Shown piece by piece: positions 1 through 64,000 of a stretch of 64,000 nucleotides of DNA. The stretch spans positions 28,954,001-29,018,000 of the forward strand of contig JAGIQG010000024.1 of NCBI GenBank assembly GCA_024679065.1, written 5' to 3'. This stretch comes from Sphyrna mokarran. Its lineage: Eukaryota. The position numbers were made by a program, and so were the translations under genes. Positions within the stretch are counted from its first letter, which is position 1; every line of letters begins with the position of its first letter. The notes beneath the pieces are model-generated. The model did no database searches and was not told where the DNA came from. It saw only the letters and a list, made by a program, of their open reading frames with translations.

Positions 1-3000
1 GCTGGCCTGGGAATAGTCATGGGGGCCATGATGGGGCTTTGGAAAGGTGTTGGGGGGGTGGCTGGAGGAGCAGCACTGCAGGGGTCCCGGGCTGGCCAGT
101 GATTGAGACGGCCAGCAGACAGAGAGACTGAAAGATTGGGACCAGTGCGTACGCACGGAGTTCGGGAGCTCTCAAACTCCAGCGCGAATAGGCTCCCCTC
201 TCTGGGTTTTTAATAAGATTCACAACCGGGACCTCTGCAGTGCACAGAATGGGGAGATTTGGGTGAGAAGCTGAATTGACAAAACATTCAGGATTTAGAA
301 CAATCTTCCTGCCAATTCAGCACTTTTGGGAAAATCACAGGCTACGTTGCAAGTTTGATCTACTTGTGATCAATAAATAAACTTTACCATAATCAGCCTG
401 CACCCAGAAATGGATTATTTAGTTGAATATTTTAAGCATAGAAAATATAAAAATCCTACAGTGTAAAAGGAGGTCCTTCGGCCCATTGAATTTCACCGAC
501 AGCAATCCCACCCCGTATCCTATCCCCACAACCTCACACATTTACCCTGCTGATCCCTCTAACATACACACCCCGGGACACTAAGGGGCAATTTAGGAGA
601 CTTGTGTGCCTTAATTTTTTTATCTTTGCTGCTTGGTTGGAGTTCCTTGGTCTCAGGAAATACAGCAGCTAAAAGAAGGAGACAGCTACTGCATGTAAAA
701 TACAAGTGATTTTCCAGCACTGCTGGTGAGCCAGGCTGATCAGCAGGAAATCTTCCCAAAGGAAGTCCAGGGAAAGCTGTTTCTCTCCCCATGATGAGAA
801 CAACTCCCCCACCCCTTCCCAACAATCACTGCTTTCCACCCTATGACCCTACAATCAACATCAACCATCAACTCAGTTCTAACCCAAATTGTCTCCCATG
901 CCATATAATGACACCCAACCCTCCGATTACCTGCGCACTCATCCCTCGCTATCTCCGAGCAATTGGAAACCATTTACTTCTGGACTGAGACCTCTTGAAC
1001 ATTATCCACCTAACAGAACCAATGCTGGCAATCTTCTAGCTTCCAGGTGTGGTGCCTACTGCAAAGAAACATGCACACTGCGGAGTTAATGTTGTGCTCG
1101 GACAAAGTGGACTTTCCCAAACAAAATCCCTCCTCATAATTCAACATTCTGTTCCAGTAAATACCAGGGTCACAGTCTGGATTGTATTCTGCATTCATTA
1201 TTGGTATTTACAGCTGCAGGAAATTGCAGGAAAACTTCTAACGTTTGCAAAAAAATAAAATTGCTCAGATTTTGTAGTGGGAATGAACGTTCTCTTCGCT
1301 AAAACTAACAGCACATCCGGAATGTGTTAACACACAGAATAATGCGGAAATCTGAATATTTCGATCAGTATTGTTGACGGAAGTAGCACGTTCCTCCAGA
1401 AGTGCTGCAGAAGTCCCCACAGAGTATAATTCCTAAACAATCAGCGAATTGACAAAAACGTCCATTCTTACATAGCTAGTTTCACTCTAAAATGCTTGAA
1501 AATGTTCAACAGACTTTGTTAAATTGGAGCAATTGTGTTTGCAAGGATACCGAGTTGATTTTTTGTTATCCATTCGTGGGACGTGGGTGTTGCTGCCTAG
1601 TCAGCATTTATTGACCATTACCAGTTGCCCTTGGAGGATAGTTGAGAGTCAACCATATTGCTGTGGCTCTGGTGTCACATGTAGGCCAGACCAGGTAAGG
1701 ACAGCAGATTTCCTTCTCTAAAGAACATCAGTAAATCAGATAGGTTTTTACAACAATCAACAGTGGTTTCATGGTTATCAGCTGATTCTAAATTCCAGAT
1801 TTTTTTTTACTGAATTCATGTTCCGCCCTCTGCTGAGGCTGGATTTGAACCCAAGTCCCCAGAACATTGGCTGAGTTTCTGGATTAATAGTTTCACAATT
1901 ATACCACTCGTCCATTGCCACCCCTAATTTACTGTTCAACCCACTCACTGGCCCAGAAAAGTCAGTTTATAATTGTGGAATGTGTCCATTATGTTAAAAA
2001 ATATCCCACATATTTTTAAATTAATATATTTTTAAAAAACATTTGTTTATTTTTATTTTAGTTGAAATTTGAAATTAATAGTGGATTTCATCAGAGCTGA
2101 TGAGAGCCATGTAGACTTGAAGGATTGGCTCCATTCTCTCCCCAAAGAAATCAAGGGGCCTGGATAACAGAGATCAATAATCGGCCCCTTTCCCCACCAT
2201 TTTACCCCTTATATATTTATTTGCAGGATATGGGTGTTGCTAGCTGGCCAGCATTTATTAACCATCCCTAGTTACCCAAGGGCAGTTGAGAGTCAATCAT
2301 ATTGCTGTAGATTGGGAGTGACATGTAGGCCAGACCAGGTAAGGACAGCATATTTCCTTCCCTAAAGGATATTTGTGAACCAGATAGGTTTTTCCAACGA
2401 TCGACAATGGTTTCATGGTCATCAGTAGATGCTTAATTCCAGATATTTTTTATTGAATTCACATTTCAGCATCTGTGGTGGTGAGATTCAAAACTTGCTC
2501 CCCAGGACATTAGCTGAGTTTCTGAATTAATAATCTAACAATAATATCACTTGACTGTGCCCCCCCCTACTATTTATATGACTGCACAAAAATATTGGAT
2601 TACTTTTACATTAGCTGTCTGTCTCTTCTCGCACTTCTCTTCCCATCTCTAATTAGTTTTCCTCACTTCTCCTCTGCTTTTTCCATGATTCTTAATTGTG
2701 TTACCTGTTCTAGGCAAAGATTTTTCTGCTTTCTCTTATTCTGTATTTCATTGGTCACCTATACGCTCTGGATTTGTTTGTTATTATCTGCCTTGTGGAA
2801 ATGCACTTTGTCAATATCAAAGCTGCCTCCTCTTTAATACAGTGCATTTTTTTCCATTACAGTTTCAATTCCAATTTGTCTGGGCCAGATCCATTCCACT
2901 CCATTAAGGTGTCTCTCCGCCCACCTTCCCCATTAATTATTTTTACACTAGATTGCTCCTTATCATTTTACCCAACTTAAATCTTATGATATTCAATATC

Positions 3001-3381
3001 CTCCATATGTTCAACTGACACTTGATCCATTTGACCCACTTCCTCTCCCGAACCAGTTCTAGCAATCCCTCCTTCCTCACTGTACTGGAAACTTACTGAT
3101 CTAGGACATTCTCCAAAATTCTCTAGAAACTTTTACCTTTCTCTGCCCTCTAAATTATCACTAGCCCAGTCGCAATAAGGACAATTTTAATATGATTTGC
3201 CTTGATTTGATGTGATCTATCATTGTCACATGTATTAACATACAGTGAAAAGTATTGTTTCTTGCATGCTGTATAGTCAAGGCAAACCGTTCATATAGAA
3301 GGAAATGGAGACTCCATTATAACTGCGAGATAATTCTATAAACCTTACATTTCACTGTCACTTCCTGGCAAATTTGTTCCT

Positions 3382-3528
3382 GATGTGGAGATGCCGGCGT
3401 TGGACTGGGGTAAAACAGTAAGAAATCCCACAATACCAGTTTAAAGTCCAAACAGGTTTATTTGTAGCAAAAGCCGCAAACTTTCGGGACAGCCTATCCT
3501 TTCATCAGGTGTCTACGCGTTCTAGGAG
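3382..3528 (-). mobile_element. Short Penelope-derived insert with 12-bp TSD
   Basis: pLTR sequence (gatgtggagatgccggcgttggactgggg...) flanked by AAATTTGTTCCT at 3370-3381 and 3529-3540. Confidence 0.75.
3475..3511 (-). ncRNA. Minimal hammerhead ribozyme motif, degenerate
   Basis: Reverse complement CAC-CTGATGA-AAGGA(TAGGCTG)TCCC-GAAA-GTTT-GCG. Confidence 0.5.
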
Positions 3529-3761
3529 AAATTTGTTCCTCCATATCTTTCCCACTGGTTGGTGATCTATAGAATATTTCCTGTAATATAAAGATACCTC
3601 TATTATTTCTTAGCTCTAACCACGTTGTTCTGTCTCACCCCTCTGCGACATCTTCTCCCCTTCATCAATAATCAACCCTTCATGCTTTCTTCCCATCCCT
3701 ATTTTTCCTGAACACTTTGTCACCAGGGTATTTAATATTCCATCCCACCTTCCTTTGAGCC

Positions 3762-3895
3762 GGGGTGGAATTTTCCGGCCCACTCACTCGCCACCAGGAT
3801 CATTCAGTCCTGCTAAAAGTCAATGGAATTCTGATTGACCCGCCACATTCCCTCACAGTGGGCCCCAGCACGGTGGGACTGGAAAAACCCAGCCC
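3762..3895. mobile_element. MITE-like element of about 134 bp
   Basis: Imperfect TIRs GGGTGGAATTTTCCGGCCC / GGGACTGGAAAAACCCAGCCC; related copy at about 48310-48434. Confidence 0.55.
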
Positions 3896-4505
3896 TGGTC
3901 TCTGTTATTTCCACAATAAAGGTAAGAATCAGGAGCATGTGGAGGCTGTGCAGCCCCTCCAGACTGTTCAATAAGATCAGGGATGGCTTTGTAGTCTAAC
4001 TCAGCATCTCCCAGGTCTCTCAGCTTCCTTTCAGCTCAACAATTTATCAACGTCAGTTTTGAAAATATTCAATGACCGAGCAACCATTGCCCCTCTGGGG
4101 TAGAAAATTCCAAAGGTAAGAGAGGGTACCTCAGAGATGAAAGGCATTAACTGGTGCACAGTGATCCGATCCCCAATGGATGTTAATCACGACAGAGACA
4201 TGGGGAAGTAGTGTCAGTTTATTTAGCATCAGCTGGACACTGTCACCAAGTGAAAGAATCTGTGTATTGCAGATTGACCTGACAACAACCTGAACCATAA
4301 CTTGCATTTATATAGCACCACCAACATAAAGAAAAAGAAACATCCCTGGTTCTTCGCAGTTCGGCACTGAACGAATGAAAGCAATGTGAGGAGGGGTTCG
4401 TGCAAGCTTTATCAAAGGGTTATTTCATAAGGAGAGTCGGAAAGAAAGAGAGGAATGTCGAGGGGAAGAATGGGTTAGGAGGAGTTAGGGCCCAGGCAAC
4501 TGAAG

Positions 4506-4795
4506 ATAAGTTTATTTGTTAGTGTCACAAGTAGGCTTACATTAACACTGCAATGAAATTACTGTGAAATTCCCCTAGTCGCCACATTCTGGTACATGTT
4601 CGGGTACACTGAAGGAGAATTTAGCATAATCAATGCACCTAACCAACAAACTTGTGAGAGGAAATTGGAGCACCCGACAAAAACCCACGCAGACAAGGGG
4701 AAAATGTGCACAGACAGTGACCGAAGCCAGGAATCAAACCTGGGTCACTGGTGCTGTGAGACAGCAGTGCTAACCACTGTGACACCGTGCCACTC
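4506..4795 (-). mobile_element. V-SINE (tail type b)
   Basis: tRNA-like head GGCACGGTG..AGTGGTTAGCACTGCTG, V-domain, tail ...CATTGCAGTGTTAATGTAAGCCTACTTGTGAC. Confidence 0.85.
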
Positions 4796-5301
4796 TGGTA
4801 TGGCCAATAACAGTGGGATGAAGGGAGTAGGGAGCACACAGAAAGCCAGAGTTCATAGAATGTTTTTAGGAGTGGAGCAAGTTAATGTGATAGGAAAATG
4901 CAAGCACTTGACAAGATGTGACATGATCCAAGAGGCAAAAAGAGAGTTCAGCCCAGTATCCTTACTGCCCCATGTTTAATAGTGCTCTACTTTAAGGTGT
5001 ACAGGAGAAGTTCAGAGCAATATTCTTATTTTATACTGTTTTTTCCCTCCTGGGAAGAATGAACATTTTAAATCAAAAGAATCCTGAAGCATAATTATTT
5101 TTCTCATACTTTACAAGTTAAAATTGTGCTGATATGATTGAGGCTGAGAATCCTGAACATCGGAGAAAATGAGTGTAGAGAAGAAAATTAAAGTATTCCG
5201 TATATACACCTCGGAGGAAATGTGGAGCCAGGTTTCTTTACTCTGCAATGAAAAATAAACAATATTAAGTGAGCATCAAAGCTCAGAAGAAGCAGGTATA
5301 A

Positions 5302-6900
5302 ATGCCTTTAATTGGGAAGATTGAGTCATTTGATCCAGCAGTTGAAAACTGCTGTATTGAAAGACTGTGTTATTTCTTTGTAGCTAGTGAGATCACTGCA
5401 GAGGCAAAATGAAAGCTTATACTACTGACAGCTTGTGGCTCATTAACCCTAACCCTAAACCTAATGGAGCCTAGTAAGGAGCATAACATCAGTTGACACT
5501 TCAGACACAAGCTGTTCGGGCCCCACTGCCAGTGCAAACGAGATGTAGAGATGCCGGCGTTGGACTGGGGTAAACACAGTAAGAAGTCTCATAATACCAG
5601 GATAAAGTTCAAGCAATTTATTTGATAGTAATCCCACAAGCTTGTGGGATTACTATCAAATAAACTGGTTGGACTTAAACCTGGTGTTGTGAGACTTCTT
5701 ACAATGCAAACGAGGATACAGAATTTGGCCCTCAGCTGGGACCAGGGTATCCAGTGGCCAGAGAATTTCAACCAAAATCTTATGACCAGATGGTGGAAAT
5801 GGTCAAAGATAACTTTAAGTTCCAACCTTTGGTCATCATGTGGGGGTATAAACTTCATTCTGCAGGGGAACCAGGCGAGACTATTTCTGTTTTAATGGCC
5901 CAGTTGGGAGGGTTAGCAAAGCAGTGCAAATTTAGCCACTCTAGAGGAGATGTTTAAGAGACTGTTTGATCTGCAGAATCTACAAAAAAAGCTACAGGCT
6001 GAGACTAAATTCCAAAAGCTGTATAGATGGCCCAGCTGATTAAATGTGCTGGACACATCTTAAATGAATTACAAAGATTGCCCCCCAACAAGGTGTGCCA
6101 TTTGTGGTAGAAATGGCGAGGAACAGCCCAAGGGAAGATGCAGCAGAGCATGAGAAAAGGAATACAGCATGGGGGGTGGAAGCTTGTTTTCAATGTTGGG
6201 CAGCTCACTCCTAAGAAACTTGCCAGCTCAAAAATTACACATGCTTCCTTTGCAACAGGAAGGATCATCTATAAATGTGGGTCAGAACAAAGCAGGTAGG
6301 ACAGGATTCATAAAAATAAAACATCGGTTACTTTAGCACTGTTAGAAGAACTGGCTAAGAAGTCCAACAAGAGATCCAAGTCATATACTTTAAATCAGGT
6401 CCAACTCAGTAATAAATAAACTTGTATTTTGTATCTGACAGTAAATATTGAACTCCTCCATCCCAAATATTTGATATTTCCAGGCAGTCTAAATTTTATC
6501 TGTTTCAACCAGTCCTGATCGATGAGACAGTCTGTGACTCTCAGTCGCTGGAACAGGCAATTGTGCTGTTTGTTTTCTGTTGGATACTGTAGAAATAGCT
6601 TTGATGGTCATCAGCAGCTTCCCTAAAGTGGAAGTCGACACAGGAGCCATGGCCACAGTCACAGGGGAACAAGCATTGTGATTCCTTCAATAAAGCTCGG
6701 CACTTCCTGAGGGTGAGTAGCTCAGAAGACATTTTTTCTGCTTATACAGGAGAGATGTTGAAGATAGCAGGGTTAGTTACAGTAACAGTATCCAACAGAA
6801 AACAGACAGCACAATTGCCTGTTCCAGCGACTGAGAGTCACAGACTTTGTCTTATCGATCAGGACTGGTTGAAACAGATAAAATTTAGACTGCCTGGAAA
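5302..6900 (+). mobile_element. Decayed Gypsy LTR-retrotransposon gag and aspartic protease
   Basis: MPLIGKIESFD...IERL.YFF, KSYDQMVEMVKDNF...GETIS...LAKQCKF (gag), EVDTGA at 6631-6648 and AYTGE...LIDQDWLKQI (protease); stops, frameshifts and nested inserts. Confidence 0.8.
5543..5704. mobile_element. Palindromic head-to-head Penelope pLTR insert with 10-bp TSD
   Basis: Arms 5579-5640 and 5641-5702 are inverted about AAG|CTT; TGCAAACGAG at 5533-5542 and 5705-5714. Confidence 0.85.
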
Positions 6901-6967
6901 TATCAAATATTTGGGATGGAGGAGTTCAATATTTACTGTCAGATACAAAATACAAGTTTATTTATTA
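6410..6967. repeat. Inverted duplication of about 181 bp (6410-6590 versus 6785-6967)
   Basis: Arms are reverse complements with only two substitutions and one 2-nt indel seen; 194-bp spacer. Confidence 0.9.
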
Positions 6968-7700
6968 GTGTTATAAGTAAGGCTTACATTAACACTGTAA
7001 TGAAGTTATTGTGAAAATCCTCTAGTTGCCACACTCTGGCGCCTGTTTGGCTACACTGAGGGAGAATTTTAACATTGCAAATGCACCTAATGAACATATC
7101 TTTTGGGCGGGGAGACGAAACCGGACCACGCAGAGCAAACCCACACAAACACAGGGGAAACATACAGACTCCACACAGACAGTGACCCCTGAGAACATCT
7201 GCAAAATGAAAGGACACAGGCGACCCTGTCTGTCCCCACAAGGACTATCCTCCGCTGAAGTTGTGTAAAAGTAAAATTTCTTCTGCGCAGGAAAAAGATG
7301 GCCACAAGAGGGAGCCAATGTTCTAGTTGACAATCTGACTGACTACAAAAGCTTTTTTTCATATTCTTAGAACCACAGAATCCATACAGTACAGAAGGAG
7401 GCCATTTGGCCCATTGAGTCTGCACTGACCACAAGCCCAGTCACACACTATCACCATAACCCCACATATTTATCCTACTAATCTCCCTGACATCCCCCTA
7501 ACACTAAGGAGCAATTTTGTGTGGCCAATCAACCTAAGCTGCGTGTTTTTGGACTGTGGGAGGAAACCAGCACATCCAGAGGAAACCCACACAGAGACAG
7601 AGAGAATGTGCAGACTCTGCACAGACAATGACCCAAAGCTGGAATTGAACTCAAGTCCCTGTTGCTGCGAGACTGAAGTGCTAACCACCATGCCGCCCCT
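6953..7700 (-). mobile_element. Two V-SINEs (6953-7190 tail b; 7368-7700 tail a)
   Basis: V-domain GTCTGTGTGGAGT.TGCA..TTCTCCC.GTGTCTGCGTGGGTTTCCTC in both. Confidence 0.85.
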
Positions 7701-9869
7701 TCAAGATCCTGCAGCAACTTTGCTCTCCATATGGTGGATTCTGTGTTCAGCGGTTAGTGGGTTGAAAGAAGACAAGTTACATGGAGTTCCCTGAGCAGCA
7801 GACAAGGCCTTTTTGATGTGATTTCCTTAAAGCGTAGCTGACAATCATACAGAAACTGTGGAGCCAGGGATAGGTTGGACTGTGCGGGAAATCATGGAAG
7901 TGATCCTTGATTGGACCACAACATTGTGTTATGGAAAACCCTTTCAATGAAAGCCCCAGGGATTCTGTGCCCTTCCAGAGGGTTAGTCTGCCACACCAGT
8001 GGAACAACAAGCATTTGACCAGCTGAAGATACTTTGTATTCACAGTTTAATTTTCAAATGTATAATTTTGGGTCATCTGCATTGTTTCTCAATATACAAC
8101 AACCCAAAGCAAAGTTTAAAAACTTACCAATAAACATTAAGAAATGTGGTGCTCACATCAAGGTTAAAGGATACTAAGCAGAAGTGGCCAAAACTTTAGG
8201 CCTCACTTTCATGCTTTCCCAAGGATGCATGGGAACACTACCAACTGCAAGTTCTCTTCCAAGTCACTCATCATCCTAACTTAGAAATATATCGCTGTTC
8301 CTTCACCATGACAGGGTCAAACATCCTCCCAAACCGCACAATGGATGTACTAACACCACATGGACTGCAATGACTCAAGAAGGCAACTCACCATTACCTT
8401 CTCAAGGGCAGTTAGGGATAAGTAATAAATATTGGCTTTGTCATTGATACTCACACCCATGAATGAATAAAAAATAGTTTTTGAGTGTGTGGCAAGCGGG
8501 TTTACCAGGATTGATTTGTGAATACATGAATAAATAAGTAGAATTCATACGTATTTAGGATAGTATGTTTTAGAATTGAGAAAGTGGAACACATATTCAT
8601 GTAAAGCCATTTTTACTCTGAGATCTTAAAGCATATGCATGGCCAGTATGAGCTGATAGCATTGGTTTCAATAGGCTTGTGCCATGATAATATTAAAACC
8701 CAGGGCTTTTCAACTTCTCTTTACACACAGGACAGATAAGAAAAAACTTTAAAGAAATTTTCAAAGGAACTTCTAAAGTGTTTATTGTCTCACCTTATCT
8801 ATGCAGGAGATATTCTTGGATCTGTAGAAGGACCACAGAAGCATACAATGCATGAAGAGACGATTCGGCCCATTGAATCTGCACTAACCACAATCCCACT
8901 CAAGCCCTATCCCATAACCTCACACATTTATCCTACCTAGTCCCCCTGACCTTAAGTGGCAATTTTAGCGTGGCCAATCCAGCTAACCCTCACATCTTTG
9001 GGCTGTAGGAAGAAACCTACACAGACACAGGGAGAATGTGCAAACTCCACGCAAACAGTCTCTCAAGCTGGGAGTCGAACCCGGGCCCCTGTGCTGCTGT
9101 GTCACTTCAGTGAGATCCAAAACTTTATCTATGTTTCTCTCCACAGCTGCTGCCAGACCTGCTGAGCTTTTCCAGCACTTTCTGTTTTTATTCCAGATTT
9201 GATGACAGGGATCATGGGTAGAAGTGGGAACATCGAGATGGCGGTGCAGGCTCGTTGGGCCGAAGGGCCTTTTTCCCGTGCTGTTTTGCTCTTTGTTCTT
9301 TGTTCCAGCATCTGCAGCATTATGCTTTCAGTCTTAGATCTTACCTCAGCAAATTAGAAAAATCAGAGTTCAAAAAATGTATTCTTTTATTAAAAGTTTA
9401 AAGTTGGCTCATTTATTAAGATTAGGACGATGAGAACAGATATACGTGGGTATGAAGCTTGAAGGCATCGGAGACATAGAGGTGTCTATGCTCTGCTGAA
9501 AGCAAATGGAAGACTGAAACTGGATCACATGACATATTTTCTTTGTAGTGATGCCATGCCACAATCCCTAACTGGCACATTTCAACATTCCCCTTTTTTT
9601 TGAAAGATACACCACTTCCTTCAATTCCCAAAGAAGTGTAACTATTTACAATACATGATCATCTTTAGTTACTATTACAAAAGTGTATAGGATTGATGAA
9701 TCTATGAGTCTCTAAAGCCTTCTGTAGATGCACCCAGATCTAGTAATAGTAATGTTGTTTAGAGGTTTCCACAGTGATCTGTCATTCTTGAACATTGCTC
9801 TTGGTTGCACTTGGGATTTAGTTCTTGCTGCAATAGAACTGTGTAACGGTTGAGGGGTTGGAATGGATC

Positions 9870-10605
9870 TGATTTGTCCTTGGCTACCCCTTACTGTCGT
9901 AGCTCTGTGTGCAATAACTTCACAGATGTTGGTTCTGAAGAAATCAGAGTTTATGTGCATAAGTCATTAAAGGTGACAAGTTGACAGATTGGCTAATAAA
10001 ACAGGCAGTGTTTAAGGCTTTGTTAGGAGAGGCATGGTGCGCAAGAGCAAGGAGGTTATGTTGAGCTTGTATCAGTTAGCTAGATCTCAGCTGGAATACT
10101 GTATACTGTGCTGGGCACCAAACTTAAAAAGGATGTGAACACATTGGTGAGAGTACTAAAGAGGTTACAAGAATAATTTTAGAGATGAGAAACTCCAATA
10201 ATGAAGCTGGATTGGAGAGGTTGGGACTGTTTTCCTCAAAGAAGAGACACCTAAGATAAGATTGAAAGAAGCATTCAAAATCATGAGGGACCCGAATATA
10301 ATAGATAGGAAGAAAGTGTTCCCATTGGCAGAAAGATCAAGAATCAGATTTAAGGTAACTGATAAAAGAAACAAAAGTGATAAGAAAGCAAGTGAATCAT
10401 CAGGATCTGGAATGCATTGCCTGAGAGTGTGATAGAGATAGGTTTAATCGAGGCATTCAAGAGGGCATTAGATGATTATTTGAAAAGGAACAATGTATAG
10501 GGATACGGGGAGAAGGCTGAAGAATTACACTAAATTAGATGCTTATTCAGAAAACTAATTCAGACACAATAGGCCAAATGGCCTCTTTGCTGTAATAATT
10601 CTGTG
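9870..10605 (+). mobile_element. Old CR1-clade LINE 3' fragment
   Basis: Degenerate RT C-terminus (ctggaatactgt..., tggaatgcattgcctgag) and CR1 tail. Confidence 0.75.
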
Positions 10606-10664
10606 GAATCATTGTCAAATTGGCTGTTTGTCTCAAACATTCCGAGAGACCTTGGATGTAAAGT

Positions 10665-10960
10665 CAAAGTTAATTTATTAGTCACAAGTAGGCTTACATT
10701 AACACAGCAATGACGTCACTACGAAAATCCCCTAGATGCCACACTCCAGCACCTGTTCAGGTACACTGAGGGGGAGTTTAGCATGGTCAATGCACCTAAC
10801 CAGATCATCTTTGGAGTGTGGGAGGAAACCACAGCACCCAGAGGAAACCCACGCAGACATAGGGAGAACATGCAAACTCCACACAAACAGTGACCCAAAG
10901 TGGGAATCAAACCCAGGTCCCTGGCATGTGAGACAGCAGTGCTAACCACTGTGCCACCTG
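10665..10960 (-). mobile_element. V-SINE (tail b)
   Basis: Full head, V-domain and tail. Confidence 0.85.
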
Positions 10961-11259
10961 GATGTAAGCTTTCTGTCCCAACTGTAAATTTGGAAATCCT
11001 ATATTGTCATTTTTATCATGCATGTGGTCATCTTATCTTGAGGTTTTAAATGTTACTCTGTAGTTTCTAAGACAGTAGAATGCATAAGAGTAGGTAAATT
11101 AGTATGCCCTAATTGATAAAAATGAGCAGTGCAGGTAATGGAGTTGTTGCTCTGAAAGTGGCACACTCGATGTAGCACTGCAATGTCTAGATCTTATTCA
11201 GTCTGTCTACATTTGAGATTTAGAGATTTTACTATGTGAATCATTAATTTAGCTAGGCA

Positions 11260-12368
11260 ATTAGATTTAGAGTAATGAGAAACAAATGTAGAGTAATCAA
11301 TATTTCAAGGTTGCAGGAATATACCAGCAGGCAGGAAGGTGGTTTGAAGTGTGTTGACTTCAACCCCATAGCATCAAGAATAAGGTGGGTGAACTTGCAG
11401 CAGTGGTGTTCCACAAGGATCTGTTTTGGGGCCACTGCTGTTTGTCATTTTTAGAAATGACGTGAATGGGTTAGTAATTTTCTGGATGACACTAAAGTTC
11501 GGTGGAGTTGTAGACAGTACTGAAGGATGTTGCAGGTTACAGAGAAACATAGATAAGCTACAGAGCTGGGCTGAGAGGCGGCAATTGGAGTTTAATGCGG
11601 AGAAGCATGAGGTGATTCACTTTAGAAGAAGTAACAGGATTACAGAGTACTGGGCTAATGGTAAGATACTTGGTAGTGTGGATGAACAGAGAGATCTCGG
11701 TGTCCATGTACACAGATCCCTGAAAGGTGGCACCCAAGTTGATAGGGTTGTTAAGAAGGGTACAGTGTGTTAGCTTCTATTGGTAGAGGAATTGAGTTTC
11801 AGAGCGATTAGATCAAGTTACAGCTGTACAAAACTTTGGTGCAGCCGTACTTGGAGTATTGTGTATAGTTCTGGTCGCTGCATATTGGAAGAATGTGGAA
11901 TCCTTGGAAAGGATGTAGAAGAGATTTACCAGAATGTTGCTTGGTGTAGTGGGATGGTCGTATGAGGAAATGCTAAGGGATGTGAGGTGGTTTTTGTTAG
12001 AGAGAAAAAGGAAGAGAGGTGACTTAACAGAGACATATAAGATGATCAGAGGATTAGATAGGATGGACAATGAGAATCTTTTTCCTCAGATGGTGATAGC
12101 TAGTGTGAGGAGACATGGCTTTAAATTGAGGGATGATAGATGTCAGAGGTGGGTTCTTTACTCAAGAGTAGAAAGGGTGTGGAATGCCCTACCTGCAAAA
12201 GTATTGGATTCGCCAATATTAAGGATGTTTAAATAGTCATTGGATAAACATATGGATTTTATTGGAACAGTGTAGATTAGATGGGCTTTAGATTGGTTTC
12301 ACAGGTCAGCACAACATCGAAGGCCGAAGGGCCTGTACTGCGCTGTAATATTTTATATTCTATGTTCA
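11260..12368 (+). mobile_element. CR1-clade LINE 3' fragment
   Basis: GPLLFVIF, LEFNAEK.EVIHF, RGDLTETYKM; tail ggccgaagggcctgtactg...tctatgtt. Confidence 0.88.
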
Positions 12369-13210
12369 ATATTCCACTTCTCACACATATCCTGAAATGG
12401 CTTGACATTTATGACCCATTATCTGTAATTATCTCTCTAAGCCCACCAAATTGAGGTGATTTGGAATGATTGTCCCTTTAAGGGCAACACATTAGAAGAG
12501 GGTCATCTGGTTTTAGGGAGACCAATTGGAATGAGAGTGGGTATTCACCCCAGGAGATGGAGTCCTCTCTTAGGCAGAAGACAGTCTGAAGACATGTAGG
12601 GACTGTGGGCAGCGGGGTGGGCTAATCAAAGACAACCGTGAAGCTGCTGACCTCTGTGCAGTTTGTCTTATTAATAAATATCTTTTGTGTTTCTAATGAA
12701 GTCTGTGAATGTGCATCATTGCATTTACAGAATGCACAACAGTTGTATTTGATGTATTATGCAATTGTCAAATAATGGGATATTTGGAAAAGTGGTTACT
12801 GATGGGGATGAAATATGTGGGATGTAATTTTGGATCAAGGTTGGACAGGGTCAATGGCTTTTTGTGCTGACTTGGCACAGGCTCTTAACATGCCTCAAAC
12901 TTATTGACGGCGACTCAACCGTGACCTCCCAGACCCTGACTCAATCTCCCAAGCCCCAACTTGATCTTCTGGACTCTGACTTGATTTCAGCCTCCTGAGC
13001 CCTGACTCGTCCTCCCAGACCCAGACTCAACCTCAGCTTCCCGCACCCCTACTCAGCCTCTCAGGCTTTGAATTGACCTTCTCCCCACCCCCAGACTCTA
13101 TCTCAATCTCCCAGGTCCCAAATTGACCTCTCAAACCTTGATTCAACCTTCTGGGCCTTGACATGACCTCCCACGTTGCAACTCAATCTCAGCCTCCTGG
13201 GCTCCAACTT

Positions 13211-13582
13211 AGAGTCATAGAGGTTTACAGCACGGAAACAGGCCCTTCAGCCCAACTTGTCCATGCCACCCATTTTTTTAAACCCTAAGCTAATCCCAGT
13301 TGCCCGCATTTGGCCCATATCCCTCTATACCCATCGTACCTATATAACTATCTAAATGCTTTTTAAAAACCAAAGTTGTACCCACCTCTATTACACCTCT
13401 GGCCGCTTGTTCCAGATACCTATCACTCTCTATGTGAAAAAAATTGCCCCTCTGGACACTTTTGTATCTCTCCCCTCTCACCTTAAACCTATGCCCTCTA
13501 GTTTTAGACTCCCTTACCTTTGGGAAAAGATATTGACTATCTTGCTGATCTGTGTCCCTCATTATTTTATAGGCTTCTATAG
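13211..13582 (-). mobile_element. CR1-clade LINE 3' end
   Basis: ORF 13290..13613 IEAYKIM...KTRGHRFKV...FKKHLDSY. Confidence 0.85.
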
Positions 13583-14111
13583 GTTTGACCTTGACCTCCC
13601 AGATATCCCTCAATCTTGGCCTCTCAGATTTTGGTTCAACCTCAATGCAATCTCAGCCTCACTATTCCTGACATGATTTTGGGGGGTGGGGGGAGGGAGG
13701 GAATGTTCCCATCCCATCCACCACAGCAATCATAGCAAGGAGGGATGGGGGTGGGCATGCAAAGGTCCATTGGTCTCCGGTGGGATTTTCCAGTTTTACA
13801 GTGAGCATGGTTGGAAAATCCCACCAAGTATTGGATTAGTTGGATTGGGATACATCAGGGCATGGGGGTGGGGGAGAGGGGGAATGAGGAGGTTGCCTTA
13901 AACAAGAAAAACATGAGTTGATTTGAATAACAGAGGATTTCAATGCATAATGACGATTTCCAAAATGATTTCCTCTGCAGGGTACAATTAGTTTTATTGC
14001 TGTAAACAATTTGCTTACATTTTTTAAGTCAGCGTCAGCACTTTTAAACAAAACCTCTGGGCAGGTATTTCAGTTTTGGATTCTTGTCTAACTGAAATGA
14101 TAAGCTTTCAC

Positions 14112-14195
14112 CAAAATCGAAACTCAAGTTTGTTCACTGGAATGGAAACTGATCTGTTTCTTTTGGAATCAGGCCAGGTCTGCTGTATATAAAAA
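14112..14195 (+). promoter_or_regulatory. Gene A promoter: two ISRE-like elements and a TATA box
   Basis: AAAATCGAAACT (14113-14124) and GGAATGGAAACT (14139-14150), each one mismatch from GAAANNGAAACT; TATATAAAAA at 14186-14195; donor TTG|gtgaga at 14334/14335 suggests a first exon of about 14215-14334. Confidence 0.7.
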
Positions 14196-14498
14196 CCCAC
14201 ACTGCCGCCAGTTAGACACATACTGTTCATTTGTTTTTTTTTGTGTGTCTCTGATCACCAGCAGACCTCCAGCAGATTGCAGCAAAGTATTTCAATACTT
14301 TGATGAAGGATTTGTGAAGATTTATGAATAATTGGTGAGAGCAATGCACCAAATTTTTCAATTTACCTTTAACCTTCTTACTCCAGTTGAAGTGTCTGTT
14401 ATTTATGTTGCAGTGCTGTGTGTTACATTACTGAATGACGTTATTCTGAAATTTGAGTTTGTGGTTTTATATGCCCTGTTTGTGAATAGAATTCCCAC

Positions 14499-14535
14499 TC
14501 ACCTGACGAAGGAGCAGCACTCCGAAAGCTCGGGA
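14499..14535 (+). ncRNA. Minimal type I hammerhead ribozyme motif in a Penelope pLTR remnant (gene A intron 1, sense)
   Basis: cac-CTGACGA-a-GGAG(cagca)CTCC-GAAA-GC-TC-ggga: intact core, 4-bp stem II, palindromic AGCT stem III, stem I with one mismatch. Confidence 0.65.
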
Positions 14536-14917
14536 CGTTTGCTACCAAATAAACCTCTTGGACTTTAACCCAGTGTTGTGAGATTTCTTACTAAGAGAGG
14601 AGAGCCATTTAGCCAATGAGCTAAACCCCACTGAAGAATGCACTTGCAAAAATTCATTCTTTCAAAAGATATGGTGAGGTCAGGATATGCTGCCTATCCC
14701 TAATTGCCCTTAGTGGTTTACTAGATCACTTCAGAGGCAGCTCAGAGCCAGTCACATTGTTGTGGGTCACTCAAAAGACAAATTAGCTGAGGATGTCAGA
14801 TTTCCCTAAAGGCCATTGGTGAAACAAACTGGTTCTTATGACAATCCATGGTGGTTTTATGGTCACTCTTACTGATGCCAGCTTTCAATTCCAGGTTACA
14901 GTCACTTAACTGCAGCC

Positions 14918-14984
14918 ATGTTTCATGGAACATTCAGTTTCTTCATTACCTACCTGCTATTTTCAAGCACGTTTGCAACCACAG
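14918..14984 (+). CDS. IFI6: Gene A coding exon 1 (signal peptide)
   Basis: gccATG context, hydrophobic 22 aa, donor ACAG|gtgagt. Confidence 0.8.
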
Positions 14985-17900
14985 GTGAGTGGTTTCAATT
15001 CTTTGTCATGAATAACACATTATTACAATATAACTAAGCAATAAATACGTTAATTTTTCTACCTATCGATATTATAAATGTACAATTAGATACTAGACAA
15101 TTAGGTACTATCTGCCCGTCGAACTTTCTTACAATTCTGTGTCACACATCACTGGTGTTATATTTTTGGTGGGCAAATTTTTGTGTCATATTGGAACCTG
15201 ATATTGGATTTAAGTATCAGGTAATTCATAACATCACTACAGTGCAGAAGAGGCCATTCAGCCCATCAAGTTTGCACTGGCTGTCTGACAGAATAAATTA
15301 CCCAGGCCCTCTCTCCCACCCTATCCCTGCAACCTCAAACATTTACCATCTAACCATATAATCCATCTAACCTAATGTCTTGGGACACTAAGGGACAATT
15401 TAGCACCACCAATCCACCTAACTTGTATTTATTTGAACTGTGCAAGGAAGCTAGAACACCCAAAGGGAACACATGTAAACATGAGAAGAACATGCAAATT
15501 CTAAGCAGTCACCCAAGACTGGAATTGAATCCAGGTCCCTAGCACTGTGAGACAACAGTGCTAACCACTGTGCTGCCCCATGATGACACTGTTCTATCCT
15601 CATCTTGTTTTTGATTGCCATAGGAGTGGAAATGAATTGCCCACAATTTTATTTTGCCTGATTAGCTTGTTTCTTTTAAAAAAAATCTTTCTTTCCGATG
15701 CTCCACATGTGTGTGGGAGATTGTGCAGGATTTGGAGTATGTCATTTTGTTGCAATATATTTGAATATAAGCAATGGTTTTCTTCTAATCATTTTCTTAA
15801 TATGTTCATGCCTTTCCTTACAATTGGAACGATGAGTAATTTCTTAATCCCAGAATTCCAACAAGTAGACCCACATAAGAAACATGTGTTCTTTATGTGA
15901 GAAAATAGCCCTAATTAATTATTATTGTTTATTACTGTATAAGTAGACTTATGTTAACACTGCAATGAAGTTACTGTGAAAATCCCCTAGTCGCCACACT
16001 CTAGCGCCTGTTCGGATCCAGTGGAGGAGAATTTAGCATGGCCAATGCACCTAACCAGCACATTTTTTGGATTATGGGAGGAAACCAGAATACCTGGAGG
16101 AGACCCACGCAGACGTGGGCAGAATGTGCAGAGTCCGCACAGGCCAAAGCCAGTAATCGAACCCAGATCCCTGGCATTGTGAGGTAGCTGTGCTAACCAC
16201 TAATTGCATCTACTTCCCTTATTTTTGAATCACTTTACTTTCCTTATTCACCTATCCACTTACATTTTGAGTGTTGGTACAATTTATCTCTATCACTAAT
16301 TTTGGAAGTGAATTCCACAGCTTCACTCATTTGTACCATAAAACCTCACTTGCTCCTGCTTCTTAATCACTTACATTGAGATAGCAGCTAATGATAATAC
16401 TATATCTATTACCCTTTGTTATTGGTAACAGAAGGTTAGGAAAGGATTTGGCTCAGTTACAATGGATCAATAAAGAAATGCCTTGCTGACACTCACTGCC
16501 TGGGCTCAAGCACAAAGGTAAAGGCAGGTGGATAACATGTGAAATTCAAGGGTAAATTATCTGTGCTGCTGGCATACATCAGTAAGGTAAATCTTGGAAT
16601 GGTGTAGCCTTGATTTTGCATGGCAGTACAATTTTACCCAATCACGAGACAACATCAACCAAGAGATAGGAACAAAATAGAGGACTATGAGAAGATATAG
16701 TCATTTAAACCTTTTAAAAATCTTTCCTCTTCCTCAGATCTTCCTTCAGATGAAGATGACTCCTGTGGAATAATAGATGCGCTCCCGTACATTATCGTTG
16801 GTGGAGGTATGAACGTCAATTATATTCCCAACTCAGAATATAGCATCATAGAGTCCCTACAGTGAAGAAGGAGGCCATCTGACCCATCAAGTCTGCACTG
16901 ACCACAATTTCACCCAGGCTCTATCTCCATAATCCCATACATTTTCCTTAGTTAGTCCCCCTGACACTAAGGAGCAATTTAGTATGGCCATTCTACCTAA
17001 CGTACACATCTTTGAAGTGTGAGAAGAAACCAGATTTCTCACAGGAAACCCATTGCAGACACAGGAAGAATGTGTAAACTCCATATGAGGCATGACCAAA
17101 GCTGGGAATTGAACCTGGATCCCTGGCACTGTGAGGCAGCAGTGCTAACCACTACGCCACCATGCTATCCGCTTTGTCTCAATAATGTTGAGAATCCATA
17201 AATGTATAGATCATCCAACAAAGGGATTGGATTGAATAGTGAGCAGATAATGAGATAATAGTGCATTCTGAAATAATGAAAATAAATCACAGAACTACAG
17301 AACCATTGGATCCCTGCAGTGCAGAAGGAGACCATTCAACCCATTGAGTCTGTGCTGATGCTCCAAAAGAGCATCAAATCATACTATGCAACTTCAGTAT
17401 TTAACTTTTTCATATGAAAATCTAATGGACATAATACTTGTCAAAAAGCAACAATAGTGGTTGATGTATGTTGTATTTTTTTAAAGAGTGGAATATGTAT
17501 CTTTTTGTCTAAGTACACACTTCGGTGATTGACCTGCTCTCAGAGTACACACCCACTGTGCTTACGTGAATGAGCAATCTTGTTTCGTGCAGTTGCTATC
17601 AGTGTTTTTAGCTCCCGTTCAAGCGGCCCGTGAGATTTGCTTCTGTATAGCCTTCACAATCATGCTCCTGTGCGGAAATGTTATTTATTCGTCTTTTGGT
17701 ATAAAGCAAGACCAGGTGTCAAGAGCTTAGTGGTGGTGAACGCAGAACTGTCATCTCTTCTTATTCTGGCTGGTGTAAGTGAGAATTGGTTGGATACAGT
17801 CAAGCTCATTTTCAGGCTTGACTAGTGTAAGCAACACATGACTTCACAGCAGTAAGGTCACTACAGTTAAGAGGATGATTGCTTACCTTTTATGTGTATG

Positions 17901-20900
17901 ACTCCATCCCTTCATGGAAAATGGCTATAATATACACGCATATATGTATGTATTCCATTTACGTAAATGATGCAATTGAATTCTAACATTTTCTGCAGTA
18001 ATATTATTTTTGATTTTGATTTGATTTGACTTATTATTGTCACATGTATTAACATACAGTGAAAAGTATTGTTTCTTGCACGCTATACGGTGCACAATGA
18101 AACTTGTTGTGCTAAGCCTTATAGAGGAGATCATAGAATCCCTGCAGTGCAGAATGAAGCCATTTGACCCATCAAGCCTGCACTGTCTATAATCCCACCC
18201 AGGCTTTATTGCTGTGACCACATGTAATAACCCTCTTAATCTTGCTGAAATTCAGTGGCCATTGAATAATCCACCTAATCCACATATGTTTGGTGGTCCA
18301 CGACACGGAGGATAGCTGTGATGGAGTATCTAGCATTGAAGAGAATATTGAGAATGATGGCTTAAGTACTTTCTCAACTTCTTGCACACCTTTATCTTGC
18401 AATCTGGCACTATGAGCAAGTGGCTGATGGGATGACCACGAACTCTGGCTTTGTAGCCCTTGTTTAGCCTGTGCTTAACCTCATTAGCATGCTACAGCCC
18501 CATCTTGGCATTGCCACTGCTGCCTCCCTACTTCTTTCACTCTGTGTGTGCACAGGTCACCTACTTCTCTTCCTTCCTTACTTAAATCAGTAAGAAGCTT
18601 CCCAACACCAGGTTAAAGGCCAATACATTTATTTGGAATCACAAGATTTCGCAACACTGCTCCTTCATCAAGTCTGTGGAGAAGTGGCTCACGAGGGGAC
18701 ACAGCTTTAAATTAAGGGGTATGAGTTATAGGATGGATATCAGAGGTAGGTTCTTTACTCAAAGAGTGATTAGGGAGTGGAATGCCCTGCCTGCAGCTGT
18801 TGTAGATGCGCCAAGTTTGGTGGCGTTTAAGAGGTTAATTGATAAGTATATGGAAGAGAAGGGAATGGTTTAGTTTGGAGGGGCATTGCTTTTTATTTTG
18901 GTCGGCACAACATCGAAGGCCGAAGGGCCTGTTCTGTGCTGTAATGTTCTATGTTCTATGTTCTATGTTCTAAACATAGCTTATATAGACAGACATAACT
19001 ACAAGCTAATGGTTGGAATGTGTGTCTTTACAAATAATCGAGTCTTTACAGGTGCAGACAGTACCCATACTTTATTTAAATCAGGTAATACTTCATACCA
19101 AATTTGCAAACTCAACAAAAAAATTCCAGAAACATTCAAGAGTTCTATCAGACACTTTTTTATTAAAAAAATTGTCATAAGTTACCTTCTTGTCGTACTG
19201 ATAGGCACATATGGACATACATATGTATGTGCATATATACGTATACATATGTTTCAGGGCACTGCCTTAAAGTTCAACTTTTTCTACATGGTATGTTGGA
19301 AGGAATTCAATTCAGATGCTGGTGGAGTAAGATAATTACTCATTTTAGCCATATAGTGATACTTAAGAGAGGGCTAATAGATTCTTGTTAATAAATGGAG
19401 ATTTCCTCTGTGGTGTTTGATGAAAGGAATGTAAAGTGAGTTTAGATATCCAGGGCTCATGTGATAATGTGGTTAATGAGAGGAGCTGGTAAGTAGCAGA
19501 GAGAACAAAAAGCTTACTATTCAGTTTCTGCAGAGGTGTTTAAAGACAGAAGTCTGCAACCTGCTCTTAAAATCAAAATCTCTCTGGAAGCTTGAAGTTG
19601 TCAATGCATTTTATAGCATGTATGCATGAGATTGCTAATTGAGCATTTGGGTCTAAGAGGAATGTTGCTTATTTGGAACTGAATTGTGTCCTCTCATTTT
19701 TTTTTAACTATTGTTCAACTGTTAAAAGTATGACGTTCATTTTGTTAGAGTTATATTTGAACAGTGCTATGAATAAACCTTATTTTGATTTAAAAAAAAC
19801 ATTAATTTGTCAGCAAAATTATTCCTGGAGCGAAGCATCCCTTTCTCACATTTATGCTGAAATAGAAAAATTGTTGGGGTCTAGGCTGGCTTCATAACAT
19901 ACCTTAAAGTTAGGTCGAGGACCCTAACACTGTAATTTAGGTGCCTCCCCCTTTAATTTTATATGAACAAATACTGGGACTGAATTCTAAATTCCAGCAC
20001 TTTATCAATGATTTGGACTGTGTAACATGAGGATAACACTGCTTCTTAGCCTTCTGGCATTTGGAAAGGATTAGGGTGGCACGAAGATACTGTGGTTAGT
20101 ATTGAATTCAATTCTGGCCTTGGGTCATTGTCTGTGTGGAGTTTGTACCTGCTCCACATGTCTGCGTGGGTTTCCTCCGGGTGCTCAGGTTTTCTCCCAT
20201 GTTCCAAAGATGCGCCTGTTAGGATGATTGGCCATGCTAAGTTGGCCCTTAGTATCAGGGGATTAGCTAGGGTAAATGTATGGGGTTATGGAGATAGGGC
20301 TTAGCAGGGATTATGATCGGTGCAGACTTAATGGGTTGAATGGTCTCCCTCTGCATTGTATGGACTTTATGATTCGATGATTTCCATGTGGATACCATGT
20401 ATCCAAGCCTTATTGCATGTCCAAAACCACTGATGTCTCAGTGTGTCCCTGGAAAACAATGCTGGGGCTCAGTATCACTATCTTGTGTACCAATGGCATA
20501 AAGCACTAATATTTTAAAAACGTATATTTCCAAGTGTTATCATTTTAGCTGATTGACTGCTAACAATCAATGCTTTGAAAATATTTTCTTCTGTTTAGAT
20601 CAAATAATTTGCTGCGATTCTATGATAAATATGCATAAAACTTTGACATTATTGAGAAATGGTCAAGCACAATTGTATTGAATGCTGTACTATCTCTCCA
20701 TTGGACACAGGAGTAGTTATGTTGGGAGGTCCTGCAATTCTTGCACCTCTTGGATTTACCACAAAGGGGATAGCAGCGAAATCTATTGCGGCTACAATGA
20801 TGAAAATTGGTGCACATATGAATGGTGGAGGGTTGGCTGGAGGAGGTGTGGTGTCAACGCTACAAGCCCTTGGTAAGTTTTATTTATTCTTTAAGGGAAT

Positions 20901-21961
20901 GTGGGTGTCACTGGCTGGGCCAGCATTTATTGCCCTTCCTGTGGGTATTTAAGAATCAGCCATTTGCTATGGATCTGGAGTCACATGTAGGCCAGACCAG
21001 ATAAGGAGGGCAGATTTCCTTCCCTAAAGGACATTAGTGAACCAGGTGGGTTTTTATGACAATCAACAACGTTTTCATGGTCAACAAAAATTAAACGTTT
21101 AATTCCAGATATTTATTGAATCCTGCGGTGGGATTTGAACCCAGGTACCCAGAACTCTCTGGGTTACTAGAGTCTAACAATACCACACCACTACCTAAAG
21201 TAATATTATACTTTCTTTGTGTTAGTCCAACAATCTTCAATTGTACATCTGTTATTGTGATTTCACATTTCAGAATCACTTAAGTTTATTAATGTCACAT
21301 TAACACTGCAATGAAGTTACTATGGAAATCCTCTAGTTGCATACTCCAACACCTGTTTGGGTACACTGAAGGAGAATTTAGCATGGCTAAGGCACCTAAC
21401 CAGCATGTCATTTGGACTGTGGGAGAAACCCAGAGCACTTGGAGGAAACCCATGCAGTACAGACATGGGGAGAACGTGCAGACTCCACACAGGCAGTGAC
21501 CCAAGCTGGGAATCAAACCTGGGTGCCTGGTGTGTGAGGCAGCAGTGCTAACTACTGTACCATTTATGGTGCTGGAAGATTTGAAGAACTCCCAAAGGAA
21601 TTAACGTTTCTTATATTTTGTGGGTATATGTTATATATAATGTTATATATGTTATATACATATGTATATGTTTTATATATATATATGCTACTGAATTAAT
21701 GATTCAGAGGCCTGATCCCGCTATCAATAGTTCAATCAATGCTGGCTTTGCTAATGATGCCCAAATCCCATGGTGAATTAAGTAAATCATTAATTCTTTG
21801 AGGAAAATTATAAGTTGAACTGAATCAAGTGTTTTCTCTCAACAGGGGCAAAGGCTGGGACCACTGCTTTTGGTTGGCTTGGAGCTAAGGCTGGATATTA
21901 TTACCATCAGTATTTCGTGTGTAAAAAAAATAAAAAGTCAACCTCAAAAGATGCGCGTTAA
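14918..21961 (+). CDS. IFI6: Gene A: IFI6-like (ISG12/FAM14 family) protein with signal peptide, 137 aa; join(14918..14984,16738..16806,20711..20872,21846..21961)
   Basis: Four GT-AG exons, all phase 1, total 414 nt with no stop: MFHGTFSFFITYLLFSSTFATT-DLPSDEDDSCGIIDALPYIIVGG-GVVMLGGPAILAPLGFTTKGIAAKSIAATMMKIGAHMNGGGLAGGGVVSTLQAL-GAKAGTTAFGWLGAKAGYYYHQYFVCKKNKKSTSKDAR*. ISG12 motif GFT..GIAA.S.AA.MM...NGGG..GG.V..LQ. Recalled human IFI6 shares YLL.F, AL...VGGG and GY..H.Y. The symbol denotes IFI6-like; orthology is not tested. Confidence 0.85.
15230..17170 (-). mobile_element. Three V-SINEs in gene A introns (15230-15580, 15925-16200, 16845-17170)
   Basis: Head, V-domain and tail on the minus strand; exon 16738-16806 lies between the copies. 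Confidence 0.8.
16738..16806 (+). CDS. IFI6: Gene A coding exon 2
   Basis: Acceptor tctttcctcttcctcag|, donor GGAG|gtatga, 69 nt, phase 1-1. Confidence 0.85.
18680..18972 (+). mobile_element. CR1-clade LINE 3' end in gene A intron
   Basis: TRGHSFKL...FFTQRVIREWNALP; (TTCTATG)n tail. Confidence 0.88.
20075..20385 (+). mobile_element. V-SINE (tail a, CR1-like)
   Basis: V-domain and tail ...ggtgcagacttaatggg...gattcgatga. Confidence 0.85.
20711..20872 (+). CDS. IFI6: Gene A coding exon 3 (ISG12 motif)
   Basis: 162 nt, cacag| and CTTG|gtaagt; lies within ORF 20659..20952. Confidence 0.92.
21280..21565 (-). mobile_element. V-SINE (tail b)
   Basis: Full-length copy in the last intron of gene A. 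Confidence 0.85.
21846..21961 (+). CDS. IFI6: Gene A terminal coding exon
   Basis: Acceptor ttttctctcaacag|, reads GAKAG...DAR then TAA; AATAAA at 22083. Confidence 0.85.
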
Positions 21962-22082
21962 AGAGCACGAAAATGGCATTGTAGTCGAAGTCACACGATG
22001 TTATTATACATTTAAAAACTTGTAGATTTCAAATAGTTTGTATAGGTAAGAAGGTAAGGGTATAACTGGTCTACTTCTGATT

Positions 22083-22088
22083 AATAAA
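22083..22088 (+). terminator. Gene A polyadenylation signal
   Basis: AATAAA about 120 nt after the stop codon. Confidence 0.6.
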
Positions 22089-23272
22089 CTCTTCAATTTT
22101 ACACACCTCATATTTACTCACTTAGAGATAGCAATGAAATGGAGGCAGCCATCTTCAGATGCATCATTTCTATTGTAGGATTACATTATAGTTGAACTAT
22201 TTTACTTTTTTGCTTCCCTAACTTGGTAAATCTAACATGGTTCATGTAACACAAGTAGAGTGCTGTCTGCAAGCTTCAACCTGAAAATAAATAACTTAGC
22301 ATGAGTAAAGAATACAATGATTAAGTTGATGCTAATTCACAGAAGAGGAACTGATTGCACTTCCTGCCACGTAACAGTTCACAAAAGCAGTACTCTGCAT
22401 GTCAAAAGTGGAGCATTGTAAAGAAAAACTACAGAGACGAAATTTTAACCAGATAGAAGAAATATGTTAGATTTAGGTAGGGTGGGATCAAATCACAGGC
22501 CTGAATTCAACACAAAGTGAACATCCCCATCCCTGTTTTTAACTGAGATGGGACGAGGAGCAAGCCACTAACCCACTCCTGTGAGTCAAATACCTTATTT
22601 AAATATTTTAATTGGGCAACGCACTTCAGAATTTATTCCTGTCCCAAGATTGACACTTCTTACTGTTTGATAAATAAAAGAGAGGATTGACATTTTTTAG
22701 TTGCACAATTAAGTTATTTTCCAACAATTCTTGAGAACCTAGAGCATCTGGAGCATTTCTTTAAGCCCCAAAGTTAGCCCACATCGGTACTCATAATCAC
22801 AGCCCCTGCATTAATTCCCCCCCTCCCATCCCACCTCCTCGCAAACATGGACCACCCCACTACTTTTAGTGAAGCCCTACCCAAATTAGAATCCACCATC
22901 TCACTCCACAATCAAACACCACTGTCCCCTCATCTGTCTCAGAACTGCCTCAGATAACCCCCTGATGCTACAATCTATGTTTTATCTACTCACCCCAACT
23001 CAGGATCTCTTTCCAGCACCACAAGCTTATCTGCTCCCAGATTGTGGTCTCTTCTGTATTTCCCACAAGGCGAGGGACTAATTTGGTTAATCAGCCTGGC
23101 TTCCTGGCAAAATTCCCGTTCATTCTGCCTGGAGTTTTACCACAGTAAAGATCAGGACCAGGATGCCTAGATATCGGTTTAGATTTACACATTATCATGG
23201 CTTGTGCTATGAGTTTACATACTGTTAAAGTACTGGTACCTGGATTTTACTTGATAAAATGATGGAGTACAA

Positions 23273-23403
23273 TTATAAGTTTCATAACACCATGTTAAAG
23301 TTTGAAAGCTAGTGATAACAAATAAGCCTATTGGTGTTTAACCTGATGTTGTTAGACTTCTTAATCTTCCCATCACAGACCAATGCCGGCATCGCCACTT
23401 CAT
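23273..23403 (+). mobile_element. Short Penelope pLTR insert with 5' inversion and 8-bp TSD
   Basis: Reverse piece 23277-23300 then GAAAGCTAGTG...gccggcatc; GAGTACAA at 23265-23272 and 23404-23411. Confidence 0.65.
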
Positions 23404-23439
23404 GAGTACAACTAGTTACTGTGAAGTATTTCTAATGAT

Positions 23440-24122
23440 TTGAAAGAGAAAAGATCAAAGAAAATATCAGCACAGGAACAGACCACTCAGCCCTCAAAGC
23501 CTGCACCGACTGAACTAAAACACTCTACTTTTCTGAGGGACCATATAGCCCACTATTCCCACCTATTCATGTACTTATCAAGACACCCCTTAAAAGTCAT
23601 TACTGTGTCTGCTTCCACTATCTCTCCTGGCAACAAGTTCCAGGCACCCATTATTCTCTGTGTAAAACATTTGCCTCGTATATTTAAACCTTGCTTCTCG
23701 CACCTTAAACCTTTGTTCTCACTGGAGCGATGGAGGTTGAGGGGAGACCTGGTAGAAGGCAACAAGAGTATGAGAGGCAGGGACAGACTGGACAGTTAGA
23801 AGCTTTTTCCCAGTGTGTAAGAATCAATTACTAGGGAGCATATGTTTAAGGTGCGAGGTGAAAGGTTTAAAGGAGATGTACGAGGCAGATGTTTGACACA
23901 GATGGGTGGGTGACTGGAACTCGTTGCCAGGGAGGTAGTGAAAGTGGATATGGTAGTGACTTTTAAGTGGCATGACAAGTACATGAAAAGGGTGGGAATA
24001 GAGGGATATGGTCCCCAAAAGGTAGGGAGTTTTAGTTAAGTTGGGCAGCATGGTCGGTACAGGTTTGGAGGGCTGAAGGGCCTGTTCCCATGCTGTAATT
24101 TTCTTTGTTCTTTGTTCTTTGT
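23440..24122. mobile_element. Two CR1 3' ends fused head-to-head (minus 23440-23711, plus 23712-24122)
   Basis: Both carry the CFTQR..GAWN.LP...FK..LDKYM region, with tails facing outward. Confidence 0.75.
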
Positions 24123-26185
24123 AAACTTGTTACATTTTATTTCTGGTAATGATAAGTTATGACAGTTCTGAATTTATCAAAGTTAATTACTTCACTTGGA
24201 AAAGAAAGGTGAATTATAGAAAATGTTACACAATACTTTGAATGCACAATTTAACATTAATAAAGTTCTTTTCTCTTCATGCTATGAAAGTGTTGCTGAT
24301 TTTATTTTATTTGCTATTCATTTTGGTGAACGCTTAGTGATATATACGGATAGCTGGGGAAACCAAGGTCAGATATGCGATCACATTCCAGGCTATTCAA
24401 ACCCACACAATGCTGACTCCAAATACTTCTCCTGACATTATGTCCTTGGGTAAAGTTCTTCAATTTGTACTACTTACATGGTTTATAAGATGATATGAGG
24501 TTGATTTTCATTCATCTTTAATAGGAATATAATCAAAATGGGGGTATGCTGTTTACAGCTCTCTTCCAACTGCCACCATTTTAATTTCTGCCCAGGCATA
24601 GGTGCCAAACTCCTGCCTGAAGCAGGTGCTTCATAAAAAATTTGGGGATTGATGTCCGATGACATTAAGTAGCACCTCAATGCCATTTGCATTCACATTA
24701 TTATGGTGCTCGCTGAGTACCAACAACTTACATAAATTTGTATTAGCTCTTTTAATTCCAAGGTTATTTAAAGCAGTGTTGTGAAACAAAATTTGATATT
24801 GAATTATGTGAAGAGATAACCAGATAACCAAAACCTTGGTCAAAGTAGCAAAGTGAGGTAGTGATTTGCAGGGACTCCCACAAGTTAGGACCAAGGCAGC
24901 TGAAAGCACTATCATCCATAGTGAAATAATTAAAGCTGGATGTATTCAAGAGATCAGGTATGGAGGAGTTGAAGGAGATTACAGCGATAGTGAGGAGTGA
25001 GGCCATGGTGGATTTTGGAAGAAAGAATGAGAGTTTTAAATTTGAGGAATTGTTTGGCGTATCTAGTCTATTTGAAAGGTGCTCACAGCCAAGTATCATA
25101 GAATCCCTATAGTGCAGAAGGAGGTTATTCAATTCATCAAGTCTGCACTGACACTAAACCCCCTGACACTAAGGGACAACTTAGCATGGCTAATCCACTC
25201 AACCTGCACATTTTTGGCCTGGGGGAGGAAACCGGAGCGTCCGGAGGAGACCTACGCAGACACTGTGAAAATGTGCAAACTCTACACTGTTGCCTGAAAC
25301 CGAAATTGAACCCGGATCCCTGGTGCAGTGCTAACCACTATGCAACACTGCTAACCATCATCAAATCATTGCCATTTGTCTGGACAGCTGAAAAATTTTC
25401 ATTGAGTATTTTCTTTTTGCTGAAAATAAGCTCTAATTGCAATTTTTTTTATTTCAAGCATTCCTCGGTGTTCCAGAAGTCAATTCAGAGAAACTCTCAA
25501 TAATTTCTGGCCTTTGCCTTATATAATTACTAAACAGTATCGGTGTGTCTTTTCCTTTAACTTTCACAAAATAGATTTTTTTAAATGTAATTGAAGCTTC
25601 TCTTAAAGCTTTACAAACTAAGGAACGTGAATGAAATGATTGAAAATTCCACATCAAAGGCAGATCTTCTTTTGGAATTAAGTTGGTTTGATGTACTTTC
25701 AATGGCTGGAGCTGGAAATCAACTGGGAAGCCTTCGCATGCCTAATCCTGCTCTTTTCCAAGCTTTCTTGCTCAATTCCAAGATTCAAAGATTGAAATAC
25801 ATTGAATGGATGCAGGTGTATTCAAATGCATGATAAGAAAAATGACATCTGACAAATTGCCAGTTACCAGCATTGCAGCAATGTTGGAAACATGGTATGC
25901 CAACATGTTCCTCTGGTGTTAATGACATGAAATATGTGGCATGATATCTTCCCATCGCTAATGTTTCACTTGAATGCTCTTACTGCAACACAGTTTCTAC
26001 TCACAGAGCCCAAGAATTCTGTTCTTTTAACCAATGGGCCAAGAGGATATCCTCCAATGCTGTTGTTGTCAAGGCCTGTAACAATGGTTTTCTTTCCTCT
26101 CCTGAGGGTAGGGTGCACATTGGAGCCAGAAATCACACAGGCACTTGCCAAAAATTTAAATAAGTCTGATCCCTGGGAATCAGAT

Positions 26186-26478
26186 TGGTGGCAAGTGACA
26201 CAGTGGTAAGCACTACTCCCGCACAGCGCAGGGGATCCAGGTTCGATTCCCAGCTTGGGTCGCTGTAAGTGTGGAGTCTATATGTTCTCCCCATGTCTGC
26301 GTGGGTTTCCTCTCGGTGCTCAAGTTTCCGCCTACCATCCAAAAGACATGCTGTTTATATGCATTGGCCATGTTAAATTCTCCTTCTGTGTACCCAAACA
26401 GGTGCCGGAATGTGGCGATTAGGGTAGCTTTATTGCAGCATTAATATAGGCCTGCTTGTAACACTAATAAATAAACTA
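26186..26478 (+). mobile_element. V-SINE (tail b)
   Basis: Head with B-box GGTTCGATTCC, V-domain, tail. Confidence 0.85.
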
Positions 26479-26919
26479 TTGCTGCCATGGACTTTGGCAG
26501 AATTAGGTTCCAAACTGCCAAAGTTACCAGATATCTCACATGCTACATGGACCAGTGCAGTTACTTTGTTATTAACAGGAATGTGTAACAATGTGGTGTA
26601 TTGAGAATAAAGCACCATAGCCCCAATAAGTTTTGAGAAGAACTGTGCGATTGTGCAAGAAAAAAGAACAAAGGAAATACAGCACAGGAACAGGCCCTTT
26701 GGCCTTCCAAGCCTGCACCAATCATGTGTTCCTAACTAGACTGTCCGTTTGTATCCCTCTCTTCCCAGTCTGTTCATGCAGTTACCTAGGTAAAGTCTTA
26801 AATGTTTGTTAAAATATTCTTTCAGAGAGTTGGTGCAGACTGGATGGGCTAAATGGTCTCTTTCTACACTGTAAGAATTCTATGATTCTATGATACATAT
26901 AAACTGGAAAAATCAGATG

Positions 26920-27626
26920 ACAAATGGTAGTGTTGTTGAGGAATTCAAAGAATGTTTTGGGAATAGTTTCTTCCATCAAGCTACACTATATGAGTATTGT
27001 ATAATAAGATAGGATAACCTCATAGTGAAAGCACCCCTAGATAGAGGAGGTCATAATATGAATGAATTTTGCATTCTGTTTGAGGGAGAGAAGAGTGAGT
27101 CCAAGACTAGTATTTTAAACTTAAATAAAGAAAATTAATAGGGCATGAAATCAGAAATAGCTAAAAGGACTTTCTTGCTATTGAGGGAATCCAGTAAAGA
27201 TTCAACAGACTGATTCCTGAAATGGCAGGACTGACATATAAAGAAAGATTGGATTGATTGAACTTGTATTTACTAGAATTTAGAAGAGGGAGAGGGGATC
27301 TCATAGAAACATATAAAATTCTGAAGGGACTGGACAGGCTAGATGAGGGAAAAATGTTCCTGATGTTGGGGAAGTCTAGAATTAGGGGTCACAATCTAAG
27401 AATAAGGGACACATCATTCAGGACTGAGATGAGGAAGAACATCTTCAATCAGAGATTGTGAACATTGCAATCCTGTACCACATAAAACTGCTGGGACCAG
27501 TTCATTCGGGATCAAGGGGTATGGAGCGGGACATTGAGAGTGTATGATCAGCCATTATCATATTGAATGGTGATATTGGTTTGAAGGGCCAAATGGCCTA
27601 CTTCTGCACTTGTTTTCTATGTTTCT
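26920..27626 (+). mobile_element. CR1-clade LINE fragments
   Basis: RRGRGDLIETYKILKG...RGHNL; CR1 tail. Confidence 0.8.
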
Positions 27627-27819
27627 AAAGTGAAGGCAACGGATTGGTCAATTGCAATGTAGCAGCAGATATTTAAAGGGGGAGGTTCAGGAATGTGATG
27701 AAGGGAAACCTGCAGTTGTACTGTACTTAGATTTCCGGAAGATATTTGGTAAGATGCTTCTTCAAATGTCATTACAGAATATAAAAACTCATGGCGCATG
27801 GGAAGCGGATGCAGTGGAA

Positions 27820-28197
27820 TTATAGAATCATAGAACCATACAGTGCACGAAGAGACCTTTCGGCCCATCAAGTCTGCACTGACCACAATCCCACCCAGGC
27901 CCTACCTCCATATCCCTACATATTTTACCCACTAATCCCTCTAACCTAAGCATCACAGGACACTAAGGGGCAATTTTTTTTAGCATGGCCAATCAACTTA
28001 ATTCGCACATCTTTCGATTGTGGGGGAAACCAGAGGACCCAGAGGAAACTGTTTCCTGTGCTGTTTTGTTCTTTGTTCTTTGAAACTCACGCAGACATGA
28101 GGAAAATATGCAAACTCCACACAGACAATGGAATTGAACCCAGGTCCCTAGAGTTGTAAAGCAACAGTGCTAATCACTGTGTTACCGTGCCGCCCTG
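27820..28197 (-). mobile_element. V-SINE (tail a)
   Basis: Head, V-domain, tail; small CR1-tail insert at about 28050-28082. Confidence 0.8.
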
Positions 28198-28803
28198 CTG
28201 TGGAGGTGAGCGATCTTACAAATTAAATTCTAAGTCCAGGATGAGTGTGAAGAAGGGAGAGTTTCTGATCCACTTTAGGAGTGAGTCCAAATCTGCTATC
28301 TCATGCATTTAGTTAATCTCATCCCATCTCTATCAAAAACTGTTTCAACTATAGGGGAGGAGAGTGAGGCTTAAATTGCCCGAATGTTGGCTGAGAGCAG
28401 CAGAGGGCACAATCGCACTTGCGCAGCCCCTCAGCAGTGAAAGCAGAGAGTCCTGTCACTCAGCTTCTGCTGCTCTCAACCATGCCTAAACACAGCAACC
28501 CTTAACCAGTGCAGGAGACTTGTAGTCTATCATGATCTGCCCCTCCCCCCCTCACCCAGCTGGACCGATCTAACCCTGTATCCGTCCCCCTTGCCCAGGC
28601 CGTCCTCACCCTCCAACCTCTACAAATCGCAATGCAGAGTAAAATTGGGCCTCCCTGATGACCAACCTGACCACCCCCAACCCCCTCCCTCCCTCCCTTG
28701 CCCAGCCCCACTAATTTCCTGAAGTTGATTTCCCAGCTCTCACGCGACCTTACTGGCTTGCTCCACTTGTCAGTCGGTGGAGCGCAACGGTAAGATTGCC
28801 CCC

Positions 28804-29990
28804 ATGGTGTAGGAGTTACATATTGGCACGAATAGAAAACTGGCTAACTGATTGAGAACAGAAAATAGGCTTAAAGAGGCATACTTCTTGTTGGCAGGAT
28901 ATAACAAATAATGTGCCACAAAGATCAGTGCCTGGGGCCGCAACCTTTTATAATTTATACAAATGAATTGGATGAAGCGATTGAAGTATGGCTGCCAAGT
29001 TTAATGATGACACAAAGATAGGTAGGAAAGTAAGTTGTGAAGGGGACATAAAAAGACTATAAAGAGTATAAGTCCAAACATGTGCAGGTTAGGTTGCCTG
29101 GCCATGCTAAAATTGTCCCTTAGTGTCTTGAGGTGCAAAGATCAGAGGGATTAGTGGTTAAATATGTAGGGATATGGGGTAGGTCCTAAGTGGGATTGTG
29201 GTGGGTACAGACTCAATGGGCCAAATGGCCTCTTTCTGCACTGTAAGGTTTTTATGATTTCATGAAATGAGGGGGCAAAGGACTGACAAATGGAGTGTAA
29301 TTATGATGTGGGAAATATGAAATTGTCCATTTTAGCAGGAAGAATAAAAAAGCTTATTATTTAAATGGTGAGAGATTGCAGAGCTCTGAGATTCAAAGGA
29401 ATCTGGGTATCTTTGTGTATGAATCGCAAAAAAACAAGTACAGCAAGTCATTAACAAAGCTAATAGAATGTTTTCTATTATTATTGTAAGTATACATAAG
29501 CAATAAATACTGCTTATTTAAGAAAGTATGTAAATGCATTAGATGCAGTTTGATTGATACCAGGAACAGGTGGGTTGTCTTTTGAGGAAAAGTTGGGCAG
29601 GCAAGGTTTATATCCATTGGAGTTCAGAAGAATAAGAGATGACTTGACTGAATCTTAAATGTCCTGAGTGGTCTTGAAAGGTTGGACGTGGAGAAGGTAT
29701 TTCCTCTTGTGGGAGAATCTAGAATGAGGGATCACTGTTTAAAAATATAGGGTTGCTGAGGGAGAATTTTTCTCCCTCAGAGGACCATGAGTCTTTGAAA
29801 CTCTCTTGCTCCAAAAGCAGGGGAAATGGAGTCATTAAATAGTTTTAAGGCAGCAGTAGATAAGCTCTTAATAAGAGTTGGTAAAAGAGGTAGGCTGGAG
29901 TTCACATTGAAATTAGCCATGATCATATTGAATGGTGGAGCAGCTTCAAGGGGCTCAGTGGCCTACTCCTTCTCCTAATTTGTATTTCGG
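28804..29990 (+). mobile_element. Old CR1-clade LINE RT fragment with a nested SINE piece (about 29070-29262)
   Basis: Degenerate gtgccacaaagatcagtg and gatgacacaaagat motifs and CR1 tail. Confidence 0.75.
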
Positions 29991-32900
29991 TGTGTCTGTA
30001 TGTTTTTTTATCTGGGCCAGATGAGAATAGTGCAGCAGTTTCCTGATAACTTCAGCCGACTGCAGGAGGGGTGGAGGTGAGGAGTCAGGTAGTCAGTGGA
30101 AGATGGGTGATCAGTGGGGGTGGGGCAGTAGGGAGATCAGTAACAATGGTGATCAGGGGATTGGTTAGATGGTCTGTGGGCTGAGAGTGTTGTTGGGGAT
30201 GATGGGTTAGTCAGTGGTTACCTCAGAGATTATAGGGATAGTTTGAAGATCACGAGGGTAGTTGGAAAGGCAGGAGGCTAATCAGAAATCAAGATAATCT
30301 GGGGACTGGGAATAGTGACGGGCTTGAGAGGACAGTTGAGAAATAGGGTGGACGGGTTGTGGGAAGTGGCCAGGAAAGTATTTGGAGGTCCAATAAGAAT
30401 AGTGCATGTGGGGGATGCAACAGAGGCGGAGCTAACCAACCAAAGTTGATCATTTAAATTGGTGTTTCAAATCGTTCCCAGTGCAGTCCATGGGAAGCTA
30501 AAACTTGCTGGGAAGCTAGATGCAAATCTCGTCTTTGGGATAATTCTCCCCTCCCCTGTTCCCTCCGACTACCCCCCTCCCACTTCTCCTCCCCTTCTTA
30601 CAATCCCCCTGAGTGATGCTCTGGGTCATCTGACCCTGATATGAAGAATATATTGGGCTGAATTCCCCTGAACTGGGGTTAAATGCCCGCACTGGTTGGA
30701 AAACTTGAGTGTTCCCATTGCATTGGCAGTGTCTTTCAGGTAGAATTCATTCCTGAAAAATGCTAACAAGCTCATATCGAGAAACCTGCCAGCCAGCCCC
30801 GCTGTTCTGAGATTGGGCTATTGTTTTAAAAGATCCATGCTCGGAGCCACGTCCCCCTTTCCCCCACAAAAAATGAAATAGTGCTCCCCACCCCTCCCTC
30901 CCAACCCCAACCATCAGCCCCTCTCCTCCCCACCTCAGTGACCAGGGGTGTACCACCAATCCCTCATCAAAGAAGAGCATCCTCCCCTCATCCACAAATA
31001 ATAGGTCACCCCTCCCCACACCAGGCAGGCATAAGGGTAATTCAACCCGTCACTGAACACTCCCCCTCCCTTCAGTGGCATATTGGGCAGTGGCTTTAAT
31101 GGCAAAAGGCGAAGAACTGGTTGTGACGGCAGTGATGAAGTTTCACATTGAAAAGCTGTGAGAGAGAGACAGAGACAGAATGTTAAATAAAGGCTGAACT
31201 CTGAGGCAGCAAGGTAGCGGAGCTGTGTTCAGTTTTCAGTAATCACAATAAAGACTGTGTCTTTGAGGGTTAAATTGGGACAAAACTAACCCATGTTAAT
31301 TGCTGCTTTATTTTGTAACTGTAGTTTGGGAAATGGATTACATAATGCGTATCCATGGGTATGGGAAGATTGAGATAGAAATGAGTAGGTGTTATTGGTT
31401 AATGCTAGTTCTGTAATAGCTAATGTGATATATTGAAGTGTGCGTGCATAAAAAGTTATTGCGTAACTGTGCAACGGCAGAATTGAGATATTAACCTGTT
31501 TGATATCAGTTTTTGTATTTCTGTTCCTTAAGTATGTGAACAAAACTTGACATAAAGTTTTTGAAGGTAATCTCTCTAGAAGCAGTTTGATTTGATTTAT
31601 TATTGCTTCCGCTGGGTGCTCCTGTTTCCTCCCACAATCCAGAGATGTGCAGGTTAGGTTGATTGGCCATGCTCAATTGATCTTAGTGTCAGGGAGATTA
31701 GCAAGGTAAATGTGTGGGGTTAGGGGAATAGAGCCTGGGGAGAATCAGGTCATGTCATCTTCATGTCTGCATGGTGTGTCAGGGAAGGGGGAGGAGGTGA
31801 CCTGTGAATTTGAGGGGTGAGAGAAGCATGCCCTTCTTTTCTTGAGGATTTGGTGGTTCTCCTCTGAGTGTTTGGGCTGCAGCACACTATGTACCCATTC
31901 GTCGGTAGCGCCATGTAAAGCCCTTTGGGTACCGTTCCTATTGGCTGGGCGGGTAAATGGCAGGAGGCTGGTGAATGGCCTATCAAACCTGCAAATGCTA
32001 TTCAAATTGGCAGGTTTGCAATAACTATCAGCTTGCTGCCCACTCTGCCCGACTGGGGTTGGTGGGACTGGGCGGGAAATCCCAAGAGTCCTCGCCAATT
32101 AGGAATCTCCATTTTTCCCCGATACCCCACCCACCAGGGCGATGAGATTCTCACTTGCTGTCTGAAGAGAACAGAGGATCAGGCCCTTCATTAACAGCCC
32201 CTTACAATTAACATAGCTATGAACCCTTTATTCCACACAGCAGCGATGCTGATGATAATGCAGGTTATGGGCAGTACGGTGGCACAGTGGTTATCACTGC
32301 TGCCTCACAGCGCCAGGGATCTGGGTTCGATTCTCGGCTTTGGTCGCCAACTACATTGAGTTTGCACATTTTCCCAGTACCTGCGTCAGTTTCTTCAGGG
32401 TGGTTTTCTCCCACAGTCTGAAAGACGTACTGGTTAGGTGCATTGACCCGAACTGATGCCAGAGTATCGTGGCTAGATAGGGAGGCCAGACGTCCGACTT
32501 TAGGCCGAACAGACCGACTTTTGAGCACTCTGTCCATCGCTACCTCGAGCCGGATGTTAATTTGTCCTCTGTTTTTTTGGGTCTGACTGAAAAACTTACA
32601 TAAATTACCTCAGGTATACTTAAAACAGTGGGAACTGAAAACTATAACAACCGTTAACGCATTTTTATTATATGTAGTTGCCATTGTCAACTCTGCTGAT
32701 GAGCTACAGTGTACGAGTCACGTCAACACGTCAGAGAGGATCAGTCTGCCCAAGGCTTCAGTGTAGAATGGTTGACTTTCTTTGTTCTTGTTTCAAGCCC
32801 CTAAAGAAATGCCAAAAAGAAAGACTATATTTAACCATGAACGGGCCAAAGAATTTGGACTTACTGCTAAAAGCAGAAAAGATGACTTCCATGTTTTTTG

Positions 32901-34049
32901 TACACGATGCCGTTGTGATGTGGAGATTGTCAGCAAGGGAAAAAGTACAGTTGAATGACATGCTAGCACAGATAAACATAAAGTTAACACTCGCACTGCT
33001 AGTACGTCATCATTGTTATAATTTTTCTCCCCAGCTCGATCAACTCAAGATAACAAAATCTTGGCTGCCGAACTGTGTAAAGTATATCATGATGATGCTT
33101 CACAGCAGTCATACAGAAGAGTTGATTGTGGAGTAAAAGTTGACAAAGAAATATACAGTGACTCACTGATAGTGAAAAATATAACAAGTGGAAAAACTAA
33201 ACCAAAAGTTCTGTGTGAAAATATTCTGGCACCATATTCTGTCCAAAAGCATGTGGAGTATATCAAAAAACATGGCTTGTTCTTTTCAATAGCAAATGAT
33301 GCTTCAAACAAATGTGCAACAAACTGTTTCCCAATACTTCCGAGACGCTTTCATTTTGAGAAGGGAGTGCAATCTGTGTTACTTGACTTTTACAGTGATA
33401 ATAATGAATCATCAGAGGACATAACCAATCAGCTACTGGTTAAACTAGAGACATCTGAATAAAGTGCCTGCATACACTGCTGACAATGCAAGTGTAAACT
33501 GTGGAAAACACAACAGTGCTTACCAAAAACTGAAAACGGCTCAAAAGAACATTATTGCTGCAAATTGTCTGGCCCACATTTTGTACAATGCAAGAAGGTT
33601 TGCTACAGGAAAACTGGAAATTGATGTTGAAAATATTTTGCTCAAAGTGTACAACCATTTCAGCATCTCAGCTAAAAGAACAGCACAGCTAAAGGAATTC
33701 TGTGAATTCGTGGATGTTGATAATTGTAATCTGTTATGGCATGTTGTGACTAGATGTCTCTCTCTTTTGCCATCTATTGACAGAATAGAATTGCTGGGAA
33801 GTCCTAAAAAGTTATTTTCAGAATCTAGGTGAGGAGGAGTGTCCTCAGCTACTGTGAAAGTGCTTTGGAGATGAAGGGAATGCCTGCAGATCATCAGAGA
33901 TCTATTTCTTCTTCCTCAGTCATACTCTTAAATTGTTCTCAGACACTGTCGAAGTACTAGAAACCAAGTCATTCAGCACAATTTCAGTATTAAAGCTAAT
34001 GGCTGAACTGAAAAGCAAACTTGAAAGAAGAATAAAGGACTGTTTTTTG

Positions 34050-34110
34050 AGTTTACTATCAAATAAATCAGTTGGACTAAAACCTGGTGTTGTCAGACTT
34101 CTTACTATTT
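34050..34110 (+). mobile_element. 61-bp Penelope pLTR fragment inserted into the hAT transposase, 9-bp TSD
   Basis: actatcaaataaatcagttggactaaaacctggtgttg...; TGTTTTTTG at 34041-34049 and 34111-34119. Confidence 0.7.
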
Positions 34111-34437
34111 TGTTTTTTGCTCTGCAGTGAACACCAAGCTTAGCCAGCTTACCCTTGATGTGTCTAAGAAACGTGAAGCAAACTTCGTTGTCTTCTATGA
34201 AAGAGTCAGAACGTACTTAAGTTACAGGTGTGACTTCTCCGAAAACAGCTTTCGTAGCAAAGTATCAAAATTAAGCCTAATAAGTGTCATACATTTTGAG
34301 AATTCTGTGATGCAATCAAGGCCTGTAACCTTCAAGATATTGATATGGTGAATTATATGAAGACTAGGGGATTGTGGAGGCAATTCTCAATACTCCTGAG
34401 ATGATTAGATAGCCATAGTGAAGAACATTATCTCAAG

Positions 34438-35990
34438 TAAATGGATAAGTAGCTGGCTTGGTAATAGGAGACAGAGAGTAATAGTGGAAGGGTGTTTTTC
34501 TAGCTGGAGGTCGGTCACTAGTGGTGTGCCGCAGGGCTCGGTACTGGGACCTCTTCTATTTGTAATATATATAAATGACTTGGAAGAGGGAGTAAGCGGA
34601 GTGATCAGCAAGTTTGCAGACGATACAAAGATGGCTGGACTTGCGGATAGTGAGGAGCATTGTCAGGCGATGCAGCAGGACATAGATAGGCTGGTAGCTT
34701 GGGCAGACAGATGGCAGATGGAATTCAATCCTGGTAAATGTGAGGTGATGCATTTCGGGAGAAAGAATGTAGGGGGGAGGTATATGATAAAGGGTAGACC
34801 TATTAAGAGTATAGAAACGCAGAGGGACCTGGGGGTGCAGGTGAACAAGTCTCTGAAGGTGGCAGAGCAAGTGGAGAAGGTTGTGAAGAAAGCATATAGT
34901 ATGTTAGCCTTTATAGGAAGGGGTATAGAGTACAAGAGTTGGCCTTTAATATTGCAGTTGTATAAAACGTTGGTTAGACTTCATTTGGAATACTGTGTCC
35001 AGCTCTGGTCGCCCTACTACTGGAAGGATGTGGAGACTCTGGAGAGAGTGCAGAGGAGATTTACCAGGATACTGCCTGGTTTGGAAGGTCTGAGTTACGA
35101 GGAGAGGTTAGGCAAATTGGGACTGTTTTCCTTAAAAAGACGTAGACTTAAAGGAGATCTAATAGAGGTATACAAGATTGAGGGGTATAGATAGAGTAAA
35201 CAGGGTTAAGCTTTTTCCTAGGATGGACTCGAATAGCACGAGGGGTGATGGGCTTAGAGTGAGGGGGGTAAGGTATAATTTGGATGCTAGAGGGAGTTTT
35301 TTCACACGGAGGGTGGTGGGGGTATGGAATGCGCTGCCAAGTAAAGTGGCGGAGGCAGGTACTCTGGAGTTATTTAAGAAATACTTAGATGGGCACATGA
35401 ACAGAATGGGAATGGAGGGGTATAGAAAACTGATTTAAAATAGGGATCATGAGCCTTGGGAGTCCCTGGGAAGTGTGTAAATAGATGATGATATTGATGT
35501 ACTTGTTTTTATCCTACAGGTGCTTTGGTCCACCTTGTTGTCTAACGAGGGGCATACACACGATGGGTCGTGAGAGGGCTGCTCTTGGATTTTTTTCGAG
35601 AGTATCCTAGTGCTTCACGTCGTTAGTGTATGCTTGACCTGGACCATTTGATGGACAACACGACAGCTCAGTGACTATCGCTGTGCTGTGCAGATACATG
35701 GATTTGGGCCTGTGTCTGTGGGAGTTTGCACATTCTCCCCGTGCTTGCATGGGTTTTCTCCGGGTGCTCCGGTTTCCTCCCACATCCCAATGATGTGATC
35801 TTAGGCTAATTGGCAAAACAAATTCTCCCTAAATTGTCTCAAATTTGGTTTTTTAATCCATAGATCTATAAACATGGACAAGGATCACGGGTACAGGTGG
35901 GAACATTGGGGTGGCGGCGCGGGCTCGTTAGGCCGAAGGGCCTGTTTCCCATGCTGTTTTGTTCTTTGTTCTTTGTTTGTTCTTTGTTCT
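34438..35990 (+). mobile_element. 5'-truncated CR1-clade LINE (RT C-terminal half) plus a V-SINE-like segment, nested in the hAT
   Basis: ORF 34418..35194 GVPQGSVLGP, KFADD, LEYCVQLWSP, RRRLKGDLIEVYK; one frameshift; ends in a (TGTTCTT)n tail. Confidence 0.92.
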
Positions 35991-37775
35991 AAATCCAAAG
36001 TCTCTTTTACAAACCTGAAGAAGGTGAGTGCTTATATCTTCTCTATTCATGCGGCAATGCTCACACAGAATGAGTTTTTTTCAATGATGGCCTCAGTTTG
36101 GAGAAACCAGAGAAACTGTCTGCAAGTTGATTCAGTCAAAGCAGAGCTCCAAGTATGTAACAGCTTCTCAGAAGAGTGCCCAGCCACATACAAAAAGCTC
36201 CTGGCCAACAGAAAACCACTGAAGATGCCAAGTAAAGGGCAGAAATACAAAAAATAAATCTCCATACCTGGCAGTCCATGGTACACCAAAGTAGTCTATT
36301 TCCTTTAGTTTGTGAAGTTAATTTGGTTAGCATATCTGCCTCAGCAGGAGTAAAAATGAATATTCATTTCTTTTAGTTTTTTTATTTATACTGTATGAAT
36401 TCATGTTTACAATATGCAGAATGATGAGTCATTGAATAGATAAAGGGCTCTGGCAGAAAATCGCTGATTGATGAAATAACTAGGATATTGCTGAATTTAT
36501 ATGGGCAAAGAAAGTATTATGTTAGAATTTTCATTTAATAAAATAACTAAAGTGATCATCTGTTTGCATTTGTTGTTTTTGCAATACGGTTTAAATTTCA
36601 TTTAAAAAAAAGTTTTGAAATGCACTGTACATAGATGGTAACTTTGACCACGTTTTACAATATCCTCCTTTTTGGAAACGGCCATCCTATGCATGTTAAA
36701 GTGAGTCTTACTTGTGACTGACAACGAAATTTTATTTCACTTTAAGTTCAATTCATCCATTCTCAAGACTAGAAATTGGACGGTGAAAACAGTAATGGGC
36801 GTTGGCTTTTGTAGGTTTGCTGACGTTTTGAAAGTTTGGGCGTTGCTTCTTAGCACGTGAAAGATTTCAGTGCCGATTATAAGCATCAAGATCCGTTTAC
36901 CGGCTGGACGTGGATGGTGTACTGTACCTGGCTAATTCGAACATATATCCGGTAAAGGTAAAGATATTGAAGGGAAATCTAGGTTAGTAATTGCAGTATG
37001 GAGTTCTTTTTAATAATTTTAACCATGATTCTAAGTAGGAAGCGACAATATATTTAGAAGCTGTTATTGTGAAAGGCTCTGTTGTTCGTGCAGAGGGAAC
37101 AGCAACACTCGCAGCCTCCTTTGTTTCCCGGCTGTGAAGTTCCCCTCCTGAAATTCCTCTCAATTAATTCTCTACTAACGTGTTAAACCCGCCCGTTTCA
37201 CACTCTCCGGGAATCAGACATGAACGTAAGCTTTCATCGGCGTTATAATGAATGTTGATGCATATTGAAAAGCTTCAGAGTGCACGAGAAACTCCGCGGT
37301 TTAGAATTGATTGAGATTAGTTACTGGGCAAATGAGAATTTGACCACTAGTTTAAAGCACATCTTGAAAGCTGATGAACAAAGGGATTGGGGACGATGCA
37401 TCTCGTATAACCACTGAGGATGGGAAAAGTTTAGCACGAGTACTTGTGAATGATTTGCAAGTTATGAGGATGTGGGGAAGGGTATTAGAATTGGGGACTG
37501 GGATTGAATGCTGGTAAATATGACTGAATGATACAGATTACTACAAGTGTTTAACCCAAGGAGTGAGCAATGGATAGAGTCACAGAATCCTTATAGTGCA
37601 GAAGAAGACCATTCAGCCCCTTAAGTCTGCACGAACTTCCCAGCATTTTATTCAGCCCACCCCAGTCTTAACCCCATGTATTCAACCCGATAATCCCCTG
37701 AACCAATATATCTTGGACACTAAGGGACAATTTAGCATAATCAATCTACCTAACCCCCACGTTGTTGAAGAGCAA

Positions 37776-38390
37776 TAAGAAGTCTCACAATAACAGGTTA
37801 AAAGTTTAACAGGTTAAAGTCTTACAGGTTTATTAGGAATTTGAGTGTTATTCCTTCATCACTCACTGTGCTACCAGTCATGGGCATTCGGCCTCCGACC
37901 TGTGGGTAAATGTTCTTCAAGGGGGCTTTCGTGATACACGACAGCGCAGAGTCGCTGAACAGAGACTGATAGCCAAGCTCCGCACACATGAGGACGGTCT
38001 TAACAGGGATCTTGGCTTCATGACCCACTATCTGTAACCCCCGTAACTTGCCTGGGTTAGCAAAAAACCTCACTTACTGTGCTGTCTGGAGAAAATACAC
38101 AACTCTCTAACAATGCTCAGGATCCCCTTCACACACATTGTTAGCCACTTTAACACTTGAATATCAGGTTAGATGTAAGGATTCGCATTCTAATCAGCAA
38201 TCTCTGACTGTCTGTGCTGATGTGTGCTATTGCAGACCAGAACACTGCACTTGCCTGATGAAGACACGGGAGTGTTGACAGCTCGCTTTTTTACTATCAA
38301 ATAAATCGGTTGGATTAATAATTGGTGTTGCTAAATTCTTACTGAGTTCTTACCACTCCAATCCAACGCCGGCATCTTTACATCATGACC
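37776..38390 (+). mobile_element. Penelope-like element 3' end (GIY-YIG C-terminus and pLTR) with a 5' inverted pLTR piece
   Basis: HSASDLWVNVLQGG...RRVAEQRLIAKLRTHEDGLNRDLGFM; hammerhead-like CTGATGAAGACAC..GTGTTGACAGCTC at 38255-38284; reverse pLTR at 37776-37860. Confidence 0.85.
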
Positions 38391-38884
38391 AGTAGGAGGA
38401 CATGGACCAATGGTGGGAAATAAGAAAGTCACTTTGTTGAATGCGGTAATACTTCATGATAACAACCACTCCTGAAAAAACAACCACAGGTCGGCAGGTT
38501 GACAAAAAGGGAGCTTGTAATAGTCACTGTTAAAGCAATAAGGAGCTTTAAGATAGCTATTCACACCAAGAGAAACAAGAAAATGTCAGAAAGAATCTCA
38601 GCAATATAATGAGCATAAATTTCTGTCAGAATGACATGAGACTAAGTTATTTATGTGTAAATGGGGCAGATGCACAATTAAGCTCAAATATCTTTGGAGT
38701 TTCATCACTTCCCCATTATCTCCATGAAGATGGGTTGCTGGCTTTTCCACCATTAAATTACATTGAGCAGCATGAAATTGCTGCATCTACATGGTATGTA
38801 CAGACTAAATCAATGGAAAATTCAGTCTTATTAATAATATTGTATGCAGTTTTTTATAAAATTGGATGCATGGCACAGAAACAT

Positions 38885-39590
38885 GCTCAACTAGTCTATG
38901 ATGCTCCCAGTGCGGTCTACTGTACATCAGAGAGACTAAATGCAGACTGGGTGACCGCTTTGCTGAACACTGTCGGTCTGTCTGGAAGCAGGACCCAGAC
39001 CTTCCTGTCGCTTGCCACTTCAACCCACCACCTTGCTCTCCTGTCCACATGTCCGTCCTTGGCCTGTTGCAATGTTCTAGTGAATCCCAAACTAGAAGCA
39101 CCTCGTATTCCGATTGGGTACTTTGCAACCTGAATATTTGAGTTCAACCATTTCAGGACATGAACTGTCCCCTCCATTTTCACCCCATTTCCATTTAATT
39201 TAATTCATTTCATTTCACTTCATTCTCTGCTTTATTGCTCTTCTTTCCACCCCCTTTCCCACTTCCTCCCACCCCCTTTCCCACTTCCTCCCTCTTCAGG
39301 CCAACTGCCACATTCCTCAGTTACCTAGCATTTTCTTGGTTTTGCCATTAATGCGATCTGGTCTCTTAATGGACATTTTTGATGTCCTCTATGTGCTCAT
39401 TTACATTTCCTTTGTCCAATTCCAACCTTCACTACCCTCATACTATAAATCTCTGTTGATTCTCTTTCCTCTCAGCTCTGATAAAGGGTCTTCTCGACTG
39501 AAGACATTGGCTATACTCTCTCTCCACAGATACTATCAGATCTGCTGAGATTTTGTTTGAGATCCCAGCATCTGCGGTAGTTTGCATTTA
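38885..39590 (+). mobile_element. Penelope-like element GIY-YIG endonuclease remnant with 3' UTR
   Basis: LVY...CSQCGLLYIRETKCRLGDRFAEH...PVACHFN; decayed hammerhead at about 39474-39512. Confidence 0.82.
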
Positions 39591-40596
39591 TCCTTCTTGT
39601 AGTCTATGCTGGTGCTAGGGTTCCAATCCATATGAGCTTCTTCCCTTATCTAAATCTATCATCATAACCTCTCTTCCCTACTTTCTCAACTTCTTGACTA
39701 GTTTCCCTTAAATACAGCTATACTATTCACCTCAACAATCCACATGCTCCACACCCTTATCCTGAGCACTTGTAACATCTTAGTATGCAAGACTACAGAC
39801 CAAGTGTTGAGAATGGGATTAGTTTTGCTTGATGGCTGGTGGAGACACAATGGGCCAAAAGATCTCTCTTTGTGCTGTAAATCTCTATGATTTACCACTC
39901 ATTAGGCTGAGGAGTTTTGATGGAATTTCCATTTGGATTTCTTGGTGATAGTTTTGTATTAATGGCCTCCTGTTGTGCTCCAGAATAGGAAACAGACTAT
40001 CAAATCCTTTCATAATTTTAAAGACATCTAAACACTCCTTCCCCCACCTCACCCCATCCCATTAGCCTTACTTCTCCAATCCTTCCCTGATATGTTTACA
40101 CACACATTTCTTACACTATCTTTATACTTCTTCTCTGCACTTTCTCTCGTGCTGCAATATCCTTTCAATGGGAAGCGTGACCAGAAATGCGTGTGATACT
40201 CTTTTTAAGCCCAGTCTAACCAAATTTTGATGCAAGTTGAACATAACCTCAGAGCTTTTCATTTCTATACCTTCAGAAAAACAACGTAGTGCTTGGGTTT
40301 TTATTTATGATATTGTGCAACATAACATTTGTACTTCTGTGATTCATTAGTTTCTATACTTCATTTTACAAATAATAAATGATTCATGTTAATTGCTTCC
40401 AGTCTCTGACATTGAAATTTAACTATCTGGGGACATGAGTCAAATTCAATTAAGTGTTTAATTATTGGAGCCTTTGTTCTTTCTTACTACTTAGTTTTTA
40501 TTTCCCACTTAACTTGATCTTTCTTCTTTTCTCTGCTTCTTTCTTTATCTGATTTGACATTGAATTCATCCACATTAATTTACAATTTCTTCTCAA

Positions 40597-40917
40597 TCAT
40601 AGAATCCTACAGTGCAGAAGGAGACCATTCAGCCCATTAAGGCTGCACAAATCACAACCTCATCCAGGCCCTATCCCCATTATTCCATGCAATTTACCCT
40701 AACTAGTTTCTGACACTAAGAGATAATTTAACTTGGCCAGTCCACCTAACCCACACATCTTTGGACTGTGGGAGGAAACTGGAGCATCCAGAGGAAACCC
40801 ATGCAGACACGGGTAGAACGTGCAAACTCCATGCAGACAGTGACCCAAGCTGGGAATCGAACCCGGATCTCTGGCACTGTGAGGCAGCAGTGCTAACCAC
40901 TGCATCACCGTGCCGTC
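40597..40917 (-). mobile_element. V-SINE (tail a)
   Basis: Well preserved full-length copy. Confidence 0.88.
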
Positions 40918-41529
40918 CTTGTGCTGTTTCTTTCACAAAGAGAAGCAAGTGACCGTTTACTCGGGTTTCAAATGTTCTGTGTTTCTCACCACGCCACTAG
41001 CAGCTCACACCTTCCATATAATAAAAAAATAGATTTTTCTTGTACTTGTGTCTAATGGCAGATTCACCCAGACAACAACCTTTTGTGCTAAAATCAATCA
41101 AGGTGGAATAAATGAGTAAGCAAGATTGTAATGGTTCAATGATGGTGCTTATACATAGCAAGGCTAAAGCAAATAGTGATTTGATCTTACAAACAGCAGG
41201 GTTAAAGCAAATAACAGTGCTTTGTTCTTAATGTTGACAATCATTCCTTTCTGTGTACAAATTGTTTTTCCTGGGCTCCATGCTATTTTGAAATTGGTTT
41301 TCTATATTAAAATTGGTGCCTCTGGAACCTTATAGTTCCAGGAAACTATAAGAAATATATACTCCAACCAGTATTCTTCCTCTGAAGTTCTGTTCATTAT
41401 TTTTCAATCGCTGTTTTCTGTAGATACACTGAAGCATGTTAATAGATCCAAGAGGGGAATTTGACCGTACCTTCATTGTAGTTTAATGTAACCCTATTTA
41501 CGACTAATAAATAAACTTTAATTTTAGTT

Positions 41530-42925
41530 CCTCCTGCAGCAGATAGGGAAATGTGTTTCCATATTCCTAATGATATGCAGGTCCATATACTGTATATGAA
41601 GCCACAGGACATTGAAAGGATATTCAATGAATACTACTCGGGATTCTTCATTTCAGAAAAGGAGAAATTAGGTGCAGGATTCAGATAAAGGGACTCTGTG
41701 GAACTTGCACCACTTGACATGGGAAATGAAGAGTTACTGGACGGTTTGACAGGCTTAGAATTCCTACAATAGAGAAGGAGGCCATTCGGCCCATTGAGTC
41801 TGTATTGACCACAAATCAACCAGGCCCTATTCCCATAAGCCTGCTCATTTGCCCTGCTAATCCTCCTCACACTGATCAATTTAGCACAGCCAATCAACCT
41901 AACCTGCACATCTTTGAATGGTGGGGGAAACTGGAGCATCCAGAGGAAACCCATGCAGACACAGAGAATGACCCGAGGCCGGAATTGAACCTGGGTCCCT
42001 GGCGTGTTAGGCAGCAGTGCTAACCATTGTGCCAGCGTGCTGCCCATCATGGACAAAGCACCAGGCCTGGATGAATTGCATCCCAGGCTGCTGGGGGAGG
42101 TGAGGCAGGAAATTGCAGTAGCTCTGACACAAATTTTTTAATTTCTACCAGGCCACATGGCAAGTGCCAGAGGACTGAAAGACAGCTAATATCAGCAGCA
42201 AGGTGGCACAGTGGTTAGTACTGATGCCTCGCAGCTCAAAGACCTGGTTTGATTCCTGGCTTGTGTCACTGTCTGCACAGAGTCCGCACATTCTCCCTGT
42301 GTGTGTGGGTTTCCTCCAGGTACTCCAGTTTCCTCCCACAGTCCAAAAGACGTGCTGGTTAGCTGTACTGGACATCCTAAACTCTCCCTCAGAATACCTG
42401 AACAGGCATCGGAGTGTGGTCACTAGGGATTTTCACAGTAACTTCATTTCAGTGTTAATGTAAGCCTACTTGTGATTAATAAGAAGTAATGCGGTTCCAC
42501 TTCTCAAGAAGAGTGGTAGAGATGAATCAGAAAACTATAGACTTCATGTCAGCAATAGAGAAATTATTGGAGAAAATTCTGAAGGAGAGAATTAATTTCC
42601 ACTTAGATAAGGTTTGATTAGGGATGGTCAGTGTGGCTTTGTCAAAGGGAGATCATGCCTAACAAATTTGATAGAATTTTACAAAAATGTGATTGAATGT
42701 TTGGATGAGAGAAATGCAGTTGATGTGGATTTTAACAAAGCCTTTGACAAGATCGCACAGGAGAAACTGATTGAGAAGTTTGAAGCAAGTGGAATTCGGG
42801 GAACCTTGGCAAGATGGATCCAAAACTGGCTTAGTAATAGGACACAGTGTGGTAGTAGAAAGCTGTCTTAATGACTGGAGGCCAGTGTCCAGTAGCATAC
42901 CACAAGGTTCAAAACTGGCACCCTT
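41530..42925 (+). mobile_element. CR1-clade LINE RT N-terminal fragment interrupted by SINEs
   Basis: QCGFVKGRSCLTNLIEF...DFNKAFDK...WIQNWLSNR. Confidence 0.8.
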
Positions 42926-43159
42926 TTTCCTGATTGTTGACTTCGGTCACTGTCTGTGTGGAGTTTGCAAATTCTCCCCATGTCTGCATGGGTTTCCTCC
43001 CACAGTTTGTAAAATGTGCCAGTTAGGTGCATCTGTCATGCTAATTTCTCCCTCAGTGTACCCAAAGAAGTGCCGGAGTGTGGCGATTAAGGGAATTTCA
43101 CAGTAACCTCATTGCAGTGTTAATGTAAGCCTACTTGTAACACTAATAAGTAAACGTTA

Positions 43160-45565
43160 AAGGAAAGCTTCCAGCAAAGTGAGCTCCATTACACCTCATT
43201 ACTACCTTAACTGTCAAGATTCCTGCCTATGTTCTCCTTTCTGTTTGTTGTAGGACAAACTCAACCACAATAAGTGTGAGTAAGCACACCCTGCTAGAGT
43301 CATGCCAGACCAAAAAAGCCTTGTGCCATACAATGAGAGAGCAATTGAGCTGGATGAGGAGGAGGAAGATGATCCCTTTGCTGATGGTGGAGGTGGACCA
43401 CCAGGCGGAAATGGGAATCCTCAAGGAGAAGTGAGTGATCGATGTCCCCTCATTTATCCCCTGTAATGCATTAATACAGTACAAGACAAAACAGTCCAGA
43501 TCATCCTCACGACCCCTGAACCCAGCAGAAACTAGTAGTTCCAAGGAAGACACTTTGGATACTACCGTGGCAGAGGCATCACAGTAATCATCCGTACTCA
43601 GCACTCGCGCAGACATCCTCACCTCAGTGGGTTTACTAAATGGGCAGGCTTCTTGGTCACTCACTGGTGAACATCCCACGGCTGAAGATCCGCAATAGGT
43701 GGGGACAGGGATGTCCCAGAGGGATTCAGTATCAGAGGGATGCTGGGCCTCTGGCTGATGATGTGCCCCTGGGTCTAATCGTTCCAGAGCTGATAGAACT
43801 GCAATAGCAGAAGGGATGGCAGCATCCCTCCACAGACTGTGAGGCTGATTGGAGAAATCCAGTTGCCTTCTGACCGAGAAGATGGTGCAGTCACTTCTGC
43901 GCAACAAGGCAAGGGTGGCACCTGCTGTGGAGACCTTGGCACATGGCATGCACTCTATGGTAGGAGATGTTACTCCACGGCTCAACTCATGAGGTCCATT
44001 TCTAAGGGCATGAACTCCATGGTCCATATTTTGTACCATGTAGTGCAGGCATTAATGGGAATCCATGGGAGGAAGGTGGGGCTTCTGGATCTCACACCAG
44101 CTGTCTCTTGATCTCATTGAGGACCATAGGCCCCGTTAGGCACCCAAAAGAATGAGGATCATCTGGGTCACAGGCTGGGGCTGTCCAGCCTATCTGAGCC
44201 TCCCCTTCCTATGAATGACAAATCTCCAGCCCCAAACAGCTGGAGGGCAGGACTGCGGCGCCCATGCTGCCCAAAAGCAGGCCAGGACCCTCAAGGTCCA
44301 GGTCTCCCAGGAGATGGCCACCAAGGATATCTCGGGCAACAGGCCTCCACAACCTCCGCTCCTGGGGAAGCACCTAGATGTAGTGGGGAGGGGGAGGAAG
44401 ATTAAGAAGTTATAGGCACCTAGGTGAAAGCAGGCACAAGTATAGAGAAATCACCACTGTATATAATAACAAATAATAAATCACTGCGCTCACACACAGA
44501 GCCTCTACCCTGCCAAGCTCAGCGAACCCTTCCACCCATAGCACTTTATTTCTGTGCAGTATGAGAATGGCTGTGCTATGTCTCTCTCACACTGAGGTCA
44601 GAATAAAAAAGCTCAGCCCCAACTCCTGGCTACGCTTCCCAACACCTCATTCGTAGAAGGAGCAAACACCCGCGTTCGTCAGAGCTAGAGAATTTTAATT
44701 GTGCATCTCTTCACCAGAGTGGGAGAGGCCCAAGGACTGATAAGGTGCTGCTTGCCTGTTCACCTAGAGTGTAAGATGAAAGCGAAAACCAGGAGCCAAA
44801 TGTTTAGAAGGTCCTGCAGTGCCTGAGTCTATCCTTGCAGCTGTGTCGAACTCTATAATGTGCCCATTTGTTGACAGCTCTCTGTTAGGCAGGAATCAGG
44901 CATATTGCTGAGGATGAAAGGAGAGAGACCTGTCAGCTCTCTGCTGCTGCAGCCAGCTTCAATCTGGCACTCCCCCCTCCAGATATCCCAGGCACTCATG
45001 ACCAATCGCGATAGCGTCCCACCCCTGCCCACTTAGAAATATCGCCTTGCACACTGATCAACCGCCCCCCCCCCCCCCCCACATTCCCCTCCCATCACAT
45101 GCAAAGTGGCAACGTGCGTGGCTCACCCTCCTGAAGGTCCTGACCCCCCATGCACCTCACTGGCCTTGCCCCCTCAGGCTTTACCTTGGTCCTGTCCGGT
45201 GAGGCCCCTCCCCACTCCCCACTTGTCCTCCTCCCCCAGGGAGGGTTGGGTAGCCTCAATGGCCTCCAGTTCCACCGGTGAGACTATCACAACTAATCCC
45301 CGTTTATGGGCAGCAGGTGTTTACTTCACTGGAGAGAATCTCTCCTGGTGCCGCCGCAAAGGAGAGTGAGCCTGAATGATTGCATTCCAGGCTCATTAAT
45401 AACATGCAAATGATGTTTTAAATATACTTAGCTGGCGTACCTGAATGTGCTGAATATCTGCTGCTGGTAAGATTGCATGAGCCAAGAATTGGGCTCAAAC
45501 TGATTTCTTGGCTCCCTTGCGATTTTTACCGGCTCTCCCCACCCAAAGTTTTAAAATCGCCCTCA
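43160..45565 (+). mobile_element. Probable Harbinger/PIF-type element remnant (Myb/SANT-like ORF)
   Basis: After a pyrimidine-rich acceptor reads DKLNHNKCE*AH...LVPYNERAIEL, resembling NAIF1/MSANTD-like Harbinger ORFs; GC-rich; ends in aaaatcgccc. Confidence 0.5.
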
Positions 45566-45608
45566 ATATCTTTAACTTGACCTTACACCCATTGCGGGAG
45601 AGTCTTAT

Positions 45609-45868
45609 GGGTGGCATGGTAGCGCAATGGTTAGCCCTGCTGCTTCACAGCGCCGGGGACCCGAGTTCGATTCCCAGCTGTCTGTGTGGAGTTTGCACAT
45701 TCTCCCTTGTCTATGTGGGTTTCCTCTGGTTCCCCTCCCCCATTCTGAAAAACATGCTGGTGAGATGCACTGTCCCAAACAGGTGCCTGACTTTGGTGAC
45801 TAGGGGGATTTCACAGTAACTTCATTCCAGTGTTTAGCCTTAATTGTGACACTAATAAATAAACTTTA
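45609..45868 (+). mobile_element. V-SINE (tail b)
   Basis: Head, V-domain and tail. Confidence 0.85.
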
Positions 45869-47175
45869 ACTCACCACCTGTTACTCCCACTTGTTGCTGA
45901 AACAAGAAATGATTAGAGCATCCCTAGCTCATCAGCCAATTCTGACCCTATCTACTGCCCAGCAATCTTCCTCTTTGGCAATTAATTCTGGTCAATTTAA
46001 TGCCCACTTTGGGCACAGCCTCATTCCAACACTACCAGTGTTTAACTAGCAATGAGTGAAACCAATGCAAAGCACCTAAAATAGCAGATGCTGGGACAAG
46101 GAGATCTCTCACCTTAACAGGTCTCTTGGGTCCATTTGTAAATCCCTGCAAGATTTGCCGTTCGTGGGTTCCCCATCCCGAAATAGGCTCTTAAACTCTG
46201 ACACTGCCCCTCCCCACTTCCCCCACCACTCAACCATCTCACCTGGCTCAATGGCTACTCTCAATTTGGAAACAAGGCAAGACAACCAAAACCTGATGCA
46301 GCACCGCTTGCCAGTTGGCCATTAAATAGTTACAGTACAGCTGCTTTCCTCTTGCCCCCCCCCCCCCCCCCCCCCCCCCCCCGACTTTCCCCAACCTCAT
46401 AGCTGGACAGAAGACAGAATGCGGGAGGGTGACGGGGCAGGAATACAGAGTTATGTACAAGTGCTTCACGTATCAGCTGGAAGAACTTGTACCTCTGAGT
46501 CAGGAGGTTGTGGGTTCAACTCCCACTCCAGGATTTAAGTACAAAACTCAAAGCTAACCTTCCAGTTTAAGTACTGAACCATCTTTCATATCAGACAATA
46601 AACAGAGGTTCCGTTTGCCCTTTCAAATGGACAGAAAAGATCCTGTGGTCATGGCGGTAATTTGAAGAATAGGGGAATTGTTCCCAGTATTATTTCAGTA
46701 TGCATTCCCTCAATCAGCATCCTAAATCAGATGCATGGAATCTCTACAGTGCAGAAAGAGGCCATTGGGCCCATTAATCCTGCACCATAACAATCCCAGC
46801 GAGATCCTATCCCCATAACTCCGCTGGAAGAATGAAGTCGAAATCTCGGAGGTAAGTGCCTTTTTTAAGGAAAGTATAGAGGTTCCCAGGTCTCCCCATG
46901 GCCAATTTCTGGTTTCCTGCTGCTCTGAAAAAGAAAAGCTCCAAAAAAGTAAGTTAAAATCAAAAACTCAGCTTACCTTCCAGCTCTCCTCTCTCTGCCT
47001 GTTCTGCTTTAAGAATGAAATTAGTTCCTGTGTTTTCCACATTGCAACAATGACTGCACTTTAAAATTGCTTTATCAATTGTGCAGTGTACTATATTGTG
47101 ACCCTCTAACATCAAGAGATTTTAGGCTTTGTTTTGAACACAAAGCATTTACTTATAAGAGAAGGAGAATAAGCA

Positions 47176-47650
47176 CTCTCATAACACCAGGTTAAAGTCC
47201 AACAGGTTTATTTAGCAGTATCAGCTTTCTCAGTCTCAAGCTCTTCTTCAGGTGAGTGAAAACTTGTGTTCACAAGCAGGGTATATAAAGACACAGACTC
47301 AAGTTAGAAGATAATGGTTGGAATGCAAGATTTTAGAAGTAACCAGGTCTTAAAGGTACAGACAATTTGAGTGGAGAGAGGACCAAACGCAGGTTAAAGA
47401 CGTGTGTATTGACTCCAGCTAGAACAGTTAGTGGGATTTTGCAAGCTGAGGTAAGTCATGGAGGTTACAGATAGTGTGACATGAACCCAAGATCTCTGTT
47501 GAGGCCATTCTTGTGCGCGGAACGTGACTATCAGTTTCTGCTCAGTGACAATGCAGGATCGCTGAGCAGAAAGTGATAGCCATGTGAACCTGTTGGACTT
47601 TAACTTCATGTTGTGAAACTTTTAATTGTGTTTACTAAAGTCCAATGCCA
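47176..47650 (-). mobile_element. Penelope-like element 3' end with inverted pLTR piece
   Basis: Minus-strand EQKLI.TFR..E...; pLTR at 47176-47260 and oppositely oriented pLTR at 47588-47650. Confidence 0.8.
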
Positions 47651-47799
47651 AGAGAAAGAGTTACAGCTCTAGTCTGCTTTGGAGTCAGCCTCCAGTCTTT
47701 ACAATGTTAATTACATGGCTGCTAAATGATTCTGCTTGAGAGACACTCCATCCTCTTGGATGATCACTCTCAATTCCCATTGGCCCTTTAAGTCATGTG

Positions 47800-48270
47800 A
47801 GAGAGAGTTCAGAGGAGATTTACAAGGATGCTGCCTGGATTGGGAGGCAGGCCTTATGAAGATAGGTTGAGGAAGCTGGGACTCTTCTCACTGGAGAGAC
47901 GTAGGTTGAGAGGCGACCTGATAGAGGTTTATAAAATGTTGAGAGGAATAGATAGGGTGGACTCTCAGAGACTATTTCCCCGAGCTGAAATGGTCACTAC
48001 GAGAGGACACAGATTTAAGGTGCAGGGAAGCAAATACAAAGGAGATGTCAGGGGTAGGTTTTTCACTCAGAGGGTGGTGAGTGAATGGAACCGACTGCCA
48101 TCAGAGGTTGTTGAGGCAAACTCACTGGGATCTTTTAAGAGACTTCTGGATGAGTATATGGAAACGAATAGGATAGGGGGTTATAGATAGGTCTGTGGAT
48201 TGATAGATGTGATCGGCGCAACTTGTGGGTCAAAGGGTCTGTTTGTGCTGTATTGTTCTGTGTTCTATGA
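47800..48270 (+). mobile_element. Young CR1-clade LINE 3' end
   Basis: Intact 120-aa ORF 47828..48190 LFSLERRRLRGDLIEVYK...WNRLP. Confidence 0.92.
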
Positions 48271-48691
48271 CCCTTTTCCACTGTATTGCCTTAAAGAGAC
48301 AGACACCACGGAGTGAATTTTTCTCTTCCACCCGCCACAGGAATCAGTGTGTGAGGGATGGACCATGGAAATGTCCGTTGGCCTCAGACGGGTCTTTTTG
48401 GTTTCTGGGCAAGCACGGCTGGAAAATCCTGCCCCATATATATGTAACAGTGGGGATACCCAGTTGTTGTGATAGATGCTATATAAATGTAAATCTTCCT
48501 TTTGAGCTGATTGCCAGGAATTCGTAACATTACATACAATGTGTTAATTGAAAGAACAATAACAAGAATGTCTGTGTGTTTGAGAAGAAGGGTAAGGTAT
48601 CTACAGTATTTGCTCATACAATGAAGTTAATAGGATTGAGGGTTGAACATAAAATATTTTTCAATTGCAGAGTAAAAATCAGAGGAGTAGA

Positions 48692-48737
48692 ATGATGAAA
48701 ATGGTGATTGTAGGAGGAGCTACAGCTGTAACTGCAG
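48692..48737 (+). CDS. IFI27L2: Gene B first coding exon
   Basis: tttttcaattgcag| acceptor, ATG at 48692, donor GCAG|gtaagc. Confidence 0.8.
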
Positions 48738-50556
48738 GTAAGCTTTAGTCGGGCAAACAATCTGTATTTTTTTTAAAAGTAATGGTCAACAGAGTTCCCA
48801 GGAAGGCTGCTACTCAAATATGTCTAGTTCGTGTAGTGCCAGTTACTCAAATTGTGATAACGCACAACAGTTTTATAAAGAAAGCCAGATCCCCTACTGC
48901 ATTGCTTATGGGTAGTTGGAAGGTATCATCTCTTGAGTCTCAAGGTTAATGTGCAAATTCAGTCGGCAGTTCAGAAGGCAAATGCAATGTTAGTATTCAA
49001 GTCGAGCAGGCTAGAATACAAGAGCAGGGATGTGCTGGTTTGAAGTGTTGTGACAGAATTAGACTTACCTTACGATCAAAAAGAATTCTGACATGACACT
49101 ATTATATAGTTTGGGCTTTCGGCAGCATTGTTAAATTGTGGCACATTGGTTAGCACTGCTGCCTCACAACGCTAGGGACCAGGGTCTGATTGGTCACTGT
49201 CTGTGAAGGAATCTGCACATTCTCCCCTTGTCCGTGTGGGTTGCTGCCAGGTGCTCCAGTTTCCACCCACAGTCCGAAAGACATGCTAAATTCTCCCTCT
49301 GTGTGCCCAAAAAGGGCCGGAGTGTGGGGACTAGGGGATTTTCACAGTAACTTTGTTGCAGTGTTAATGTAAGCTGACTTATGGCACTAAGAAAATAAGT
49401 TTTAAAATGCCTGAATGAGACTACTTAATGTGAAAGCAATATCACTTGAACCCCAGGAGCTTAACATTCGGCCAACATATGCCATGTTTTGTCTTTCAGT
49501 TGGAGCTATCGTTGCTGCACCAGTGGTTCTGGGAGCAGTGGGATTTACCAGTGCTGGTATAGCACCTGGTTCCTATGCAGCAAGTATGATGTCTGCAGCT
49601 GCTATTGCCAATGGAGGGGGTGTAGCAGCTGGAAGTCTGGTGGCTGTACTGCAATCTGCTGGTAATGTTTAGTCGTGGCCATTTGTTTAGATTTAAATGA
49701 CTCAAACAGTTTGGGATTATATTCACTGGAGGGTGAGAGGGGATCTGACTGAGATGTATCAAATTCTAAAAGAGACCGATAGAGTGAATATAAACCACAT
49801 GTACCCTTTAACAGGGTAGTTTGAACAAAGAGGTCGCAAGTATAGGTTGAGAGGCGGTAAATTTAAAACTGAGATGAGGATGAACTACTTCTCACAGAGG
49901 GTGATAAATTTGTGGAAGTCACTGCCCCATAGTGCGGTGGAGTCTGAACCATTGAATGGTTTCAAGAAAGAAATAGATATATTTTGATTTTTAAAAAAAA
50001 AAAGGATTGAAGGGAACAGATGGGGGAGTGGATTTGAGACCAGGGAGAGATCAGCCATGATCTGATGAATGGTGGTTCGAAAGGCTGAATTTACTTCTTA
50101 TTTTCTTCTGCTCCTGATTCCTATGTTCCTATTAAAGCCACTCTGATAATGTTTGACTTCCTTGCATCCATGAATAGTGCTGAATAATTTTTATGTTTCG
50201 TCATTGTCTTGGAAGCTTCTTTCTGCTAAATGACATCTTTTGTAATAAGTGTCAGTCCGTTATATTTTGACATCAGCGATGGGCTAATGATACAGTGTTT
50301 GGCTTTATCGTAAATGGAAAAGAATGATCAAATGTCCAAATTTTGGTCTGGATTGTGTCTTTCCCCAGGATACTGTTTGGGTCTGGATGATAGGAAATGT
50401 TAATTGATCTCATTGTGTGCAATAAATTCACTTTTATATTTTTCCTTTCTCTCTAAAGGAGCTGCCGGGTTATCGATTGGTGCCAAAGCTGCTGTGGGAG
50501 CTTTAGGTGGTCTTGTAGGTTCGATCTGCAGTGCTAAAGCAGCCAGAAAAACATGA
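48692..50556 (+). CDS. IFI27L2: Gene B: IFI27-like (IFI27L2/ISG12-type) protein, 101 aa; join(48692..48737,49500..49661,50459..50556)
   Basis: Three GT-AG phase-1 exons, 306 nt: [101 protein letters not shown]. Near-consensus ISG12 motif. The ATG exon has an acceptor at 48670/48671, so an upstream exon exists but was not located. The symbol is family-level. Confidence 0.88.
49120..49402 (+). mobile_element. V-SINE (tail b) in gene B intron
   Basis: Head, V-domain and tail. Confidence 0.8.
49500..49661 (+). CDS. IFI27L2: Gene B ISG12-motif exon
   Basis: 162 nt, tgtctttcag| and GCTG|gtaatg. Confidence 0.93.
49690..50132 (+). mobile_element. CR1-clade LINE 3' end in gene B intron
   Basis: gaggggatctgactgagatgtatc..., tail ctcctgattcctatgttcct. 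Confidence 0.8.
50459..50556 (+). CDS. IFI27L2: Gene B terminal coding exon
   Basis: Long pyrimidine tract then aag|; GAAGLS motif; TGA; AATAAA at 50615. Confidence 0.9.
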
Positions 50557-50614
50557 ATGTTCAGAATGTCTTTTTCACTCGGAATATAAAATGAGAAAAA
50601 TTTAAGCAAAATTC

Positions 50615-50620
50615 AATAAA
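50615..50620 (+). terminator. Gene B polyadenylation signal
   Basis: AATAAA followed by a GT/T-rich downstream element. Confidence 0.7.
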
Positions 50621-51585
50621 ATGCTGTACCTACTCCAGCTTGTTTTTCTCTGTTTTTGTCATTCTGACTATAAGTGTGAAAAGTATTAAGTAATAGATAA
50701 TTTTAATAAATGTATGCATTTGCAGGATGTGGGTGTCACTGGCTAGGCCAGCATTTATTACCCATCCCTAATCGACCCCGCGAAAGTAATGGTGAACCAG
50801 TGATGCCCATGTATAGGTACACCCTAAATTGGAAAGATTTCACTGTTCACTGTTAGGAAGGCAGCTCCAGGATTTTGACCCAGGAACTGATATATTTCCA
50901 ATTTAGGTTGGTGAGTGACTTGGAAGGGAACTTCCAATTAGTGGCTTTAGTAAGGAAGGCTTTACAATGCTGATTGTGCCATTATCATTTCCGATGCCCA
51001 ATGGTCTGTCCAGTTTCATTCCTTTTCGACTTTGTAGTGGTTTGATATAGCTGAGTGGCTTGCCATGCAATTCCAAAGGGCATTTAATGAGTCAACACCG
51101 TTGCTCTGGGTCTGCAATCACTTGTAGGTTAGACCAAGTGAGGACAGCACTTTTTCTCTGAAGAGCATGGATTTTTTATGACCGTTAACCTTGGTTTAAT
51201 CAGTTTAGACTAACTTACAAATGTAGATTTTTTTTTTGGTTAATTAATTTGGTTAATTAACTTCCACCAGCTGATGGGGAGGTATTTGCATTCATGTCCT
51301 CAGAGCGTTATACTGGAGATCTGGATTACTAATTCAGTGATCTTACCACTAGGCCACCATCTCTCTTTAGCTCTCACACCAGGTTTAACTCCCCAGGTTA
51401 ATGAAAATCTTCGAGCCACAATACACTCTCTATCTCTACTTTGGATTGGTAAGCTGTGGTATCATTTTTTTCAGTAATACAGTGATGTTTCTGCCTTAAT
51501 GTCATCATGATGGATCAATACCCCAAATTACTCACAAGTATATTGAATTTTTAAGAAGAAGGTGTTTTTAAAAATAAGCACACAA

Positions 51586-63479: not shown

Positions 63480-63985
63480 TGCTTTCCCTTTTTAATCCAT
63501 CAGCTTTAATTTGTGCCATTACTGTGTCTGTTGTGTGGTACTGTATTGAATGCCGTTTGGAAGACCATGTACACCTCATCAATAGAATTGTCCTTTCTGT
63601 TACTTCTTCAAAAATCTCCAGTAAAATTAGTTAAATATGATTGTCCCTTAAAATATCTGTGCTACTTTCCTTAATTAACCTGCATTTGTCTATGTGGTCA
63701 TTAATTTTGTCCTGAAGGGTACTGCGGTAGAGATTTTCATGAACGTTGGAACTCTTCCTCTCTCCGCTGTTAACGCTACTACTACCCCAGTCTATATTCA
63801 GAGAATTAATGTCGCCTGCTATGACTACTCTACAACTCTTGCGCTTCTCTGTAATTTCTTTAACAATTAATTCCTCTACATCCTCTACACTAGTTGGTGG
63901 CCTATGGACTACATGGAGCAAGGTCATTGAATCATTTTGGTTCCTTAACTCGAACCAAATAGATTCTGTCCTTGATCCTTCTCTC
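63480..63985 (-). mobile_element. CR1-clade LINE fragments (APE endonuclease and RT start)
   Basis: VVHRPP...VVIAGDINSLNIDW in ORF 63631..63927. Confidence 0.75.
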
Positions 63986-64000
63986 TACAGCCCAGCAGTG

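Follow-up and report, generated by a model that had tools for sequence, protein, structure and literature searches.

The initial annotation of this locus noted that IFI6 is usually regarded as a late, mainly mammalian offshoot of the FAM14 family. A late duplication is indeed the view taken in passages of a study of ISG evolution (10.1101/693333), where IFI6 and IFI27 appear as late-duplicated co-orthologues of zebrafish isg12. 'Mainly mammalian' does not agree with the databases: among the matches listed, the name IFI6 is carried by turtle and caecilian proteins and, in UniRef, by a chimaera entry, and the name IFI6-like by lungfish and at least three shark proteins. A gene of IFI6 architecture (gene A) in a 64,000-nt stretch of DNA from the shark Sphyrna mokarran, hereafter the window, raises the question of whether the IFI6 branch dates to the jawed-vertebrate ancestor.

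Structure of gene A

Gene A is a real gene with an intact reading frame, encoding a FAM14 protein of 137 aa. Its four coding exons (14918-14984, 16738-16806, 20711-20872 and 21846-21961, + strand, stop included) are separated by three introns, all of them GT-AG and in phase 1. The spliced model matched exactly the 14984/16738 and 16806/20711 junctions of the initial annotation, and the four-exon CDS, AL...VGGG, ISG12 motif and GY..H.Y tail described there were all seen, the protein containing both ALPYIIVGGG and GYYYHQY. The core exon scored 54.5 bits against Pfam PF06140 (cut-off 29.1), placing gene A in FAM14/Ifi-6-16, and an Atlas search returned Ifi-6-16 clusters only. Mustelus and Scyliorhinus proteins were the nearest relatives; Mustelus P0001, named IFI6-like by NCBI, aligned over 137/137 residues of the spliced product without gaps at 84.7% identity.

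Exon 2 (14895..14984, putative 5' edge) carries a short UTR, the ATG at 14918 and a signal peptide predicted from hydropathy (residues 1-22), 95% identical to the same Mustelus residues. Exon 3 (16738..16806), the most IFI6-specific piece, encodes an acidic linker with Cys32 and ALPY, and exon 4 (20711..20872, 162 nt) the ISG12/Ifi-6-16 core. Exon 5 (21846..22088) encodes a Gly/Ala helix, GYYYHQY, Cys125 and a basic tail, followed by the stop (21959-21961) and an AATAAA (22083-22088). Breakpoints between isoforms of named proteins from mammals, platypus and chimaera coincided with the three junctions of gene A, in line with the intron positions expected from human IFI6; this match is indirect, comparing protein isoforms rather than tetrapod genomic DNA, and two of the three positions are common to IFI27-like genes.

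The ISRE/TATA promoter described earlier was present, with a TATA box (14186..14193) and two ISRE-like sites (14113..14124 and 14139..14150; all + strand), each differing at one position from the ISRE consensus. Single sites of this kind are common (13 in the window versus 7.6 expected). Two in the 120 nt 5' of the TATA box occurred in 2/5000 shuffles, and when the window was tiled into 120-nt stretches, 2/533 contained two sites, the gene A promoter being one of them. The proposal of a separate first exon stood in part: the donor TTG/GTGAGA (GT at 14335) was seen, and the non-coding exon 1 that it would close (14215..14334, + strand, start approximate) is putative, a catshark gene model giving a weak match to 14247-14276 (7/10 residues).

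Affinity of gene A with bony-vertebrate IFI6

Two features that the initial annotation had taken as marks of IFI6, the signal peptide and the GY tail, proved not to be specific to it and were dropped as diagnostics. The N-terminus of the neighbouring gene C is signal-like, a putative signal peptide is mentioned for a shrimp family member in part of PMC9144789, and GY-like tails occur in gene C relatives.

Other parts of the protein were more telling. Profiles were built from 24 bony-vertebrate IFI6 sequences only, with IFI27-like rows as controls. The gene A linker scored 40.4 bits (controls ≤0.3) and the tail 40.8 bits (controls ≤3.0), with 0/300 shuffles as high in either case. On a placental-only profile (11 sequences) the linker scored 18.1 bits against -1.1 or less in the controls, and the tail just 6.8 bits. 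The linker is a hydrophilic exon ending in the IFI6 pattern A-L-P/T-Y/F-x-x-V-G-G, and the tail has G-Y-x-x-H and then a charged end; exon 5 shared 16/31 residues with tortoise IFI6. Core exon scores overlapped (gene A 68 bits, IFI27-like rows 56-73), and gene A was among the lowest on a placental core profile. The signal exon matched weakly (7.0 bits versus 3.4 for gene C), and the hydropathy of the predicted signal peptide (KD9) was 1.97 versus 2.91 in human IFI6. Compared in full with human IFI6, gene A exceeded gene C by a small margin (82.0 versus 75.5 bits). Lungfish, caecilians, turtles, monotremes and marsupials provided graded intermediates.

The initial annotation had left the placement of the gene to a phylogeny, in which gene A joined tetrapod IFI6 and not the IFI27-like paralogues of the same window. 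The bony IFI6 set was gathered with shark sequences as search seeds and the outgroup was thin (9 IFI27-like rows, without mammalian IFI27, IFI27L1 or IFI27L2, most unnamed IFI27-like matches being left out); with these sets, the branch that set 10 chondrichthyan rows plus the 24 of bony IFI6 apart from all remaining rows had support of 94/94 on the core exon (54 columns) and 100/99 on full length. Support was 99/96 on core plus tail with two long rows removed (23 bony rows), and 94/89 when five gene-C relatives were added and three partial domains dropped. The bony members grouping with the shark proteins were lungfish, amphibian, turtle and mammal. Gene A neither groups with IFI27-like proteins nor lacks the linker exon, as a member of the IFI27/ISG12 subfamily would.

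Two cysteines were conserved from sharks to marsupials (21/25 and 25/25 rows) and absent in 63/63 placental sequences, which suggests that human IFI6 is a remodelled form. The core had 54 residues in 21/25 non-placental rows, and 50 in 3/3 marsupials and 61/63 placentals. Because 54 residues is, on sequence comparison, the ancestral length, the 162-nt core exon was dropped as an IFI27-like sign.

We conclude that gene A is, with high probability, the shark orthologue of IFI6, a small FAM14 membrane protein inducible by interferon. Since it groups with tetrapod IFI6 and not with the shark IFI27-like paralogues, the IFI6 branch appears to date at least to the jawed-vertebrate ancestor; this age, proposed in the initial annotation, is supported by the tree grouping and by the full-length AU test described below.

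The FAM14 cluster and alternative histories

Gene A is the first gene of a tandem FAM14 cluster, all on the + strand. Gene B (48692..50556; CDS 48692-48737, 49500-49661, 50459-50556; 101 aa) is an IFI27-like paralogue without signal peptide or linker. Gene C (59579..62716; CDS 59579-59630, 60412-60438, 61442-61477, 62555-62716) is a second signal-bearing type, 82.6% identical to P0091 over 92/92 residues; its last exon was not found within the window. Two gene C relatives have an acidic tail, G/T-Y-A-A-K-K. At curated Pfam cut-offs, no non-FAM14, non-transposon gene was found upstream of gene A (132 ORFs), and no flanking gene between A and B (22-45 kb, 150 of 171 ORFs). Apart from two chance matches below threshold, these scans, which reached to ~45 kb and covered exons of at least 38-45 codons, yielded only three fragments of reverse transcriptase. 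A motif and CpG scan for a neighbour's first exon found none, and an Rfam scan of the window gave no match. Human IFI6, with FGR and FAM76A as neighbours, stands apart from the IFI27 cluster, unlike gene A, a difference that counts against orthology.

Gene A and tetrapod IFI6 could descend from two IFI6-type copies of the jawed ancestor through opposite losses; the IFI6 branch would then be as old or older, but without one-to-one orthology between the two genes. FAM14 duplicates readily, with three copies in this window and, in the portions of the reports concerned, eight in zebrafish (10.1101/693333) and five in sea bass (PMC11899128). In addition, bony IFI6 formed one side of a branch in none of the trees, and the base of the IFI6 clade was not resolved. 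However, there was one A-type protein per shark species (among 120 of 352 matches listed), and in the full-length tree the shark and chimaera A-type proteins formed a single starred clade with the chimaera basal. Such a history is improbable.

A smaller chance attaches to convergence, in which gene A arose in the shark lineage by duplication of its IFI27-like neighbours and grew similar to IFI6 afterwards. Its tandem position with genes B and C would fit, as would the name IFI27-like protein 2A carried by five chondrichthyan orthologues, and when the AU test was restricted to the core exon (p=0.124) it did not reject a tree uniting shark A, B and C. The AU test did reject that tree with full-length sequences (p=0.0097) and with core and tail combined (p=0.016), and a further AU test rejected the grouping of shark A with gene C and P0091 (p=8e-5). 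Moreover, the linker is identical to that of opossum IFI6 at 15/21 residues, and gene A shares ~50% identity with monotreme and marsupial IFI6 and with most turtle sequences, but 37-40% with genes B and C. This origin is largely refuted.

Equally slight is the prospect that gene C, not gene A, represents the ancestor-type of placental IFI6. The gene C N-terminus is closer to human IFI6 than to gene A (residues 1-38: score 44 versus human IFI6, 0/2000 shuffles as high; 23 versus gene A, 180/2000), and in P0036 and P0096, two of its relatives, the tail is acidic as in placental IFI6. But the AU test rejected both placental IFI6 with C-type (p=0.027) and bony IFI6 with C-type without sharks (p=0.015); of these two hypotheses and that of shark A with gene C and P0091, two were formulated once the tree had been seen. 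Placental IFI6 nests with marsupials and monotremes with starred support, and a four-residue core deletion joins placentals to marsupials, which retain the A-type cysteines.

With gene A taken as IFI6, the jawed-vertebrate ancestor may have possessed one tandem cluster of three FAM14 types (IFI6, the signal-bearing C and the signal-less IFI27 B), an arrangement kept in sharks. In its IFI6 the two cysteines would have been fixed and the tail basic; placentals would then have lost both cysteines and acquired an acidic tail. This reconstruction is tentative, its chances falling a little short of even.

Predicted action and known relatives

Upon infection, IRF/ISGF3 would bind the two ISRE-like sites and switch gene A on. 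Signal cleavage requires small residues at -3 and -1, and the N-terminal signal of gene A would direct ER entry with cleavage near residue 20, where this rule is satisfied. In the predicted ER-targeted protein, the lumen would hold the acidic linker with Cys32, and the ER membrane the Gly/Ala-rich ISG12 helices; the lysine-rich tail would most likely be cytosolic, where Cys125 could be acylated. Alternatively, a Cys32-Cys125 disulphide could form if both ends were luminal. Gene A would most likely hamper RNA viruses in bending ER membrane into replication organelles, by analogy with human IFI6, whose ER/BiP mechanism is covered in part of a review (PMC8228428). Given orthology, we regard such an antiviral action at the ER as reasonably likely.

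It is less likely, at perhaps one chance in a few, that an orthologous gene A acts otherwise, as a mitochondrial/apoptosis regulator or by damping RIG-I signalling, a reading that rivals the ER mechanism and leaves orthology untouched. Mitochondrial, anti-apoptotic and RIG-I roles are reported for human IFI6 (PMC6035266, PMC4526556, PMC9923010). The tails also differ, the last 14 residues being basic in the shark (6 K/R) and acidic in human (6 D/E). Against this, the order of a hydrophobic N-terminus and then a hydrophilic linker has been conserved from shark to human. A C-terminal di-lysine, an ER-retrieval signal, occurs in 8/13 non-placental bony-vertebrate IFI6, though in 0/10 chondrichthyan rows.

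If gene A is IFI6, the IFI6/IFI27 split moves from a late duplication to before the parting of sharks and bony vertebrates, near the origin of type I interferon, which passages of 10.1101/693333 place in early jawed vertebrates. This re-dates a known gene and does not describe a new system; as IFI6 or IFI6-like is already the database name of several of these proteins, the advance is a moderate one. Should the three-type ancestral cluster be correct, ER targeting would be old in FAM14 and not an IFI6 invention. The human anti-flavivirus protein would then be a rebuilt version of an effector as old as the jawed-vertebrate ancestor, roughly 450 million years, whose older chemistry would have been disulphide formation or acylation. 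The two residues and the tail altered on the placental stem offer a direct handle on IFI6 action, and since mice are without IFI6, as stated in part of PMC5850085, natural orthologues should be useful comparators.

The Cys/ALPY linker and H-x4-C tail provide a sequence test for sorting inconsistently named FAM14 genes. Chicken 'IFI6' is probably among these: it is described in parts of two reports as a three-exon gene on chromosome 2 encoding 107 aa (PMC10119460) and less than 30% similar to mammal IFI6 (PMC10687481), and so probably belongs to the IFI27/ISG12-like type. The main text of PMC5747502 mentions neither IFI6 nor IFI27.

Among known proteins, the chondrichthyan sequences from Mustelus, Carcharodon, Scyliorhinus, Heterodontus, Pristiophorus, Heptranchias, Stegostoma, Rhincodon and Callorhinchus form a clade with gene A (98/96; 50-85% identity) and differ in name only, one orthologue being called IFI6-like or IFI27-like 2A by species. 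Turtle, monotreme and marsupial IFI6 (G1P3, 6-16) share with the shark a signal-like N-terminus, an acidic linker ending in C-G-x-x-x-A-L-P-Y, H-x4-C and a basic tail, that ~50% identity extending across most of the length; the 54-residue core is likewise shared by turtles and monotremes, whereas marsupials have the shorter one. Sharks differ from all three in core M-K-I/V versus M-S-W-S and in being without the C-terminal di-lysine. IFI27/ISG12-like proteins (genes B and C, catfish, bird, gecko, mussel, human IFI27L1) have the PF06140 core and flanking phase-1 introns, PDB 2LOQ (human IFI27L1) matching the Mustelus core at E=2e-7, but by profile score are without the Cys/ALPY linker and H-x4-C tail. 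Human IFI6 resembles gene A in the order of its parts, in the three junctions (as isoform breakpoints) and in 40.6% identity over 128 columns, and departs from it in being without both conserved cysteines, in a core shorter by four residues and in its acidic tail.

Structure and promoter of gene A

Gene A, the shark IFI6 candidate of the FAM14 family (14112–22088, + strand), has four coding exons, at 14918–14984, 16738–16806, 20711–20872 and 21846–21961. All three introns are GT-AG and in phase 1, and splicing yields a 137-aa product. The core exon matched Pfam Ifi-6-16 with 54.5 bits, and a search with this exon returned two proteins among 88 candidates, a Mustelus IFI6-like protein (137 aa) and a Pristiophorus IFI27-like 2A protein. 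Along its whole length of 137 residues, the spliced product was 84.7% identical to the Mustelus protein; this full-length match independently supports the exon model, confirming the four-exon gene of the initial annotation.

A TATA box lies at 14186 and an AATAAA at 22083. Two ISRE-like sites (14113 and 14139) each carry one mismatch to the ISRE consensus. The whole window contains 13 such one-mismatch sites as compared with 7.6 expected. Of 5000 shuffles, 2 produced a pair within 120 nt. A donor at 14335 suggests that a putative non-coding first exon (14215–14334) ends there. This segment contains two upstream ATGs, one opening a four-codon ORF and the other an out-of-frame ORF overlapping the main start; they could damp translation, or the first-exon model could be off. 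A second ISRE-like pair (25296–25313) lies 3 kb downstream of gene A, and no gene was found alongside it.

A FAM14 cluster

The window holds three FAM14 genes on the same strand, gene A being the first of them. Gene B (48692–50556, +) is IFI27-like and encodes 101 aa without signal or linker; its promoter and first exon were looked for and not located. Gene C (59579–62716, +) represents another FAM14 type; its N-terminus is signal-like, it includes two mini-exons of 27 and 36 nt, and its last exon was not found in the window. The gene C model is supported by an 82.6% match to an unnamed protein over 92/92 residues. Five unnamed relatives of gene C include some with acidic tails like that of placental IFI6. 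A CpG-rich patch at 55000–55480 has ISRE-like sites at 55185–55196 (−) and 55223 (+, tandem GAAAC), as well as a site resembling a splice donor near 55473; the patch probably represents gene C's promoter together with its first exon.

Scanning 132 and 150 ORFs against Pfam revealed no non-FAM14 genes, only reverse-transcriptase fragments of LINE-type repeats (11393–11770, 34409–35191 and 42611–42868) and two sub-threshold matches. An ORF at 47801–48190, outside these scans, is similar to the LINE-type fragments. Three overlapping ORFs of 127–152 aa at 32678–33830 (+) resemble by eye a decayed DNA-transposon gene; they gave no match in the Pfam scan. Sequence that recurs within the window makes up about 26% of it.

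Probable orthology of gene A to IFI6

With the Mustelus protein as query, 18 matches were obtained among 261 candidates, and those ranking beneath the sharks were an unnamed protein, echidna IFI6, a chimaera protein and platypus IFI6. By profile search, 352 of 8000 candidates matched. The 120 matches listed, on which its taxonomy rests, include IFI6-named proteins from six turtles, two caecilians, monotremes, marsupials and many placentals. Also listed are a lungfish IFI6-like protein, an axolotl isoform that bears the name IFI27-like 2A and, from UniRef, a chimaera entry under the name IFI6. Ray-finned fishes, frogs, squamates and birds contributed no IFI6-type protein to these 120 of 352 matches, which does not imply absence. 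In the alignment, sharks through marsupials form a graded series with two features in common, an acidic linker that ends C-G-x-x-x-A-L-P-Y and a tail containing H-x4-C as well as lysines. Two rows, P0012 (Rhincodon) and P0037 (Ambystoma isoform X2), are without the linker exon segment; this may reflect an isoform that lacks Cys32, or gene models that skip the linker.

The initial annotation had relied on signal peptide and tail as IFI6 criteria. That reliance is weakened by the first 38 residues of gene C, which score 44 against human IFI6 and 23 against gene A, by the Y-A-A-K-K acidic tail that ends two gene C relatives, and by a shrimp family member with a presumed signal peptide (PMC9144789). 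The Cys/ALPY linker and the H-x4-C tail are the features with diagnostic value. Scored with profiles trained without any chondrichthyan, gene A reached 40.4 bits for the linker (≤0.3 for IFI27-like rows) and 40.8 bits for the tail (≤3.0); the signal separated weakly (7.0 versus 3.4 bits), and on the core gene A was not separable from IFI27-like rows.

In trees of 43 rows, the branch uniting 10 chondrichthyan and 24 bony-vertebrate IFI6 rows had supports of 94/94 on the core exon only and 100/99 at full length, with few columns, a small outgroup without mammalian IFI27 and a base of the IFI6 clade without resolution. Support was 99/96 on core plus tail once two long rows had been omitted, and 94/89 with five gene C relatives added and three partial domains removed. 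The grouping with shark IFI27-like paralogues, named at the outset as the rival outcome, would make gene A a shark paralogue; AU tests rejected such a tree with p=0.0097 at full length and p=0.016 for core plus tail, but it survived on the core alone (p=0.124). Three other trees, each placing gene C differently, were rejected (p=0.015, 0.027 and 8e-5; two were framed after the tree was seen). Where named proteins have isoform pairs, the breaks fall after the signal, at V-G-G-G and after Q-S-L, coinciding with the introns of gene A, which is indirect evidence for shared intron positions. We conclude that gene A is very probably orthologous to IFI6, as initially considered.

Placental remodelling and possible function

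IFI6 is remodelled in placentals, with the loss of two cysteines. The linker cysteine is present in 21/25 named non-placental rows (the remaining four are gapped at this position) and the tail cysteine in 25/25, as compared with 0/63 placental rows for both. Sharks, lungfish, turtles and monotremes have a basic tail, and human an acidic one. A C-terminal di-lysine occurs in 8/13 non-placental bony-vertebrate, 0/10 chondrichthyan and 0/11 placental rows, and a four-residue core deletion is common to marsupials and placentals.

The direct evidence for gene A covers an intact gene, IFI6-type parts and a tree position. The ISRE-like pair would switch the gene on, and the signal would direct the protein into the ER, with cleavage near residue 20. 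The acidic linker would be luminal, the Gly/Ala helices embedded in the membrane and the basic tail cytosolic, as suggested by the positive-inside rule and by the di-lysine motif in relatives. Cys125 would then be a candidate for acylation, and dimers could be linked through Cys32; were both ends luminal, the two could form a disulphide.

The titles and abstract openings of the full-text literature searched, which largely excludes subscription papers, contained no shark IFI6 or dated IFI6/IFI27 split; automatic database names partly anticipate a shark IFI6. Interest lies in the re-dating of IFI6, in the clustering of gene A in tandem with two further types and in the two cysteines that placentals lost. 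The closest paper calls ISG12 a young family and lists IFI6 with IFI27 as joint orthologues of eight zebrafish isg12 genes in tandem (10.1101/693333). Chicken 'IFI6' is described as a 107-aa, three-exon gene on chromosome 2 (PMC10119460) with <30% similarity to mammalian IFI6 (PMC10687481). A mitochondrial or RIG-I-damping role, both reported for human IFI6, is the rival to an ER function of gene A. Human IFI6 is also described as ER-localised and BiP-assisted, preventing flavivirus replication organelles (PMC8228428); by analogy, the shark protein probably protects ER membranes from being remodelled by viruses.
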